A DNA stretch of 64,000 nucleotides. Origin: an uncultured Bacilli bacterium. GTDB taxonomy: Bacteria > Bacillota_I > Bacilli_A > RFN20 > CAG-826. Positions 1 through 64,000 of this stretch are shown one piece after another. The position numbers were made by a program, and so were the translations under genes. Each line of letters starts with the position of its first letter. Positions within the stretch are counted from its first letter, which is position 1. The notes beneath the pieces are model-generated. The model ran no database searches. It was not told the origin of the DNA and saw only the letters and a program-made list of their open reading frames with translations. The DNA is taken from positions 41,155-105,154 of the forward strand of contig CALVOX010000001.1 in the NCBI GenBank assembly GCA_944350425.1, given 5' to 3'.

Positions 1-8563: not shown

Positions 8564-9339
8564 TTTATCGTATTACTTCTTTAGAAAACAAAATTGTTAA
8601 ATATACTTTTAAACTTAAAAATAATACTTCTTTTATGAAAAAAGAACATTCTTTTATTTTAGAAGGTAAACATCTTTTAGAACTTGCTGATATTTCCAAA
8701 ATTAAATATATTATTTCATTAAAAGAAGTAGAAGAAAAAGAATATAAAGATATCGATCAATATATTGTTAATGAAAATATAATGAAGAAACTATCTTCTT
8801 ATGATTCTTTTTCTTCATTAATTTTTGTCTATCAAATGGATAATATATCGATAAATAGTAATAATAACTTAGATTTACTTAATAACATTAACGATAAAAT
8901 AGTTTTATATCTTGATCATTTACAAGATTTAGGTAATATTGGTACTATTATTAGAACTGCTCTAGCTTTTAATATTAAAACAATTATATCTACTAATCCG
9001 ATATCCTTTTATAACTTTAAAACTATTCAATCATCTAAAGGAGCAATACTTAAAACTAACTTATATGGTGGAGATATAGACGCATTAAAATATTTAATAA
9101 ATAATAAAGGATATAAGTTAATAGTATCTACTTTAAAAGAAGATTCTATTTTCTTATCTTCTTTTAAAGTAGATAAAACTTCTAAATATATCTTAGCTTT
9201 AGGTAATGAAGGTAATGGAATAAGTAAAGAAGTAGAAGATTTATCAAGCATTAAAATAAAGATTGATATATCAAATATTGATTCTCTTAATGTTGCTATT
9301 GCAGGAGCTATATTTATGTATCATTTAACTTTAAAATAA
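8560..9339 (+). CDS. SpoU/TrmH-family RNA 2'-O-methyltransferase
   Basis: LDHLQDLGNIGTIIRTA…LGNEGNGIS…SLNVAIAGAIFMY are the SPOUT motifs. The start overlaps the upstream gene by 4 nt (ATGA). Confidence 0.8.
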   Translation: MIYRITSLENKIVKYTFKLKNNTSFMKKEHSFILEGKHLLELADISKIKYIISLKEVEEKEYKDIDQYIVNENIMKKLSSYDSFSSLIFVYQMDNISINSNNNLDLLNNINDKIVLYLDHLQDLGNIGTIIRTALAFNIKTIISTNPISFYNFKTIQSSKGAILKTNLYGGDIDALKYLINNKGYKLIVSTLKEDSIFLSSFKVDKTSKYILALGNEGNGISKEVEDLSSIKIKIDISNIDSLNVAIAGAIFMYHLTLK

Positions 9340-9568
9340 TTAATTTAACAAGGAATATTTTATTAGAAGATTACTTATTACCTTCTCTAACTTTAAATGG
9401 TCAAAAATTTTATTTATGTTTAGATTAATCTATTTAATTTTCTCATCTTTTAATTATCGTTAACATTAACTTTACAATAAATATATTTTTTTAAAAAATT
9501 TTGTAAAAGACTATTTTCATAAAATAAAATATGTAATAATATATAAAAAATTCTATGGAGAAGCATGT

Positions 9569-10864
9569 ATGGAAATAAAAAGAGAATATTATTTAAAGAA
9601 ATTAATCCAAAGAAAGAATAATGGTTTAATCAAAATTATTACAGGAATTAGAAGATGTGGCAAATCGTATTTATTAAATAATATCTTTTATAACCATTTA
9701 ATTAATGAAGGTATAAAAGAAGATCATATATTAAGATTTTCTTTTGATATAGCTGAAGATTTAGAGCTTATTGGCGAAGATTTGCTTGAATTAAGCATTA
9801 GTAAAAGAAAAGTTGATCCTAGAAAATTTATGAACTTCATTTCTAATAAAATAAAAGACAATGAAACCTATTATCTATTACTTGATGAAATACAAAATCT
9901 AGGTAGTTTTGAAATTGTTTTAAATGGTTATTTAAGAAAATCTAATTTAGATGTTTATGTCACTGGTTCAAACTCAAAATTTTTATCTTCAGATATAATA
10001 ACTGAGTTTGCTGGAAGAGGTGATGTTATTCATGTTATGCCATTAACTTTCAAAGAGTTTTATAGTGTCTATCAAGGTGATAAAGATGAAGCTTTAGATA
10101 AATATTTTCTTTATGGTGGCTTACCGGCTTTATGTTTAATGGAAACTAATGAACAAAAAATGGATTATCTAGATTTTCAGCTTAAAAATGTTTATTTAAG
10201 AGACATCATAAATCGATATAATTTAAATAACGATACAAATATTAATGAACTTTTAGATATTTTAGCTTCAAATATTTCATCATTAGTTAGTCCAAGAAAA
10301 TTATCTGATACTTTTAAAAGTAAAAAGAATATTTCCATATCTCCAGCAACTATATCTTTATACACTAAATATTTTGAAGAAGCTTTCTTAATTTCTAGCG
10401 CTAAACGATATGATATTAAAGGTAGAAAATACATTAATAGTCCGTTTAAAGTTTATTTTGAAGATATCGGTTTAAGAAATACTAGACTTAATTTTAGACA
10501 AGTAGAAGAAACTCATATTATGGAAAATGTTATTTATAATGAGCTTAGATATCGTGGTTATAAAATTGATGTAGGAGAAGTTTATTCGCTTAATAAAGAT
10601 AATACAGGAGAAAATAAAAAAATAACTTATGAAATAGATTTTGTTGCTAATAAAGGTAGTGATAGATATTACATTCAATCTTGTTATAATTTACTCAATG
10701 ATGAGAAAAAAGAACAGGAAACTAAATCTTTTGATAGCATTAAAGATTCTTTTAAAAAGATTATTATTGTTAATAAAACTTATGAACCTAGAAAAGATGA
10801 AAAAGGATATCTTATTATTGGTTTAAAAGAATTTTTATTAAACGATAATAGTTTGAATTTATAA
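9569..10864 (+). CDS. AAA+ ATPase, AAA_14/DUF4143 family (COG1373)
   Basis: Walker A GIRRCGKSYLL and Walker B LLLDEIQ, with a DUF4143-like C-terminal half. The RBS ggagaag lies 8 nt upstream. Confidence 0.8.
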   Translation: MEIKREYYLKKLIQRKNNGLIKIITGIRRCGKSYLLNNIFYNHLINEGIKEDHILRFSFDIAEDLELIGEDLLELSISKRKVDPRKFMNFISNKIKDNETYYLLLDEIQNLGSFEIVLNGYLRKSNLDVYVTGSNSKFLSSDIITEFAGRGDVIHVMPLTFKEFYSVYQGDKDEALDKYFLYGGLPALCLMETNEQKMDYLDFQLKNVYLRDIINRYNLNNDTNINELLDILASNISSLVSPRKLSDTFKSKKNISISPATISLYTKYFEEAFLISSAKRYDIKGRKYINSPFKVYFEDIGLRNTRLNFRQVEETHIMENVIYNELRYRGYKIDVGEVYSLNKDNTGENKKITYEIDFVANKGSDRYYIQSCYNLLNDEKKEQETKSFDSIKDSFKKIIIVNKTYEPRKDEKGYLIIGLKEFLLNDNSLNL

Positions 10865-10898
10865 ATTAGTTTATTTAATGAAATTAAAAAAACTTAAA

Positions 10899-11081
10899 CT
10901 ATAGGTTTTTATTATTCATATCTTTTTCGATAAGCTCTTTGATATAAGAATTAATACTAGGTTTATCTTTTAAGGATTTTATTAATTTATCATTTCTATC
11001 TTTTCTTAATTTTAATTCAAAGCACTTATATGTTTTCTTTGCATATTTACTGTTTGCTTTACTATGGGAACTTGATGCCAT
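10899..11081 (-). CDS. Arc/Mnt-like ribbon-helix-helix small protein (60 aa), tentative
   Basis: KCFELKLRKD…SINSYIKELIEKDM parallels the Arc repressor FNLRWPRE…SVNSEIYQRVMESF pattern (beta-strand plus two helices). No clear RBS. Confidence 0.4.
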   Translation of the reverse strand: MASSSHSKANSKYAKKTYKCFELKLRKDRNDKLIKSLKDKPSINSYIKELIEKDMNNKNL

Positions 11082-11276
11082 ATAACTTTTAACAGTTGAA
11101 TATAAGGCTCTAAGAACCTTACTATTGATTTTTAAATTAAGTTTAGTATTATAATAGTGATTTCGATTATAGTCTTAACTATTTCAAGAATTATTACAAC
11201 TAATTCAAGAATAATTAAGACTTTTTTATTTACTTTAATATTAAAAAACACTTAATTATCAATAGATATCACATAT

Positions 11277-12338
11277 TTATCTATAAGAATCTAATACACT
11301 TTTAAGTAATTTAGGATCATCAGTCATAATAGCATCACAACCTTTATCAATTAGTTCTCTCATTGTTTCTTCATCATTAATTGTCCAATATTGTACTGCC
11401 ATATTTCTTTCATGTGCTTCTTTAATATAATATTCCCAAGTTAAATCAACGCCATACATTGATGTTGGAAACATCATAGCTGCTAAATCATCAAAGTCAA
11501 ATAAATTTACTCCTAACATTGTTGTAATAACAAATTTAGCTGCTCCAGAAGTAGATGCACCTCTAAGTAAGTTAGGATAAGTAGAAGCTAAATAATCTTC
11601 AATTTCTGGATGGAATGTACCAATAATTACTCTATTTTGATATTCTGGATATTTATTAGTTAATAAATCGTTAATCATATCAGCAGCTTTATAACCAGTT
11701 TCTCCAGCATCTTTAATTTCAATAATAAATAATAAATCTTTGTTAGTTTCATAAAATGATGAAAGTAATGTATCAAAAGTAATTATTGATAAATCATTTT
11801 CTTTAATTATTTCTTTTCTAAGAGGATCATCAAAACTTACTAAATCTCTATAAGGATAATTACCGTTTTCATCTTCAAAGTTATAACCATAATTAAAGAA
11901 AGATAATTCTTCTAAAGTATGGTCTTTAATTAAATATTCTTCATTTGAATTAGTAATTTCTTCTACATCACTTGTACGATTTATACTTTCATCATGATTA
12001 ACTACTAAATTATTATCTTTAGTCATATATAAATCAGTTTCTAATATATCTACATCCATTTCATTAACTGAGGATTTAAATGCTTTTAAAGTATTTTCAG
12101 GATTAGAGATTCCTCCACCTCTATGTGCACAAAGCATTGGTAAACCTGAAGTAGAAATAAAAGGATTAACATCAATAACTTTTTTAGGTGGTATTAAGTT
12201 AATTGTTAAAAGAAATACAAAGATAACACCAATAATAGAAGAAGTAATAATTAAAGCTTTAAGGCCTTTTTTCATCTTCTTTTTAGGAGTAATATCTTGA
12301 GACTTACTATTCTCTATATTTATATTTTCATTTTCCAT
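11277..12338 (-). CDS. Membrane-anchored glycerophosphodiester phosphodiesterase (GDPD family)
   Basis: CAHRGGG…ENTLKAF…DILETDLYMTKDNNLVVNHD is the GDPD catalytic signature. N-terminal TM anchor. The RBS aaggaaa precedes the ATG. Confidence 0.85.
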   Translation of the reverse strand: MENENINIENSKSQDITPKKKMKKGLKALIITSSIIGVIFVFLLTINLIPPKKVIDVNPFISTSGLPMLCAHRGGGISNPENTLKAFKSSVNEMDVDILETDLYMTKDNNLVVNHDESINRTSDVEEITNSNEEYLIKDHTLEELSFFNYGYNFEDENGNYPYRDLVSFDDPLRKEIIKENDLSIITFDTLLSSFYETNKDLLFIIEIKDAGETGYKAADMINDLLTNKYPEYQNRVIIGTFHPEIEDYLASTYPNLLRGASTSGAAKFVITTMLGVNLFDFDDLAAMMFPTSMYGVDLTWEYYIKEAHERNMAVQYWTINDEETMRELIDKGCDAIMTDDPKLLKSVLDSYR

Positions 12339-12760
12339 AATTAAATTTTCCTTCTTAAATAAACCTTATAAATTCTAATATTTTACTAAAATTAAGTTAA
12401 GAAAAAAGTTTCTAAAATTATTAAGATATTTAAAATATTATTTAAGAAAATAATATTATTTATTATCTTGTATGACTTTATTTCTTGTGAGTAAATTAAT
12501 TAAATTTCTACTTTAAATTAAATATTATGAAGGAACTATTTAAATGTCTAATTTATCAATAAACGATATAAGATAAGTAGAAAGTATAATAATATTGATA
12601 TTAATTTAAAGAATGATTAATCATTTTATTAAATAAAAATTTTTTACTATAATAAAAATATGATGAGAAAGCATAAAATATTGCAAAATAAATATTTCCT
12701 TAAGTTAATTTGTTTTTCTTAATGTATGAGAATATTTTAATAAGGAGATTAACTTTAAGA

Positions 12761-12925
12761 TGAAAATTAAAATTTTTTTTAAATTCTTGGCTTTAGCAAA
12801 TTTAGTAGCTTTTATTACATCAATAGGACCTATTTATTCTTTAGTTGATAGCATCAATTACGGTGAATGGAAGGATGAATATTATTTGTCTAATTCTTAT
12901 TATGAAGCTTGGGAGGTTTTATAAT
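12761..12925 (+). CDS. Small ORF (54 aa) with signal-peptide-like N-terminus
   Basis: MKIKIFFKFLALANLVAFITS… preceded by AAGGAG. Its stop overlaps the RBS and start of the lipoprotein gene. Confidence 0.25.
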
Positions 12926-13448
12926 GAAAAGAATAAAAATATTAATTCTAGGTGTGATTTTACTATTACCTACTTCTTGTAAAAATAATAGCGATGAAAT
13001 TGAAATAAATATAATAAGCAATAGAAGTGTTTTTGCTCAGAGTTCAATTGGTACTCAATTTAGCGTGAATCTTCCTAATGTTGATGGTGTATCTTTTTTA
13101 GTTTCATCTAGTTTTGGACATATTGGTCGATATCCTGACTTATTGGAATCGATTGTTGTTAATGAAAATGAGCGTATAAACTGGATTCCAGGGCTTGATG
13201 CTTCATTAGATCAAAACGGTAACTATTATAAATATGGGTTTATCGAAGGAATTATTAATAAAGATGATAAAGCTAATGGCTATTTTCTTTTAGGTTTAAA
13301 AAATTATCTTCCTTATTCTAATAGTTATGATTATCGTATAAATTATATATCAACTTTATATGATGAATCGCTAAATTTAGAAGAAATAAATAATAAACTT
13401 AATAATGATAAAAATTTTTATAAGTCTTTTTATTTCTTCTTTTCCTAA
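12924..13448 (+). CDS. Lipoprotein of unknown function
   Basis: Start set at ATG 12924 (MKRIKILILGVILLLPTSC) after a GGGAGG RBS. Lipobox LPTSC. Confidence 0.6.
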   Translation: MKRIKILILGVILLLPTSCKNNSDEIEINIISNRSVFAQSSIGTQFSVNLPNVDGVSFLVSSSFGHIGRYPDLLESIVVNENERINWIPGLDASLDQNGNYYKYGFIEGIINKDDKANGYFLLGLKNYLPYSNSYDYRINYISTLYDESLNLEEINNKLNNDKNFYKSFYFFFS

Positions 13449-13565
13449 ATAAAAATTTATAATTAGATAATATTAGATTTTAGTAAAAATAAATGAGGAC
13501 TTCTCCTTAGTAGCGGGAATCTTCTTGCTAAAACAAATTTAATTTAGAATAACTCAAATACTAAT

Positions 13566-13590
13566 AAAAAAGAGGTTTACTCTTTTGAAA
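13566..13590 (+). terminator. Weak terminator candidate
   Basis: aaaagag-gttta-ctctttt followed by gaaataat. The stem is short and the candidate lies about 118 nt past the lipoprotein stop. Confidence 0.3.
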
Positions 13591-13848
13591 TAATATTTAT
13601 TGGTTTTTATTTATTACCCTTTATGTTTTATTTACTCATTAATCTTTGTTAGAGAAAGAAGATATCTTAACGAAGCACTAATTGCTTGTAGTAAGAACCA
13701 AAATAAGTAAATTAAGCAGTTATTTATACCATTTAGGCCTTCTTAATAGCTCTTTTTTGTCACTTATTAAATTTTGCGCTAAATTTTGCTATTTACTTAG
13801 TTACTTATATTTTTTAGTCTATTTGTAAGAGGCATAATTTAAGTAAAT

Positions 13849-15078
13849 ATGGAAGAAATTATTGGTAAATTTAATAACGCCAAAGTATTTGCGAGTGTAA
13901 TTGATGAAGAGACTAGAGAACAAGTAAAACTCTTATTAAATCAAAGTTTTATTAAAGATTTGGTTGTTAGAATTATGCCGGATTGCCATAAAGGTAAAGG
14001 CTGTGTTATTGGTACAACAATGACTATTAAAGATAAGATTGTACCTAATTTAGTTGGGGTTGATATTGGGTGTGGAATTAAAGTAATAACTTTAGGAAAT
14101 ATTAATAATATCAATCTAGATTTTGCTAAACTTGATAAATTTATTTATAACTCTATTCCTCATGGTATTGGTGTAAATAAAGAAAAAGTATTAGATGAAG
14201 ATACTTTAATTCATAATTTAAAATGTTTTAATTACTTAGAAGATGTTGATCGTTTAGAAAGATCTTTATGTTCTTTAGGTGGTGGAAATCATTTTATTGA
14301 ATTAGATAAAGATGATGAAGATAACGTCTATTTACTTATTCATACTGGTTCTAGAAACCTAGGAACACAAGTCGCAACTTATTATCAAAATAAAGCAATT
14401 AGTAATCATAATGATTTTGTTGCTTCTTATGAAAATAAAAGAATCTCGACTATTAAAAAACTAAAAGAAGAAGGAAGAGAAATTGCCTTAGCTTTAAAAG
14501 AGTTAGAAAAAGAATTTTCTGAAGTTAGAGATATTCCTGACCAATTAACATATCTTGAAGGTGAAGATTTTTCTAATTATCTTCATGATATGGAATTAAC
14601 TCAAGAGTTTGCATCGATCAATAGGGATTTAATTGGAAGAAAAACAGTAAGTGAAGTACTTAATTTAGATTATGATTCTTTAGATAAATTTGAATCGATT
14701 CATAACTATAGTAACTTCAAAGATATGATTTTAAGAAAAGGAGCAATTAGTGTTTATAAAAACGAAAGATTAGTTATTCCAATCAATATGAGAGATGGTT
14801 CTATTTTAGCTCTTGGTAAAGAAGATAAAGATTATAACTATAGTGCTCCTCATGGTGCAGGAAGAGTTTTATCAAGAAATAAAGCAATAGAATCTATTCC
14901 TTTAGAAAAATTTGAAGAATCGATGAAAGGAATATATACAACTTCAGTATGTGAAGGGACAATTGATGAATCACCTTTTGCATATAAATCAATTAATGAC
15001 ATTATCGATAATATTAAAGAAACAGTCGATATTATTAAAATAATTAAGCCTATTTATAACTTTAAAGCAAGAAACTAA
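13849..15078 (+). CDS. rtcB: RtcB-family RNA ligase (short ~410-aa form)
   Basis: IMPDCHKGKGCVIGT…GVDIGCGI…LGGGNHFIELD are RtcB metal/GMP-site motifs. Confidence 0.85.
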   Translation: MEEIIGKFNNAKVFASVIDEETREQVKLLLNQSFIKDLVVRIMPDCHKGKGCVIGTTMTIKDKIVPNLVGVDIGCGIKVITLGNINNINLDFAKLDKFIYNSIPHGIGVNKEKVLDEDTLIHNLKCFNYLEDVDRLERSLCSLGGGNHFIELDKDDEDNVYLLIHTGSRNLGTQVATYYQNKAISNHNDFVASYENKRISTIKKLKEEGREIALALKELEKEFSEVRDIPDQLTYLEGEDFSNYLHDMELTQEFASINRDLIGRKTVSEVLNLDYDSLDKFESIHNYSNFKDMILRKGAISVYKNERLVIPINMRDGSILALGKEDKDYNYSAPHGAGRVLSRNKAIESIPLEKFEESMKGIYTTSVCEGTIDESPFAYKSINDIIDNIKETVDIIKIIKPIYNFKARN

Positions 15079-15099
15079 CTTTAAATACTGTAAAAATTC

Positions 15100-15129
15100 A
15101 TTTATAAAATTTAGTTAAATTGCTATAAT
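15100..15129 (+). promoter_or_regulatory. Extended -10 promoter for the pheST leader
   Basis: TGcTATAAT at 15121-15129 with a weak -35. Confidence 0.4.
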
Positions 15130-15347
15130 CTATTTGTTTTAAGCGTTGAAGAGGAGTAGTAATCACTTTATAGTTATTTTAGTGAGAGGTGAGAGTGAAA
15201 AACCTTATAACTAACTTGATGAATTCGCCTTGGAGCTTGGTTTGATGAACCCGTTAAACTTTTGCGTAAAAAAGATAAACTAAGAGCAAAGAATTAGGAT
15301 GGTACCACGTTAATTATAACGTTCCTATACACTAATTCTTTTTTATT
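15130..15347 (+). promoter_or_regulatory. T-box riboswitch leader (Phe) with terminator
   Basis: T-box sequence aattaggatggtaccacg (15292-15309). The specifier region contains UUC (…gaattcgcc…). The terminator helix is gaattagga…tcctatacactaattc plus ttttttattt. Confidence 0.8.
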
Positions 15348-15368
15348 TATTAGGAGATATTTGTATTT

Positions 15369-16409
15369 ATGGATTACACTTTAGAATTTGAAAATATTAA
15401 AACTAAAGCTAGTGAAGAAATAAGCAAAGCTAATGATTTATCTTCTTTGATAAATATTAAAAATAAATATTTATCAAAGAAAGGTGAAGTATCTTTAATG
15501 ATGAATCATATTAAAGAAGTTAGCGATAAAAAAGCCTTTGGAGAAATTTATAATAAAACTAGAAAAGAGATTGAATCTTTAATTGATGAAAAGATTAAGG
15601 TTGAAGAAGAAAAGAAATTAAATGAAGAATTAAAGAAAGAAAGAATTGATATTACTTTACCAGGTAATAATTATGTTAGAGGGATTGCTAATCCTTTCTA
15701 TAAAACAATTAATGAGATTGAAGAAATCTTTAGAGGAATGGGTTATAGCGTAGAACATGGCCCAGAAGTTGATTATGATAAATATGTTTTTGAATTATTA
15801 AATATTCCTCATGATCATCCAGCTAGAGACATGCAAGATACTTTATATATTAATGATAATTTACTTCTTAGATCTCATACTTCAAGTGTTCAAGCTCATG
15901 TAATGGAAAAAGCTAAAGGTAAGCCTATTAAAATTATTTGTCCTGGTAAAACTTATCGTAGAGATGACGATGATATGACTCATTCTCATCAATTTGCGCA
16001 AGTTGAAGGTTTAGTTATTGATAAAAATATTAATTTAGGTAACTTAAAAGCTACTTTAGAACTTTTTGCTCAAAAGATGTTTTCTAAAGATACTAAAGTT
16101 AGATTCCGTTCATCTTATTTCCCATTCACCGAACCTAGTGTTGAAGTCGATATTTCTTGCTTTAACTGTAAAGGTAAAGGCTGCCCTATTTGTAAAAATA
16201 GTGGTTGGATTGAAATTTTAGGAGCTGGTATGGTTCATCCTAATGTTTTAAAAATGAGCGGATATGATCCTGAAGTTTATAGTGGTTTTGCTTTTGGAAT
16301 TGGTATTGAAAGAGTAACAATGCTTAAATATGGAATTAACGATATCCGTAAATTCTATCAAAACGATTTACGTTTCATTAAAGAATTTAAGAAAGTTAAA
16401 GAGGATTAA
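15369..16409 (+). CDS. pheS: Phenylalanine--tRNA ligase alpha subunit
   Basis: Class II motifs (…FPFTEPSVEVD…GAGMVHPNVL…FGIGIERV). Confidence 0.95.
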   Translation: MDYTLEFENIKTKASEEISKANDLSSLINIKNKYLSKKGEVSLMMNHIKEVSDKKAFGEIYNKTRKEIESLIDEKIKVEEEKKLNEELKKERIDITLPGNNYVRGIANPFYKTINEIEEIFRGMGYSVEHGPEVDYDKYVFELLNIPHDHPARDMQDTLYINDNLLLRSHTSSVQAHVMEKAKGKPIKIICPGKTYRRDDDDMTHSHQFAQVEGLVIDKNINLGNLKATLELFAQKMFSKDTKVRFRSSYFPFTEPSVEVDISCFNCKGKGCPICKNSGWIEILGAGMVHPNVLKMSGYDPEVYSGFAFGIGIERVTMLKYGINDIRKFYQNDLRFIKEFKKVKED

Positions 16410-16412
16410 TCT

Positions 16413-18830
16413 ATGTTAGTTAGTTTAAAAGAAATAAGTAAATACGTTGATATTAAAGATTTAACTCCAGAAGAAATTGCATCTAGACTTACTTTTGCTG
16501 GAATTGAAGTTGAAGAAATTAAAAGAAGTGCTGAGGCTACTAATTTAGTTATTGGTGAAGTTATTGACTGCAAAAATCATCCAAATAGCGACCATCTCCA
16601 TGTTTGTAAAGTTGATGTTGGAGATGAAATATTAGATATTGTTTGTGGTGCACCAAATGTTAGAAAAGGTTTAAAAGTTATTGTTGCTAAAGTTGGAGCA
16701 ATTCTTTCTGGAAATAAAGAAATTAAAAGAGGTGAAATTAGAGGAGAAATCTCTAACGGAATGCTTTGTGCTTTAAATGAACTTGGAGTAGACTCAAAAT
16801 ATTTAAGAAAAGAACAAATTGAAGGTATTGAAGAACTTCCTAGCGATGCTAAAGTTGGTAACGCTAATGTTTTATCATATCTTGGTTTAGATGATGTAAT
16901 TTTAGATTTATCGCTTCTTGCTAACCGTAGCGATTGTTATGCTTTATATAATGTTGCTAGAGAAATAGGAGCATTATTTGATAGGAAAGTTAATATTCCT
17001 ACATTCAAAGAAGAACATACCTTTGAAGATAATGAATTTAAAATTTCTTCTTTAACACCAAAATGTCCATCTTTTTATGGAAAGATAGTCAAAAATATTA
17101 AAATTAAAGAATCACCTAAATGGTTAAAAGATGTTCTTCAAAGTGAAGGAATTAGATCAATTGATAATGTTGTTGATGTTGCTAACTATGTAATGCTTTT
17201 AACTGGTCAACCACTTCATACATATGATTATGATAAACTTTTAAGTAAAGAGTTAATTGTTAAAGATGATATTGATGAAGATTTTATAGCTTTAGATAAT
17301 CAAACTTACCATATTAAACCAGGGGATTTATGTGTTACATCTAATAACAAAACAATGTGTTTAGCTGGTATTATGGGTGGAGAAAATAGTGAAATTAGTA
17401 GTGAATCAAAAAATATCGTAATTGAAGTTGCTAATTTTAAATTTGCATCGATTAGAAAAACATCTTCTAGGCTCGGTTTAAGTAGCGATTCATCTTTAAG
17501 ATTTTCTAAAGGGATAAATAAAGACCAAAGTGAAGATGTACTTAATTTAACTATTCATCTATTAAAAGAAGTAAGTGATGAGCCATCTTCTTTAGAAATA
17601 TCTAATATCATTAAATATGACACTATTAATCATGAACCAAAAAATATTTCATGTTCTTTAGATTATATCAATAATAGATTAGGTTCATCTTTTACTTACG
17701 AAGAAGTAAAAGATGTATTAACAAAACTTAATTTTAAGTTTGTTAATGAAGATTTATCTTCTAACAATTTTGAAGTAATTGTTCCTTCTTATCGAATTGA
17801 TGTTGAAGGTAAAGCTGATTTAAGTGAAGAAGTAATTAGATATAAAGGATTTGATTATATTAAAACTTCATATCCAATTATGGAAACTACTTTAGGAAGT
17901 TATTCTTCTTCTAGAGAAAAAGAAAAGATTATTGAAGATTATTTACTTACTAATTCATTGTATGAAGTTTTAACATATACTCTTATAAATGAAAAAGATA
18001 ATTCAATGTATAATTATTTTAATAAAGTAGGTAATGGTTTAGTAATTTCTAATCCTTTAAGTGAAGACCATAAATATATTAGAAAGAATATTTTAACTTC
18101 TTTACTTAGAACAATGGAATATAACTTAAATCATAAAGAAAGTGATTTTGGTATATTTGAAATAAGCAATGTCTATAACGAAAATGATAAAGATGAAATA
18201 CATTTAGGTATTATTTTAGAAGGCAATAAGTTAAAACAAGATAATATTATTGATCATCCTTATTCTTATTATGATATTAAAGGTTTATTTGAAGGAATTA
18301 CTTCTTTATTTAACATTGATAGTAATCGTCTTAAATATAAAAGATTAGAAGAAAATAATAAAGAATTCCATCCTGGAAGAAGTGCTTACATCTATTTAGA
18401 TGGTAAATTACTTGCAGTTTTAGGTGAGATTCATCCTTTAAAACGAAATGAATTTTCTTTAAAGAAAGAAAACGTTCTCTTATTAGAAATGAATTTATCT
18501 TTATTATTTAATACAAGAAGTGCAAATAATAAATTTAATGAAATAAGCAAATATCCTAGTGTTAGAAGAGATTTTGCTTTTATTATCTCTAAAGATTTAG
18601 ATTATATTTTAATTCGTAATGAATTAAAGAAAGCTTCTTCTTTAATTAAATCAATCTCTTTATTTGATATATATGAAGGTGAACATATTAAAGAAGGTTA
18701 TGTTTCTTTAGCCTTATCTTTAACTTATGAAGCCTTTGATCATACATTAAAAGAAGATGAAATAAATGCTTTAGATAATAAAATCAAAGAGATTTTATTA
18801 TCTAAATTTAAAGTAGAATTTAGAGGTTAA
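16413..18830 (+). CDS. pheT: Phenylalanine--tRNA ligase beta subunit
   Basis: 805 aa with tRNA-binding, B3/B4 and FDX-ACB regions. Immediately downstream of pheS. Confidence 0.95.
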   Translation: MLVSLKEISKYVDIKDLTPEEIASRLTFAGIEVEEIKRSAEATNLVIGEVIDCKNHPNSDHLHVCKVDVGDEILDIVCGAPNVRKGLKVIVAKVGAILSGNKEIKRGEIRGEISNGMLCALNELGVDSKYLRKEQIEGIEELPSDAKVGNANVLSYLGLDDVILDLSLLANRSDCYALYNVAREIGALFDRKVNIPTFKEEHTFEDNEFKISSLTPKCPSFYGKIVKNIKIKESPKWLKDVLQSEGIRSIDNVVDVANYVMLLTGQPLHTYDYDKLLSKELIVKDDIDEDFIALDNQTYHIKPGDLCVTSNNKTMCLAGIMGGENSEISSESKNIVIEVANFKFASIRKTSSRLGLSSDSSLRFSKGINKDQSEDVLNLTIHLLKEVSDEPSSLEISNIIKYDTINHEPKNISCSLDYINNRLGSSFTYEEVKDVLTKLNFKFVNEDLSSNNFEVIVPSYRIDVEGKADLSEEVIRYKGFDYIKTSYPIMETTLGSYSSSREKEKIIEDYLLTNSLYEVLTYTLINEKDNSMYNYFNKVGNGLVISNPLSEDHKYIRKNILTSLLRTMEYNLNHKESDFGIFEISNVYNENDKDEIHLGIILEGNKLKQDNIIDHPYSYYDIKGLFEGITSLFNIDSNRLKYKRLEENNKEFHPGRSAYIYLDGKLLAVLGEIHPLKRNEFSLKKENVLLLEMNLSLLFNTRSANNKFNEISKYPSVRRDFAFIISKDLDYILIRNELKKASSLIKSISLFDIYEGEHIKEGYVSLALSLTYEAFDHTLKEDEINALDNKIKEILLSKFKVEFRG

Positions 18831-18831
18831 T

Positions 18832-19323
18832 ATGTATCTTAATTTTGATTCAATTAGAAATAATCATGAAGAAGAAATTATTTATCATGGTGACAAAGAT
18901 AAATTAAACTCTTTAAATCATTCTTCAATTATTAAAGATATTGGAGATGTTAATGGCAAAATTTATTTAACTAAAGTCAATAATATCTTATCTTTAAGTT
19001 TGAATCTTGATGTTAGTTTAATCATTGAAAGTGCATATACTTTAAAAGATATTCCTTACTTTATTAAAATAGATGAAACTTTGTATTATACTAATGACGA
19101 ATCTTTAGAGAGCGAAGAAGTATTTTTAACTAAGAATAAGCTAGATTTAGAAGAGATAATTTATTCTTTAATTATTACTTTAGTGCCTTTAAATGCCCAT
19201 GGAGAAAATGAAATTTTACCATCTAGTGATGAGTTTAAAGTATATAGCGAAGAGGAGTTAGAAAAGGAAAATTCCTCTAATAACGAATCTCCATTCGATA
19301 TTTTAAAAGATTTAGATCTATAA
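18832..19323 (+). CDS. YceD/DUF177-family protein
   Basis: 163 aa, acidic C-terminus ending …NESPFDILKDLDL, as in DUF177. RBS inside the pheT end. Confidence 0.5.
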   Translation: MYLNFDSIRNNHEEEIIYHGDKDKLNSLNHSSIIKDIGDVNGKIYLTKVNNILSLSLNLDVSLIIESAYTLKDIPYFIKIDETLYYTNDESLESEEVFLTKNKLDLEEIIYSLIITLVPLNAHGENEILPSSDEFKVYSEEELEKENSSNNESPFDILKDLDL

Positions 19324-19344
19324 GTGACACAAAACAGCATATTA

Positions 19345-19381
19345 AAAAAATTAGGTGGGATAATGTCCCACCTTTTAATTT
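19345..19381 (+). terminator. Rho-independent terminator
   Basis: aggtggga-taat-gtcccacct followed by tttaattt. Confidence 0.7.
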
Positions 19382-19544
19382 GCTTAAAAATCCTTATTTT
19401 TTACAAAAAAATATACTAATTTTTGACTAGAAAATAAAAGTAACGATATATTCTCTACTTTTTTATAAAAAAAGTATTTGCCAATACCATAATTTCCCAC
19501 TAAAATTTAGTCATGTGGTAGAAAGTGGGAGAAAGTAGAAGACA

Positions 19545-19982
19545 ATGTTTATAGGCAGTTATGACTATGTTATTGATTCCAAATCTAGATTAGTTATCCC
19601 TTCTAAATTCAGAAACGAATTTGGAAACGATTCTAATATCTATTTAACAAGAGGTTTTGATGGCTGCTTAAGTGTCTATAAAGAAAGTGATTTCAAAGAA
19701 GTTCTCTTGCGTTATAAATCCCATAGCTTCGAAAAGAGCGAAGTAAGAGAAACTCTTAGAAGTTTCCTCGATTCAGTCGTTCAATTATCATTAGATTCTC
19801 AAGGTAGAATCCTCATTCCAAAAAATCTATTAGCAAAATTCGAAATTTCATCTAAAGTCCATATCTTAGGAGCAATCGATCACTTCGAAATATGGGATGC
19901 TAATAAATGGGAAGAATTAAATTCCAAAAATGATGCAAATTTCGAAACTAATGCTGAAAAAATATTCAAAGATGAAATCTAA
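19545..19982 (+). CDS. mraZ: Transcriptional regulator MraZ
   Basis: MFIGSYDYVIDSKSRLVIPSKFR duplicated SpoVT/AbrB-like motif (…GRILIPKNL…). Confidence 0.9.
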   Translation: MFIGSYDYVIDSKSRLVIPSKFRNEFGNDSNIYLTRGFDGCLSVYKESDFKEVLLRYKSHSFEKSEVRETLRSFLDSVVQLSLDSQGRILIPKNLLAKFEISSKVHILGAIDHFEIWDANKWEELNSKNDANFETNAEKIFKDEI

Positions 19983-20928
19983 TGAACATATAAGTGTTTT
20001 GCTTAATGAAGCGCTCGAAGGACTTAATATTAAACCTGATGGAACATATGTTGATATGACATTAGGTCGAGCTGGACATTCTTCAAAAATACTTGAACGA
20101 TTAAATAATAAAGGTAAATTAATTGCCTTTGATCAAGATATAGAAGCTATAACTTATTCAAAAGAAAAATTATCAAGCATAAGTTCTAACTTCGAAATCA
20201 TCTACTCTAACTTCGTTAATGCTAAGGAAGAGTTAAGTAAGAGAGATATAACTAAAGTTGATGGTATACTTTATGACTTAGGGGTATCTTCTCCACAATT
20301 TGATGAAGACTATCGAGGATTCTCTTATAGATATAACGCCCCACTTGATATGAGAATGGATTTAAATAATCCACTAACTGCAAAAGAAGTTGTTAACAAA
20401 TATTCTTTAAATGATTTGACTAAAATATTTAAAGAATATGGGGAAGAAAGATATTCTTATTTAATAGCTAAAAAGATTGTAGAAGTAAGAAATAAAAAAG
20501 AAATCAATACAACCTTTGAACTAGTAGATATCATTAAATCTTCCATTCCTAAAAAAGAATTATTTAAGGATAAGCATCCGGCTAAACAAGTATTTCAAGC
20601 TCTTAGAATTGAAGTAAATAATGAACTTAAAGTACTTGAAAAATCTTTAAATGATGCACTTACTATTCTAAATAAAAACGGAAGAATAGTAGTAATTACG
20701 TTCCATTCATTAGAAGACAAAATTGTAAAAAATACCTTTAATAAAGTAGCAAAAATTAAAGGTGATCGCCATAACGACTATCTTCTTCCTAGTGAAATTA
20801 AAAAACCTGAGTTTATTTTAATTAATAAAAAGGTAATTACGCCAAGCGAAGAAGAACTTGAATTAAATCATCGAGCTAAATCAGCAAAACTTAGAATTAT
20901 TGAAAGAGTAGAAACAAAAGGAGAATAA
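19972..20928 (+). CDS. rsmH: 16S rRNA (cytosine1402-N4)-methyltransferase RsmH
   Basis: HISVLLNEALEGL…DMTLGRAGHS…DLGVSSPQFD. Start chosen at the in-frame ATG 19972 (MKSNEHISVLL). The ORF track extends to 19930, so the start is uncertain. Confidence 0.85.
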   Translation: MKSNEHISVLLNEALEGLNIKPDGTYVDMTLGRAGHSSKILERLNNKGKLIAFDQDIEAITYSKEKLSSISSNFEIIYSNFVNAKEELSKRDITKVDGILYDLGVSSPQFDEDYRGFSYRYNAPLDMRMDLNNPLTAKEVVNKYSLNDLTKIFKEYGEERYSYLIAKKIVEVRNKKEINTTFELVDIIKSSIPKKELFKDKHPAKQVFQALRIEVNNELKVLEKSLNDALTILNKNGRIVVITFHSLEDKIVKNTFNKVAKIKGDRHNDYLLPSEIKKPEFILINKKVITPSEEELELNHRAKSAKLRIIERVETKGE

Positions 20929-20935
20929 ATGTCTT

Positions 20936-21160
20936 ATGAAAATGAAAGATAAAATCTATAGAAACAATCATAAAAAAGGATACTATTATTTTAAAAAAGC
21001 ATCTTTAAGTGCAGGTATATTTGTTGGTGCTTTTATTTTCTTAGCAATTCCAGTTTCAATCATTAGATCAATCGTTATTCGTCCTAATGCTATCGAACAA
21101 AAAGAAGCAAGTAGTGAAACAAGTAACAATAATAAAGAAGTTTCATTATTAAAATTTTAA
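20936..21160 (+). CDS. FtsL-like small bitopic membrane protein
   Basis: 74 aa with a single TM, in the ftsL position after rsmH. Confidence 0.4.
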   Translation: MKMKDKIYRNNHKKGYYYFKKASLSAGIFVGAFIFLAIPVSIIRSIVIRPNAIEQKEASSETSNNNKEVSLLKF

Positions 21161-21198
21161 TTTATTTATAACTTTCTAACATATAATTTCCCCTTTAT

Positions 21199-21236
21199 AA
21201 AAAGTCATACAAATACATTGATGACTTTTTATTTTT
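21199..21236 (+). terminator. Rho-independent terminator
   Basis: aaagtcat-(12-nt loop)-atgacttt followed by ttatttttg. Confidence 0.55.
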
Positions 21237-21410
21237 GCTTATTTTTATTCGAAATAAATGTTATCAAAACTTTATAATTTATGATTATTTTTAAGTTACA
21301 AACTAAATAAATACAATATTAATATTACTTATTTTTTATATACATTCTTTATTAGCAATTTACATATCTTTCAATTGTTTTTTTATCTCTTAGATATTAA
21401 AATTATTGAT

Positions 21411-22643
21411 ATGGATATAACTGTTGCAACAATTGAAATAAAAAATACATCTTTTAAACTTTTAATCGGATATTTATACGATAATAAGATAAATGTTCTA
21501 TATAATAGAACATATCCTTTAAGAGTGTCGAATAAAGATGGCGATATATTTGATTTAGCTTCTTTAAGCGAAGATTTAAAACAAATTAAAGTAATTGAAG
21601 ATCCTAAAAAGAGATTAAAAGTTACAATTAATGATTTAGTTTTGATTTTACCTCCTTTTGGTCTTAATGTTTTTAGTGATACTAAAACTACTAATACTAT
21701 TGCTCAAAACGGGATGATTGATAAGATTGATATTGCTAATGCTTTATCAATGGTAAAAAAAGTAAGAATCGAAGAACCAAATGATGAGATAGTCGATATT
21801 ATTCCAAATGTTTTTGGAGTTGATGGCAATCGTACTTTTAAAGAACCTCCTTTAGGTTATATTTCATCTTCTTTACTAGTTAAAGCTCATATTTTTACTC
21901 TTCCATCAAAACTTGTAAATAATTTTAAAAAAGCAGTTCTCGATGCTGGTTTTTCAATTAAAAGAACAGTAATTGCTCCTTTAGGAGTTAACTCACTTTT
22001 AGAGCTTAATAAAGCTGTCGGAGATCGTTACGTTTTAGTAGATTACAATAAAGATAATACGGTAATTTCATTCTTTGGTAACGGTAAACTATATGCTTCA
22101 AAATATTTTGATGTTGGTGGAGAAGATATTACGAAAGATATTGCTAATTCTTTTGAAATTTCAATGGATAAGGCTGAAGAAATTAAATGCATTTATGGTT
22201 TAGATTTAAGAGAAACAGAATTTAATGCTCCTATTCTATCAGTCTTAGGGGATGATGGTTTGCCAAGAAAACATAATGTAAAAGAACTTAATAAGATTGT
22301 TAATGAATCACTTGATAAATGGAATACATTCTTTTCAAATTGTCTTTCAACCTTACTTGCTGAATATGGGGATTTAAAAAATATTATTCCACTTGTTTTT
22401 ATTGGCAATGGTACTTTACTTAATGGTTTTAAAGATTACGTTAAGAAATATTACACTTCAAATAAAATTACTTTCTATACAAACGATTCAATAGGAGCGC
22501 TTGAGCCTGGTGATATCAATATGCTTGGAGCAATTGCTTTTTCTTCGATTTATAAAGGTTCACTTGAAGATGAAGCTAAAATTGATATTGCAAGTGTTAA
22601 TAGAAAGCAAAAAGAATATCATGAAGAAGATGATGAATTATAG
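21411..22643 (+). CDS. ftsA: Cell division protein FtsA
   Basis: Actin-like ATPase; GGEDITKDIANSF is the FtsA phosphate-2/adenosine motif. Start set at ATG 21411 (MDITVATIEI) rather than the TTG at 21375. Confidence 0.8.
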   Translation: MDITVATIEIKNTSFKLLIGYLYDNKINVLYNRTYPLRVSNKDGDIFDLASLSEDLKQIKVIEDPKKRLKVTINDLVLILPPFGLNVFSDTKTTNTIAQNGMIDKIDIANALSMVKKVRIEEPNDEIVDIIPNVFGVDGNRTFKEPPLGYISSSLLVKAHIFTLPSKLVNNFKKAVLDAGFSIKRTVIAPLGVNSLLELNKAVGDRYVLVDYNKDNTVISFFGNGKLYASKYFDVGGEDITKDIANSFEISMDKAEEIKCIYGLDLRETEFNAPILSVLGDDGLPRKHNVKELNKIVNESLDKWNTFFSNCLSTLLAEYGDLKNIIPLVFIGNGTLLNGFKDYVKKYYTSNKITFYTNDSIGALEPGDINMLGAIAFSSIYKGSLEDEAKIDIASVNRKQKEYHEEDDEL

Positions 22644-22658
22644 TTTAGGAGAAAAAGT

Positions 22659-23819
22659 ATGCTTGATACACATGATTTAGATAGTTTTGAACCGGTAGCT
22701 CGAATTGTAGTTATTGGTATTGGCGGAGCTGGTAATAACGCCGTTAATAGAATGATTGATGAAGACATCCGTAATGTCGAATTTTATGTTGCAAACACTG
22801 ATAAGCAAGCCCTTTCTCTTTCTAAAGCTCCTAATAGAATTATTTTAGGTGAAAATATTACTGGCGGACTTGGTGCTGGAGGTGATCCTCAAACTGGTAA
22901 AGATGCTGCTGAAGCTTCAACTGAAGAAATTAGAGAAATTGTTCGTGGAGCTAATATGGTTTTTATTGCTGCTGGTATGGGTGGTGGAACTGGTACTGGG
23001 GCAGCTCCAGTTATTTCTAAAATTGCAAAAGATGAAGGCGCTTTAACTGTTGCGATTGTTACTAGACCATTTACTTTTGAAGGAAAAAAGAAAGTTGAAA
23101 CATCAATTCAAGGTTTAAATGAACTTAGAAAATGTTGCGATGCTTTAATTGTTGTTAGTAATGACAAACTTTTACTTTCAAGTGGTAATTCACCAATTTC
23201 AGCTGCTTTTTCAATGGCTGATGGTGTTTTATCAGATTCAGTTAAAACGGTTACTGATTTAATTTTAATGCCTGCTTTTATTAATCTTGATTTTGCTGAT
23301 GTTAGAGCAACTTTAAAAGATAGTGGTGTTGCTTTAATTGGTTTTGGTTCAGGTAGTGGGCCAAATAATGCAATTGAAGCTGCTGAAAGCGCTTTATCTT
23401 GCCCATTAATTGAACAATCTATTCAAGGTGCACAAAAAGCAATATGTCATATTACATGTGGTCCTAAAGTATCATTACTCGATTGTCAAACATGTGTTGA
23501 CCATATGGTTTATGCTTGTGGAGGAAATCTTGATCTTAAATTTGGTATTTCAGTAAATGATCAACTTGATGATCAAATTTTAGTTTCAATTATTGCTGGT
23601 AACTTTAATACTGAATTTGATTTCTCAGTTAATCCAGGAACAAAGATTGATTTAAGTGAACTTAAAGCTCAAAGAGAGAAGAACTTACAAGATTATTATT
23701 CTAAAAAAGCTGAGCAAGATAAAAAACTTAGAGAACAAGAAGATGTTGAAGAAAATAAAGATGAAGCTAATTTAGAAGAATCAATCATTCCTGAATTCTT
23801 AAATGATGACGATTTTTAA
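22659..23819 (+). CDS. ftsZ: Cell division GTPase FtsZ
   Basis: GGGTGTG tubulin signature and NTD (Asn-Thr-Asp) motif. Acidic C-terminal tail. Confidence 0.95.
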   Translation: MLDTHDLDSFEPVARIVVIGIGGAGNNAVNRMIDEDIRNVEFYVANTDKQALSLSKAPNRIILGENITGGLGAGGDPQTGKDAAEASTEEIREIVRGANMVFIAAGMGGGTGTGAAPVISKIAKDEGALTVAIVTRPFTFEGKKKVETSIQGLNELRKCCDALIVVSNDKLLLSSGNSPISAAFSMADGVLSDSVKTVTDLILMPAFINLDFADVRATLKDSGVALIGFGSGSGPNNAIEAAESALSCPLIEQSIQGAQKAICHITCGPKVSLLDCQTCVDHMVYACGGNLDLKFGISVNDQLDDQILVSIIAGNFNTEFDFSVNPGTKIDLSELKAQREKNLQDYYSKKAEQDKKLREQEDVEENKDEANLEESIIPEFLNDDDF

Positions 23820-23849
23820 AATTTAATTACAAATTAAAAAAAGACATTT

Positions 23850-23892
23850 TTAAAACCATTAAGTAGTAATCACTTAATGGTTTTATTTTATT
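23850..23892. terminator. Bidirectional terminator between convergent ftsZ and a minus-strand gene
   Basis: aaaccattaagt-agtaatc-acttaatggttt, with T-runs on both sides. Confidence 0.65.
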
Positions 23893-23911
23893 TAAACTAT
23901 CTAATTATTAA

Positions 23912-24352
23912 CTATAATCTAATATAGCGATGAGTTTTAACAACTAAAAGATACGAATAATAAATTGCAGAATTAAATAAAAGAAGTGTTCCAAAAGTTA
24001 GAAAAGCTAAAGATTTAATAAATTCATTTTGACCAAAGATAAAATATAAACCCAAAGCAATTAAAACTAATGAAATAACATTAACTACTATAACAACTAT
24101 TAATGCAAATTTATTAATCTTTCCATCATCTTCAAAAACTAGCGTATATAACATTGAATCTTCTTTTTTAAATGCTTTTATCGAAACAAAAAATTCAGTT
24201 GAAGCAATTAATAAAGCAACAATTAAAGATATTGTGACTAATAGTGAATCTGTATCAAAATGACTTAAATTAAGTCCAAGATAAAGAATATAAAACGGCA
24301 GCTGTAAAATCGAAAAAATTAAAGATAATATACGATAAATTCTAATAGACAT
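23912..24352 (-). CDS. Hypothetical membrane protein
   Basis: 146 aa with 4 predicted TM helices, immediately downstream of the GH13 gene (3-nt gap). Confidence 0.5.
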   Translation of the reverse strand: MSIRIYRILSLIFSILQLPFYILYLGLNLSHFDTDSLLVTISLIVALLIASTEFFVSIKAFKKEDSMLYTLVFEDDGKINKFALIVVIVVNVISLVLIALGLYFIFGQNEFIKSLAFLTFGTLLLFNSAIYYSYLLVVKTHRYIRL

Positions 24353-24354
24353 AT

Positions 24355-25686
24355 TTAATTATTATATTTTTTATTTTCAATATCTGTAGCTTTAAATAAG
24401 AATAATGGTTCTTTTACTCTAATGCTATGATTTTTAATTAAAACTATTTTAGAAGTAAAGTAATCAACATAAGCTCCATCATTTAGTTTTTCATCTCTAA
24501 TTAAAACACCATTATTTGACATAGAAGTTGAAAGATTAAACAAACCATAAGAAGTAGAACCATCTTTATAATGATTAATAATACCTAAATTTCTTCCTTT
24601 TGAAGTTAAAACTTCACTAATTGTTAGATCTAAATTAACCTTATTTTTTTTAAATTCAATTAATTTTTTAATATAGTTAAACCATTCAATATCAATACTT
24701 AAATCTAATTGGTCTTTTTCAAATAAATCAAGATGATGATCAGCTTTAGTTTCTAGACCGTTATAAATAAACATAGGTCCTTTCATAAATACTGGAAAAG
24801 CTGCCAAATTCTTAATTAAAGTTTTATTTTTACTATATTCACATAATCTTCTTTGATCGTGGTTTTCTAATCCTCTAATACGTAAATTATTAGAAGGATT
24901 ATAAGATTCTTCATAATTAAGTAAAACTTTATACATATCTAAATATCTAGATTCTTTAGTGTCTAAATAAGTTCTAAGTTCATTAAAATTATTATATGGA
25001 TAAAGTAAATCAAAACCTAACATATAAAGTTCAGCATCACTTAAAGCGTTAAAGCCAATAGATCTAACATAACTTATGAAACCTGAATCAACCGATTCAC
25101 AAAGTAAAATAGTAGAAGGATATTTTGCATCCAACATCTCTTTTAACTTTTTATAAAAAGAAGAATAAATTAATGAACCGACATCAAATCTAAATCCATC
25201 TACTCCTAAAGAACAATAATATTCGATTACACCTACTAAATAGTTAATTAAATCTTCGTTATTAAAATCTAAATCATAAACATCTGACCAATCGCCAGCT
25301 TTATTTGCAAAATTACCATTTTTATCATGATACATCCGTTCTGGATGTTCATTCATTATTACAGAATCTCTAGAAGTATGATTAAAGACAATATCAATCA
25401 TTATCTTCATGTTTTTTTCATGAGTTTTATTAATTAAAGATTTAAAATCATCAATAGATCCATATTCTGGATTAACTTTATAATAATCTTTAATAGAATA
25501 AGGTGAACCTAATGAACCTTTTCTTCCAACTCTTCCGATTTCATTAATTGGGAGAAGATATAATATATCGCTACCTAACTCTTTAATATAATCTAATTTA
25601 GTTTCTAAAGCATTAAATGTTCCTTCAAGAGTATAGTTTCTTGGAAATACTTGATAAATAATGTTTGTTTTTAATTCAGTTTTCAT
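24355..25686 (-). CDS. Cytoplasmic GH13 alpha-glucosidase/amylase-family enzyme
   Basis: GVDGFRFDV (nucleophile region), LLCES (acid/base), LENHDQ. No signal peptide. Start set at the second ATG (MKTELKTNIIYQVFPRNYT) after aggtaaagg. Confidence 0.8.
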   Translation of the reverse strand: MKTELKTNIIYQVFPRNYTLEGTFNALETKLDYIKELGSDILYLLPINEIGRVGRKGSLGSPYSIKDYYKVNPEYGSIDDFKSLINKTHEKNMKIMIDIVFNHTSRDSVIMNEHPERMYHDKNGNFANKAGDWSDVYDLDFNNEDLINYLVGVIEYYCSLGVDGFRFDVGSLIYSSFYKKLKEMLDAKYPSTILLCESVDSGFISYVRSIGFNALSDAELYMLGFDLLYPYNNFNELRTYLDTKESRYLDMYKVLLNYEESYNPSNNLRIRGLENHDQRRLCEYSKNKTLIKNLAAFPVFMKGPMFIYNGLETKADHHLDLFEKDQLDLSIDIEWFNYIKKLIEFKKNKVNLDLTISEVLTSKGRNLGIINHYKDGSTSYGLFNLSTSMSNNGVLIRDEKLNDGAYVDYFTSKIVLIKNHSIRVKEPLFLFKATDIENKKYNN

Positions 25687-25762
25687 AAATAAATTTACCT
25701 TTACCTTTAAATTTAAGTCAAAAGTCATTATTATATTTATAAGAATTTTATAAAAATATAAA

Positions 25763-25789
25763 TTTTGGTTAAAATTGATTTAACCAAAA
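25763..25789. promoter_or_regulatory. 11-5-11 perfect dyad (candidate operator) in the divergent GH13/malQ1 intergenic region
   Basis: ttttggttaaa-attga-tttaaccaaaa. Confidence 0.35.
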
Positions 25790-25847
25790 TAATAATAATA
25801 AAATTAATATTAATTTCAAGAAGAAAAGCTAGATAAACTGTATTATT

Positions 25848-27521
25848 ATGAATAAAGAAAAAGTAAATAAGAAAATAATTGAAGATTTATATTCAAATGA
25901 AAATATCAATGTAACTTATAATAACGGTTATAATTTTAACATTAATAATTTCACAAATTTTTATAATATATTAAATTTAGAAGAATATAAAAAACATAAG
26001 CAAAGTGGCATTTTACTTCATATTAGTCAATTGCCTTCAAAATATGGAATAGGTAGTTTAGGTAAAGAAGCCTTTAAATTTATTGATTTTTTAAAAGAAA
26101 CAGGTTTTTCTTATTGGGAAATACTTCCAATTTATGATGTTGGATATTTAAATTCCCCATTCCAAGTAATTACCTCAAAAGGATTAAATCATTATTTAAT
26201 TGATATAGAATCTTTAATTGAAGAGAATTTATTAACTTCAAGAGATTTAACTAATATTGATTTTGGAAGTAATCCTAAAAGAGTAGATTTCAACAAACTA
26301 TTTTTATATAAAGACGAAGTTCTTAAAAAAGCTTTTAAAAGATTTGATACCTCAAATCAAGAATTTATTAATTTTATTAATACTACAAATCTATCTTCTT
26401 ATTGTTTATATAAAGTAATTAAAGAAAGAAACGGTTCAAAAGCATGGTTTGATTTTGCTTTAGAAGATCGTTATTTTGATGAAGAAGTTAAATCTCATTA
26501 TATTAGACATTACCAAAAAGAAATCGAATATCAATTCTTTCTTCAATTTATCTTTTTGAAGCAATGGAATAAATTACATGATTATGCAAAAAAACAAAAT
26601 ATTGAAATAATCGGCGATCTACCTCATTTTTTAGGATATGATTCTGATGAAATGTATTTTAACCCAGAACTTTTTACGGTTGATAAAAGATACCAAGTAA
26701 CTTATGTTGCTGGTTATCCTAGTGATAATTTTAAACCTCAAGGTCAAAAATGGGGTTATCCTTTATATGATTGGGATTATATGAAATTAAATCACTACAA
26801 ATGGTGGAGAAGTAGAATTTTAGATGCTTTAAGTTTATTTGATAAAGTAAAACTAAACCATTTTAGAGGATTTTATGAAATATATGCGATTCCTTTTAGA
26901 AGTAAAAGTGCTAAAAGAGGCACTTGGATTAAAGGGCCTGGTTTAGATTTTATTTCTTCTATCTCTGATTTATCTCCTAGATTAATTGCTAGTGCTTTAG
27001 GTAATGATGATATTAAAATAACTAAATTTGTTAAAGATTCGAAGTTAGAAGTAACTAAAACTTTAATACCATCATTATTTGATAATATCGAACAAAGAAC
27101 ATATCCATCAATGGTAGATGAAAATACATATTATTATTTAGGTAATCACGATAATACAACTATTAAAACTAAATTAGATGCTTTATCAATTTTAGAAAAA
27201 GAAGAATTAGTAAATCTAATTAATAGTGAATGTGAAAAACTTAATGTTCCTTTACTAAATAGTCCATATTCTAACTTTGATATATCTTTAAAACTTAATG
27301 AACTTATCTATGCTTCAAAGGCAAATCATGTATCTCTTTTATTATCAAACGTTTTATATTTAGGTAAAGAAGCTAGACTTAATACACCAGGAACTTTAGA
27401 TACTTTAAACTGGACTTACCGTTATTTACAACATGATATTTTTAACGACAATATAAAAAAATATTTATTTAATTTAAATAAGACTTACAAAAGATTAAAT
27501 TATAAAAATTTCAAAGAATAG
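25848..27521 (+). CDS. GH77 4-alpha-glucanotransferase paralog lacking catalytic carboxylates (predicted inactive)
   Basis: Full-length alignment to the downstream MalQ2. VKLNHFRGF replaces RIDHFRGF (D to N), and LIASALGNDD replaces IVAEDLGMMDD (E to S, D to A). The HD motif is kept. It carries an extra ~50-aa N-rich N-terminus. Confidence 0.75.
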   Translation: MNKEKVNKKIIEDLYSNENINVTYNNGYNFNINNFTNFYNILNLEEYKKHKQSGILLHISQLPSKYGIGSLGKEAFKFIDFLKETGFSYWEILPIYDVGYLNSPFQVITSKGLNHYLIDIESLIEENLLTSRDLTNIDFGSNPKRVDFNKLFLYKDEVLKKAFKRFDTSNQEFINFINTTNLSSYCLYKVIKERNGSKAWFDFALEDRYFDEEVKSHYIRHYQKEIEYQFFLQFIFLKQWNKLHDYAKKQNIEIIGDLPHFLGYDSDEMYFNPELFTVDKRYQVTYVAGYPSDNFKPQGQKWGYPLYDWDYMKLNHYKWWRSRILDALSLFDKVKLNHFRGFYEIYAIPFRSKSAKRGTWIKGPGLDFISSISDLSPRLIASALGNDDIKITKFVKDSKLEVTKTLIPSLFDNIEQRTYPSMVDENTYYYLGNHDNTTIKTKLDALSILEKEELVNLINSECEKLNVPLLNSPYSNFDISLKLNELIYASKANHVSLLLSNVLYLGKEARLNTPGTLDTLNWTYRYLQHDIFNDNIKKYLFNLNKTYKRLNYKNFKE

Positions 27522-27705
27522 TTTTCACTTTTTATTTTATCGTGATTATATCAAGCATATATAAATTATGTAAATTAAGTTAAATAACACGATAACCATC
27601 GATATAATTTTAATTTTATGCAATTTTTTAATATATTTCTATAAAATTTCGTTTTAAATTTACACTTTTATCAAAATAATACGATTTTGGCTTACTTTTA
27701 TATAC

Positions 27706-27734
27706 TTGACTTAACAATAATTTGAAAATATAAT
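27706..27734 (+). promoter_or_regulatory. Sigma70-type promoter for malQ2-malEFG-amy-malK
   Basis: TTGACT, 17-nt spacer, TATAAT. Confidence 0.6.
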
Positions 27735-27747
27735 GAAAGCGCTTACA
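27734..27747 (+). promoter_or_regulatory. Catabolite-responsive element (cre) candidate
   Basis: TGAAAGCGCTTACA matches the cre consensus TGWNANCGNTNWCA at every constrained position. It lies immediately downstream of the -10. Confidence 0.5.
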
Positions 27748-27779
27748 CAAAGTATAAGCTAATTTTTTAAGGATTATAT

Positions 27780-29303
27780 ATGAAATTAAGAGAGAGTGGA
27801 ATTTTATTAAATATCTCATCATTACCTTCAAAATATGGAATTGGTAATCTTGGTAAAGAAGCATATGAATTTATTGATTTCTTAAGTAAGAGTAAATGCA
27901 ATATTTGGCAAATTTTGCCCCTAAACGTTACTTCCTATGGTGATTCACCATATCAATCTCCATCTAATTATGGTTTAAATTATTACTATATTGATTTAGA
28001 TACATTAATAGATAAAGGTTTATTAAAAGAAGAAGAAATTAAAAATATCGACTTTGGAAGTGATCCTAAAAAAGTTGATTATGGTAAATTATTCAATAAT
28101 CGTCTTAAAGTATTAAAACTTGCATTTTCAAGATTTGATACAAGAAAAGAAGATTTTAAAGATTTCATCATAAAAAATCCTAAGTTTAAAGATTTTGCTT
28201 TATTTATGACAATAAAAGAGAAACAAAATCTTAAACCTTGGTATGAGTGGGATGTTAAGTATCGTAAATATAACACTTTACTTGAAGAAGAAGTAGTAAA
28301 AGAAAACAAAGAAACAATGCTCTTCTACATCTGGACTCAATACGAATTCTTAGATGAATATACTAAATTAAAAGAATATGCTAAATCTAAAAAGATTAAG
28401 ATTATGGGCGACTTACCTATTTATGTAGCGTTTGACTCATTAGAGGTATGGAAATTCCCAAGTCTCTTCCAATTAGATGAAAATAGATTCCCAACTGCAG
28501 TAGCAGGTTGCCCACCAGATTGTTTCTCAGTTGATGGTCAATTATGGGGAAATCCATTATATAATTGGCCATATCATAAAGAAACTGGTTATAAATGGTG
28601 GAATGAAAGAATTGCTAATTGTCTAGATTTATTTGATTATCTTAGAATTGATCACTTTAGAGGATTTAGTGGATATTATTCAATTCCATTTAAAGATAAA
28701 ACTGCTAAAAATGGAAAATGGATAAAAGGTCCAGGAATTGATTTGTTTAAAGATAAATTAAATTACCCTATCGTAGCCGAAGATCTTGGCATGATGGATG
28801 ATGATTTCTATAAGTTCTTTGATAAATGTGGTTATCCAGGTATGAAGATAGTAACACAATGTTTCGATGATGATGATCCGACTAACATTTGGAGACCATC
28901 GAATTATCCATACAACTATTTCTCATATACTGCAACTCATGATTCTCCAACTACTAGACAATTTATTGATGAAAGAACTCCAGAGCAAAAAGAATTAATG
29001 CTCGAGATATTAGAAGATGAATGTAAAAAATTTAGGATTCCATTTATTAAAAGTTTAAGTAACGAACAACTTACTTTAAAAATATGTGAACTTAATTTTG
29101 CTTCTCAATCTAGAGCAGCAATCGTTCCTCTTCAAGACTTATTTGCAATCGGTAAAGAAGGAAGAATGAACTTCCCTTCAACATTATCTACCGACAACTG
29201 GTCTTTCAGAATAACTAAAGAAGCTTTTGAAGCTAAAAAGAAGGAATTAAGTGAAATTCTACTTAGGTGGAATGATAATTATCAAAGAGGCATAGATAAC
29301 TAA
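27780..29303 (+). CDS. malQ: 4-alpha-glucanotransferase (amylomaltase, GH77)
   Basis: LRIDHFRGF, PIVAEDLG and YTATHDS catalytic motifs are all intact. RBS aagga. Confidence 0.9.
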   Translation: MKLRESGILLNISSLPSKYGIGNLGKEAYEFIDFLSKSKCNIWQILPLNVTSYGDSPYQSPSNYGLNYYYIDLDTLIDKGLLKEEEIKNIDFGSDPKKVDYGKLFNNRLKVLKLAFSRFDTRKEDFKDFIIKNPKFKDFALFMTIKEKQNLKPWYEWDVKYRKYNTLLEEEVVKENKETMLFYIWTQYEFLDEYTKLKEYAKSKKIKIMGDLPIYVAFDSLEVWKFPSLFQLDENRFPTAVAGCPPDCFSVDGQLWGNPLYNWPYHKETGYKWWNERIANCLDLFDYLRIDHFRGFSGYYSIPFKDKTAKNGKWIKGPGIDLFKDKLNYPIVAEDLGMMDDDFYKFFDKCGYPGMKIVTQCFDDDDPTNIWRPSNYPYNYFSYTATHDSPTTRQFIDERTPEQKELMLEILEDECKKFRIPFIKSLSNEQLTLKICELNFASQSRAAIVPLQDLFAIGKEGRMNFPSTLSTDNWSFRITKEAFEAKKKELSEILLRWNDNYQRGIDN

Positions 29304-29421
29304 TATATAACTAGTTATTTGCTAAAAAATTACTATTACTTAGGTTATTAAGCTCATATCGAGTTAATAATATAAATTAAAAATTTATTTTTCGTATTTA
29401 TAAGGAGGAAAAAATTAAAAT

Positions 29422-30708
29422 ATGAAAAAATTTAAATTCTTAGCCATCTTAGCAGCTGGCGCAATGGTTCTTGGGGGAGGCTTAGCATCTTGTACTCCAA
29501 GTGATAATCCAAATCCTAACCCAAATCCTAACCCAAATCCTAACCCAGAACCAGAAGGTAAAACAATTGATCTTGTTCTTTCAGGTCCAGGCGATGAAGC
29601 CGAACTTGACATGGAATTAATCGAGGACTTTAAAGAGTATCGTAAATCAATTGGTGACCCAAATACCTATAATATCGAAAGAGTTAACCACGGTGCAGAT
29701 AAAGTCGACTCTGAAGTTACTGACTGGACAACCGGACCAGATGTCTATGCATATGCTTCAGATAAAACACAAGGCTTATTCCAAAAAGGCGCTTTAGGTG
29801 TTTTAAGAGGCGATTACGAAACATTCGTTTTAGAAAATAACAGCCAAACTGGTATTGATGCTGCAACATTTAACGAAGATTTATATGGTTTCCCATATAC
29901 TGGTGATAATACATACTACTTAATGTATGATAAATCAGTATTCACAGAAGAAGATGTTCAATCAGTTGAAGGCATTTTGGCTAAATGTGCAGAAACAGGT
30001 ACAACATTTGCTTATAAATTACAAGAAGGTTTCTATGGGCAAGGTGCTATGTTCACTTTTGGTGCTGATTATAATTTAACATTCACTGAAGATGGTCAAA
30101 TCTCCACAATTGAGGCTGACTTTAATGGTGAAGCAGGTGTAAAAGCAGCTAAAGCTATTTATAGTATTGCAACAGATTCAAATTGGATTGATGAATATAT
30201 TGTAGCTGGAACTGATAACACAAAGATTGCTGTAAACGGAACTTGGAGTATTAGTGATGCTAAAGCTTTATTAGGCGATAACTATGGTTGTGCTCCTATG
30301 CCAACTGTTACAGTAGACGGTGATACAAAACCTTTAGGTAACTTTATTGGCGCTAAATTATTTGGCGTTAACCCTCAAAGATCTGGAACAGATCAAGATA
30401 GATTAACCGCTGCTTATAACTTAGCAATGTATCTTTCTGATGCTGATGCACAAGAAAAGAGATTCGACTCAAGAGAAACAGCTCCAAGTAACTTAACAGT
30501 TGCTGCATTAGACAAAGTTACTTCTAACGGAAACGTCCAAACATTAGTTAAACAAAATGAATGGGGTCATGCTCAAACTGTAGTTCCAGGTGAAGCTTGG
30601 AATGCTCCAGGTGTTTTACTTGGTGGAATTAAAGACGGAACAGTTACTTTAGATAATATCGAAGAAGCTTGTGAAGTTTATAATAACAGTATCATTAACT
30701 CTAAATAA
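29422..30708 (+). CDS. malE: Maltodextrin ABC transporter substrate-binding lipoprotein
   Basis: Lipobox LASC after MKKFKFLAILAAGAMVLGGG, then an (NP)n linker. Family-1 SBP core resembling MalE/MdxE. Confidence 0.85.
   Translation: MKKFKFLAILAAGAMVLGGGLASCTPSDNPNPNPNPNPNPNPEPEGKTIDLVLSGPGDEAELDMELIEDFKEYRKSIGDPNTYNIERVNHGADKVDSEVTDWTTGPDVYAYASDKTQGLFQKGALGVLRGDYETFVLENNSQTGIDAATFNEDLYGFPYTGDNTYYLMYDKSVFTEEDVQSVEGILAKCAETGTTFAYKLQEGFYGQGAMFTFGADYNLTFTEDGQISTIEADFNGEAGVKAAKAIYSIATDSNWIDEYIVAGTDNTKIAVNGTWSISDAKALLGDNYGCAPMPTVTVDGDTKPLGNFIGAKLFGVNPQRSGTDQDRLTAAYNLAMYLSDADAQEKRFDSRETAPSNLTVAALDKVTSNGNVQTLVKQNEWGHAQTVVPGEAWNAPGVLLGGIKDGTVTLDNIEEACEVYNNSIINSK
29506..29556 (+). repeat. In-frame tandem repeat encoding (NP)7-EPE linker
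   Basis: aatcctaaccca repeated 3 times, plus flanking aatcca / gaaccagaa units. Confidence 0.7.
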
Positions 30709-30723
30709 TTTATATTACTATAA

Positions 30724-30751
30724 CAAGGCAACTTTTTAGTTGCCTTGTTTC
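30724..30751 (+). terminator. Intercistronic hairpin (partial terminator/attenuator) between malE and malF
   Basis: caaggcaact-tttt-agttgccttg followed by tttcttg. Confidence 0.5.
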
Positions 30752-30772
30752 TTGTTCAAGAAAGGAGCGATT

Positions 30773-32314
30773 ATGTCAAATTTAGAATATTATTCTTTAT
30801 CTAGACCAAAAAGATTCTTTTATAAACTCGGTTCCTTCTTTGTAAACATTCCTCTTGGAATTGGAAGATTTTTTAAAAAACTTCCTAATAAATTAGTTAA
30901 TTTCTTTAAAAAATTTTTCACTCCCCTTGTTAATATTTGGTCATGGTTTTCTAAAGGTGACTTTTTGACCAGGCTTTCATTTGTTGTTATGGGATCGGGT
31001 CAAATCGCCAGACATCAAATAATAAGAGGCGTTTTGAACCTTTTATACGAAATCGTCGCAATCATATTTATAATTTTGGTCGGAGTACCAAGTTTTACTA
31101 AATTGCCATCATTTGGCTATATTTCATCTATACAATATGAAACTAACACACCACCATTTGTTGGCTATATGTATCAAGATGATAGTTTTAAAATTTTGCT
31201 TTATTCAGTTGTAAGCTTAATCGTAATTTTAATACTTGCCTTCCTTTGGTACACAAATATAAGAGATGCATATGAATTGCAAAGAACAAAGGAAATTGGA
31301 AGAAAAACTTCTGATCTACAAACAGTCAAAGGTTTAGTTGGCAAAGATTATCATAAGGTAATGCTTTCTATTCCTACATTAGGCATAGCTATTTTTACAG
31401 TAATTCCTTTAATTTTCATGGTGTTGGTTGCATTTACTAATTTCAATTCAAATCATATGAATCCTAAAGAATTATTTGACTGGGTAGGACTAGGAAATTT
31501 TTCACAATTATTAGGTTTGACAGGAACTAATAATGGAAATCAATTTGCAATGGTTTTCTTACAAATTCTCATTTGGACACTTATTTGGGCTTTCTTTGCA
31601 ACATTCACTAACTATTTTTTAGGAATGATTGTTGCTATCATGATCAATAAAAAAGGCATTAAGCTTAAAAAAATGTGGAGAACAATTTTAATTACAACGA
31701 TTGCAGTTCCACAATTCGTATCTTTACTTTTAATGTCAAAAATGCTTAACACAGATACAGGTGTCGTTAATGCGATTTTAAAAAATGCTGGTTTAATAAC
31801 AGAAAATATTAGATTCTTAACCGATGGTTTACTTGTAAAAGTTACAATCATCCTTGTTAACATGTGGATTGGTATTCCTTATACAATGCTCATGTGCACC
31901 GGTATTCTTATGAATATTCCTGATGATTTGTACGAATCTGCAAAGATCGATGGTGCAAGCCCTTATAAAATGTATATGAAAATTACACTTCCATATATGT
32001 TGTTTGTTACTACGCCATACTTAATTTCTCAATTCGTCGGTAATATCAACAACTTCAATGTTATTTATCTTCTTTCAAGCGGTGGTCCTATCTTCTCAAG
32101 TGTTAATGGTGAAATCATCACTGCACAAGTTTTCGGAGCTGGACAATCAGACTTGCTTATTACATGGTTATATAAAATGTCCATGGGCGAAGTATTTAAA
32201 GACTATGGCGCAGCATCAGTTATCGGAATTGTTGTCTTCGTTATCGTTGCTTTCTTCTCGCTTATTTTCTATGGAAGAAGTAATTCAGTTAAAAATGAGG
32301 AGGATTTCCAATAA
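30773..32314 (+). CDS. malF: Maltodextrin ABC transporter permease (MalF-like)
   Basis: Start at ATG 30773 (MSNLEYY…) after AAAGGAG. EAA-loop region …IDGASPYKMYMKITLP…. Confidence 0.85.
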   Translation: MSNLEYYSLSRPKRFFYKLGSFFVNIPLGIGRFFKKLPNKLVNFFKKFFTPLVNIWSWFSKGDFLTRLSFVVMGSGQIARHQIIRGVLNLLYEIVAIIFIILVGVPSFTKLPSFGYISSIQYETNTPPFVGYMYQDDSFKILLYSVVSLIVILILAFLWYTNIRDAYELQRTKEIGRKTSDLQTVKGLVGKDYHKVMLSIPTLGIAIFTVIPLIFMVLVAFTNFNSNHMNPKELFDWVGLGNFSQLLGLTGTNNGNQFAMVFLQILIWTLIWAFFATFTNYFLGMIVAIMINKKGIKLKKMWRTILITTIAVPQFVSLLLMSKMLNTDTGVVNAILKNAGLITENIRFLTDGLLVKVTIILVNMWIGIPYTMLMCTGILMNIPDDLYESAKIDGASPYKMYMKITLPYMLFVTTPYLISQFVGNINNFNVIYLLSSGGPIFSSVNGEIITAQVFGAGQSDLLITWLYKMSMGEVFKDYGAASVIGIVVFVIVAFFSLIFYGRSNSVKNEEDFQ

Positions 32315-33177
32315 TGTCTGCTAAAGTCGAACGTTATCACAGTAAGAAATTTAAGGAAATTTCTTCAAAAACACTTATTTACATCCTTTTAGTTATCATT
32401 TCGATAATATGGTTAATACCATTTGTTTATTTGGTATTTCAATCATTTGCTCAAAGTTATTCACCTTCAAACTTTATTCCAGCTGCTTGGACATTTGATA
32501 ACTATATTAATTTATTTACGGATATATCTTATCCATTTGGTAGATGGTATTTAAATACACTACTTATTGCTATTATTACCGCAATACTACAAACAGTTTT
32601 TACTTTAATGACTGCTTATGCATTCTCAAGATTAAGATTTAGATCAAGACAAGCATATATGAAATTTATTCTTGTAATCGGTATGTTCCCATCTTTCTTA
32701 GGAATGATTGTTACATATTTCTTATTACAAATGATAGGTTTATCAGCTTCAATATTTGGTCTCATCGTTATTTATGTTGCAGGTTCTGGAATGGGATACT
32801 ACGTTGCTAAAGGTTTCTTTGACACAATTCCAAAGTCATTAGATGAAGCTGCAATGATTGATGGTGCAAACAAAAATACAGTATTCTGGAAAGTTATTTT
32901 ACCTTTAGCAAAACCAATCGTTGTTTACACAGTTCTTATGAGTTTCACTGCTCCATGGGGTGACTATATGATGGCATCATATATTGCGCAAGGAAAACAA
33001 GAACTATTCAATGTTGCTGTTGGTTTGCAACAAATGATGACGAAAGGTAATGATATTAAATACTTCCCTCAATTCTGCGCTGGAGGTGTATTTGTCTCTA
33101 TTGGAATTATGGCTTTATTCTTCTGGTTACAAAAATATTATGTTGAAGGTGTAACAGGAGGAGCTGTTAAGGGTTAA
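32314..33177 (+). CDS. malG: Maltodextrin ABC transporter permease (MalG-like)
   Basis: 6 TM helices; EAA motif LDEAAMIDGANKNTVFWKVILPL. TAATG overlap with malF. Confidence 0.9.
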   Translation: MSAKVERYHSKKFKEISSKTLIYILLVIISIIWLIPFVYLVFQSFAQSYSPSNFIPAAWTFDNYINLFTDISYPFGRWYLNTLLIAIITAILQTVFTLMTAYAFSRLRFRSRQAYMKFILVIGMFPSFLGMIVTYFLLQMIGLSASIFGLIVIYVAGSGMGYYVAKGFFDTIPKSLDEAAMIDGANKNTVFWKVILPLAKPIVVYTVLMSFTAPWGDYMMASYIAQGKQELFNVAVGLQQMMTKGNDIKYFPQFCAGGVFVSIGIMALFFWLQKYYVEGVTGGAVKG

Positions 33178-33181
33178 AAAA

Positions 33182-34801
33182 ATGAAAAAAAGTAAATTAT
33201 TAATTATAACCTCACTTTTGTCTCTATTATCAATTGCATCTTGTACACCAGCAAATCCTTATGATGAAACATATGGCTACAGAATAGAAGAAAACATTGA
33301 TGATGTAACGCCTATTGATGATAACTATCGCAATTATTATGAAATCTTTGTAAGATCTTTCGCAGATTCTGATGGAGATGGAATAGGCGACTTAAATGGT
33401 ATAATAGAAAAATTAGATTATATAGAAGATTTGGAATATACAGGAATATGGTTAATGCCAATAAATCCTTCGCAATCTTATCATAAATATGATGTAGATA
33501 ATTATTATGAAATTGATCCGGACTATGGAACAATTGACGATTTAAAAAATCTAGTATCAATAGCACATGATAAAGGGATTAATGTTATTCTAGATCTTGT
33601 ACTTAACCATTCGTCTTTATACACTGAAGAATTTAAACTAGCAAGCGAAGCTTACAATAAATATATAAAAGGCGAAACATTAAACGAAGATGAACTTAGA
33701 TATTACGATTATTATTCATTTTTCGAAGGACAGGATGATCCTGATGCAAAGGGAAAAACACTATATAAACACCCAATTTATAACTTTTATTACGAAGGTA
33801 ATTTCTCTAGCTCAATGCCTGAATTGAATTTAGATTCACAATATGTAAAAGAAGATATTGAATCAATTGTTAAATACTACATAGATATAGGAATTGACGG
33901 TTTTAGACTCGACGCAGTTTTATATTATTTTATAAATAACACATCAAAAAATGTTGAATTTCTTAATTGGTTTAATTCTTATGTAAAATCGCTTGACGAA
34001 AACGCTTATATCGTAGGCGAAGCTTGGACTAGTGATCAAGTGATAAAACAATACTACGAATCGGGAATAGATTCTTTCTTCTATTTCGATGGATCGACAT
34101 CAAATCCTAATGGATTTTATCTAAACTCAACAAATTTAGATGGCAAACTTGCAAATTCATATTATGAAGGCTTACTAGACCTTATAGATACTTCATCAAA
34201 TGGTATTCCAGCCCCATTTCTAGATAATCATGATATGTCTAGATATGTTAGGGTTAATTCAATTGAAAAAACAAAATTCTATTATGGATTACTTTCAATG
34301 TCTAATGGAACAACATTTACATATTATGGTGATGAAGTTGGAATGGGCGGAACTATTCCACCAGATCAAAACGTAAGAACTTCAATAAGATGGGGTGAAG
34401 ATGATGAGAAATACGATACAGTTCAATTAACAGGTATAACAGCAGAAGTTTATCCTTACGGAACTGTAAAAGAAAATCTGGAAAACTCTAATTCTATCCT
34501 TAATTATTATAAAAAAGCTAATTATTTGAGAAATAAATTTAAATCAATAGCTAGAGGTGAAATATCTTTAGCAGAATTCGATAAAGATAGAGGGCTATTA
34601 ATAATTACTAAGTCTTACCTTGACGAAGAAATAAATATCGCTATTAATTTTAAAGAAAGAGATAACATCATTCTTACATCTAGCGATATAAGTGATAAAG
34701 AAATTGTCGGACAATTAATTGTCGATAACTCTAAATATATCGGTGAATTAAACGATGGAACTATAATTCTTCCACCTTATTCAATAGCGATATTCAAATA
34801 A
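33182..34801 (+). CDS. Lipoprotein GH13 alpha-amylase (surface-anchored)
   Basis: Lipobox IASC. GIDGFRLDAV, VGEAWT and LDNHDMSR catalytic regions. Confidence 0.85.
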   Translation: MKKSKLLIITSLLSLLSIASCTPANPYDETYGYRIEENIDDVTPIDDNYRNYYEIFVRSFADSDGDGIGDLNGIIEKLDYIEDLEYTGIWLMPINPSQSYHKYDVDNYYEIDPDYGTIDDLKNLVSIAHDKGINVILDLVLNHSSLYTEEFKLASEAYNKYIKGETLNEDELRYYDYYSFFEGQDDPDAKGKTLYKHPIYNFYYEGNFSSSMPELNLDSQYVKEDIESIVKYYIDIGIDGFRLDAVLYYFINNTSKNVEFLNWFNSYVKSLDENAYIVGEAWTSDQVIKQYYESGIDSFFYFDGSTSNPNGFYLNSTNLDGKLANSYYEGLLDLIDTSSNGIPAPFLDNHDMSRYVRVNSIEKTKFYYGLLSMSNGTTFTYYGDEVGMGGTIPPDQNVRTSIRWGEDDEKYDTVQLTGITAEVYPYGTVKENLENSNSILNYYKKANYLRNKFKSIARGEISLAEFDKDRGLLIITKSYLDEEINIAINFKERDNIILTSSDISDKEIVGQLIVDNSKYIGELNDGTIILPPYSIAIFK

Positions 34802-34823
34802 ATACCTAATGGAGGATTAAAAA

Positions 34824-37373
34824 ATGGCAAACATTAAATTAGACCACATCTATAAAGTTTATCCTAATGGTGTTAAAGCTGTCTCTGATTTTACAATGGA
34901 CATTAAAGATAAAGAATTCATTGTTTTCGTTGGGCCTTCGGGATGTGGCAAATCAACAACCTTAAGAATGATTGCTGGTCTAGAAGATATTAGCGCTGGC
35001 GAACTTTATATTGACGATAGAATTGTTAATGATGTTGAACCAAAAGATAGAGATATTGCAATGGTTTTCCAAAACTATGCACTTTATCCACACATGACTG
35101 TTTATGAAAATATGGCATTCGGTTTACAACTTAGACACGTTCCAACTGAAGAAATTCATGAAAGAGTCTTATGGGCTGCAAATATCTTGGGTTTAACAGA
35201 TTATTTAGATAGAAAACCTAGAGCAATGTCTGGTGGGCAAAGACAAAGAGTCGCTTTAGGTAGAGCTATCTTAAGAAATCCTAAAGTCATGTTACTTGAT
35301 GAACCACTTTCAAACCTTGATGCTAAACTTAGAGCACAAATGAGAAGTGAAATTGCAAAACTTCATCAAGATTTACAAACTACATTTATTTACGTCACTC
35401 ACGACCAAGTAGAAGCTATGACTCTTGGAACAAGAGTAGTTGTTATGAAACTTGGTGAAATTCAACAAATTGACTCACCAAAGAATTTATATGATTATCC
35501 ACAAAACAAGTTCGTTGCTGGTTTTATTGGAACACCTCAAATGAATTTCTTCCAAGCTACATTGCTTAGAAAAGGTGACCAAGTAGAAATTAATTTTGAA
35601 TGGTCTGATAATAAACTCATGGTTGATGCTAATGAATTAATTAAGGTCCAACCTTATTATCTTGACGGAAAGCATAAAGTCTGGTTTGGTATTAGATGTG
35701 AAGATATTTCATTGCTTGGACCTGGAGATCAAGTTAATCCAGAAGATAACTTCAATGTCAAAATTTCCCATTTCGAAGAACTTGGTAATGAAACATTAAT
35801 TTATGGCGATATTAATATGAATGGCGATGGCTTTAAAGAAACATCAACAAGAATTATTATTAAAGCTTTAAATTCAAATGGTTTAAACATTGGAGACGTT
35901 GTAAAGGCTAAACTTAACTTAGAAAAAGCACACTTCTTTGATATTAATAGTGAAGTATCAATCGTTCCGCGCATACCTACATTAAACGTTATATCTTGTA
36001 AAATTAACGGACATGAATTAACTTTTGATGGAAATACATTAACTTTACCAAAAGTAGTTGAAGTTAAAGAAGGAGATGGACAACTTTATTTACCAATTAA
36101 CGCTTTAAGCATTGATCAAAACGGAAAAGTTAATGCTAAAGTAATTAAAATTGAGCAAGTCGAAGATAAAAAACTTGCTTACTTAAAATTGAATGAAAGA
36201 GTCTTATTCTTGCTCGTTGGAGATGATGTTAAAGTTGGAGATGAAGTTAAACTTAATATTGACATAACTCAAATTACTATCAAAGATGGAGAAGAAGTAT
36301 TAGTTTCAACTTTGAAGAAATATAATGAAATTTCCTCAACATTTGTAAACTTTGTTACAGCAAATACTAATGAAAAGAACAAATACAATCCAATATTAAA
36401 TTCAAGAATCGAAGAAGTTAACAAGTCTTTTGATGAAAAAATTAAAGAAGTTAATGCAAAATATGATGCTTTAATTAAAGAAAATTCTTCAAAAGATTTA
36501 GCAGCAATTAAAGAAGTTAATAATAAGAAGATTGCCGAATTAACTCAAGAAACAAATGCTAAACTTAAAGAACTTGATGCAAATTATAAAAAGAACATTG
36601 CTGAAGTTAAAAAAGAACATAAAGTTAATAAGAAACAAGTCGTTTTAAAAGTTAAAGAAGAGCAAGAAAGAATTAAACGTGAAGAAAATGAATCTTACAA
36701 GAAATTCTTAAAAGTTAACAAAGATAAAGATGTTTATCATAAACGTAAAACCGAACATCAAGATTTTAAAGAAAATTTCCCTAAGGAAAGAGAAAATCTT
36801 ATCAATAAGGCTATAGATGGCGAAGCTTTAAACTTTGAAACTGCTCTTAACGAAATTAAAGCTCCTTATAAGAGAGACAAAAAAATACTTAAAAACAACT
36901 ATAAAACAACTGTTAAAGCACTTAAAGACGAGTACAACATCATTGAGGTATTGAATAAAGAAAGAAATGAGGAACTTTCTCGACTCACAAAACAAAAGAA
37001 AGTAGATTTAGCAAAAGCTAAACAAATCTTCTTCCTTAAAATTAACGGTCACTTATATCAATCGCCGGACACAATTTCTAATAAGATGATTCAAGGTTTA
37101 GGAACTAAAGTATTTGTTAAAGACTTCATCATTGAAATTCCTAATGATAAGATTCGTGTTAGCGATGAAGGATTAAAGGCTACTGTTGAATCTTTCTTAG
37201 ACTATGGTGATAAAAAATTTGTTATTTGTAATGTTAAAGAAGAAGACGGCAGCGAACACGAATTCTATGTCTTAAATGATAAAGAAATTGCCAAAGGAAC
37301 AGAAATTCATTTAACATTTGACTTAATTGATACCCACATTACTGAAAAATCAATGAATCTTAGAATTTATTAA
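34824..37373 (+). CDS. malK: MalK/MsmK-type ABC ATPase with ~480-aa C-terminal extension
   Basis: Walker A GPSGCGKST, signature LSGGQRQRV, Walker B LLDEPLSNLD, and the canonical TOBE-like regulatory domain to about aa 370. Then extra OB-like segments and a K/E-rich coiled-coil (…KEVNAKYDALIKEN…KVKEEQERIKREEN…). Confidence 0.85.
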   Translation: MANIKLDHIYKVYPNGVKAVSDFTMDIKDKEFIVFVGPSGCGKSTTLRMIAGLEDISAGELYIDDRIVNDVEPKDRDIAMVFQNYALYPHMTVYENMAFGLQLRHVPTEEIHERVLWAANILGLTDYLDRKPRAMSGGQRQRVALGRAILRNPKVMLLDEPLSNLDAKLRAQMRSEIAKLHQDLQTTFIYVTHDQVEAMTLGTRVVVMKLGEIQQIDSPKNLYDYPQNKFVAGFIGTPQMNFFQATLLRKGDQVEINFEWSDNKLMVDANELIKVQPYYLDGKHKVWFGIRCEDISLLGPGDQVNPEDNFNVKISHFEELGNETLIYGDINMNGDGFKETSTRIIIKALNSNGLNIGDVVKAKLNLEKAHFFDINSEVSIVPRIPTLNVISCKINGHELTFDGNTLTLPKVVEVKEGDGQLYLPINALSIDQNGKVNAKVIKIEQVEDKKLAYLKLNERVLFLLVGDDVKVGDEVKLNIDITQITIKDGEEVLVSTLKKYNEISSTFVNFVTANTNEKNKYNPILNSRIEEVNKSFDEKIKEVNAKYDALIKENSSKDLAAIKEVNNKKIAELTQETNAKLKELDANYKKNIAEVKKEHKVNKKQVVLKVKEEQERIKREENESYKKFLKVNKDKDVYHKRKTEHQDFKENFPKERENLINKAIDGEALNFETALNEIKAPYKRDKKILKNNYKTTVKALKDEYNIIEVLNKERNEELSRLTKQKKVDLAKAKQIFFLKINGHLYQSPDTISNKMIQGLGTKVFVKDFIIEIPNDKIRVSDEGLKATVESFLDYGDKKFVICNVKEEDGSEHEFYVLNDKEIAKGTEIHLTFDLIDTHITEKSMNLRIY

Positions 37374-37394
37374 TAAGTCTAGGAGGTAAAAACG

Positions 37395-37952
37395 ATGAAA
37401 CACAAAATAAAAATGTTTGCCCTTGGTTCATTATTAGGAATTCTAACTTCTTGTGGAGCACCTAAAGGCTACTTAAGTTATGATGAAATTTCTTCTAAAG
37501 TTTCTTCGTTCTCTGATTTAAGTTATACGACCTATTCATATGAAGGTTACTTTAATTGCAGAGGATTAGAAGGAGACTTTGATGCCCAAGGTAATAACGT
37601 TCAGTTTAGTAACGATAAAACATCTTACTATTTAAGTCTTCCTTTAAAATTAGAATCGGAAAATCTTGAAACGCAATATCAAACAATAGTCAATAAATTT
37701 GTTACATCAGATTCTATTGATACTGTTTATTGCTATGATACAAGCGATGATGGATTGGTTTTTAGGACTTTCGGCATTAATAAAAGATTAATTATTTCTA
37801 GATTCGGAATGGAAATAAGTGCTAAATGGAATGCCTATATCGCGTATGATTCAAATGGCTATCTAATTAGCGAAAAATTTGAAACAATTAATGTTGGCTC
37901 TGATCCTGATAGTCAAACAGTATATGGATATTCTGAATATTCATATAATTAA
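37395..37952 (+). CDS. Lipoprotein of unknown function
   Basis: Lipobox ILTSC; AGGAGG RBS 8 nt upstream. Confidence 0.6.
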   Translation: MKHKIKMFALGSLLGILTSCGAPKGYLSYDEISSKVSSFSDLSYTTYSYEGYFNCRGLEGDFDAQGNNVQFSNDKTSYYLSLPLKLESENLETQYQTIVNKFVTSDSIDTVYCYDTSDDGLVFRTFGINKRLIISRFGMEISAKWNAYIAYDSNGYLISEKFETINVGSDPDSQTVYGYSEYSYN

Positions 37953-37982
37953 TAAATAATTAATTTATTAAAATTATGTATA

Positions 37983-38013
37983 ATAAGGTTGATACAAATT
38001 GTATCAACCTTAT
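37983..38013 (+). terminator. 13-bp perfect hairpin between the two lipoprotein genes
   Basis: ataaggttgatacaa-a-ttgtatcaaccttat. T-tract weak. Confidence 0.35.
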
Positions 38014-38037
38014 TGATTAAATTTAATATTAACAACT

Positions 38038-38772
38038 ATGATACTTAAAAGAAAAATATCGACAGCTATATTTTCATTACTTACTATATTTTCATTAGCT
38101 TCATGTACTTCTAAAATTCCTGATGGTCCTGTTAAAGATTATATAAATGGTTTCTCCATTACTTTAGCTGAAAAAAATATTCACTCTGCATCCTTAATAT
38201 ATGAAAATATCGAATATGATGCTGATGGTAAAGAAAAAGGTAAAGCCTATTGCTACTTTGAATTTGACAATAATGACTCTGATTATCCATATTTATATTT
38301 ATACCGTACTTATGAAGGCAGTTTAATTCAAGATGACGGAATAAAAGAAAAAGAAGTACTTCAATATATTTCTAATGAAAATGAAGAAGTAGGTTATGAT
38401 AAAACCGATGGAGTAATTAAAGAACTCGATGTTAGTAAGACAACAATTAATGATTCAATAACTTCATTCTTTTATAAAGATAAAACTTATGATTATTACC
38501 GTGGCGGTCTTTATTATGGTGATTTAGTTAAGATAAGCGCTGAAAAATGGCATATTAACTTTTCGATTAATGAAGATGGATTATTACGTTATCATTTACT
38601 AAATGATATGACTTATGAAGGCGTAATTTTTAATACTGATTATACTTTAACAAAAGAAGGTATGTTAAAAGACTATTATTATGATGGGCAAATAATCGAA
38701 ACTAAAGAAAAAGTAGTTAATACCATAAATGTTACATATAATGTTTCTTTAAATAAAAAAGAAACACTATGA
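38038..38772 (+). CDS. Lipoprotein of unknown function
   Basis: Lipobox LASC after MILKRKISTAIFSLLTIFS. No obvious RBS. Confidence 0.55.
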   Translation: MILKRKISTAIFSLLTIFSLASCTSKIPDGPVKDYINGFSITLAEKNIHSASLIYENIEYDADGKEKGKAYCYFEFDNNDSDYPYLYLYRTYEGSLIQDDGIKEKEVLQYISNENEEVGYDKTDGVIKELDVSKTTINDSITSFFYKDKTYDYYRGGLYYGDLVKISAEKWHINFSINEDGLLRYHLLNDMTYEGVIFNTDYTLTKEGMLKDYYYDGQIIETKEKVVNTINVTYNVSLNKKETL

Positions 38773-38989
38773 TTTATATAACCTGTAAGCACTTTCATTA
38801 ATTTTTTATAAAATTCCTAAAAAATACGATAATCATCAATATTTTTTTATGAAAATTTAATGAAAATATTTCTATTTTCTATCTAATTGAGGCCCTAAAA
38901 TTTATTATCTTTTTATTTCTACTGTAAAATAAAATCATTCAAAAGAAATTTAACTTTTGAACGAAACCACTCATAGGAGGTAAAAAGAT

Positions 38990-39148
38990 ATGTCTAATTT
39001 TAAAAAATTCTTATTTGATAACAATGATTACGAATATACAAGAAATGAAAATAAGGATAATGTTGAATTAATTGGAGTTTCTTCATTTTCATATAAATAT
39101 GGTGAAGTTATTCCTTCAGTATCATTTATTAGAAAAATCAATAACTAA
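38990..39148 (+). CDS. Small ORF (52 aa) with strong RBS
   Basis: AGGAGG 9 nt upstream of the ATG. MSNFKKFLFDNNDYEYTRNENKDNVELIGVSSFSYKYGEVIPSVSFIRKINN. Followed by a terminator. Confidence 0.35.
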   Translation: MSNFKKFLFDNNDYEYTRNENKDNVELIGVSSFSYKYGEVIPSVSFIRKINN

Positions 39149-39187
39149 TAAATAATTATTCTTAAATTATTATTTCTTATATTTTCT

Positions 39188-39224
39188 AAACTTCTTTATT
39201 AGAAATAAAGAAGTTTTTATTTAA
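39188..39224 (+). terminator. Rho-independent terminator
   Basis: aaacttctttat-tagaa-ataaagaagttt followed by ttatttaatt. Confidence 0.55.
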
Positions 39225-39286
39225 TTAGAAAGTAATCTTGTTATAAAAAATATATGAAATTGAACTTAACGAAAACCACTTGATAA

Positions 39287-40036
39287 AATAAAGAAACATG
39301 TGGCTTTGCTTCTCTTCTTAGAAAAGTTAGTGTTATAGGTGATTCTTTATCTAGTGGTGAATTTGAATCTACTGATGAAAAAGGAAATATTGTCTATAAC
39401 GATATGTATGAATATTCTTGGCCTAGCATTTTAAGTAGATTAACCGGCGCTGAATATCTAAATTTTTCTAGAGGCGGGATGATATTTAAAGAGTTTTACG
39501 AAACACGGGCAGACAAAAATAATTTTTGCGTAAAATGCCCAGCTTACATTATTTTCTTAGGAAATAATGATTTATTTGTATACAATCAAAAAGTAGAAGC
39601 GTAAGCGACATTAACTTACTTGATCCATCTAAAAATCCTGACACTTATTTTGGATATATGGGAAAAGTTATTTCAAAACTAAAATCTTTAGAAAAGGATG
39701 CAAGAATCTTTTTAACTTCAATACAAATTGACGAAATGAGTGAAGAAAGAACAAGAGTAGTTAAATATGTTAGCGAAGAAATGAAATAGTCGTTAAACTT
39801 TATTCTTTCACATATTTATTAGATTTTACCCAATATTTATTCAAATATGATGAAGAAGCAATAAAAAAATTGCCATGGGATTTCATCCATCTCCATTAGG
39901 ATACTACTCATTAGCTTTAGCTTTTGGGAATTACATTGATTATATAATTCGTCAAAATCCAGAAGACTTTAGAAAAATGGCCTTTGTAGGTACTGAATTA
40001 ATAAACATCAGTTATCCTGACAATTTTGGCGAATAA
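39287..40036 (+). pseudogene. SGNH/GDSL hydrolase pseudogene (no start codon; frameshifts and stops)
   Basis: The frame opens at 39287 without any ATG/GTG/TTG before VIGDSLSSG (GDSL block I). A 66-aa piece ends at 39604. Downstream frames carry …GYMGKVISKL… and …PWDFIHLH (DxxH block V) separated by stops. Confidence 0.6.
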
Positions 40037-40152
40037 TTAAAAAACTTGTTAAAAATATGTCTCATATAATTTATTTGATGAATTAGTTTCATTTATAAAA
40101 TCATCCTATTTTTGTTCTTGTATTCAATACTAAAAGGTATAAAATTTCAGTC

Positions 40153-41580
40153 ATGAATTCCAAAACTTTAGGTATATTAAGTTTATTTAGAAGAAACAAA
40201 GAAACGATAAAATTGGCAATTCCTGTTTTCATAGAATTACTACTAAATGTTGGCATAAATTATGTTAATCAATTTATGTTTGCAGGTTTTCCTGTTGCCA
40301 CAAATGCAATAGGACAAGTAAATCAAATTTCTAATATTTTTATTGTTAGTTTCTCAGTTTTATCTACATCATCCTTAATCTTAATAACCCAACTGAGGGG
40401 CTCTCAAGACGAAAATGGCATTAAGAAAATATATCCTTTAACCTTATTTTTAAATCTAATAATTGGAATTATTGTTGCTTTAATTTTGTTTTTAATTTCA
40501 CCTTTCATCTTTAATATAATGCAAGTTGATTCATCAATTATACATTTTGCGAAACTTTACTTATATATAACTGCTCCATCCTTAATATTTTATTCAATAA
40601 ATCAAGCCTATTCTTCATTTTTAAGAGCTAATAAAAGAATGGTTGAGCCAACAATTATTTCATTAGTTACTAACGGTGTTAATATTCTCGCATGTGTTAT
40701 TGTTTTACGGGGAATTAATACATTAACTCTTGAACAAAAATTGATTGGAGTAGGTTTTGCCACATTACTTTCAAGAATTATATCCTGCATTGTCTCATAT
40801 ATCTTTTTTAGAGTTAAAGTTAAGACAAAAATTAGTTTAAAAAAATTACAACCATTTCCAATAAATTTCTTAACAAAACAATTAAAAATTGGACTTCCAA
40901 CTGCAGGAGAAACTCTTTCTTATAATCTTTCACAATTTGTCTTAACAATTATTGTTAATGCATCTTGTAGTGTTTTAGATCAAAATCTAAGAACATACAT
41001 TATGACTTTCACTTCAATAATTTATTTATTTGCTAGTGGTTCGGGTATTGCAATGCAAGTTATTGAAGGTATGGCTTTAGGCAAAGAAAATAAAGATGAA
41101 GCTTATAAACTTGTTACAGATACAGGAAAAATGGCAAGAATTGTATCTTTTATTCTTTCTTTAATTGTACTAGCTATTGCTTATCCTACGTTTATGGGTT
41201 TAATGAGTAGTGCGGTAAATGATCCAGAAATTAATGTTAATGGTGTAGATACCTCTTATTGTGGTCTTACAGCAGTTTTATGCTTATCAATTAATGTTAT
41301 TTTAGAACAAGGAAGAGCGACAAATTTAATTTACGTAAAAGGATTAGAAACTGCAGGTGATATAGCTTTCCCAGTATGTAGTTCAATAGTGACTTCATGG
41401 TTATTTACTGTTGGAGTGTCGGCCCTATTATGTTTAGTTTTTAATTTAGGAATCTACGGTGCTTTTATAGGTGCTATGCTTGATGAATGTATAAGAGGAA
41501 TCGGTTTTTATATCCGTTGGAAAAAAGGTTCGTGGAGAAAAATTGATCTTCTTAAAGGAATTAAAAAAGAGAATTCTTAG
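40153..41580 (+). CDS. MATE/MOP-superfamily efflux transporter
   Basis: 475 aa with 12 predicted TM helices, N- and C-terminal halves repeated. Confidence 0.7.
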   Translation: MNSKTLGILSLFRRNKETIKLAIPVFIELLLNVGINYVNQFMFAGFPVATNAIGQVNQISNIFIVSFSVLSTSSLILITQLRGSQDENGIKKIYPLTLFLNLIIGIIVALILFLISPFIFNIMQVDSSIIHFAKLYLYITAPSLIFYSINQAYSSFLRANKRMVEPTIISLVTNGVNILACVIVLRGINTLTLEQKLIGVGFATLLSRIISCIVSYIFFRVKVKTKISLKKLQPFPINFLTKQLKIGLPTAGETLSYNLSQFVLTIIVNASCSVLDQNLRTYIMTFTSIIYLFASGSGIAMQVIEGMALGKENKDEAYKLVTDTGKMARIVSFILSLIVLAIAYPTFMGLMSSAVNDPEINVNGVDTSYCGLTAVLCLSINVILEQGRATNLIYVKGLETAGDIAFPVCSSIVTSWLFTVGVSALLCLVFNLGIYGAFIGAMLDECIRGIGFYIRWKKGSWRKIDLLKGIKKENS

Positions 41581-41649
41581 AATTATTTATTCTTGCAAAC
41601 TGAATATATATTAAAGAAGGTTGTTATCGATATATTTACACTTAAGATT

Positions 41650-41915
41650 AAGTTTACTTCTAAAGTAAAATAAGGTATTATTTTTCTTGTTAAAAGACAC
41701 GTCTTTAAGAAAAGTTTTCTAACTAGAGAAAGTAACATTTTTGGTGGAAGTTACTAGAAAATCCTTAAAGGTATCACTTTTAAATTATCATTTTTATATA
41801 TACAAAATAAGTGTATATTCTTATTTTTCAAAATAAGAATATAAACTAAGGTGGTACCGCGGATAAAATATAGTATATTCGTCCTTAGAAAATTATTTTT
41901 CTAAGGATTTTTATT
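41650..41915 (+). promoter_or_regulatory. T-box riboswitch leader (Ile) with terminator
   Basis: T-box sequence aaactaaggtggtaccgcgg (41844-41862). Terminator tccttagaaaa-ttat-ttttctaagga plus ttttatt immediately before ileS. The 5' boundary is approximate. Confidence 0.75.
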
Positions 41916-41935
41916 TATTAAATAAGGAGAAGAAC

Positions 41936-44665
41936 ATGGATCTAAAATCAAGTTTATTAATGCCTAAAACTAATTTTGAAATGAGAGGCAATTTAAATCA
42001 AAAAGAACCAAAATATCTTGAAAAATGGGATAAAGAAGATATTTATCATAAAATGAATGAGGGTAAAGACTTATCATTTATGCTTCACGATGGTCCTCCA
42101 TATGCTAATGGTGCGATGCACTGTGGGCATATGTTAAACCGACTTTTAAAAGATTTTGTCGTTAGATTTAAAAATATGGAAGGATATAATACCCCATTTA
42201 TTTTTGGTCGGGATACTCATGGTCTTCCAATTGAAAATATGGTTACTAAAAGTGGAGTTGATAGAAAAAGAACTCCAATTGTTGAGTTTAGAAAAATCTG
42301 TGAACAATATGCTTTTAGTCAAGTTGAAAAACAAAAATCCGATATTAAAAGACTTGGTTGTTTAGGCGATTATGATCACCCTTATTTGACATTACATAAA
42401 GAATTTGAAGCAAATGAAATCCATGTTTTTGCTACAATGGCTTTAAAAGGTTTAATTTATAAAGGACTTAAACCTGTTTATTGGTCTCCATCAAGTGAAA
42501 GTGCTTTAGCTGAAGCTGAAATTGAATATGCTGATGTTAAAGCAAAAACAATCTTTGTAAGTTTCGATACTAAAGATGGAAAAGGTATTGTTCCAAATGA
42601 TTCTAAATTTATTATTTGGACAACAACCCCATGGACTTTGCCTGCTAACCTTGCAATTTGTGCTAATCCTGAATTTATATATGGTTTATTTGAAACAAAT
42701 TTAGGTAAACTAGTATTTTTAAGTGAACTTAAAGATAAATTATCTGAAACTTTAGGACTTACTAAGTGTGAATTAATTAAAGAAATTAAGGGTAAAGATT
42801 TAGAAGGTATCACTACAAATCATCCTTTCTATGATAGAGAGTCTCTTCTTATTTTAGGAGATTATGTTACTAGCGAAACTGGTTCAGGTTTAGTTCATAT
42901 TGCTCCAGGTCATGGTATGGATGACTATTTAGTCTGCTTAAAATATGGTATTAAACCATATTGTCCAGTAGATGAACATGGTAAGATGATGGAAGATTGT
43001 GGTCCTAGACTTGCAGGACTTTTCTATGAAGATGCAAATGAAGAAGTTTTAAAAATCTTAGAAGAAAATCATCATCTTTTAAAAGAAGAAGATATTGTCC
43101 ACTCTTATCCTCACGATTGGAGAACACATAAACCTGTCATTTTTAGAGCTACAAAACAATGGTTCTGTTCAATTGAACCAATTAGAGATGAATTAATCGA
43201 TCTTGTTCATAAAATTAATTGGTCACCTAAATGGGGTGAAACTAGAATGGTCAATATGATTAAAGATAGAGCAGATTGGTGTATTTCCAGACAAAGAGTT
43301 TGGGGTGTCCCAATTCCTATTATTTATTGTGAAGACGAAACACCTATTATTGATGAAAAAGTATTTGATCATATTGAAAAATTAATAAGAGAAAAAGGTT
43401 CTAACGTTTGGTATGAATTAGATGAAAAAGAACTTTTACCTGAAGGATATAGTAATCCTCATTCGCCAAATGGCATCTTTAAGAAAGAAAAAGATATTAT
43501 GGATGTTTGGTTTGATTCAGGTTCTTCTTGGAACGGGGTTTTAAAAGAAAGAGGACTTAAATATCCGGCAGATTTATATTTAGAAGGTAGTGATCAATAT
43601 AGAGGTTGGTTTAACTCGTCATTAATTTTAAGTGTAGCAATTAATGACGTTGCTCCATTTAAAACATGTGTTTCTCATGGCTTCGTAATGGATGAAAAAT
43701 GGGAAAAAATGTCTAAATCTAAAGGAAATGGTATTGATCCATTAAAGATTATCAATATTTATGGTAGCGATACTCTTAGACTTTGGGCATCATTAGTTGA
43801 TTATCAACAAGATGTTAGAATTTCTGAAAGTATTATAAAAACAATAAGTGAACAATATCGTAAAATAAGAAATACTTTTAAATTCTTACTAGGAAATATT
43901 TCTTCATTTAATGAAAATGAAGAAATAGAAATTAATGAATATATTGATAAGTGTATCTTAGCTAAATTTGAAAGTGTTAAAAATTCATATCTAGAAGCAA
44001 TGAATGAATACGACTTTATTAATGCTGTTACTAAAGTCATTAGCTTCATGTCTAGTGATCTATCTTCTTTCTATTTAGATATTACAAAAGATATTTTGTA
44101 TTGTGAAGGTTTAGATTCATTAAGAAGAAAACAAGTAGTAAAAGTATTAAAAGAGATTACTGAAGATTTAATGATTATGTTAAATCCTATTCTTCCATTT
44201 ACAATGGAAGAAGTAAATCAAAACTATCCATTTAAAAAGTTTGATAATGTAATGCTTTATCAAATGGTTAAAGAAACTCATGAATATGATGAATCTTATT
44301 TAGTTAACTTTGATAAACTTTTAGTTTTAAGAAATGAAGTTTTAAAAGTAGCAGAAGTTAAAAGAAATGAAGGTGAAATTAAATCTAACCAAGAAGCTAG
44401 TGTTACATTAAATATATTTGATAAAGAAATGAAAGAATTATTTGATAAGTTATCAAATGATGAACAAAAACGTTTCTTTATTGTATCTGAAGTTAAATAT
44501 GATGAATCACTAACTGAAAATAAAGGTAAAGTATCTTATGTTAAAGTTAGCCATGTCCATGGCGAAAAATGTAAGAGATGTTGGAATTATTATGATGAAA
44601 AAGATTTAACTTTAGTAGATGGAGATTATATATGTCCAAGATGTTTGAAGGCTTTAAAGAAATAA
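41936..44665 (+). CDS. ileS: Isoleucine--tRNA ligase
   Basis: HCGHMLN (HIGH-type), KMSKSKGN, and a C-terminal Zn ribbon CKRCW…CPRC. Confidence 0.95.
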   Translation: MDLKSSLLMPKTNFEMRGNLNQKEPKYLEKWDKEDIYHKMNEGKDLSFMLHDGPPYANGAMHCGHMLNRLLKDFVVRFKNMEGYNTPFIFGRDTHGLPIENMVTKSGVDRKRTPIVEFRKICEQYAFSQVEKQKSDIKRLGCLGDYDHPYLTLHKEFEANEIHVFATMALKGLIYKGLKPVYWSPSSESALAEAEIEYADVKAKTIFVSFDTKDGKGIVPNDSKFIIWTTTPWTLPANLAICANPEFIYGLFETNLGKLVFLSELKDKLSETLGLTKCELIKEIKGKDLEGITTNHPFYDRESLLILGDYVTSETGSGLVHIAPGHGMDDYLVCLKYGIKPYCPVDEHGKMMEDCGPRLAGLFYEDANEEVLKILEENHHLLKEEDIVHSYPHDWRTHKPVIFRATKQWFCSIEPIRDELIDLVHKINWSPKWGETRMVNMIKDRADWCISRQRVWGVPIPIIYCEDETPIIDEKVFDHIEKLIREKGSNVWYELDEKELLPEGYSNPHSPNGIFKKEKDIMDVWFDSGSSWNGVLKERGLKYPADLYLEGSDQYRGWFNSSLILSVAINDVAPFKTCVSHGFVMDEKWEKMSKSKGNGIDPLKIINIYGSDTLRLWASLVDYQQDVRISESIIKTISEQYRKIRNTFKFLLGNISSFNENEEIEINEYIDKCILAKFESVKNSYLEAMNEYDFINAVTKVISFMSSDLSSFYLDITKDILYCEGLDSLRRKQVVKVLKEITEDLMIMLNPILPFTMEEVNQNYPFKKFDNVMLYQMVKETHEYDESYLVNFDKLLVLRNEVLKVAEVKRNEGEIKSNQEASVTLNIFDKEMKELFDKLSNDEQKRFFIVSEVKYDESLTENKGKVSYVKVSHVHGEKCKRCWNYYDEKDLTLVDGDYICPRCLKALKK

Positions 44666-45357
44666 TTAAAAGATATTATAAATTAGTAATCTTCTTTATA
44701 GTATTTTCCTTACTTATTTGTATTGTTGATCAAATAAGTAAATGGGCTGCTTATTCTTTACTTGGTCCATTAAATTCGACTCTAGTTCCAGGAGATGATC
44801 TTCCTAGTCAATATGGACAAAGTGTAACTATAATTCCTGGATTATTAAATTTTACCCTTTTAACAAATAATGGTGCGGCTTTTGGAATGGGTGGAAATAC
44901 TCTTGGAATGAGAATTGTTTTTATAATTATTTCTTGGGCTGTATTTATCTTTTTACCTTTAATTCTTTTATATTTTTTAAATAAACATAAATTTGTAAAT
45001 AAAGATAAATTAACATTTATTCATATAATGTATTTTATTGCTTTAATATTTATTTATGGTGGTAATTTAGGCAATTTAATCGATAGAACATTCTATTGGG
45101 GAATACCTTGTGGTGTTATTGATTTTATCGATATTTCTCCTTTAATTCCTAATTTTGGTGTATTTAATATTGCAGATTCTTTTGTAGTAATTGGAGTATT
45201 ATTGGTACTTGTTACTTTAATTATCGAAATGTTTAAAGGTGATGATAAATCGAAAAAAGAATTAGAAAGTGTTAAAACTAATAATTTAACTAACCAAAAT
45301 AATAATAGTAGTAGTAACGATAAAGTAAACGAAAATGAAAGAGATTCTAGTAACTAA
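44632..45357 (+). CDS. lspA: Lipoprotein signal peptidase II with extended termini
   Basis: NNGAAFG, IDRTFYWG…VIDFIDI and FNIADS motifs. 241 aa versus a typical ~160, with an N/S-rich C-terminal tail. Confidence 0.85.
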   Translation: MSKMFEGFKEIIKRYYKLVIFFIVFSLLICIVDQISKWAAYSLLGPLNSTLVPGDDLPSQYGQSVTIIPGLLNFTLLTNNGAAFGMGGNTLGMRIVFIIISWAVFIFLPLILLYFLNKHKFVNKDKLTFIHIMYFIALIFIYGGNLGNLIDRTFYWGIPCGVIDFIDISPLIPNFGVFNIADSFVVIGVLLVLVTLIIEMFKGDDKSKKELESVKTNNLTNQNNNSSSNDKVNENERDSSN

Positions 45358-46237
45358 AGATATAGAGACTTTACGTTTAGATAAAGTTTTAGCTTTAAAA
45401 GATACATCTCATTCAAGAGAATATTTTTCATTTTTAATTAAAAATAAGCATTGTTTAGTTAATAATGAAATTAAATCACCTTCTTATAAAGTAAAAGAAG
45501 GTGATTTAATAACATATGAATACGAAGAAAAAGATACTAATTTAAATTTAAAACCATATGAATTTAAATTAGATATTATTTATCAAGATGATGATTTACT
45601 TGTTATTAATAAACCGAAAGGATTAGTTGTTCATCCAGGAAGCGGGCATGAAAATGATACACTCGTTAATGCTTTAATTTTTAATAAGATTGAACTATCG
45701 ACGATTAATGGTCTTCATAGAGTTGGAATAGTACATCGAATTGATAAAGATACATCGGGATTACTTTTAATTTGTAAAAACGATTATGTTCATAATGAAA
45801 TTGCTAAACAATTAAAAACTCATTCAATGCATCGAGAATATATCGCTTTAGTTGATGGAGTTATTTTAGAAGATAATGGAAAAATAATTGGTAAAATTGG
45901 TCGAGATAAAGATAATAGACTTAAAATGGCGATTGATCCTAAAAACGGAAAAGAAGCAGTTACCCATTTTAAAGTATTAAAAAGATATCAAAAATATACT
46001 TTAATTGATTGTACTTTAGAAACTGGTAGAACTCACCAAATTAGAGTTCATATGTCTTATATAAAACATCCAATTGTCGGAGATACTTTATATAAAGGAA
46101 GTAATCAAATTTACGATAATGGTCAACTTTTACATGCTTATCGTTTAACTTTTTTTCATCCAATATTAAAAAAAGAAATGAGCTTTACTTGCCCACTTCC
46201 TTCTTATTTTAATGAAGTATTAGATAAATTAAACTAA
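45335..46237 (+). CDS. rluD: RluA-family 23S rRNA pseudouridine synthase (RluD-like)
   Basis: S4-like N-terminus. HRIDKDTSGLLL catalytic-Asp motif. Confidence 0.85.
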   Translation: MKEILVTKDIETLRLDKVLALKDTSHSREYFSFLIKNKHCLVNNEIKSPSYKVKEGDLITYEYEEKDTNLNLKPYEFKLDIIYQDDDLLVINKPKGLVVHPGSGHENDTLVNALIFNKIELSTINGLHRVGIVHRIDKDTSGLLLICKNDYVHNEIAKQLKTHSMHREYIALVDGVILEDNGKIIGKIGRDKDNRLKMAIDPKNGKEAVTHFKVLKRYQKYTLIDCTLETGRTHQIRVHMSYIKHPIVGDTLYKGSNQIYDNGQLLHAYRLTFFHPILKKEMSFTCPLPSYFNEVLDKLN

Positions 46238-47176
46238 ACTTGGATTTAACATATCTAATACATCGTTATAGTTTGCAAATGATTTCTTAGCTATTTTATT
46301 AAATTCTTCAATCCCAAATTTATGAATGAAAGCTCTTGAAAAGATATTGACTTTTCCACTAGCTCCTAAAGGAATATTAACGTTATATTTATGATTTAAA
46401 GCATCTATTTCTTGCAAGAATAAATATCTAGCAATACAAGAAGCTAAAGCAACGCTAGGAAAATAAGTCTCCCCTTTTTCTCTAAAAACTATATTACGTT
46501 GAACTTTACTCATTCCTTCTAAATAAGAATAATATTTATCACATGTACAAAATTGATCGACATAAACGTTATGAACATAAGGGAAACGAGCATGAAGTTT
46601 AAGCAAACAATAGTTATGTAAAATTGCCTTAACTTTATTTAAATTAAAACCTTTAGAAGTAGCATTATTAAACTTCTCGTTAGTTAAAACTTTAGCTTCA
46701 TAATATACTTTCTTTAGAATTAATGGTACAAAGTTTAATATTTGTTTATCACTTAACTTTTTAGAATCAGAAATATGATATTCTTCGATAATTTTCATCG
46801 TTTCTTCATCAACATAAGCCGCACAGACGACGATTGGACCTAAAAAATCACCAGTACCAACTTCATCGCTACCTATTTGAAAATCAACGTCGATATAAAT
46901 AGGAGATTCCTTTGAAATTTTTTTCTTTTTTGGAATAGAATTAACATCATCGCTATAAATAGAAGCAATTTTTAAAGGATCTGGTCCTTGAAAAGTTACT
47001 TTATTATAATTTTTATTCTTATTATCGTAAGCAGTAATCATATATCCATCTTTCTTAGCAACAAAAAGGATATAACCAACATTTTCTTCGATTATGTAAT
47101 CTTTAAAATCTTCTTTTAACCTTAAAAGATTATCTTTGCTTACTTTTACACTTAACACTCTTTTAGTATAACACAT
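46229..47176 (-). CDS. rnhC: Ribonuclease HIII
   Basis: GSDEVGTGDFLGPIVVCAAYVD plus an N-terminal ~90-aa TBP-like extension, as in B. subtilis RnhC. Confidence 0.75.
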   Translation of the reverse strand: MCYTKRVLSVKVSKDNLLRLKEDFKDYIIEENVGYILFVAKKDGYMITAYDNKNKNYNKVTFQGPDPLKIASIYSDDVNSIPKKKKISKESPIYIDVDFQIGSDEVGTGDFLGPIVVCAAYVDEETMKIIEEYHISDSKKLSDKQILNFVPLILKKVYYEAKVLTNEKFNNATSKGFNLNKVKAILHNYCLLKLHARFPYVHNVYVDQFCTCDKYYSYLEGMSKVQRNIVFREKGETYFPSVALASCIARYLFLQEIDALNHKYNVNIPLGASGKVNIFSRAFIHKFGIEEFNKIAKKSFANYNDVLDMLNPSLV

Positions 47177-47322
47177 AATTTTATTTTTGTTTATTTTTTT
47201 CGATAGTTATCCTATTTTTTGCTATTTTGATACTTAGAAAATCAATGTTAATTTAACTATTTTTTAAACCTTATCTATATTATAATTATTAAAGTCTATA
47301 AACTAGAAACTACTAAATTAAT

Positions 47323-49620
47323 ATGAAAAAAGTTAAAGATATATTAGAAATTAACAAAATCTTAGATATGTTCTCTAAGTATATTAAGACAAATCTTGGT
47401 CTTAATATACTTTTAAACAAACAAGTATCTAATGATAAAAAATATATTATAAAAGAATATACAAAACTAGATGAAATATATAAAATCATCGAAAATTTTA
47501 ATGAACTACATATCTATTCTAAATTAGATATGTATAAAGAAATAGAATCTTTAAAAAAAGGTTCTTTAATGGACGGAAATAAACTTAATGAATTAAAAGA
47601 TGAAATTACCTCTACTTTAGATTTAATTACATATTTTTCTAAAAATGATATAACTAGTTTAAATCTAAAGCTAATACCTAACTTAATAACATCACTAAGA
47701 CCAAATACTAAATTATATTCGAAAATTATTTCATCTATTTCGAATGATGGGGAAATACTTGACCAAGCTTCAAAAGAATTGTATGAAATAAGAAGAGAAT
47801 TAAGAAGTATCGATAAAGAAATACATTCTCGATTAACAAAGATTATTAATTCTAATAAAGATAAAATTAATGGTGATAATTATGTTATTCGTAATGGCCA
47901 TTATTCTATTCCAATTTCTTCAAGTTTAAAAAATACTATTTTAGGCGTAGTTCAAGATATATCAGATAGTGGAGCAACAACATTTATTGAACCTTATGAA
48001 ATTGCTGAACTAGAAAATAAAAGAAATGTTTTAGAGCTTAAAGAAAGAGATGAAATTTCAAAAATTTTAGATTCTTTTAGAAGTGAAATAATGTTTGATT
48101 CTTCTAATTTAATTAATAATAACGAAGTTATATGCGAACTTGATTATTTAAGTGCTAAATATAAATATATGAAGAATTTTAACGCTTCAATTCCTCATAT
48201 TTCTAATTCAAACAAAGTTGAATTAATTAAAGCAAGACATCCTCTTTTAGATCAAAATATAGTAGTAGCAAATGATTTTATTTTTGGTGAAGATAAAACT
48301 TTCCTTTTGATAAGCGGACCAAATGCTGGTGGTAAAACAATTGCTTTAAAAACACTTGCTACTTTAGCTTATTTAACTAAACTTGCTCTACCTTTAACTG
48401 TTGAAGAAGGTAGCGAAATCCCACTATTTAATAATATTTATTTAGATATTGGTGATAACCAATCAATTGAATCGAACTTATCAACATTCTCTTCACAAAT
48501 TAGTAACATTTCTTATATCTTAAAAAATGTTACTAATAAAGATTTAGTAATTTTTGATGAACTTTGTAATGGAACAGATCCAAAAGAAGGAGAAGCTTTA
48601 TCGATTGCTATTTCTAAATATTTAATAGAAAAAGGTTCAATTAGTGGAGTTTCTTCCCATTATCAATTACTTAAAAAGTTCGGACTTGAAAATGAACATG
48701 TTTTAAGTGCTAGTTTCTTATTCGATGAAAAAAAGATTCGCCCTACTTATAAGATGCTTTTAGGAGTTAGTGGTAAATCTTTTGGTTTTTTAATCGCTAA
48801 TAAATATGGCATTTCTTCAACTATTGTTGATGATGCTAAAAAAATATATGAGAAAAACTATTTATCAAAAGAAGATCGAAGGATAGAAGTAATTGAAGAA
48901 AAAGAAAGACAACTTGAATTTAAAGAGGAGAGATTAAAAACTTTTGAGAAAAAACTTTCAAAAGAACAATCCAAAATCGATCAAGAAAAAAATAAGATTT
49001 CCTTAAGAATAGAAAAACTTAATCAAAATAAGAGTGAAGAATTTGATCGTTATTTGGATGAAAAATATAAAGAAATTAATGATATTTATAAGGAGTTCTT
49101 GAATTCGAAAAATGCTAAAAAAGCGATGGAAAAACTTGCAAAAATATCAATTGACGAAGAAATTGATCCGACAATATCAATTGGCGATTATGTTTTAATC
49201 AAAGGTCTTGAAACAAAAGGAACTGTTTCAAATGTTAAAGGAAATAAAATATCGGTAATTAACGAAGATGGTTTTACTATTAATACAAATTTAGATACAT
49301 TAAAAAAATTACCTAAACCTCAATCTAAAGTTGAAAAAACAACTAATGTTGATAATAAAATTTTAAAGAGTGTTGATGTCCCGTCTTCGATTAATTTAAT
49401 TGGTTATCATTCTTATGAAGGCGTAGAAATGATGGAAAAATATATTTCCGATTGTTTGATAAATAATAAAACAAGTTGTAGAGTTATCCATGGTTTTGGA
49501 AGCGGAAGACTTAGAATGGCTTTATGGGAAGCTTTAAAGAAAAATCCTCATGTTGAATCTTTTACTCTTTGCGACGAAAGTAATGGTGGCGGAGGAGCTA
49601 CAAGTATAAAACTTAAATAA
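47323..49620 (+). CDS. mutS2: Endonuclease MutS2
   Basis: Walker A GPNAGGKT and a C-terminal Smr domain (…VIHGFGSGRLR…). Confidence 0.9.
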   Translation: MKKVKDILEINKILDMFSKYIKTNLGLNILLNKQVSNDKKYIIKEYTKLDEIYKIIENFNELHIYSKLDMYKEIESLKKGSLMDGNKLNELKDEITSTLDLITYFSKNDITSLNLKLIPNLITSLRPNTKLYSKIISSISNDGEILDQASKELYEIRRELRSIDKEIHSRLTKIINSNKDKINGDNYVIRNGHYSIPISSSLKNTILGVVQDISDSGATTFIEPYEIAELENKRNVLELKERDEISKILDSFRSEIMFDSSNLINNNEVICELDYLSAKYKYMKNFNASIPHISNSNKVELIKARHPLLDQNIVVANDFIFGEDKTFLLISGPNAGGKTIALKTLATLAYLTKLALPLTVEEGSEIPLFNNIYLDIGDNQSIESNLSTFSSQISNISYILKNVTNKDLVIFDELCNGTDPKEGEALSIAISKYLIEKGSISGVSSHYQLLKKFGLENEHVLSASFLFDEKKIRPTYKMLLGVSGKSFGFLIANKYGISSTIVDDAKKIYEKNYLSKEDRRIEVIEEKERQLEFKEERLKTFEKKLSKEQSKIDQEKNKISLRIEKLNQNKSEEFDRYLDEKYKEINDIYKEFLNSKNAKKAMEKLAKISIDEEIDPTISIGDYVLIKGLETKGTVSNVKGNKISVINEDGFTINTNLDTLKKLPKPQSKVEKTTNVDNKILKSVDVPSSINLIGYHSYEGVEMMEKYISDCLINNKTSCRVIHGFGSGRLRMALWEALKKNPHVESFTLCDESNGGGGATSIKLK

Positions 49621-49621
49621 G

Positions 49622-51379
49622 ATGAATGACGTAATTAAAAAACAAATCGAATTATTATCAACTTCTCCGGGTTGTTATCAAATGTTTGATAAAGATAACA
49701 ACATAATTTATGTTGGCAAAGCTAAAAATTTAAAGAAAAGAGTTTCTCAATATTTTCTTCGTCCACAAGTAGGAAAAACAGCAGCGATGGTTTCTCATGT
49801 TGATCATTTTGAAACAATCTTAACTGATACTGAAAAAGAAGCTTTAATTTTAGAGATGAATCTTATTCAAAAAATTCATCCAAAATATAATATTCTTTTA
49901 ATGGATGATAAGCATTATCCTTATATCGAACTTCATAAAGGTATTAAAGACCCTTATATTTCTATTGCTCGAAATATTAAAAATAAAAAATCTGATTTTT
50001 ATGGGCCATATCCTTCTTCAAGTAGCGCTTATCAAGTAATTAGTATTATTAATTCGATTTATCCTTTAAGAAAATGTTCAAGCGTAAAAAAATCTCCTTG
50101 TTTATATTATCATTTAGGTCAATGTATCGCTCCTTGTATAAATAAAGTTTCAAAAGAAGAATATGATAAAATAATTAAATCGATTGAATCTTTTTTAAGA
50201 GGAAATAATGAAGAAGTTATTAAAGAACTAAAAAAGAAAATCGAAAAATGTTCAGATGAATTAGATTTTGAAAATGCTAAGCTATATAAAGAACAACTTG
50301 ATTCTATTTTATATATAAATGAGAAACAAAATGTTGAATTTATCGATCGAATAAATCGTGATTTTATTGGATTTTATACTTATGAGAACTATCTATCTTT
50401 AATTATATTAATTTACCGTAATGGTTTATTAATTGCAAAAAAGAAGTTCTTTTATGAAATAGTAGGTGAAATTAATGAGTTTATTGCTGATTTATTAATG
50501 CAATATTATGAAATAAATACTCTTCCAAAAGAAATAGTCATCTCAAGCGAAGAGATTATTGAATTGCTAAAAGATAGCCTTAAAACTACTATTATATTAC
50601 CGAAGCAAGGAAAAAATATAGATATTATCTCTATTGCTATTTCTAATGCTCAAGAGAATTTTTCTTCATACCTACAAGTTCAAAAATATAAAGAATCTAA
50701 CCTTATTTTATGTAATAAACTAGCTCAAATTTTAAATATTCCTAAAGCTGATTATATTGAACTTTTCGATAATTCACATTTACAAGGAAGTAATGCAATT
50801 GGGGCAATGGTTGCTTATATTAATGGAGAAGAAGTTAAAACGATGAACCGTCAATTTAATATTGAATCTTATAATAAAAAAGATGATATTTCTTCAATGA
50901 GAGAAGTTATTTATCGTAGATATTCTAGACTAAAAGAAGAAAATAAAAGACTTCCAGATTTGATAATTGTTGATGGAGGAAAAGAACAAATTATTGCTGC
51001 TCTTACTTCATTAAATAAATTAGGTTTAAACATTAATTTATGTGGTTTAGTTAAAAATGATAAGCATCAAACTAGAGCTTTAATGTCTTCATCATTAAAT
51101 GAAATAGCTATCGATGATAAAAATCTATTTTTATTTTTATCAAGAATGCAAGATTCAATCCATCGTTTTGCAATAACAACTCATATAAGAAAAAGATCAA
51201 AATCAATGTTTAAATCTATCTTTGATGATATAAAAGGAATCGGAGATAAAAGAAAAGAGATGATTTTAAAAAGATTTCCTTCTTTATCGGACTTAAAAAA
51301 GGCTACAATTGAAGAGTTAAAGCAAATTTTACCTCCTGAAGCAGCAACAGCTTTATATGATAAATTAAAAGAATATTAA
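49622..51379 (+). CDS. uvrC: Excinuclease ABC subunit C
   Basis: GIY-YIG (GCYQMFDKDNNIIYVGKAKNLKKR), UvrBC, RNase H-like and HhH regions. Confidence 0.9.
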   Translation: MNDVIKKQIELLSTSPGCYQMFDKDNNIIYVGKAKNLKKRVSQYFLRPQVGKTAAMVSHVDHFETILTDTEKEALILEMNLIQKIHPKYNILLMDDKHYPYIELHKGIKDPYISIARNIKNKKSDFYGPYPSSSSAYQVISIINSIYPLRKCSSVKKSPCLYYHLGQCIAPCINKVSKEEYDKIIKSIESFLRGNNEEVIKELKKKIEKCSDELDFENAKLYKEQLDSILYINEKQNVEFIDRINRDFIGFYTYENYLSLIILIYRNGLLIAKKKFFYEIVGEINEFIADLLMQYYEINTLPKEIVISSEEIIELLKDSLKTTIILPKQGKNIDIISIAISNAQENFSSYLQVQKYKESNLILCNKLAQILNIPKADYIELFDNSHLQGSNAIGAMVAYINGEEVKTMNRQFNIESYNKKDDISSMREVIYRRYSRLKEENKRLPDLIIVDGGKEQIIAALTSLNKLGLNINLCGLVKNDKHQTRALMSSSLNEIAIDDKNLFLFLSRMQDSIHRFAITTHIRKRSKSMFKSIFDDIKGIGDKRKEMILKRFPSLSDLKKATIEELKQILPPEAATALYDKLKEY

Positions 51380-51393
51380 AAAGGATTAAATTT

Positions 51394-52377
51394 ATGACTA
51401 AAATTGAAAAAGAAGTAATTGAAAAACTATATTCTCAATTCAAATTTGAAGAAATAATTAATGAATTTAAAGGTTCTAACGACCCTGAAATTATATATTA
51501 TGTTTTAACTTCATATGTTTCGATTAATAAAATTGGAGAAGCTTATGAATATTATTTATCTAAAACTAAGATAATCGAAAAAGTTAATTTTGAAGTTGCA
51601 TCTAATTATTTATGCTTAATTCTTTCTTTATTAGATGATGAATATTTAGTTGAAAAAGAATTTAACCGTGTTGCTTCTAGCTATAAAGGGATAAAAGCAG
51701 ATGAAGTATTAAAGCAGTTAGAAATTAAATTAAAACAATTCAAAGATATCAATACGAAATTGAAGAAAAGCGAATTAAAAAATAATGACAAAAACAAATT
51801 AAAAATTGAATATCAATATCTTGAGATGCTTGGTTCAAAAAATGTTGAAGAAGTGCTTAATGCAATGAAATATATTAATTCAAACTTCAAAAATCAATAT
51901 TCCCAACTTGGATTAATCTATTATCAAAGCTATGAAAAAAGAAAAGAATTTGATCCTATTAAAGCTTTGTTTTTAGCTCAACTTATCGCTTTAGGCTATG
52001 ATAAAAATTTAACATTATATAAAAATTCAAAATTTTATTACTTCAATCCAAAAGATGTAAATAAAGACTATATTGTTTATTCTCAAAAAATTAACCAAAC
52101 AATCGATTTTTTTTCTAAAAACGAGAAAAATGTAAATATCATCAGCGATGTTATATTGCAGTTTATGTTAATGACTTATTATCATCTTCCTAACATTTTA
52201 AAAGATGAAGAACTTTATTCTTTACTTTATATTGCTTTAAAACATAACTATGAACTTTTAGGCCAAGACATTACAAGCGATGAATATGCATTAAAATTAC
52301 CAATAGATATGATGTTTATTAATCAAAACTACGATAATAAATACTTTGTTGAAAATTATATTAATCTTAAAGTATAA
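51394..52377 (+). CDS. Hypothetical protein (327 aa, predicted helical)
   Basis: RBS aaagga 8 nt upstream. No family recognised. Confidence 0.5.
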   Translation: MTKIEKEVIEKLYSQFKFEEIINEFKGSNDPEIIYYVLTSYVSINKIGEAYEYYLSKTKIIEKVNFEVASNYLCLILSLLDDEYLVEKEFNRVASSYKGIKADEVLKQLEIKLKQFKDINTKLKKSELKNNDKNKLKIEYQYLEMLGSKNVEEVLNAMKYINSNFKNQYSQLGLIYYQSYEKRKEFDPIKALFLAQLIALGYDKNLTLYKNSKFYYFNPKDVNKDYIVYSQKINQTIDFFSKNEKNVNIISDVILQFMLMTYYHLPNILKDEELYSLLYIALKHNYELLGQDITSDEYALKLPIDMMFINQNYDNKYFVENYINLKV

Positions 52378-52508
52378 AGAATATTAACCATAAAATTTTT
52401 GCTCTTTATCACTCACTTGATAAAAGTGCCAAAATTTTAGTGTTTTTCAATTTACTATTTAAACTATATAAGATATAATTTTATAGATTTTTTAAGGAGA
52501 AGAAAGAA

Positions 52509-53858
52509 ATGAAAACAGAATTAAAAAAATTAGAAAACTCACAAGTCGAAGTTTTAGCCGAAGTTAAAGGAGATGACTATAAAAAAGCTGAAGAAAAAGC
52601 ATTAAAGAAATTAGCATCTCGTTTAAATATTAAAGGCTTTAGAAAAGGTAAAGCTCCTTTAAATATTGCTAAAGATCACATTTCAAAAGGCGAATTAATT
52701 AACGAAACTATTAATGAATCATTAAATCCAGCTTATCAAGAAGCTATTAAGGAACATTCTCTTAGACCAATTGCTCAACCAGAAGTTAATGTTGTTGACT
52801 TTAAGGAAGATGAATTAATTAAGCTTTCATTTAAAGTAAGTGTCGAACCAGAAGTAACTTTAGGTGAATATAAAGGAATCAATATTCCATTAAAGGTTGA
52901 AGAAGTAAGTGAAAAAGAAATCGACGAAACAGTTCAAAATGTTTTAAATAACAATTCAGAATTAGTTTTAAAAGAAGGACCAGCTGAAAAAGGTGATACA
53001 GTAGTCTTAGATTTCAAAGGTTATATTAACGGAAAAGAATTTGATGGTGGAAGTGCTGAAAACTACACTTTAGTCTTAGGTTCAAACCAATTTGTTCCAG
53101 GATTTGAAGATCAATTAGTTGGTGTAACAAGCGAAAATAAAAAAGATGTTATTATTACATTCCCAGAACAATACATCAAGGATTTAGCTGGCAAAGAAGC
53201 AAAATTCGTCTGTATGATTCACGAAATTAAAACTAAAAAAGTTCCTGAATTAAATGATGAATTTGCTAAATCATTAAACTTAGAAAATGTTGCTAGTGTT
53301 GAAGATTTAAGAAAATATGAACAAAAAGTTCTTGAAACTAGAAAATTAAATCAAGCAAAAAACGTTCAATTCCAAGAATTAATCAACAAAATTGTTGAAG
53401 ATTCAAAACTTGATCTTCCAGAAGTCTTAGTTACTAACGAAGTCAATGCAATGAAACAACAATTCCTTTCTCAACTAGAACAAAGCGGATTAACTAAGGA
53501 ACAATATAAAGAAATCACAGGAAATGATGAAAATTCATTTGAAGCTGAATATAGAAAAGATGCTGAAACAAGATTAAAACAAGAATTAGTTTTAAATGCA
53601 ATTGCTAGAAAAGAACATTTAACTATCACAAAAGGTGATTTAGATGATTACTATGCTAATGTTGCTTCTCAATATAGTATGAAAGTTGAAGAGGTTAAAA
53701 AAGTTTTCGCAAGAAATGAAGCTCAAATTGTTTCTAACTTATTCAACCAAAAAATCACTAGATTCCTCTCTGCTAATAACTTAGAGGAAGAAAAGAAAGA
53801 AGTTAATGACGAATCTCCAAAAACAGAAGAACAAAAAGAAGAAGGAGAATCTAAATAG
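52509..53858 (+). CDS. tig: Trigger factor
   Basis: GFRKGKAP ribosome-binding motif; FKBP-type PPIase GDTVVLDFKGYINGKEFDGG. Confidence 0.9.
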   Translation: MKTELKKLENSQVEVLAEVKGDDYKKAEEKALKKLASRLNIKGFRKGKAPLNIAKDHISKGELINETINESLNPAYQEAIKEHSLRPIAQPEVNVVDFKEDELIKLSFKVSVEPEVTLGEYKGINIPLKVEEVSEKEIDETVQNVLNNNSELVLKEGPAEKGDTVVLDFKGYINGKEFDGGSAENYTLVLGSNQFVPGFEDQLVGVTSENKKDVIITFPEQYIKDLAGKEAKFVCMIHEIKTKKVPELNDEFAKSLNLENVASVEDLRKYEQKVLETRKLNQAKNVQFQELINKIVEDSKLDLPEVLVTNEVNAMKQQFLSQLEQSGLTKEQYKEITGNDENSFEAEYRKDAETRLKQELVLNAIARKEHLTITKGDLDDYYANVASQYSMKVEEVKKVFARNEAQIVSNLFNQKITRFLSANNLEEEKKEVNDESPKTEEQKEEGESK

Positions 53859-53891
53859 TAACTTCTAACTTTAAGGAGGTCCTATTTATAG

Positions 53892-56216
53892 ATGCCAAAA
53901 ATAGAAAAAATTAAGCTACCGGTCCTTATCACAAGAGGAGCGGTATGCTTTCCAGGAAATGACCTTGTTGTTTATTGCGAAAGAAGTTTTTCAATAAACG
54001 CAGTTATAGATTCAACCAAAGATTATAATTCTCTAGTCTTTTTAACGACTCAAAAAGATATAGATAAAAATGAAATAGAATCAATCGATGATATTTATAA
54101 CGTTGGTACGTTATGTAAAATATCTTTTAAGATTGAACAAAAAGATGTTATCAAAACATCTCTTCATGCTTTAGAAAGATATAAGTTTTCAAAATTAACA
54201 CTCGAAAATGAATGCTATTATATTGAAGGCAATCTTTATGAAGACGAAGAAGTTAACGAGGAAGAAGAACAAGCTGTTGTTACATCTTTAATTCAAACTT
54301 TTAACAATAAACCTATCGACCAATTCGTTAACCCAACTAACAAAAATTTCTTTGAAAATGTTAAAAAGGGACTTAGTGCTAAAGAACTATCTTATCTTTT
54401 TTCAAATGAACTTGATCTTGAACCAAAGAAAAAGCAAGAATTGCTTGAATGTAAAAATGTTATCGAAAGAATTAAAACTATCATTCAAGACATTTCAATT
54501 CTTGAAATCAGAAGAAAAGCTGATATTAAAGTTCAACAAAATTTAAAAGAAATTAATGAAAAAGCTCAAAAAGATTATTATCTCCGTAGCCAAATGATGG
54601 CGATTAAAAAAGAACTCGGTGATGATGGCCAAGATAGTGAATCAAAATATAGAAAACTTTTAGATTCCGGAAAATATCCTAAAGAAGTAGTTGATAAAGT
54701 TAATGATGAATTAAAAAGGATGAATACCTTACCTCAAGGTACACTCGAATATTCATTAATTTTAGATTATCTTGATACACTTTTTGCAATGCCATTTTCT
54801 AACGAAACAAAAGATAATGATGATTTAATTCGTGCTAGAAAAATCCTTGATGACGACCATTATGGACTTGAAAAAGCAAAAGAAAGAATTATCGAATATC
54901 TTGCTATTAAAAAAGTTAATGGTAATTTAAAAGCTCCTGTACTTTGTTTTTATGGTCCTCCAGGAACAGGTAAAACCTCACTTTCAATTTCTATCGCAAA
55001 AGCTTTAGGAAGAAAATTTGTTAAATGTTCTTTAGGTGGTATTTCAGACGAATCAGAAATTAGAGGACATAGAAGAACTTATGTGGGTTCTAAACCTGGT
55101 AGAATCATGTCTTTCATGAAGAAAGCTGGAACTATTAATCCACTTATTTGTTTAGATGAAATCGACAAATTATCCCATGATTCTTTTAAAGGTGATCCAA
55201 GTGCAGCTTTATTAGAAGTTCTTGACCCTGAACAAAATACTCATTTTAGAGACAATTATCTTGAAATTGAATACGATCTTTCAAACGTCTTGTTCGTTTG
55301 CACTTGTAACTATCTTGAAAATGTACCAGAACCATTAAGAGATAGACTTGAATTAATTCCAATTGAATCTTATACCTTAATTGAAAAGGTTAGAATTGCT
55401 GAACAACATCTAATTAAAAAAGAAGCTAGTCAAATTGGACTTGATTCTAAAAATATTAAAATTTCAAAAGATGCAATCGAATTTATTATTGAACACTACA
55501 CTAGAGAAGCTGGTGTAAGAGAACTTTCAAGAAAAATCGGTTCTATTTTAAGAAAGGTCATTGTTCAACAATTAAATTCAAACACTTTAAATGAACCAAT
55601 TAAAATTGGAATTAAAGATGTTAAAAAATTCTTAGGTGTCGAAATTTTCGAATCTACCGATAAAGAAAAGAAGAGTCAAGTTGGTATTGTCACTGGCTTA
55701 GCTTATACTCAATTTGGTGGTGATATCTTACCAATTGAAGTTAATCATTTTGAAGGAACAGGCAAACTTATTATAACCGGTAATTTAGGTGATATTATGA
55801 AAGAATCTTGTTCAATTGCCTTAGACTATGTAAAAGCAAATGCTGAAAAATATGGCATTTCAAATGAATTCTTCAATAAAAACGATATCCATATTCATGT
55901 TCCAGAAGGAGCAGTTCCAAAAGATGGTCCAAGCGCTGGAATTGCTATCACTACAGCAATTATTTCAGCATTAACTCAAAAACCAGTTAGTAACGATGTT
56001 GCTATGACTGGAGAAGTTAATCTTAGAGGCAACGCTCTTCCTATTGGTGGCTTAAGAGAGAAATCTCTTGCTGCTTTAAGAAGTGGAATCAAAACTATTA
56101 TTGTTCCAAAAGGAAATAAGAAAAATATTAGTGAGCTTCCAAAAGATATTACTAACAACCTCAATGTTATCTATATGGATAATGTTGACGATGCTTTAAA
56201 AGTTTGCTTAATGTAA
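53892..56216 (+). CDS. lon: ATP-dependent protease Lon
   Basis: GPPGTGKTS Walker A and DGPSAG catalytic Ser region. Confidence 0.95.
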   Translation: MPKIEKIKLPVLITRGAVCFPGNDLVVYCERSFSINAVIDSTKDYNSLVFLTTQKDIDKNEIESIDDIYNVGTLCKISFKIEQKDVIKTSLHALERYKFSKLTLENECYYIEGNLYEDEEVNEEEEQAVVTSLIQTFNNKPIDQFVNPTNKNFFENVKKGLSAKELSYLFSNELDLEPKKKQELLECKNVIERIKTIIQDISILEIRRKADIKVQQNLKEINEKAQKDYYLRSQMMAIKKELGDDGQDSESKYRKLLDSGKYPKEVVDKVNDELKRMNTLPQGTLEYSLILDYLDTLFAMPFSNETKDNDDLIRARKILDDDHYGLEKAKERIIEYLAIKKVNGNLKAPVLCFYGPPGTGKTSLSISIAKALGRKFVKCSLGGISDESEIRGHRRTYVGSKPGRIMSFMKKAGTINPLICLDEIDKLSHDSFKGDPSAALLEVLDPEQNTHFRDNYLEIEYDLSNVLFVCTCNYLENVPEPLRDRLELIPIESYTLIEKVRIAEQHLIKKEASQIGLDSKNIKISKDAIEFIIEHYTREAGVRELSRKIGSILRKVIVQQLNSNTLNEPIKIGIKDVKKFLGVEIFESTDKEKKSQVGIVTGLAYTQFGGDILPIEVNHFEGTGKLIITGNLGDIMKESCSIALDYVKANAEKYGISNEFFNKNDIHIHVPEGAVPKDGPSAGIAITTAIISALTQKPVSNDVAMTGEVNLRGNALPIGGLREKSLAALRSGIKTIIVPKGNKKNISELPKDITNNLNVIYMDNVDDALKVCLM

Positions 56217-56222
56217 TTAATT

Positions 56223-56825
56223 ATGGAGAATAACGATTTACACTATTATAAAAGTGCAAAATTTATAAAATCGATTACTTCAATCAAAGAAGCACCCGCT
56301 GAAAAACTCAGTGAGGTGCTTTTTGTCGGAAAATCTAATGTCGGTAAATCTTCCTTAATTAATGCTTTAACAAACAATAAAAAACTTGCTTTTACTTCAT
56401 CAAATCCTGGTCATACAAGATTACTTAATTATTTTTTAATAGAAAATTATTTTTATTTTGTCGATGCACCAGGTTATGGATTTAGTGCTCAAAAAGATAA
56501 AGATTATGCTTTTTATGGAAATATGATCGAATCTTATTTTGATAATAATCCTAATTTAAAATGCGTTATTTTCCTTTTAGATTCTCGAAGAATACCTAAT
56601 GAAGATGATATTTTATTTTATAACTTTATTAAATCTTCAAACTATCCTTACTTAATTGTAATGACAAAATGCGATAAACTTAATATGTCGATGAAATCTA
56701 AAATTAAAAATAATTTAAAAAATACATTAAAAATTAACGATTTTAATGAGATAATTTTATGTTCGATAAATGATAAAAGAAGTTTATTCGAACTTAAAAA
56801 CAAAATAAGCCAATACATCAACTAA
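56223..56825 (+). CDS. engB: Ribosome biogenesis GTPase EngB/YsxC
   Basis: GKSNVGKSSLINAL G1, DAPGYG G3 and TKCDK G4 motifs. Confidence 0.85.
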   Translation: MENNDLHYYKSAKFIKSITSIKEAPAEKLSEVLFVGKSNVGKSSLINALTNNKKLAFTSSNPGHTRLLNYFLIENYFYFVDAPGYGFSAQKDKDYAFYGNMIESYFDNNPNLKCVIFLLDSRRIPNEDDILFYNFIKSSNYPYLIVMTKCDKLNMSMKSKIKNNLKNTLKINDFNEIILCSINDKRSLFELKNKISQYIN

Positions 56826-56836
56826 AGGAGTTTCAT

Positions 56837-59416
56837 ATGCTTGATAAACGATATGATTTTAAAAAAATAGAAGAAGGGAAAGTAGCTAACTGGAGAGAAA
56901 AGGGTTATTTTTTAGCTGGCGATACATCTAAAAAACCATTTTCAATTATCATTCCACCTCCAAATGTTACTGGAATTTTACATATTGGACATGCTACTGA
57001 TAATACTTTTCAAGACATTATTTGCCGTTATAAAAAGGCAAAAGGATTTGACGTTCTTTATCTTCCAGGTGTTGACCATGCAGGTATTGCAACTCAAGCA
57101 AAAGTTGATGCAAAATTAAAAGCAGAAGGAATTGATAGATTCCAAATCGGAAGAGAAAAATATTTAGAAGAAGCTTTTAAATGGAAAAACGAAAAAAGCG
57201 GAATTATTCATGCTCAATGGGAAAAATTAGGCTTAATGCTTGATTACACTAGAGAAAGATTTACTCTTGATGAAGGCTTCCAAGATGCTGTTTTTCTTGT
57301 TTTTAAACGACTTTATGATGAAGGTTTAATCTATCGCGGGGAAAGAATTGTTAACTATGACCCTGAAATGAAAACAGCATTAAGTAATATTGAAATAGTT
57401 TATAAAGAAGACAAAGGTCATTTCTACTATTTTAAATATCGTTTTGTTGACGATAAAAATAATTATCTTTCAATTGCAACAACTAGACCTGAAACAATGT
57501 TTGGTGATACTTGTATTGTTGTAAATCCTAATGATGAAAGATATAAAGATGTTATTGGTAAAAAAGTTATTAACCCAGCAAATAATGAAGAAATTCCAAT
57601 TATTGCTGATGAGTATGTAGATATTAATTTCGGAACTGGTGCTATGAAATGTACCCCAGCCCATGATCCAAACGACTTTATTATTGGTAAAAAATATAAT
57701 CTAGCTCATCCAGTCATTATGAACACTGATGGTACAATGACTGCAGAATGTGGAAAATATTCTGGTTTAGATAGATTTGAATGTAGAGAAAAACTTTTAA
57801 AAGACATCGAAAGTCATGATGATTTGATTAAAATAGAGGAAATCACTCACCAAGTCGGTCATTCAGAAAGAAGCGATGCTGTTGTTGAACCAATTTTATC
57901 TAAACAATGGTTTGTTAAGATGAAACCACTTGCTGAAAGAGTTTTAGAAAATCAAAAAACAGAGCATAAAGTAAAATTTTATCCTGAAAGATTTGAAAAT
58001 GTTTTAACAAGATGGCTTTCTGATATTGACGATTGGTGTATTTCTAGACAACTTTGGTGGGGACATAGAATTCCTGTTTGGTATAAAAAAGGAAGTGAAG
58101 AACTAGTTGTTTCTAAAACTTGTCCAGGTAATACTGATGAATGGTATCAAGATGAAGATGTATTAGATACTTGGTTCTCATCTGCTTTATGGCCTTTTGC
58201 AACTTTAGGTTGGCCAAAAGAAACTCCTGATTTTAAAAGATATTTTCCAACGTCTTGTTTAGTTACTGGATACGATATTATTTTCTTCTGGGTTTCAAGA
58301 ATGATTTTCCAATCACTCCATTTTACAAATCAAATTCCATTTAATGATGTAGTAATCCATGGATTAGTTAGAGATCCAAAAGGCAAAAAAATGTCAAAAT
58401 CTGCTGGAAATGGTGTTGATCCAATTGCAATTATTGATCAATATGGGTGTGATTCTTTAAGATATTATCTTGCAACGACTGCCGCCCCTGGTTTAGATAT
58501 TAAATATAACGAAGAAAAAATTGCATCGTCTAATGCTTATTTAAATAAAATTTGGAATAGCGCAAGATATGTCTTAATGAATATTCCAAATGATTTTGAT
58601 GCAAATACTAAAATTGACTTTAATGATTTAAATGAACTCGATAAATTCATTTTTGTTAGATTAAATGAGACAATCGCTAAAGTTACTGGTGCAATGGATA
58701 AATATGAATTTGGCATTGCTTGTTCAAATCTTTATTCATTTGTTTATGATGATTTCTGCGATTTCTATCTTGAAATGTCTAAGGTTAGTTTATCAAATGA
58801 AGCATATAATAAAAATTCAACTTATTATACTTTAATAACAATTTTAAAGAATATTTTATTAATGATTTATCCATTTGCTCCATTTATTAGTGAAGAAATT
58901 TATCTTTCACTTCCAAATCATAAAGACTCAATTATGTTAGAATCTTATCCTGAAGTTGATAAATCAGTTTCTTTTGACATTTCAAATATCTTGTTTGTAA
59001 AAGAAACAATCGAAAAAATTAGAGCTTACAAGGTAAACAACGAATTAAAACCTAATGAAAAAATTAAATTATTCATTAAAACTTCAAAGAATATCGATTC
59101 ATTAATCCCATATATTCAAAGATTTACCTTTGCTTCAAGCATAACTTTAACAAGTGAAGAAGTTTCAGGATCTTCAATTATTATTGATGGTGGAATTTTA
59201 TATATTCAAGATGATGTATCAAAGGAAGAAAAACTTGCTACTTTAAATAAACAACTTGAATCAGTTTTAAAAGATATTGATAGAAGTGAACACTTACTTA
59301 ATAATCCTAACTTCTTAAATAAAGCAAATCCTGATAAGGTCAAAGAAGAACAAGAAAAATATAGAAAATATTTAGAACAAAGAAAATTAATCGAAGAAAA
59401 AATTAAAAATATTTAA
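56837..59416 (+). CDS. valS: Valine--tRNA ligase
   Basis: HIGHATD and KMSKSAGN motifs, with a C-terminal coiled-coil. Confidence 0.95.
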   Translation: MLDKRYDFKKIEEGKVANWREKGYFLAGDTSKKPFSIIIPPPNVTGILHIGHATDNTFQDIICRYKKAKGFDVLYLPGVDHAGIATQAKVDAKLKAEGIDRFQIGREKYLEEAFKWKNEKSGIIHAQWEKLGLMLDYTRERFTLDEGFQDAVFLVFKRLYDEGLIYRGERIVNYDPEMKTALSNIEIVYKEDKGHFYYFKYRFVDDKNNYLSIATTRPETMFGDTCIVVNPNDERYKDVIGKKVINPANNEEIPIIADEYVDINFGTGAMKCTPAHDPNDFIIGKKYNLAHPVIMNTDGTMTAECGKYSGLDRFECREKLLKDIESHDDLIKIEEITHQVGHSERSDAVVEPILSKQWFVKMKPLAERVLENQKTEHKVKFYPERFENVLTRWLSDIDDWCISRQLWWGHRIPVWYKKGSEELVVSKTCPGNTDEWYQDEDVLDTWFSSALWPFATLGWPKETPDFKRYFPTSCLVTGYDIIFFWVSRMIFQSLHFTNQIPFNDVVIHGLVRDPKGKKMSKSAGNGVDPIAIIDQYGCDSLRYYLATTAAPGLDIKYNEEKIASSNAYLNKIWNSARYVLMNIPNDFDANTKIDFNDLNELDKFIFVRLNETIAKVTGAMDKYEFGIACSNLYSFVYDDFCDFYLEMSKVSLSNEAYNKNSTYYTLITILKNILLMIYPFAPFISEEIYLSLPNHKDSIMLESYPEVDKSVSFDISNILFVKETIEKIRAYKVNNELKPNEKIKLFIKTSKNIDSLIPYIQRFTFASSITLTSEEVSGSSIIIDGGILYIQDDVSKEEKLATLNKQLESVLKDIDRSEHLLNNPNFLNKANPDKVKEEQEKYRKYLEQRKLIEEKIKNI

Positions 59417-59472
59417 TGAAGTTGGCATAAAAATTATTCATAAAAACATTCTTGAATAAAAAGGAGGTTTTT

Positions 59473-59655
59473 ATGAATAAGGTAATGCTTAGCAAAGAAG
59501 AATTAACTTCAATTAAACCTGGTGAAGCGATAACTTTAGCAGCTGTAATTGCTATAATGGCGATTTCAATTTTAACTGTTGCAGTTTATAAGCTTTTTAC
59601 TTCTGAAGAAGCTGTAATCAAACTTCCAGGTGGATATCAATTTACTTGGGGTTAA
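59473..59655 (+). CDS. Small membrane protein (60 aa)
   Basis: Start chosen at ATG 59473 (MNKVMLSK…) after AAGGAGG. The 59452 ATG would place the RBS inside coding. One TM (AITLAAVIAIMAISILTVAVY). Confidence 0.4.
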   Translation: MNKVMLSKEELTSIKPGEAITLAAVIAIMAISILTVAVYKLFTSEEAVIKLPGGYQFTWG

Positions 59656-59691
59656 TTCGATAAAAAATATTAAAACTTCGATAATTATCAT

Positions 59692-59720
59692 TTGTTTTTT
59701 AACTTCGCTTATGATATTAT
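59692..59720 (+). promoter_or_regulatory. Promoter for the rplU-prp-rpmA operon
   Basis: TTGTTT, 17-nt spacer, TATTAT. Confidence 0.4.
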
Positions 59721-59721
59721 A

Positions 59722-59831
59722 CATGCGTTGTAACTTCATATTAGCTACAACCGCATTAAAAAGGTTGATAAAATTCAACAAAATTGAATACCTTCAGAGC
59801 GAGTATTATTTAATTAATGGAGGAAACAAAG
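59722..59831 (+). promoter_or_regulatory. Structured 5' leader of rplU (possible L21-leader autoregulatory element)
   Basis: Hairpins gcgttgtaac…ctacaaccgc and attcaa…ttgaat between the promoter and the GGAGG RBS. Confidence 0.3.
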
Positions 59832-60140
59832 ATGTACGCTATAATTTTAACTGGTGGAAAACAATTAAAAGTTGAAGTTGGCCAAAAAATCTATGTCGAA
59901 AAATTAGACGCTAAAGTTGGCGATGAATTCACATTCGATAAGGTTTTATTAGTTGCTGACGGTTCAGTTAAAACAGGAAATCCATATATTGATGGCGCTA
60001 AAGTCGTTGCTAAAGTTGAAAAACAAGGCTTAGGTAAAAAAATCGAAGTCTTCAAATTCAAACCAAAAGACAATTACAAAAGAAGCTACGGCCATAGACA
60101 ACCATACACCTGTTTAACAGTCACAAGTATTAACGGATAA
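59832..60140 (+). CDS. rplU: 50S ribosomal protein L21
   Basis: [18 protein letters not shown]…. Start at ATG 59832 after GGAGG. The ORF-track start at 59817 includes the RBS. Confidence 0.9.
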
Positions 60141-60143
60141 TAA

Positions 60144-60464
60144 ATGATTAATGTTGAGTATATAGAAAATAAAGCAAACATTGCATATATTAAAATATCA
60201 GGTCATGCAAATTATGATGATTATGGTAAAGATATAGTTTGCTCGGCAGTTAGTGCAATATCAATTGGGGCTTTAAATGCTCTAAGAAATATTGAAAATT
60301 ATGCTATTACTCAAAAAGAAGGATTAATTATCATCGAAAGCAAAAACGAAAGTTCTTATGAAGATAATATAATTCTTCAAACAATGCTAACTCAATTAAA
60401 AACAATTGAGCAAAGTTATCCAAAATTTATACAAATAGTAAGATTGATTAAAAGAAAGGAGTAA
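60144..60464 (+). CDS. prp: Ribosomal-processing cysteine protease Prp
   Basis: [22 protein letters not shown] is the Prp (YsxB) signature. Confidence 0.8.
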
Positions 60465-60468
60465 AACG

Positions 60469-60762
60469 ATGGAATTAAGATTTAAACTTGATTTACAACT
60501 CTTCGCTTCCCACAAAGGTGTTGGTTCAACAAAAAATGGTAGAGATAGTGCTGGACGTAGATTAGGCGCAAAAAGAAGCGACGGCCAATATTGTAAAGCA
60601 GGCGCAATTATTTATAGACAACGTGGAACAAAAATCTATCCTGGTGTTAACACTAAAAAGGGTGGAGACGATACAATTTTTGCTACTAAAGCTGGTATTG
60701 TAAAATACGAAAGAATAGGCAAAAATAAAAAAAGAGTATCTGTTTACGAACTTGCTGCTTAG
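60469..60762 (+). CDS. rpmA: 50S ribosomal protein L27 (with N-terminal propeptide)
   Basis: …[25 protein letters not shown]…. The Prp cleavage motif is present. Confidence 0.9.
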
Positions 60763-60775
60763 TTAAATAATAGTT

Positions 60776-60808
60776 AACCACCTGCTTTGCGGGTGGTTTT
60801 ATTTTTTG
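60776..60808 (+). terminator. Rho-independent terminator
   Basis: aaccacctg-ctttg-cgggtggtt followed by ttatttttt. Confidence 0.7.
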
Positions 60809-60818
60809 TAAAAATTTT

Positions 60819-62084
60819 ATGTTTATAGATCGAGCAACTATAGAAGTAAGAAGTGGAAAAGGCGGTGATGGTGCCTTAACTTTTTTACACGAAAAATTTA
60901 GACCAAATGGCGGTCCAAGTGGTGGAAATGGTGGAAAAGGTGGCTCAATTTATCTAAGAGCTTCGAATTCTACTACAACACTTGTTAATTTCAGACATTC
61001 AAAAACTTTTATTGCCCAAGATGGTGAAAAAGGTGGAAATAAGCTTCAATATGGTAAAAATGCACCTGATATCTATATTGATATTCCTTTAGGTACAGTA
61101 GTTTATCTCGAAGAAAACCATAAATTCATCATTGATATGATGGAAAATGGTCAAACCTATCTTATTGCTAAGGGTGGAAGAGGCGGAAGAGGTAATGCTT
61201 GTTTTAAATCAAGTAGAAATAAGGCTCCTAGAATCTCTGAAAATGGCTTACCAGGTGAAACTAAAAGAATTATTTTGGAATTAAAATTACTTGCTGATGT
61301 AGGTATTATTGGATTTCCAAGTGTTGGAAAATCAACTTTTATATCTTGCGTAAGTAATGTAAAACCTGAAATTGCTGATTATCCATTTACAACAATAGTA
61401 CCTAATTTAGGTGTAACTTACTTAAAAGATGGTAGTTCGTTTGTTTTAGCTGATATGCCTGGTTTAATCGAAGGCGCATCAAAAGGTAAAGGCTTAGGTT
61501 TAACTTTTTTAAGACATATTGAAAGAACAAAAGTACTCATCCATGTTTTAGATATGACCAGAGAAGACCCATATAATGATTATTTAGTAATACGTAAAGA
61601 ATTAGAAGAATATGGGATGAATTTAACTGATAGACCTGAAATTATTGTAGCTTCTAAAATGGATGAAGAAGGAGCTGATAAGAAACTTTCTGAATTAAAA
61701 AAGAAATTAAATAAAGAAATTTATCCTATTTCATGTTTAACAAACGAAGGAATTGATGCTGTTTTATATAAAGCTAAAGATTTATTAGCTACTGCAAAAA
61801 CTTTCCCTATTTATAAAGAAGAAGAACTTGAAAAAGTTTATAATCTTGATGAAGATAATAAAGATATATTTACTATTGAAAAAGTTAAAGAACATCTTTA
61901 CATCATTAAGGGCGAAAGAGTTGAAAGAACATATGATTTAATTAATATCACTACTGATGAAGGTATGATGAGATTAATTACTTACCTTACAAAAATTGGT
62001 GTTGATGAAAAACTTAAAGAAATCGGTGCTGAAGATGGTGATATTGTTAAACTTAAGGATTTTGAATTTGAATATTTTGAATAA
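60819..62084 (+). CDS. obg: GTPase Obg
   Basis: MFIDRATIEV…GGNGGKGG glycine-rich Obg fold, GFPSVGKST, and a C-terminal OCT domain. Confidence 0.9.
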   Translation: MFIDRATIEVRSGKGGDGALTFLHEKFRPNGGPSGGNGGKGGSIYLRASNSTTTLVNFRHSKTFIAQDGEKGGNKLQYGKNAPDIYIDIPLGTVVYLEENHKFIIDMMENGQTYLIAKGGRGGRGNACFKSSRNKAPRISENGLPGETKRIILELKLLADVGIIGFPSVGKSTFISCVSNVKPEIADYPFTTIVPNLGVTYLKDGSSFVLADMPGLIEGASKGKGLGLTFLRHIERTKVLIHVLDMTREDPYNDYLVIRKELEEYGMNLTDRPEIIVASKMDEEGADKKLSELKKKLNKEIYPISCLTNEGIDAVLYKAKDLLATAKTFPIYKEEELEKVYNLDEDNKDIFTIEKVKEHLYIIKGERVERTYDLINITTDEGMMRLITYLTKIGVDEKLKEIGAEDGDIVKLKDFEFEYFE

Positions 62085-62106
62085 TCATTACTTTAAAAAA
62101 GATTAA

Positions 62107-62658
62107 ATGATTTCATATATGAAAGGTAAAATAGTAGAGATAGATCAAAGTTCTGTCTCTCTATTTTTAAATAACATTGCTTTTAAAATTTATGTAAAAG
62201 AAAATGAAACTTTTGTTTTAGGAGAAGAAGTAAAACTATATGTTTTTGATTATCTTAAAGATGAGTTATTTTCTTTATATGGGTTTAAAAATATCGATGA
62301 TTATTTAATGTTTAAAAAATTAATAAATGTTAATGGAATAGGTCCAAAAACGGCTTTAACAATTTTGTCTAATATTGATTCAAACACTTTAATTTATTTA
62401 ATAAAGCAAAAAGATATTAAAACTTTAAAAAAATATCCAGGAATCGGCAATAAAGCCGAGGCAATTGTTATATCTTTATATAGTAAAATTAAAGACTTAT
62501 TAAACGCAGATTTATTCCGCTATAAAAATGTTTTTGAAGCGCTTAAAAATTTAGGTTATAAAGAAAAAAGTATCTCTGATATTATTTACTCTTTAGAAGA
62601 TAATTTAAGCGATGAAGATGCTTTAAAAGAAGCGATTAGGAGAATAAATGTTTTATGA
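62107..62658 (+). CDS. ruvA: Holliday junction helicase subunit RuvA
   Basis: MISYMKGKIVEI…LINVNGIGPKTAL HhH pairs. Confidence 0.85.
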   Translation: MISYMKGKIVEIDQSSVSLFLNNIAFKIYVKENETFVLGEEVKLYVFDYLKDELFSLYGFKNIDDYLMFKKLINVNGIGPKTALTILSNIDSNTLIYLIKQKDIKTLKKYPGIGNKAEAIVISLYSKIKDLLNADLFRYKNVFEALKNLGYKEKSISDIIYSLEDNLSDEDALKEAIRRINVL

Positions 62659-63611
62659 AAAATAAAATAGATAATCTCCTAAGGCCTTCAAGTTTTGATA
62701 CGTTTTTTGGTCAAGAAGATGTGACAAATCAGCTTAAAATTCATATTTTTAGCGCCAAAAATAGAAAAACTGTTCTAAATCATATACTTTTTTATGGACC
62801 TCCAGGATTAGGAAAAACTTCTTTAGCAAATATTTTAGCAAATGAGATGGGAAATAAACTTATTACTATTACTGCTATATCTTTAGAGAAAGTTCCAGAT
62901 TTAATATCAATTTTAGGTCAACTAGAACCTGGAGACATTTTATTTATCGACGAAATTCATCGTTTAAAAATTGAGTTATGTGAAATACTTTATAGTGCAA
63001 TGGAAGACTTTAAAATTTATGTAAGTTATAAAAACGATGAAAATACAAAACTATTAACATTGAATCTAGCACCTTTTACTTTAATTGGTGCAACAACAAA
63101 TATTGGATGTATTTCAAAGCCACTTTATGATCGATTTCCTTTAATTTTTAAGCTTAATTATTATGATGAAAAAACTTTATGGAAAATAATTGATCATAAT
63201 AAAAAAATTTTCAGCTTAAATATCGATAGTAGTTTATACAATTTAATCATTGAAAGAAGTAGATTCACTCCTCGATATTTAAATAATATTTTATTTAAAA
63301 TTAGCGATTATTCTCTTTATTATGGTCTTAAAAAAATAGAAGAAGATGATTTAATAAAAGCTTTTAAATGTATGAAAATAAACGAAGGTGGATTAACATT
63401 TGAAGATATCGAAATTATAAAAATTATTGGTAAAAATTTCTCAAATAAACCAATTTCTCTAGAATCAGTCGCCTCAATGCTAAATGAAGATGTTAACAAT
63501 ATTAAAAATATAAACGAACCATTCCTTGTAAGATCGAATATTATTTTAAGAACAAAAAGAGGGAGAATGTTAAGCCAAAAAGGACTAAAAATTCTAGAAA
63601 AATATAGTTAA
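62655..63611 (+). CDS. ruvB: Holliday junction helicase subunit RuvB
   Basis: GPPGLGKTSLA Walker A, LFIDEIHRL Walker B, TLIGATT sensor 1. ATGA overlap with ruvA. Confidence 0.85.
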   Translation: MKNKIDNLLRPSSFDTFFGQEDVTNQLKIHIFSAKNRKTVLNHILFYGPPGLGKTSLANILANEMGNKLITITAISLEKVPDLISILGQLEPGDILFIDEIHRLKIELCEILYSAMEDFKIYVSYKNDENTKLLTLNLAPFTLIGATTNIGCISKPLYDRFPLIFKLNYYDEKTLWKIIDHNKKIFSLNIDSSLYNLIIERSRFTPRYLNNILFKISDYSLYYGLKKIEEDDLIKAFKCMKINEGGLTFEDIEIIKIIGKNFSNKPISLESVASMLNEDVNNIKNINEPFLVRSNIILRTKRGRMLSQKGLKILEKYS

Positions 63612-63651
63612 TTTTAATATAAATTTAACAACAAATTTGCGAGATATTTTA

Positions 63652-63680
63652 TTGTATTAAGAAGCTTTATTCGATATAAT
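63652..63680 (+). promoter_or_regulatory. Sigma70-type promoter for the last gene
   Basis: TTGTAT, 17-nt spacer, TATAAT. Confidence 0.45.
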
Positions 63681-63732
63681 TTACATCGAATATTTTATAA
63701 ATAATATTTATAAAAAGAGGATTAAGTATTTT

Positions 63733-64000
63733 ATGAAAAGATTAATTGCATATATAAGTTTAGTTGCTACGATGCTCTTATCGGCGTTAGTTGGCTTAGT
63801 TCCCTCGTTTTTAAATGTTAATTCAACAGGTGAATATGAGTCTCAACATACTTATGTTTATAAGATTTCTGAAAAATCTTACGATATTTCTAATGGTGGA
63901 ACAACCGATGATGGAGATATTTCTGATCAAGATAAACAAACACGTTTAGATGAAACTGTTGAAGAAATTAAAACAAGATTATCAAACGCTGATGTAAGTG
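63733..64000 (+). CDS. Hypothetical secreted/membrane-anchored protein, 3'-truncated by window edge
   Basis: MKRLIAYISLVATMLLSALVGLVPS… with an aagagga RBS. It runs off the end of the window. SecD-like position after ruvB in some genomes, but no SecD motifs were seen. Confidence 0.45.
   Translation, partial: MKRLIAYISLVATMLLSALVGLVPSFLNVNSTGEYESQHTYVYKISEKSYDISNGGTTDDGDISDQDKQTRLDETVEEIKTRLSNADVS

What the first reader, a model, noticed from the sequence alone, without database searches (positions are those of the whole stretch)
25848..27521. Tandem GH77 paralog with catalytic nucleophile and acid/base replaced (pseudo-amylomaltase)
Two full-length 4-alpha-glucanotransferase paralogs sit head-to-tail. 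The downstream copy has the intact GH77 triad motifs (RIDHFRGF, IVAEDLG, THD). The upstream copy has LNHFRGF (Asp to Asn) and IASALG (Glu to Ser, Asp to Ala), but keeps the fold-defining segments and the HD motif. It also has an extra Asn-rich ~50-aa N-terminus. A conserved but catalytically dead GH77 suggests a non-enzymatic role such as maltodextrin binding or chaperoning, regulation, or partnering with the active copy.
Basis: partly seen in the sequence, partly recalled or inferred. Interest (0 to 1): 0.7.

Follow-up and report, generated by a model that had tools for sequence, protein, structure and literature searches.

The report
Conserved catalytically dead amylomaltase paralog
Next to a normal maltodextrin-processing enzyme sits a full-length sister copy that has lost the residues needed for catalysis, yet selection has kept it intact across a whole group of uncultured gut bacteria, so it most likely binds starch fragments rather than cutting them, although databases label it as an active enzyme.

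Summary
ORF 25848-27521 (557 aa) is a full-length GH77 protein. Its predicted fold matches solved amylomaltases (TM 0.92). The catalytic nucleophile Asp is Asn337, the acid/base Glu is Ser382 and the next Asp is Ala. The copy 258 nt downstream (27780-29303) has the canonical Arg/Asp/Glu/Asp set.

This is not decay. 55 distinct relatives, down to about 40% identity, form one clade (NJ bootstrap 100/100). None has Asp at the nucleophile position or Glu at the acid/base position. They keep the glucan-contacting residues: Asp249, Phe251, Gln256, Trp258, His294, His394, Asp395, Asn464. dN/dS is 0.15, against 0.06 for the active neighbour. In 15 of 16 loci an intact GH77 lies beside the dead copy. 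In 14 of 16 a GH13_48-like maltogenic amylase does too. None of 72 canonical-only loci has a second GH77 copy or that GH13.

My best reading is a non-catalytic, glucan-binding pseudo-amylomaltase that serves the maltodextrin system as a sensor, buffer or partner. That role is inferred, not shown. It is transcribed apart from the cre-controlled operon. I found no published description of a naturally inactive GH77. I rate it a new variant of a known kind, of moderate interest.

The parts
25848..27521 (+). winA: 557-aa GH77 paralog that lacks the canonical catalytic residues (pseudo-amylomaltase)
   Evidence: ORF. Pfam PF02446 at 365 bits. AF2 model with pLDDT 86 and pTM 0.86. Foldseek best match 6m6t, TM 0.92, rmsd 2.4 A.
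25848..25997 (+). Lineage-specific Asn-rich N-terminal extension (aa 1-50), predicted disordered
   Evidence: pLDDT below 50 for residues 1-5 and 15-48. Present only in the 556-557-aa closest relatives and less conserved than the domain. 14 Asn in 50 residues.
26850..26873 (+). Region II, KLNHFRGF: Lys335 replaces the clan-invariant Arg291, and Asn337 (codon AAC, 26856-26858) replaces the nucleophile Asp293
   Evidence: In the clade the first position is K in 48/55. The nucleophile position is N in 52/55, S in 3/55 and D in 0/55.
26982..27002 (+). Region III, LIASALG: Ser382 replaces the acid/base Glu340, and Ala383 replaces Asp341
   Evidence: In the clade the Glu340 position is S35/N15/A4/D1 and never E. 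Position 341 is variable.
27141..27155 (+). Region IV, GNHDN: His434-Asp435 are kept (His394/Asp395) and Asn433 replaces Thr393
   Evidence: In the clade: H 55/55, D 54/55, and N at position 393 in 52/55.
27706..27747 (+). Promoter-like site TTGACT-17-TATAAT, overlapped by a cre/LacI-type operator ATGAAAGCGCTTACA, immediately upstream of the active copy. It separates the dead gene from the operon's control unit.
   Evidence: This is the only cre-consensus match in the 64-kb window. The site is conserved upstream of the active copy in 8 of 11 loci and is never found upstream of the dead copy.
27780..29303 (+). winB: canonical GH77 4-alpha-glucanotransferase (RIDHFRGF / IVAEDLG / THD), first gene of the transporter operon
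   Evidence: It passes the NCBIfam NF011080 cut-off (511 against 477).
24355..25686 (-). Divergently transcribed cytoplasmic GH13 with its catalytic motifs intact, related to the maltogenic amylases of subfamily GH13_48
   Evidence: PDB 3dhu at E 2e-90 and 4gkl at 3e-53. Subfamily assignment from PMC11239784. Motifs. It is adjacent to the dead GH77 in 14 of 16 loci and absent from the canonical-only loci.
29422..37373 (+). Rest of the maltodextrin operon: solute-binding lipoprotein, two permeases, a GH13 lipoprotein and an 849-aa MalK-like ATPase
   Evidence: The same gene order is found in relatives.

Best explanation
winA is a pseudo-amylomaltase. It is an old GH77 paralog that can no longer run the double-displacement transglycosylation reaction. 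It has no carboxylate nucleophile and no acid/base residue, and the invariant Arg is now Lys. It still has an intact GH77 barrel and the residues that line the alpha-1,4-glucan cleft. It is cytoplasmic (no signal peptide is visible in its N-terminus). It is maintained by selection as part of a three-gene module with a GH13_48-like maltogenic amylase and an active GH77, which heads the maltodextrin ABC-importer operon. I infer that it binds maltodextrins without turning them over. It would then act as an accessory to the pathway, in one of three ways: (a) a sensor or regulatory subunit, (b) a buffer that shields a primer pool of dextrin from the maltogenic amylase so that the active GH77 can still disproportionate maltose, or (c) a non-catalytic partner of one of the two enzymes, in the manner of plant ISA2. 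Shown here: loss of the catalytic residues, retention of fold and cleft residues, purifying selection, clade-wide conservation, and synteny. Inferred only: glucan binding, absence of any activity, and which accessory role applies.
For: The catalytic positions are mapped on solved structures (residue roles from PMC8465469 and PMC7990933).

55 distinct clade members have N/S at the nucleophile position and S/N/A/D at the acid/base position. None has Asp or Glu there, although Asn is one transition from Asp, and the Asn codon alternates between AAC and AAT among loci.

Cleft residues are kept: S57 54/55, P58 53/55, D249 55/55, F251 51/55, Q256 55/55, W258 48/55, H294 55/55, G343 55/55, H394 55/55, D395 54/55, N464 55/55, P466 55/55.

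The dead clade has 106 columns at least 90% conserved, against 109 in the active set.

dN/dS is 0.152 for window versus L001 and 0.134 for L004 versus L010. The active neighbour gives 0.062 and 0.084. Divergence of the dead copy is similar to that of the adjacent functional GH13: 83% against 84.5% identity for window versus L001.

13 full-length within-species variants keep the motifs intact and none is truncated.

The clade is monophyletic with NJ bootstrap 100/100.

The AF2 model is confident and superposes on amylomaltases.

An intact Arg/Asp/Glu/Asp GH77 lies in the same locus in 15 of 16 dead-clade loci (directly downstream, except in L006/L007, where the GH13 gene lies between). A GH13_48-like gene is adjacent in 14 of 16. 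None of 72 canonical-only loci has a second copy.
Against: No binding or activity data exist.

The changes at the catalytic centre are concerted and themselves conserved (Lys-x-Asn, Asn-His-Asp). That could equally mean a new active site rather than a dead one.

The dead gene is not under the cre-type operator that precedes the active gene. It is usually separated from it by 209-365 nt, which argues against an obligate stoichiometric complex with winB.

No dead-active fusion protein appeared among the hits.

One genome carries the dead copy away from the locus (L012). In another it has a frameshift (L013), so it is dispensable in some lineages.

The secondary glucan site (Tyr54/Tyr101) is aromatic in only about half to two thirds of members.
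Confidence: 0.6

Rival explanations
1. winA is a neo-functionalised enzyme. The remodelled centre (Lys335, Asn337, Ser382, Asn433, His434, Asp435) would be a new active or ligand site for a different, possibly anionic, substrate such as a sugar phosphate. It would use chemistry that needs no carboxylate nucleophile.
For: The substitutions are concerted and conserved rather than random: K 48/55, N 52/55 and N393 52/55. Other clade-specific shifts remove carboxylates or add basic residues: D56N, D341 variable, L257->K/R in 51/54, I216H. Asp395, His394 and His294 are strictly kept.
Against: Position 340 is loosely constrained (S/N/A/D) and position 341 is free, which does not look like a new catalytic residue. 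I found no precedent for such chemistry in clan GH-H. I could not check whether residues 56, 216 and 257 face the cleft.
Confidence: 0.2
2. winA is a non-catalytic subunit that forms a hetero-oligomer with the active GH77 (winB) and tunes its stability or chain-length specificity, as ISA2 does for ISA1 in plants.
For: The gene is paired with an active GH77 in 15 of 16 loci, and canonical-only loci have no second copy. ISA2 provides a precedent within the same clan (PMC3958451).
Against: The two genes have separate promoters and a separate operator. No fusions were seen. A partner-type GH77 can occur alone (L090). Linkage to the GH13_48-like gene is equally tight. This is a sub-case of the best explanation, and its probability is counted within it.
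Confidence: 0.2
3. winA is still a working 4-alpha-glucanotransferase that uses other residues, or Asn337 deamidated to Asp, for catalysis.
For: It scores just above the TIGR00217 malQ cut-off (207.9 against 205.65). Public records name clade members 4-alpha-glucanotransferase (HKL72625.1). Asp395 and Asp/Glu213 remain.
Against: Three of the four clan-invariant residues (Arg, Asp, Glu) are replaced. The acid/base position holds Ser, Asn or Ala. It falls below the NF011080 subfamily cut-off (389.6 against 477). From general knowledge of clan GH-H, nucleophile and acid/base mutants lose activity by orders of magnitude.
Confidence: 0.05
4. winA is a decaying duplicate (a young pseudogene) or an assembly artefact.
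For: One relative (L013) carries a frameshift and one (L012) has lost the locus context.
Against: The ORFs are intact in independent assemblies from NCBI, ENA, JGI and Logan. dN/dS is 0.13-0.15. The clade spans down to about 40% identity with 106 highly conserved columns.
Confidence: 0.03

Closest known systems
GH77 amylomaltases / 4-alpha-glucanotransferases of the Thermus type (T. aquaticus 1cwy, A. aeolicus 1tz7, S. agalactiae 6m6t)
   Same: Same family and fold: PF02446 at 365 bits, predicted structure TM 0.92 and rmsd 2.3-2.5 A. It keeps the 250s-loop Asp249/Phe251, Gln256, Trp258, His294, His394-Asp395, and Asn464/Pro466.
   Different: It lacks the nucleophile Asp293 (Asn), the acid/base Glu340 (Ser) and the invariant Arg291 (Lys). 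Thr393 is Asn. It carries a disordered 50-aa N-terminal tail.
Borrelia GH77 amylomaltases, which naturally have Arg->Lys and other substitutions at otherwise invariant positions (Kuchtova & Janecek 2015, cited in PMC8465469; details from my own knowledge)
   Same: They are GH77 members with natural replacement of the clan-invariant Arg by Lys.
   Different: As described, the borrelial enzymes keep the catalytic triad. Here the nucleophile and acid/base residues are also gone, and the protein coexists with a canonical copy.
Plant ISA2, the non-catalytic GH13 isoamylase subunit that partners ISA1
   Same: Same clan (GH-H). It is a full-length paralog with key active-site residues replaced, conserved, and works alongside an active paralog in alpha-glucan metabolism (PMC3958451).
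   Different: It is eukaryotic and belongs to GH13_11. Its hetero-multimer is shown experimentally. For winA no complex is shown, and the genes are in separate transcription units.
Other pseudo-glycosidases that keep a binding cleft: rBAT/4F2hc ectodomains (GH13-like; PMC8537225, seen) and the chitinase-like lectins of GH18 (my own knowledge)
   Same: They show loss of catalytic carboxylates with the fold retained and, for the chi-lectins, retention of the sugar-binding cleft.
   Different: They belong to different families, organisms and cellular roles. None is a bacterial cytoplasmic GH77.
'Group 2' GH77 of related gut Bacilli (P0068, P0082, P0270-P0306)
   Same: They come from the same operon type and the same broad lineage. 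They have lost the invariant Arg, and about 10 of about 48 have Asn or Ser at the nucleophile position. In the NJ tree the four sampled members (P0068, P0070, P0076, P0082) are sister to the dead clade.
   Different: They keep Glu340 and mostly keep Asp293. In the two loci examined (L088, L089) they are the only GH77 in the operon and occupy the position of the active copy.

Membership tests
GH77 (sequence and fold family, clan GH-H) | Significant match to the Glyco_hydro_77 profile over the whole domain | tested here: met
   PF02446 at 365.4 bits (cut-off 25), covering residues 57-528 of 557.
GH77 (sequence and fold family, clan GH-H) | (beta/alpha)8 amylomaltase fold | tested here: met
   AF2 model with pLDDT 86. 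Foldseek matches to 6m6t, 1tz7 and 1cwy at TM 0.92, rmsd 2.3-2.5 A.
Functional 4-alpha-glucanotransferase (EC 2.4.1.25, MalQ) | Catalytic nucleophile Asp (Asp293, Thermus numbering) | tested here: not met
   Asn337. In the clade: N 52, S 3, D 0 of 55.
Functional 4-alpha-glucanotransferase (EC 2.4.1.25, MalQ) | General acid/base Glu (Glu340) | tested here: not met
   Ser382. In the clade: S35/N15/A4/D1, E 0.
Functional 4-alpha-glucanotransferase (EC 2.4.1.25, MalQ) | Clan-invariant Arg two residues before the nucleophile (Arg291) | tested here: not met
   Lys335. In the clade K is found in 48/55 and R in 3/55.
Functional 4-alpha-glucanotransferase (EC 2.4.1.25, MalQ) | Transition-state stabiliser Asp with the preceding His (His394-Asp395) | tested here: met
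   His434-Asp435. In the clade: H 55/55, D 54/55.
Functional 4-alpha-glucanotransferase (EC 2.4.1.25, MalQ) | Curated family score cut-offs | tested here: inconclusive
   TIGR00217 malQ scores 207.9 against a cut-off of 205.65 (a bare pass). NF011080 scores 389.6 against 477 (fail). winB passes both.
Functional 4-alpha-glucanotransferase (EC 2.4.1.25, MalQ) | Disproportionating activity on malto-oligosaccharides | not testable with these tools
   Needs a recombinant-protein assay.
Pseudoenzyme (non-catalytic paralog kept by selection) | Purifying selection and conservation across species despite loss of catalytic residues | tested here: met
   dN/dS 0.13-0.15. Monophyletic clade of 55 sequences down to about 40% identity with 106 columns at least 90% conserved. 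Synonymous turnover of the Asn codon.
Pseudoenzyme (non-catalytic paralog kept by selection) | Retained ligand (alpha-glucan) binding | tested here: inconclusive
   The cleft residues listed in PMC8465469 are mostly conserved, but binding itself was not measured.
ISA2-type non-catalytic subunit of an active paralog | Physical hetero-oligomer with the active paralog | not testable with these tools
   Only co-location is shown (15 of 16 loci). The separate promoter and operator and the absence of fusions give no support.

The most novel reading that the evidence does not exclude
The site is not dead but re-tooled. The clade-wide loss of up to four carboxylates around subsite -1/+1 (Asp56, Asp293, Glu340, Asp341), together with the conserved Lys335, Asn337, Asn433-His434-Asp435 and a basic residue at position 257, would create a pocket for an anionic sugar such as glucose-1-phosphate or maltose-1-phosphate. 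The protein would then either sense that metabolite to control the maltodextrin system, or catalyse a glucosyl transfer that needs no nucleophile (glycosynthase-like or front-face). That chemistry has not been described for a natural clan GH-H protein.
Probability: 0.08. Interest if true: 0.85.

Novelty: new variant of a known kind. Interest (0 to 1): 0.55.

Why it matters
As far as the searchable literature shows, GH77 is treated as a family with a single enzymatic specificity and an invariant catalytic machinery. The only noted oddity is the Borrelia group. Three things follow if this clade is what it appears to be.

1. It would be a bacterial counterpart to the plant non-catalytic starch-metabolism proteins (ISA2, and from my own knowledge BAM4/BAM9). 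It is a conserved, selection-maintained GH77 clade without nucleophile or acid/base, always embedded in a maltodextrin locus.
2. It is a concrete annotation problem. The protein just clears the malQ equivalog threshold, and clade members are deposited as '4-alpha-glucanotransferase'. CAZyme counts for these gut Bacilli therefore overstate their enzymatic capacity.
3. It offers a naturally evolved substrate-trapping scaffold for alpha-1,4-glucans.

The stakes are moderate. It refines understanding of starch use by uncultured gut bacteria. It does not resolve a long-standing question.

Tried and rejected
1. Profile search of the 50%-identity representative library. Only one representative of the dead clade (P0037) was among the best 150, so it gave no extra diversity. 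It did show that nucleophile loss is rare in GH77 generally (4 of 150).
It returned only 8 dead-clade loci and no genome of the window's own species, so the organism is named only as an uncultured gut Bacilli/'Mollicutes'-type bacterium. The one named relative is Candidatus Onthovivens, at 49% identity.
3. dN/dS for distant pairs is unusable because dS is saturated (above 1). Only window/L001 and L004/L010 are informative.
4. The NJ tree does not resolve where the dead clade came from. It is not sister to the partner clade (0/100). Its attachment to the divergent 'group 2' may be long-branch attraction.
5. The palindrome upstream of winA (25762-25790) looked like a candidate operator. It is conserved only in the nearest relative, so I set it aside.
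6. I considered modelling a winA+winB complex by translating across both ORFs, which are in the same frame. The spacer has 7 stop codons and no multimer tool is available, so I did not try.
7. Literature searches for an inactive or pseudo GH77 found nothing relevant.
8. I rejected the pseudogene and assembly-artefact readings.
Full report
**What is there**

The window is about 25% G+C. It carries a T-box and an L21 leader typical of Bacillota.

ORF 25848-27521 (+, 557 aa, here winA) and ORF 27780-29303 (+, 507 aa, winB) are both full-length GH77 proteins: Pfam PF02446 at 365 and 502 bits. They are 39% identical to each other.

HMMER alignments to solved amylomaltases (1tz7, 6m6t, 2x1i), and a family alignment anchored on the Thermus brockianus chain, map the catalytic centre. 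Residue roles come from PMC8465469. The covalent intermediate on Asp295 of the S. agalactiae enzyme comes from PMC7990933.

| Thermus position | Role | winA | winB |
|---|---|---|---|
| Arg291 | clan-invariant Arg | Lys335 | Arg |
| Asp293 | nucleophile | Asn337 (codon AAC) | Asp |
| Glu340 | acid/base | Ser382 | Glu |
| Asp341 | cleft residue | Ala383 | Asp |
| Thr393 | cleft residue | Asn433 | Thr |
| His394-Asp395 | transition-state stabiliser pair | His434-Asp435 | His-Asp |

It missed the Arg->Lys and Thr->Asn changes.

The Asn-rich N-terminal 50 residues exist only in the closest relatives. They are poorly conserved and are modelled as disordered.

**It is a conserved clade, not a decaying gene**

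A search of the 5.8-billion-protein collection found 47 clusters at 90% identity, from 99% down to 41% identity to winA. All of them have Asn (rarely Ser) at the nucleophile position, and none has Glu at the acid/base position. From the 48th hit onward almost all sequences have the canonical Arg/Asp/Glu/Asp set.

- Adding sequences from the fetched loci gives 55 distinct dead-type proteins. At the nucleophile position they have N 52, S 3, D 0. At the acid/base position they have S 35, N 15, A 4, D 1, E 0. Lys replaces Arg291 in 48 and Asn replaces Thr393 in 52.
- The Asn codon alternates between AAC and AAT among loci and is never GAY, although Asp is one transition away.
- The clade is monophyletic in 100 of 100 NJ bootstraps.
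- It has as many highly conserved columns as the active enzymes: 106 against 109 at 90% or more.
- For the two pairs with unsaturated dS, dN/dS is 0.152 and 0.134. The adjacent active copy gives 0.062 and 0.084.
- Its divergence matches that of the neighbouring, evidently functional GH13: 83% against 84.5% identity for window versus L001.
- Thirteen full-length within-species variants differ by six residues or fewer and keep all motifs.

**What is kept and what is changed**

Take the residues listed for the Thermus active-site cleft in PMC8465469. The dead clade keeps Ser57, Pro58, Asp249 (subsite +2), Phe251, Gln256, Trp258, His294, Leu342, Gly343, His394, Asp395, Asn464 and Pro466 at 82-100%.

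The changes are concentrated at the reaction centre: positions 291, 293, 340, 341 and 393, and half of Tyr59->Phe. There are a few further clade-specific shifts: Asp56->Asn, Ile216->His, Leu257->Lys/Arg, Trp226->Tyr.

The AlphaFold model is confident (pLDDT 86, pTM 0.86). It superposes on amylomaltase structures at TM 0.92 and 2.3-2.5 A.

An intact glucan cleft around a disarmed centre is the pattern seen in other pseudo-glycosidases. This is the basis for inferring binding without turnover. Binding itself is not shown.

**Genomic context**

- In 15 of 16 loci carrying a dead-type gene, an intact GH77 lies in the same locus. It is directly downstream except in L006/L007, where the GH13 gene lies between them.
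- In 14 of 16 loci a cytoplasmic GH13 lies next to the dead gene. In the window it is divergently transcribed (24355-25686). Its best PDB matches are the maltogenic amylases 3dhu and 4gkl of the newly defined subfamily GH13_48.
- None of 72 loci with only a canonical GH77 has a second copy or that GH13.
- The active gene heads an operon: solute-binding lipoprotein, two permeases, a GH13 lipoprotein and an 849-aa MalK-like ATPase.
- Between the dead and active genes lies a strong promoter-like site (TTGACT-17-TATAAT, 27706-27734). It is overlapped by the only cre-consensus match in the window (ATGAAAGCGCTTACA, 27733-27747).
- That operator is conserved before the active gene in 8 of 11 loci and is never found before the dead gene.

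So the dead gene is a separate transcription unit that escapes the operon's catabolite-type control. That suits a sensor or accessory protein better than an obligate stoichiometric subunit.

There are exceptions:
- One genome has the dead gene elsewhere, between truA and pyk (L012).
- One has a frameshift in it (L013).
- A partner-type active GH77 can stand alone (L090).

**Mechanism**

The best-supported reading (0.6) is a cytoplasmic, non-catalytic alpha-1,4-glucan-binding protein that assists the maltodextrin pathway. The data cannot tell which of three accessory roles applies:

- a sensor or regulatory protein;
- a buffer that preserves primer dextrins from the maltogenic amylase, so that the active GH77 can still use maltose (amylomaltases need a primer longer than maltose; my own knowledge of E. 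coli MalQ);
- an ISA2-like partner (PMC3958451).

The main rival (0.2) is that the concerted and conserved Lys-x-Asn / Asn-His-Asp centre, together with the loss of several carboxylates, is a new site for a different and perhaps anionic ligand. Residual canonical activity (0.05) and pseudogene decay (0.03) are unlikely.

**Comparison with what is known, and novelty**

winA is a member of GH77 by sequence and fold. It fails three of the four residue tests that define a working clan GH-H transglycosylase.

It barely clears the TIGR00217 malQ cut-off (207.9 against 205.65) and fails NF011080. Clade members are publicly named 4-alpha-glucanotransferase, for example HKL72625.1 from Candidatus Onthovivens.

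Full-text searches found no description of a naturally inactive GH77. The known oddity is the Borrelia group with Arg->Lys (PMC8465469).

Non-catalytic relatives are known elsewhere in the clan: ISA2 and rBAT/4F2hc. This is therefore a new variant of a known kind, of moderate interest.

**A related finding**

A second divergent GH77 group from the same broad lineage ('group 2') has lost Arg291 almost throughout. It has lost the nucleophile in roughly 10 of 48 clusters, while keeping Glu340. In the two loci examined (L088, L089) it is the only GH77 in the same type of operon. The catalytic centre of GH77 seems unusually expendable in these bacteria. That is consistent with a GH77 role that does not depend on catalysis.

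Noticed in passing
window 34824-37373 (+): The MalK-like ABC ATPase is 849 aa. Residues 1-377 match MalK/UgpC. They are followed by a roughly 470-aa Lys/Glu-rich extension that matches no family. The same 843-849-aa form closes the operon in every related locus, including those with 'group 2' GH77; the extension is about 30% identical in L088 and L089.
   Followed up: partly
L088 4976-6493; L089 3297-4808; proteins P0068-P0070, P0074, P0076, P0082, P0270-P0306: This is a second atypical GH77 group. The clan-invariant Arg291 is replaced by Ile, Thr, Val, Ser, Phe or Met in nearly all members. The nucleophile Asp is Asn or Ser in about 10 of 48. Glu340 is kept and the motif is 'THDC'. In the two loci examined it is the sole GH77 and sits at the head of the same transporter operon. 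In the NJ tree the four sampled members (P0068, P0070, P0076, P0082) are sister to the dead clade.
   Followed up: partly
window 27706-27747 (+): A cre/LacI-type operator ATGAAAGCGCTTACA overlaps the -10 box of a near-consensus promoter in front of the active GH77. It is the only cre-consensus match in 64 kb and is conserved in 8 of 11 related loci. No LacI-family regulator gene was seen in the locus.
   Followed up: partly
window 25762-25790: A perfect 12-bp inverted repeat, ATTTTGGTTAAA-N5-TTTAACCAAAAT, lies between the divergent GH13 and the dead GH77. The nearest relative (L001) has a compensated version (ATTTTGTTTA-N3-TAAACAAAAT). More distant loci have none.
   Followed up: partly
window 24355-25728 (-): The cytoplasmic GH13 is a GH13_48-like maltogenic amylase (3dhu at E 2e-90). 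Its real start is probably the ATG at 25686 (MKTELK...), as in its orthologues, rather than the upstream ATG at 25728 given by the ORF list. A conserved 146-aa membrane protein with no family match (23912-24352) follows it.
   Followed up: partly
L013 about 5900-7434: In the human-gut MAG UMGS238 the dead-type GH77 has a one-base frameshift near its N-terminus and the most divergent motifs of the clade (KVNHFMGF / LIANSTG / ESHDY). This is either real decay in that species or an assembly error.
   Followed up: no
L012 5992-7506: This dead-type GH77 lies away from any maltodextrin locus, between a tRNA pseudouridine synthase gene and pyruvate kinase/phosphofructokinase genes. No active GH77 or GH13_48-like gene lies within 6 kb.
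   Followed up: partly
window 29422-30708 (+): The maltodextrin solute-binding lipoprotein has a (Pro-Asn)8 linker directly after the lipobox cysteine.
   Followed up: no
window 15137-15329 and 59739-59816: A T-box leader (93.3 bits, at the family gathering score of 93) and a ribosomal protein L21 leader. Both are ordinary Bacillota regulatory RNAs.
   Followed up: no

What the first reader, a model, noticed from the sequence alone, without database searches (positions are those of the whole stretch)
27706..27747. Near-consensus promoter with a perfect cre box immediately downstream of the -10
TTGACT-17-TATAAT is followed directly by TGAAAGCGCTTACA, a palindromic perfect match to the CcpA cre consensus. 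This implies carbon-catabolite repression of the malQ2-malEFG-amy-malK operon by a roadblock mechanism. Retention of CcpA-type control in a reduced Mollicute-like genome would be notable. No maltose-specific regulator is encoded in the locus.
Basis: partly seen in the sequence, partly recalled or inferred. Interest (0 to 1): 0.5.

Follow-up and report, generated by a model that had tools for sequence, protein, structure and literature searches.

The report
Conserved catabolite-type operator on maltodextrin promoter
A 14-base palindrome touching the promoter of a maltodextrin-uptake operon in an uncultured low-GC gut bacterium is a real, strongly conserved repressor binding site of the well-known cre/LacI-family kind. 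This makes it an ordinary regulatory switch, and the protein that binds it could not be identified.

Summary
TTGACT (27706-27711), a 17-nt spacer and TATAAT (27729-27734) are followed by TGAAAGCGCTTACA (27734-27747), which shares the last T of the -10 and lies 46 nt before the malQ2 ATG.

The site matches both cre consensus patterns perfectly. It matches the B. subtilis high-affinity consensus at 13 of 14 positions, and 6 of its 7 palindrome pairs hold.

Conservation is the strongest evidence. The 19-nt block TATAATGAAAGCGCTTACA is essentially invariant upstream of malQ2 orthologues in 11 species (60-92% protein identity). Flanking DNA shows only about 59% majority-base agreement. It is therefore a functional operator, not a chance match.

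No LacI-family gene lies within 10 kb in the window or in any low-GC relative, so the regulator acts in trans.

The site straddles the predicted transcription start, like amyE amyO. Repression of initiation is therefore more likely than a roadblock.

I could not test whether the binder is CcpA, because the rest of the genome was out of reach. A relative has a non-CcpA LacI regulator with an equally cre-like operator. Acholeplasma already has a predicted CcpA with a nearly identical motif, so retention here is not very surprising.

Verdict: a new member of a known kind, of modest interest.

The parts
27706..27711 (+). -35 hexamer TTGACT
   Evidence: The same column reads TTGACT, TTGACA or TTTACA in 9 of 11 relatives.
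27729..27734 (+). -10 hexamer TATAAT, 17 nt from the -35
   Evidence: It reads TATAAT in 10 of 11 species and TAGAAT in L012.
27734..27747 (.). cre-type operator TGAAAGCGCTTACA, with central CG at 27740-27741. It shares its first T with the -10.
   Evidence: It matches the consensus patterns perfectly. It is identical in 10 of 11 species of 60-92% MalQ2 identity, and also in L038.
27741..27741 (+). Predicted transcription start (about 7 nt after the -10). This is inferred, not mapped.
   Evidence: Inferred from promoter geometry. It places the operator at about -7 to +7.
27769..27773 (+). Shine-Dalgarno AAGGA
   Evidence: It lies 6 nt before the ATG at 27780.
27780..29303 (+). malQ2, a 4-alpha-glucanotransferase (GH77) and the first gene of the operon
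   Evidence: Pfam PF02446, E=3e-150.
29422..30708 (+). Lipoprotein solute-binding protein (MalE-like)
   Evidence: Pfam SBP_bac_8, E=8e-21. The sequence has a lipobox.
30773..32314 (+). ABC permease (MalF-like)
   Evidence: Pfam BPD_transp_1. The start is taken from the gene called in L001.
32314..33177 (+). ABC permease (MalG-like)
   Evidence: Pfam BPD_transp_1.
33182..34801 (+). Lipoprotein alpha-amylase (GH13)
   Evidence: Pfam Alpha-amylase, E=1e-69.
34824..37373 (+). MalK-like ABC ATPase with a long C-terminal extension
   Evidence: Pfam ABC_tran, OB_MalK and TOBE_2. NCBIfam UgpC/MalK.
37395..38772 (+). Two lipoprotein genes of unknown function that end the conserved gene string
   Evidence: No Pfam match. 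They are syntenic in L003-L008 and L013.
38784..38797 (.). Second cre-like palindrome TGTAAGCACTTTCA, with a CA centre instead of CG, just after the operon's last stop codon
   Evidence: TGAAAGCACTTTCA-type copies sit at the same place in L003, L006, L008, L009 and L013. Its function is unknown.

Best explanation
The 14-bp box is the operator of a dimeric LacI/GalR-family repressor that is encoded elsewhere in the genome. The most likely binder is a CcpA orthologue working with seryl-phosphorylated HPr, which would make the box a cre.

The box begins at the last base of the -10 and is centred on the predicted transcription start. Bound repressor should therefore block or stall RNA polymerase at initiation of the malQ2-malEFG-amy-malK(-lipoprotein) operon when a preferred sugar is plentiful. 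This is the arrangement of the B. subtilis amyE amyO site.

Shown:
- the sequence
- its exact conservation together with the promoter
- the absence of a nearby regulator gene
- the absence of RNA structure

Inferred:
- the start site
- the family of the binder
- CcpA/HPr(Ser-P) as its identity
- the glucose signal
For: - Consensus match: the box matches both cre consensus patterns perfectly and is 13/14 to the high-affinity consensus TGAAAGCGCTTTCA (consensus from PMC3463425).
- Conservation: the block TATAATGAAAGCGCTTACA has 99% majority-base agreement in 11 species, against 59% in the flanks. The -35 is also kept. The same block occurs in L038, from a 1.07-Mb contig.
- More distant relatives: the Enterosoma-like group keeps a variant box, TTAAA[AT]CGCTT[AT]CA, at the malQ promoter.
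- Regulator in trans: no LacI-family gene lies within +-10 kb in the window or in any of the low-GC relatives. This fits a global regulator better than a local one.
- Other promoters: the same motif type occurs in sequence variants that all fit TGWAANCGNTNWCA. These lie upstream of a conserved 52-aa ORF in L006, L008, L009, L010 and L013. One lies at L029:3088, 58 nt upstream of ackA in this genome.
- Statistics: 2 perfect sites occur in 81.9 kb against 0.12 expected, P about 0.007. In low-GC metagenome loci, 7 of 8 perfect sites are intergenic although only 12% of the DNA is.
- Not an RNA element: there is no Rfam hit and no significant RNA fold (z = -0.58).
- Precedent: A. laidlawii has a CcpA homologue with the predicted motif TTGTAAGNNCTTACAA and a regulon of carbohydrate operons.
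Against: - ccpA, hprK and ptsH were not found. They are absent from the 82 kb read, and searches for a clade-specific CcpA failed.
- The ackA site is not conserved in 78 AckA-relative loci.
- The other alpha-glucan promoters here (malQ1/GH13, glgB, glgP) lack a box. Evidence for a broad regulon in this genome is therefore thin.
- A relative's RbsR/PurR-like LacI regulator lacks the CcpA HPr-binding motif. It sits in an operon whose promoter carries TGTAAGCGCTGTCA. A cre-like box therefore does not identify CcpA.
- In Listeria, glucose repression of the maltodextrin genes is independent of CcpA (PMC2860498).
Confidence: 0.55

Rival explanations
1. The box is the operator of a maltodextrin-specific LacI-family regulator (MalR/MdxR type) encoded at a distance. 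It would respond to maltose or maltodextrin, possibly also using P-Ser-HPr as E. faecalis MalR does, rather than being bound by the global CcpA.
For: - The best-conserved site sits on the alpha-glucan operon, and in the Enterosoma group it travels with malQ alone.
- The ackA site is lineage-specific.
- A non-CcpA LacI regulator with a cre-like operator exists in a related low-GC organism.
- E. faecalis MalR represses the mal operons and uses HPr(Ser-P) (cited in PMC11906611).
Against: - Sugar-specific LacI regulators are usually encoded next to their targets. None is within 10 kb in the window or in the low-GC relatives.
- The GCGC core and TGAAAG arms match the CcpA optimum.
- Motif variants occur at non-mal promoters: the 52-aa ORF and ackA.
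- malQ1, the divergent GH13 gene, glgB and glgP have no box.
Confidence: 0.25
2. The block is conserved for promoter or transcript reasons, not as a protein operator. It could be a preferred initial transcribed sequence or a 5'-UTR element.
For: - The conserved block includes the -10 and the first transcribed bases.
- A weak GCTT...AAGC pairing is possible in 6 of 11 species.
Against: - There is no Rfam match.
- The fold is no better than that of shuffled sequences (z = -0.58).
- The same palindromic motif recurs in variant forms at unrelated promoters and in different positions relative to the -10. This is expected of a DNA-binding dimer, not of a leader RNA.
Confidence: 0.06
3. The palindrome is bound by a dimeric regulator of another family and only mimics cre.
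For: No regulator was identified. Reduced genomes sometimes re-use sites.
Against: A 14-bp palindrome with TG/CA ends and a central CG is the hallmark of LacI/GalR operators. The only regulator found beside such a box in the related loci is of the LacI family.
Confidence: 0.08
4. The box is a chance match with no function.
For: The degenerate consensus is expected 0.54 times per window. Promoter-like matches are common in AT-rich DNA.
Against: The exact 14-mer is kept at the same promoter in more than 10 species whose flanks have diverged.
Confidence: 0.02

Closest known systems
B. subtilis amyE operator amyO (the classical cre) and other promoter-overlapping cre sites (acuA, bglP, dctP, glpF)
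   Same: - It is a 14-bp TG...CG...CA pseudo-palindrome.
- It is centred on the start site of a starch/alpha-glucan gene. The amyE cre centre is at +4 (PMC3463425); here it is about 0 by geometry.
- Repression at initiation is expected.
   Different: - The binder and the HPr(Ser-P) dependence are untested here.
- The box fuses with the -10, sharing one base.
- The host is an uncultured low-GC Bacilli lineage.
Predicted CcpA regulon of Acholeplasma laidlawii (ACL_RS05870, motif TTGTAAGNNCTTACAA; Fisunov et al. 2016, PMC5138195)
   Same: - The half-sites are nearly identical (TGTAAG/CTTACA).
- The targets are carbohydrate transport and utilisation operons.
- The host is a low-GC, wall-less or reduced relative of Bacilli with few regulators.
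   Different: - It is a different lineage.
- A CcpA gene is identified in Acholeplasma but not here.
- Both cases rest on prediction, with no binding experiments.
MalR-type LacI repressors of maltose/maltodextrin operons (S. pneumoniae, E. faecalis)
   Same: - The target is an amylomaltase plus maltodextrin ABC transporter operon.
- The operator is a palindrome at the promoter.
- E. faecalis MalR also uses HPr(Ser-P).
   Different: - malR genes normally sit beside their operons, and none does here or in the low-GC relatives.
- The box has the CcpA-optimal GCGC core.
Roadblock cre sites (xyl, ara, gnt, sigL, acsA of B. subtilis)
   Same: The motif and the presumed protein are the same.
   Different: Those sites lie tens to hundreds of bases inside the transcribed region. 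This one overlaps -10/+1. A roadblock would apply only to possible read-through from malQ1, and no terminator is predicted between 27521 and 27706.

Membership tests
CcpA-dependent cre site | Sequence fits the cre consensus (TGWAANCGNTNWCA / WTGNAANCGNWNNCW) with G2, a central CG and C13 | tested here: met
   The box matches both patterns perfectly and is 13/14 to the high-affinity consensus.
CcpA-dependent cre site | Located in or near the promoter, or early in the transcribed region, of a carbon-catabolic operon | tested here: met
   The box abuts the -10 of the GH77/ABC/GH13 operon.
CcpA-dependent cre site | Genome encodes a CcpA orthologue (LacI family with HPr-Ser-P-binding helix IX residues) | not testable with these tools
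   None is present in the 82 kb read. Searches seeded with B. subtilis CcpA returned only Bacillus, Lactobacillus or Clostridia-like proteins.
CcpA-dependent cre site | Genome encodes HPr (Ser46) and HPr kinase/phosphorylase | not testable with these tools
   tblastn with HPr and HprK probes found nothing in the window or in any fetched locus. The rest of the genome is unavailable.
CcpA-dependent cre site | Belongs to a multi-operon (global) regulon with cre sites at different catabolic promoters | tested here: inconclusive
   - For: a second perfect site lies near ackA, and variant sites lie upstream of a 52-aa ORF in relatives.
- Against: the ackA site is not conserved, and the glgB, glgP and malQ1 promoters lack sites.
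CcpA-dependent cre site | Glucose-dependent repression that is lost in ccpA or hprK mutants | not testable with these tools
   This needs an experiment, and the organism is uncultured.
Housekeeping sigma-70/SigA promoter | -35 and -10 hexamers close to consensus, 16-18 nt apart, upstream of a gene start | tested here: met
   The match is 11/12 with a 17-nt spacer, 46 nt before the ATG. It is conserved in relatives. The start site has not been mapped.
Locally encoded sugar-specific LacI repressor/operator pair (MalR type) | Regulator gene adjacent to the regulated operon | tested here: not met
   No LacI-family ORF lies within +-10 kb in the window or in the low-GC loci L003-L021. Only the Lachnospiraceae locus L023 has one.
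Transcriptional roadblock | Operator well downstream of the transcription start, so that elongating polymerase is stopped | tested here: not met
   The box spans about -7 to +7 of the start predicted from the -10. The start site is inferred, not measured.

The most novel reading that the evidence does not exclude
These small-genome gut Bacilli may have lost a separate CcpA. A single remaining LacI-family protein would then serve both as maltodextrin repressor and as catabolite sensor. This would be a merged MalR/CcpA, perhaps using HPr(Ser-P) as E. faecalis MalR does, with a tiny regulon: the mal operon, a conserved 52-aa ORF and lineage-specific extras such as ackA.
Probability: 0.15. Interest if true: 0.45.

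Novelty: new member of a known kind. Interest (0 to 1): 0.25.

Why it matters
It provides a firmly conserved cis-element in an uncultured, low-GC gut lineage for which no regulation is known. The invariant 19-nt promoter/operator block is a ready anchor for reconstructing the carbon-control regulon from MAGs, and for heterologous tests such as EMSA or a B. subtilis reporter. It suggests that starch and maltodextrin scavenging in these bacteria is switched off when better sugars are present. It does not change what is known about catabolite control.

Tried and rejected
1. Looking for ccpA, hprK and ptsH.
The CcpA probe proved 98-99% identical to real Bacillus CcpA sequences.
- The probes were run against the window, 10-kb extensions at both ends and 110 related loci. 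The only hits were a LacI gene in the Lachnospiraceae locus L023 and an RbsR/PurR-like gene in L089-L092, L099 and L101.

2. Finding a clade-specific CcpA in the protein databases.
- The B. subtilis CcpA search returned only Bacillus proteins.
- The representative search gave 150 proteins, which I ranked by AT-rich composition and by the CcpA helix-IX signature.
- P0172 lacks the signature, and its relatives are Spirochaete- or Fusibacter-like.
- P0131 is a Lactobacillus CcpA.
- P0258 lies on a Clostridia-like contig with chemotaxis genes.
- None of these links to this organism.

3. Walking along the 240-kb contig with proteins from fetched loci.

4. Conservation of the ackA-proximal site. It was absent in 0 of 78 AckA-relative loci.

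5. An RNA element or terminator reading. There is no Rfam hit and no significant fold. The terminator-like hit on the minus strand lacks a T tract.

6. Organism names from cluster members. None were available.

7. Literature on RF39 and catabolite control. Nothing relevant was found.

Full report
**Observation.** The window sequence reads TTGACT (27706-27711), a 17-nt spacer, TATAAT (27729-27734) and TGAAAGCGCTTACA (27734-27747). The last T of the -10 is the first T of the box. AAGGA lies at 27769-27773 and the malQ2 ATG at 27780.
- The promoter scan scores 11/12. The window holds only three matches of 11/12 or better on both strands, against about 6.5 expected from a first-order Markov model. 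The promoter match by itself is therefore not statistically special.
- The box is the only perfect WTGNAANCGNWNNCW match in 64 kb, with 0.54 expected. It fits TGWAANCGNTNWCA on both strands.
- It is one mismatch from TGAAAGCGCTTTCA, which is the high-affinity cre consensus derived in B. subtilis (PMC3463425).
- It is an imperfect palindrome: 6 of 7 pairs are symmetric.

**Genes.**
- GH77 amylomaltase (27780-29303)
- SBP_bac_8 lipoprotein
- two BPD_transp_1 permeases
- GH13 lipoprotein amylase
- a MalK-like ATPase of 849 aa
- two lipoproteins of unknown function

A second GH77 gene (25848-27521) and a divergent GH13 gene lie upstream. No predicted terminator lies between malQ1 and the promoter.

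**Organism.** The window is part of a 240-kb metagenome scaffold (ena:ERZ28613962 scaffold_9).
- GC content is about 27%, and TGA is a stop codon.
- No source names the organism.
- The closest genomes are MAGs filed as uncultured Bacilli/Bacillales bacteria. More distant ones are filed as Candidatus Enterosoma (NCBI lineage).
- From memory, GTDB places Enterosoma in the order RF39. I could not verify that here, nor the genome size.

**Conservation, the key result.** A scan of species-representative genomes with MalQ2 gave 23 loci.
- In ten species with 60-92% MalQ2 identity, the identical 14-mer lies 28-56 nt before the orthologous start codon. An eleventh (L010) has TGGTAGCGCTTACA.
- In the alignment, the 19-nt block TATAATGAAAGCGCTTACA has 99% majority-base agreement and 16 invariant columns. 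The figures are 79% for the -35, 64% for the spacer and 59% for the remaining flank.
- The same block precedes malQ on a 1.07-Mb contig from another metagenome (L038).
- The operon malQ2-malE-malF-malG-amy-malK-lipo1-lipo2 is syntenic in L003-L008 and L013.
- In the Enterosoma-like group (50-54% identity, 42-45% GC), a variant box TTAAA[AT]CGCTT[AT]CA lies just upstream of the -10. A CG-less TGAA...TTCA remnant follows the -10.
- This is classic phylogenetic footprinting of a protein binding site tied to the malQ promoter.

**Not an RNA element.** There is no Rfam match at E<=1. The 5' leader folds no better than shuffled sequences (z = -0.58).

**Who binds it?** tblastn with CcpA and LacI probes found no LacI-family gene in the window or within +-10 kb of malQ2 in any low-GC relative. 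Only a Lachnospiraceae locus has one. The regulator therefore acts in trans in all of them, which is more typical of a global regulator than of a sugar-specific one.

The motif also occurs elsewhere:
- In relatives, one or two variant boxes (TGAAAACGTTTTCA, TGAAAACGTTTACA, AGAAAGCGTTTTCA, TGTAACCGTTTTCA, TGTAAACGCTTACT, TGTAAGCGGTTACT, TGAAAGCGCTTATA) precede a conserved ORF of about 52 aa just downstream of the operon.
- Ten kb upstream of the window, in the same genome, TGTAACCGCTTACA lies 58 nt before ackA. It overlaps a possible -35 (GTTACA-18-TATAGT).
- Two perfect sites in 81.9 kb compare with 0.12 expected (P about 0.007).
- In 449 kb of low-GC metagenome loci, 7 of 8 perfect sites are intergenic although only 12% of that DNA is.

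**Limits of the CcpA reading.**
- The ackA site is absent from all 78 AckA-relative loci with usable upstream sequence.
- The malQ1/GH13, glgB and glgP promoters of this genome have no box.
- Six of the intergenic sites belong to one operon in human-gut contigs (L089-L092, L099, L101). There, TGTAAGCGCTGTCA overlaps the -35 of a perfect TTGACA-17-TATAAT promoter.
- That operon encodes a MalK-like ATPase, a LacI-family protein, permeases, a binding protein and a nucleoside hydrolase.
- Its LacI protein scores best as RbsR/PurR-like and lacks the CcpA HPr-binding signature. LacI regulators other than CcpA therefore use cre-like operators in this part of the tree.
- E. faecalis MalR is a further precedent: a mal-specific LacI repressor that also uses HPr(Ser-P).
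- In Listeria, glucose repression of the maltodextrin genes does not need CcpA.

**The genome-level test** (ccpA, hprK, ptsH) could not be done.
- The three genes are absent from the 82 kb I could read.
- Database searches seeded with B. subtilis CcpA did not lead to a protein from this lineage.

**Mechanism.** With the -10 ending at 27734, the start site should be near 27741, so the box spans roughly -7 to +7.
- In B. subtilis, cre sites that overlap the promoter or start site (amyE at +4, acuA, bglP, dctP, glpF) act on initiation.
- Roadblocks are documented for sites well inside the transcript, such as xyl, ara, gnt, sigL and acsA.
- I therefore favour an initiation block. A roadblock would matter only for read-through from malQ1.

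**Novelty.**
- Fisunov et al. (PMC5138195) report that A. laidlawii and other Acholeplasmatales keep a CcpA homologue. Its predicted motif is TTGTAAGNNCTTACAA and its regulon comprises three carbohydrate operons. They also report that HPr kinase is present in nearly all Mollicutes.
- The present lineage is filed within Bacilli. My understanding from general knowledge, not checked here, is that CcpA is common in that class.
- The element is thus a new, very well conserved member of a known kind.

**Confidence.** I put about 0.9 on a functional protein operator, about 0.8 on a LacI-family binder and about 0.55 on CcpA specifically.

Noticed in passing
window 38784-38797: A cre-like palindrome with a CA centre instead of CG (TGTAAGCACTTTCA) sits 12 nt after the stop codon of the last operon gene. 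TGAAAGCACTTTCA-type copies occupy the same place in L003, L006, L008, L009 and L013. Its function is unknown. It could be a weak operator or part of a 3' end signal.
   Followed up: partly
window 38990-39148: A conserved 52-aa ORF with a strong AGGAGG ribosome-binding site has no Pfam match. Homologues in L003, L006, L008 and L009 follow the mal operon, as do similar small ORFs in L010 and L013. In L006, L008, L009, L010 and L013 they are preceded by one or two good cre boxes. In the window and in L003 the corresponding boxes have decayed.
   Followed up: partly
window 39300-40040: A fragmented SGNH/GDSL-type hydrolase pseudogene, with pieces in several frames. The gene is intact and fused to the end of the operon in L004 and L005.
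   Followed up: partly
L029:3088-3101 (about 5.2 kb upstream of the window start, same scaffold): A perfect cre match, TGTAACCGCTTACA, lies between ackA (minus strand, start 58 nt away) and a 463-aa gene. It overlaps a possible ackA -35. It is not conserved in 78 AckA-relative loci.
   Followed up: yes
window 34824-37373: The MalK-like ATPase is 849 aa long. About 470 residues beyond the ABC, OB_MalK and TOBE domains form a lysine/glutamate-rich extension with no family match. The L090 homologue (637 aa) is also extended.
   Followed up: no
window 25848-27521 and 27780-29303: Two tandem GH77 amylomaltase paralogues. Only the second has the promoter/operator block. The first carries an extra N-terminal stretch of about 50 aa. 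The tandem pair is kept in most relatives.
   Followed up: partly
L090:9265-9278 (also L089, L091, L092, L099, L101): In human-gut low-GC contigs, TGTAAGCGCTGTCA overlaps the -35 of a perfect TTGACA-17-TATAAT promoter. The operon it drives encodes an ABC ATPase, an RbsR/PurR-like LacI regulator, permeases, a binding protein and a nucleoside hydrolase. It is probably an autoregulated nucleoside or ribose system.
   Followed up: partly
L014, L016-L020 around 9930-9990: In the Enterosoma-like group the CG-centred box sits upstream of the -10. A TGAA...TTCA remnant without a central CG follows the -10, where the box lies in the low-GC group. This suggests either operator relocation or two operators.
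   Followed up: no
window 27545-27574 (minus strand): A promoter-like match, TTTACA-18-TATAAT with a TG before the -10, points back into the 3' end of malQ1. It may be a chance match or an antisense promoter.
   Followed up: no
window 2985-5242 (minus strand): A cluster of an XRE-type HTH protein, a DUF4417 protein with faint M78-peptidase similarity, and two small unknown ORFs. It is possibly a prophage remnant or a mobile or defence module. A Macro-domain gene lies next to it.
   Followed up: no
window 27712-27728: The promoter spacer keeps TTTGAAA[AT] directly before the -10 in the window and in L003-L008. This is more conserved than the rest of the spacer, and no reason is known.
   Followed up: no

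What the first reader, a model, noticed from the sequence alone, without database searches (positions are those of the whole stretch)
35940..37373. MalK-type ATPase carries a ~480-aa C-terminal extension with extra OB/TOBE-like segments and a coiled-coil
The canonical MalK (NBD plus regulatory TOBE domain) ends near aa 370 (…KAHFFDINSEV). The protein continues for about 480 aa. It has a second TOBE-like block, a long K/E-rich heptad region and a third beta-rich block. Long-form sugar ABC ATPases occur in Mollicutes, but their extension has no defined function. It could mediate regulation, oligomerisation or interaction with the inactive MalQ1.
Basis: partly seen in the sequence, partly recalled or inferred. 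Interest (0 to 1): 0.5.

Follow-up and report, generated by a model that had tools for sequence, protein, structure and literature searches.

The report
Sugar-transporter ATPase with tripled regulatory domain
The energy-supplying subunit of a starch-sugar importer in an uncultured, low-G+C gut bacterium carries two extra, diverged copies of its own regulatory domain plus a long helical arm; this is a real, conserved but uncharacterised variant of a well-known protein, and its role is still inferred.

Summary
Window 34824-37373 (+) is one 849-aa ORF. Residues 1-377 are a complete MsmX/UgpC/MalK-type ABC ATPase with intact catalytic motifs, and residues 378-849 are a real extension. The exact protein is on 19 contigs. 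A relative with 86% identity has no indels, and dN/dS of the extension is about 0.10, so it is not a fusion artefact.

The extension has three parts:
- RD2 (about 378-509), a diverged duplicate of the MalK regulatory OB/TOBE domain.
- A helical hairpin of about 220 residues between them (AlphaFold pLDDT 96). Its distal tip carries a conserved motif. Heptad periodicity is weak.

Pfam does not detect any of the extension.

About 94 relatives exist, all from metagenomes. An ~850-aa form occurs in Mollicutes-like Bacilli. A ~630-aa form without the hairpin occurs in Clostridia. Most loci examined show the gene order GH77-SBP-MalF-MalG-GH13-ATPase.

The function is inferred: a regulatory or docking platform on a maltodextrin importer. 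Two ATPase-dead relatives keep the extension.

Verdict: a new variant of a known kind, of moderate interest.

The parts
34824..37373 (+). Whole gene: long-form MsmX/MalK-type ABC importer ATPase, 849 aa plus a TAA stop
   Evidence: ORF list. The exact protein is on 19 contigs. Nearly all listed members of its 28-member 90% cluster are 849 aa. The L001 orthologue is 86% identical with no indels.
34824..35528 (+). Nucleotide-binding domain (aa 1-235). Walker A GPSGCGKST, Q-loop, signature MSGGQ, Walker B LLDEP and H-loop THDQ are all intact.
   Evidence: Pfam ABC_tran 1.3e-31. Motifs. Foldseek to B. subtilis MsmX 6yir: 54% identity, TMt 0.91. dN/dS 0.018.
35529..35954 (+). RD1: the canonical MalK regulatory domain (aa 236-377), ending ...KAHFFDINSE
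   Evidence: Pfam OB_MalK 236-295 and TOBE_2 289-331. NCBIfam UgpC covers 1-377. dN/dS 0.091.
35955..36350 (+). RD2: first extra, diverged copy of the MalK regulatory domain (aa 378-509), including a terminal strand at 500-509
   Evidence: hhalign against RD1: probability 93.8%, E 1.8e-7, over almost the full domain. A PDB profile search hits only regulatory domains of sugar ABC ATPases at E <= 1e-3 (2d62 7.3e-5, 2it1 2e-4). The AF2 model is all-beta with pLDDT above 90. dN/dS 0.095.
36351..37019 (+). Helical insertion (aa 510-732). Helices 522-555 and 559-631 run outward; helices 635-704 and 706-732 run back, giving a long antiparallel hairpin. K/E-rich.
36684..36791 (+). Conserved motif around the hairpin tip (aa 621-656): ...SYKKFLKVNKDKDVYHKRKTEHQDFKENFPKER
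   Evidence: This is the most conserved stretch of the helical insertion. The NKD..R..E..FKE pattern is shared by 14 sequences, including the divergent P0035. It is absent from the P0011/P0024 subgroup.
37020..37370 (+). RD3: second extra copy of the regulatory domain (aa 733-849), with the LDYG turn and the family-wide C-terminal ...D/N-I/L-R/K-L/I-Y motif
   Evidence: hhalign against RD2: probability 98%, E 2.9e-13. Against RD1: 69%, E 4.4e-5. PDB profile hits are weak but are all sugar-ATPase regulatory domains: T. litoralis MalK 1g29 5.6e-3 and 2d62 8.4e-3. It has the lowest dN/dS of the extension, 0.054. C-terminal motif.
29422..34801 (+). Upstream genes: lipoprotein solute-binding protein (29422-30708), MalF-like permease (30740-32314), MalG-like permease (32314-33177) and GH13 alpha-amylase lipoprotein (33182-34801)
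   Evidence: Pfam SBP_bac_8, BPD_transp_1 twice, and Alpha-amylase. The same gene order precedes the long ATPase in L007, L008, L009 and L010.
25848..29303 (+). Two GH77 4-alpha-glucanotransferase genes upstream. The first (25848-27521) lacks catalytic residues. The second (27780-29303) is intact.
   Evidence: Pfam Glyco_hydro_77 6e-109 and 3e-150. KLNHFRG and ASALG in the first against RIDHFRG and AEDLG in the second.

Best explanation
The gene encodes the ATPase subunit of a maltodextrin-type ABC importer (SBP, MalF-like, MalG-like and this ATPase).

Anatomy. Residues 1-377 are a complete, catalytically competent MsmX/UgpC/MalK-type subunit. The extension arose by duplicating the MalK regulatory (OB/TOBE) domain twice, giving RD1-RD2-RD3. 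In the low-G+C Mollicutes-like lineage, an antiparallel helical hairpin of about 220 residues was later inserted in the short linker between RD2 and RD3. This anatomy is shown here, on sequence profiles and predicted structure.

Mechanism, which is inferred. RD2, the hairpin and RD3 form one rigid cytoplasmic module hanging below the RD1 dimer. The module acts as an additional regulatory and docking platform. The extra TOBE-type domains, and especially the conserved hairpin tip, bind a cytoplasmic partner: a protein, or a metabolite of alpha-glucan metabolism. That binding either couples or restrains the NBD opening and closing cycle, or tethers the partner to the transporter. Known parallels are EIIAGlc and MalT on E. 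coli MalK, and molybdate on the ModC TOBE domains. The identity of the partner is unknown.
For: Real and under selection:
- The exact protein is on 19 contigs, and its 90% cluster is nearly all 849 aa.
- The L001 orthologue is 86% identical with no indels.
- dN/dS is 0.095 for RD2, 0.117 for the helical part and 0.054 for RD3, against 0.091 for RD1.

Canonical ATPase:
- NCBIfam UgpC 459 bits, above the 432 cut-off.
- Catalytic motifs intact.
- Foldseek gives 54-55% identity and TMt 0.91-0.95 to MsmX and Clo1313_2554.

Duplicated regulatory domains:
- hhalign RD2-RD1 E 1.8e-7, RD3-RD1 E 4.4e-5 and RD2-RD3 E 2.9e-13. The helical region gave nothing against RD1, which serves as a negative control.
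- In the PDB profile searches, every hit at E below 0.01 is the regulatory domain of a sugar ABC ATPase.
- The extension-only AF2 model has pLDDT 95.8 and pTM 0.75.

The hairpin is an insertion:
- The ~630-aa relatives join RD2 to RD3 by about 20-35 residues at the same point.

Link to alpha-glucan uptake:
- The order GH77-SBP-MalF-MalG-GH13-ATPase is conserved in both length classes.

A role beyond ATP hydrolysis:
- Two relatives with degenerate ATPase motifs (P0009, P0035) keep RD2, the hairpin and RD3. Both keep the C-terminal motif, and at least P0035 keeps the tip motif.
- The tip is the best-conserved part of the hairpin.

Precedents for regulation through C-terminal domains of ABC importer ATPases:
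- MetN C2, ModC and MalK-EIIAGlc (review PMC10710835).
Against: - No partner, ligand or activity was tested, so the mechanism rests on analogy.
- Model coordinates could not be inspected. The packing of RD2 against RD3, the hairpin length and any pocket are inferred from secondary structure and pTM only.
- Only monomers were predicted.
- RD3 against RD1 is only 69% probability in hhalign. Pfam models do not reach threshold on either extra domain.
- The P0011/P0024 subgroup has a hairpin without the tip motif, so the tip cannot be the universal functional site.
- No PTS, HPr or transcription regulator gene lies near the operon in the window.
Confidence: 0.5

Rival explanations
1. Small-molecule trans-inhibition sensor. 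RD2 and RD3 bind an intracellular product such as maltose, maltodextrin, glucose or glucose-1-phosphate. This locks the NBD dimer open, as the TOBE domains of ModC do with molybdate. The hairpin is only a spacer or dimerisation element.
Against: No ligand-binding residues were identified or compared. Canonical MalK regulatory domains are not known to bind sugars (my own knowledge). The hairpin tip motif is conserved and the ATPase-dead relatives keep the extension. Neither is expected for a pure transport brake.
Confidence: 0.2
2. A purely architectural role. The extra domains and the hairpin strengthen or extend the ATPase dimer, or form higher-order assemblies. For example, two hairpins could pair into a four-helix bundle. 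There would be no signalling role.
Against: Ordinary MsmX/MalK proteins dimerise without this module. The sequence-specific conservation of the tip and of the RD3 C-terminus suggests a defined interface with something else. No multimer prediction could be run.
Confidence: 0.15
3. An autonomous module with a function unrelated to transport, such as a scaffold or tether in these Mollicutes-like bacteria. It would merely be carried on the ATPase.
For: P0035 (946 aa) has lost its signature motif, Walker B glutamate, Q-loop and H-loop and lies far from any permease gene. P0009 has lost its Walker A glycine, Q-loop, signature and H-loop. Both keep RD2, the hairpin and RD3.
Against: Most members have perfect ATPase motifs and sit in transporter operons. 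The degenerate forms are rare (clusters of 1-2 members). They could be regulatory pseudo-subunits that still pair with an active ATPase.
Confidence: 0.1
4. Artefact: two adjacent genes fused by an assembly or sequencing error, or a decaying non-functional tail.
For: None was found. No Pfam model covers residues 378-849, and the word-index protein search found nothing.
Against: The same 849-aa frame appears in 19 contigs from many assemblies. A relative at 86% identity has no indels, and dN/dS is about 0.1. Ninety-four homologues include many full-length ones at about 30% identity. The AF2 model is very confident.
Confidence: 0.01

Closest known systems
MsmX / MalK / UgpC-type ATPases of carbohydrate (CUT1) ABC importers, e.g. 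B. subtilis MsmX (6yir), C. thermocellum Clo1313_2554 (7x0q) and E. coli MalK
   Same: Residues 1-377 match over the full length. Identity to MsmX and Clo1313_2554 is 54-55%, with TMt 0.91-0.95. All catalytic motifs are present. There is one canonical OB/TOBE regulatory domain, and the operon contains an SBP and MalF/MalG-like permeases.
   Different: The known proteins end after one regulatory domain, at about 360-375 aa. This one continues with two more diverged copies of that domain and a 220-residue helical hairpin. It scores below the E. coli MalK equivalog cut-off (390.7 against 568).
ModC of the M. acetivorans ModBC transporter, and the ModE/ModG tandem TOBE (DiMop) domains
   Different: There is no sequence-level relationship beyond the fold (7-16% identity). 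The oxyanion-binding role is not expected here, and these proteins have no helical insertion.
Proteins with an alpha-helical hairpin emerging from beta domains, such as periplasmic adaptor proteins (EmrA 4tko) and EnvC of FtsEX-EnvC
   Different: These are periplasmic and unrelated in sequence and function. The rmsd values are very high (11-22 A), so the resemblance is generic.
SMC / Rad50-type ABC ATPases with coiled-coil arms
   Different: In SMC and Rad50 the arm is inserted inside the nucleotide-binding domain, between its N and C halves. Here it lies between two regulatory domains, far downstream of an uninterrupted NBD. The protein is not a member of that family.

Membership tests
MsmX/UgpC/MalK-type ABC importer ATPase | Walker A, Q-loop, LSGGQ signature, Walker B D-E and H-loop His all present | tested here: met
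   GPSGCGKST, MVFQNYA, MSGGQRQ, LLDEP and YVTHDQ. Pfam ABC_tran 1.3e-31.
MsmX/UgpC/MalK-type ABC importer ATPase | C-terminal OB/TOBE regulatory domain directly after the NBD | tested here: met
   Pfam OB_MalK reaches 32.1 bits against a cut-off of 27. TOBE_2 reaches 21 bits, exactly at its cut-off of 21. The structural match covers the whole of MsmX.
MsmX/UgpC/MalK-type ABC importer ATPase | Curated family score cut-off reached | tested here: met
   The NCBIfam UgpC subfamily NF008653 scores 459 bits against a cut-off of 432. The E. coli-type MalK equivalog NF008233 is not reached (390.7 against 568).
MsmX/UgpC/MalK-type ABC importer ATPase | Encoded with, or serving, binding-protein-dependent sugar permeases | tested here: met
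   SBP, two BPD_transp_1 permeases and a GH13 enzyme lie directly upstream. The same order is seen in L007-L010.
MsmX/UgpC/MalK-type ABC importer ATPase | ATP hydrolysis that drives maltodextrin uptake | not testable with these tools
   This needs biochemistry.
MalK regulatory / TOBE-type domain (for blocks 2 and 3) | Pfam OB_MalK, TOBE_2 or CysA_C_terminal reached at the gathering threshold | tested here: not met
   For the window protein only TOBE_2 at E 0.093 on block 3. Across 21 family members there are only sporadic sub-threshold hits.
MalK regulatory / TOBE-type domain (for blocks 2 and 3) | Profile-level homology to a bona fide MalK regulatory domain | tested here: met
   hhalign E 1.8e-7 for block 2 and 4.4e-5 for block 3 against RD1, and 2.9e-13 between the two blocks. 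PDB profile hits are 2d62, 2it1 and 1g29.
MalK regulatory / TOBE-type domain (for blocks 2 and 3) | The fold of the domain | tested here: met
MalK regulatory / TOBE-type domain (for blocks 2 and 3) | Binding of a regulator or ligand | not testable with these tools
   No partner is known.
Canonical two-stranded coiled coil | Heptad (3.5-residue) hydrophobic periodicity | tested here: inconclusive
   There is no 3.5 peak in the Fourier analysis. The a/d hydrophobic fraction is 0.40-0.60 against 0.25-0.32 elsewhere. AF2 nevertheless predicts long paired helices with pLDDT above 92.
SMC/Rad50-type ABC ATPase | Coiled-coil arm inserted within the NBD, between the Walker A and Walker B/signature halves | tested here: not met
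   The NBD is contiguous (aa 1-235). The helical arm lies at 510-732, after two regulatory domains.

The most novel reading that the evidence does not exclude
RD2, the hairpin and RD3 form an autonomous interaction module. The conserved hairpin tip would recruit a specific cytoplasmic partner to the importer and so form a transport-metabolism complex. Candidate partners are an alpha-glucan enzyme or the catalytically dead GH77 encoded upstream. In ATPase-dead paralogues the same module would act independently of transport. This would be a new way of coupling an ABC importer to downstream metabolism in genome-reduced gut bacteria.
Probability: 0.15. Interest if true: 0.75.

Novelty: new variant of a known kind. 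Interest (0 to 1): 0.5.

Why it matters
MalK is the textbook case of an ABC importer ATPase that is regulated through its C-terminal domain. A conserved natural variant with three such domains and a long helical arm raises a direct question: what extra input or partner does a maltodextrin importer need in these organisms?

The variant is found in two groups of uncultured bacteria recovered from metagenomes. In most loci examined it lies next to starch and maltodextrin genes. The family has no Pfam or NCBIfam model covering the extension, and its members are annotated simply as UgpC. Defining the RD2/RD3 domains and the hairpin would improve annotation.

It also gives a compact, confidently modelled target for testing how additional TOBE-type domains modulate ABC transporters. 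The ATPase-dead relatives that keep the module hint at a function separable from transport.

Tried and rejected
- **Word-index protein searches.** The extension alone found nothing. A block-3 profile found only 5 fragments. This index is too insensitive for the family. The exhaustive phmmer search was what revealed it.
- **Genome scan.** The GTDB genome scan returned a single relative.
- **Pfam and NCBIfam.** Pfam on the whole protein, on blocks 2 and 3 of 21 members each, and on the helical insert gave no hit at threshold. NCBIfam on the whole protein matched only residues 1-377.
- **PDB sequence search of the helical insert.** Nothing.
- **Pairwise BLAST between blocks.** Only a marginal block 2 to block 3 match, E 0.003. 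Profiles were needed.
- **Heptad test.** No clear periodicity.
- **Literature.** Searches for long MalK or MsmX forms, MPN134/UgpC, and TOBE plus coiled coil found no description of this architecture.
- **AlphaFold database fold search.** The library was unavailable.
- **Fusion artefact.** Rejected.
- **SMC/Rad50-like reading.** Rejected because the arm is not inside the NBD.
- **Link to long Mycoplasma ATPases (MG187/MPN134, from my own memory).** Could not be tested. No hit of that length appeared.
Full report
**1. Observation**

Window 34824..37373 (+) is a single ORF of 849 aa ending in TAA. NCBIfam UgpC (NF008653) matches residues 1-377 at 459 bits, above its cut-off of 432. The E. coli MalK equivalog aligns to 1-373 but stays below its cut-off. 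Pfam places ABC_tran at 21-162, OB_MalK at 236-295 and TOBE_2 at 289-331, and finds nothing beyond residue 377.

The finding's start, 35940, is residue 373, inside KAHFFDINSEV. That is the usual '...hlFD' end of MsmX/MalK proteins. The extension is 472 residues. The window has about 27-32% G+C in this region. From composition I estimate that a 472-codon open frame would arise by chance with a probability near 1e-18.

**2. Is it real?**

- The identical protein is encoded on 19 contigs read from independent assemblies. Nearly all listed members of its 28-member 90%-identity cluster are 849 aa.
- A MAG of an uncultured Bacilli bacterium (L001, CALVXK010000001.1) has an 849-aa orthologue that is 86% identical and aligns without a single indel.
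- Nei-Gojobori dN/dS against that orthologue is 0.018 for the NBD and 0.091 for RD1. It is 0.095 for block 2, 0.117 for the helical block and 0.054 for block 3.

The extension is therefore under purifying selection as strong as that on the canonical regulatory domain. A fusion artefact or a decaying tail is excluded.

**3. The family**

The word-index protein search found nothing. An exhaustive phmmer search of the extension against 1.84 billion representatives found 94 proteins. Most of the shorter hits lack ATPase motifs, and I take them to be gene fragments. The full-length members fall into two classes:

- About 848-871 aa, with the same layout as the window protein (P0001, P0002, P0003, P0005, P0007, P0009, P0011, P0024).
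- About 619-652 aa (P0019, P0025, P0030, P0041, P0049, P0063, P0067, P0074, P0076, P0087). In these, block 2 is joined to block 3 by only about 20-35 residues.

Nearly all members end in D/N-I/L-R/K-L/I-Y/V/I.

Where sources give names, the long form comes from MAGs labelled Candidatus Onthovivens, Anaeroplasmataceae, Firmicutes or Bacillota. At least one short-form cluster comes from a Clostridia bacterium MAG. The annotations are 'UgpC', 'multiple sugar transport system ATP-binding protein' or 'hypothetical'. Loci with the long form have 28-35% G+C. The two short-form organisms sampled (loci L002-L005 and L010) have 47%.

**4. What the extension is made of**

*Blocks 2 and 3 are copies of the regulatory domain.* I cut sub-alignments from a 22-sequence family alignment and compared profiles with hhalign:

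| Comparison | Probability | E-value | Extent |
|---|---|---|---|
| Block 2 (378-500) vs RD1 (236-377) | 93.8% | 1.8e-7 | positions 3-140 of 142 |
| Block 3 (733-849) vs RD1 | 69% | 4.4e-5 | 102 columns |
| Block 2 vs block 3 | 98% | 2.9e-13 | 91 columns |
| Helical block vs RD1 (negative control) | 0.07% | 0.68 | 19 columns |

Profiles of block 2 and block 3 were also searched against all PDB sequences. Their best hits are all regulatory domains of sugar ABC ATPases, although only the block 2 hits are clearly significant:

- Block 2 hit 2d62 (7.3e-5) and 2it1 residues 237-348 (2e-4).
- Block 3 hit T. litoralis MalK 1g29 (5.6e-3) and 2d62 (8.4e-3).

The aligned motifs correspond one to one:

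| Element | RD1 | RD2 | RD3 |
|---|---|---|---|
| Central strand | WFGIRCEDISL | LYLPINALSI | IIEIPNDKIRV |
| Hairpin turn | HFEELGNETLIY | IEQVEDKKLAY | FLDYGDKKFVI |
| Domain end | KAHFFDINSEVSI | TQITIKDGEEVLV | THITEKSMNLRI |

Single-sequence Pfam scans of 21 members of each block give only sporadic sub-threshold hits to OB_MalK, TOBE_2 and CysA_C_terminal. That explains why the domains go unannotated.

*Predicted structure.* AlphaFold2 with a 42-sequence family alignment gave a full-length model with mean pLDDT 90.1 and pTM 0.74. The extension-only model has pLDDT 95.8 and pTM 0.75. The secondary structure is:

- Beta strands at 387-509 (RD2).
- Helices at 510-516, 522-555, 559-631, 635-704 and 706-732.
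- Strands plus one helix (749-764) at 736-847 (RD3).

*Fold comparisons.*

- Foldseek of the full model places residues 1-377 on B. subtilis MsmX (54% identity, TMt 0.91) and on C. thermocellum Clo1313_2554 (55% identity, TMt 0.95).
- Foldseek on the same model agrees: MsmX at 1.4e-5.

*Shape of the helical part.* The two arms (about 522-631 and 635-732) are of similar length. Their breaks, at 556-558 and 705, lie roughly opposite each other. I therefore read the helical part as an antiparallel hairpin that could reach about 150 A if straight. This is an inference, because model coordinates could not be inspected.

The hydrophobic heptad signal is weak. The region is K/E-rich.

*Insertion point and tip.* Comparison with the short form shows that the hairpin is inserted between the strand 500-509, which follows RD2, and the first strand of RD3 at 736-740.

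Within the hairpin, the best-conserved stretch surrounds the turn at 632-634. It reads ...Y625..F..NKD(K/P)(D/E)...R..E(H/Y)..FKE(N/S)(F/L)P and is shared by 14 sequences. A subgroup (P0011, P0024, P0020, P0056) has a hairpin without this motif.

**5. Genomic context**

In the window the gene is the last of a co-directional series:

- GH77 at 25848-27521.
- GH77 at 27780-29303.
- Lipoprotein SBP at 29422-30708.
- MalF-like permease at 30740-32314.
- MalG-like permease at 32314-33177.
- GH13 alpha-amylase lipoprotein at 33182-34801.
- The ATPase.

Two lipoproteins of unknown family follow downstream.

The order GH77-SBP-MalF-MalG-GH13-ATPase recurs in three other long-form loci (L007, L008, L009) and in a short-form locus (L010). 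One abundant short-form protein, P0152, is listed in 417 blocks of the collection. It is not next to permease genes but still directly follows a GH13 gene. The family is thus tied to alpha-glucan and maltodextrin uptake. No regulator or PTS gene lies near the operon in the window.

**6. Mechanism**

*Shown.* The protein is an intact MsmX-type ATPase encoded in a maltodextrin ABC importer operon. It carries two additional regulatory-type domains and an inserted helical hairpin, and all of these are conserved.

*Inferred.* I read the module as an added cytoplasmic regulatory and docking platform. There are three precedents for C-terminal domains of ABC importer ATPases controlling the cycle:

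- EIIAGlc binding to MalK.
- Molybdate binding between the ModC C-terminal domains.
- Methionine binding between the MetN C2 domains (review PMC10710835).

E. coli MalK also binds MalT through its regulatory domain (established knowledge). Duplicated domains of the same fold, together with a conserved distal hairpin tip, are most simply read as new binding surfaces.

Two relatives with degenerate ATPase motifs still keep RD2, the hairpin, RD3 and the C-terminal motif:

- P0009 has GDKNSSKST, LSPLI and an H-loop Gln.
- P0035 has lost its signature, Walker B Glu, Q-loop and H-loop.

This argues that the module does something that does not need ATP hydrolysis by its own chain.

*Rivals.* My split is:

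| Reading | Confidence |
|---|---|
| Regulatory or docking platform, partner unknown | about 0.5 |
| Small-molecule trans-inhibition | 0.2 |
| Purely architectural, including dimerisation | 0.15 |
| Transport-independent scaffold | 0.1 |
| Artefact | 0.01 |

The anatomy itself I hold at about 0.9.

**7. Comparison with known systems, and novelty**

The protein is a member of the MsmX/UgpC/MalK ATPase family. All sequence-defining features were tested and met, although the E. coli MalK equivalog threshold is not reached. It is not an SMC/Rad50-type ATPase, because the helical arm lies outside an uninterrupted NBD.

I found no library model and no paper that describes a MalK-type ATPase with three regulatory domains or with a helical hairpin.

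I class it as a new variant of a known kind. Interest is moderate (0.5). The architecture is clear, conserved and unexpected for a textbook protein, but the function is still inferred.

Noticed in passing
window 25848-27521 (+): The first of two tandem GH77 (4-alpha-glucanotransferase) genes lacks the catalytic nucleophile Asp and the acid/base Glu. It reads KLNHFRG and ASALG where the second copy (27780-29303) reads RIDHFRG and AEDLG. It still scores 6e-109 against the Pfam family, so it looks like a conserved pseudo-enzyme. It also has an N-terminal extension of about 47 residues.
   Followed up: partly
L011:8001-10556 (P0009) and L013:8001-10841 (P0035): Two long-form relatives have degenerate ATPase motifs (Q-loop, signature and H-loop in both; the Walker A glycine in P0009; the Walker B glutamate in P0035) but keep RD2, the helical hairpin and RD3. 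P0009 follows MalF/MalG-like permease genes, with no SBP, GH13 or GH77 gene called within the 8 kb shown. P0035 is an orphan between a decarboxylase gene and a ribosome hibernation factor gene.
   Followed up: partly
window 37395-37952 and 38038-38772 (+): Two predicted lipoproteins (185 and 244 aa, with lipobox Cys) lie directly downstream of the ATPase and have no Pfam match. ORFs of similar size (187 and 255 aa) lie at the same position in L001. Genes of 214 and 248 aa without a Pfam hit lie there in L008. In L008 and L007, pullulanase-like GH13 genes follow. These may be surface alpha-glucan-binding proteins.
   Followed up: no
window 29422-30708 (+): The maltodextrin-type solute-binding lipoprotein has a (PN)9-PEPEG low-complexity linker right after its lipobox Cys. 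This presumably acts as a tether or spacer.
   Followed up: no
L002-L005: 8001-9875 (P0152): A 624-aa short-form ATPase without the hairpin is very common: it is listed in 417 blocks of the collection. In a 47% G+C organism it is encoded apart from any permease genes, directly after a cytoplasmic GH13 gene. This resembles orphan, shared MsmX-type ATPases.
   Followed up: partly
P0092 (738 aa): One short-form relative carries an additional K/G/D-rich insertion of about 120 residues inside the helical subdomain of the NBD, between the Q-loop region and the signature motif.
   Followed up: no
window 24355-25728 (-): A GH13 enzyme without a signal peptide is encoded divergently just upstream of the operon. 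It is likely the cytoplasmic maltodextrin-processing enzyme of the locus.
   Followed up: no
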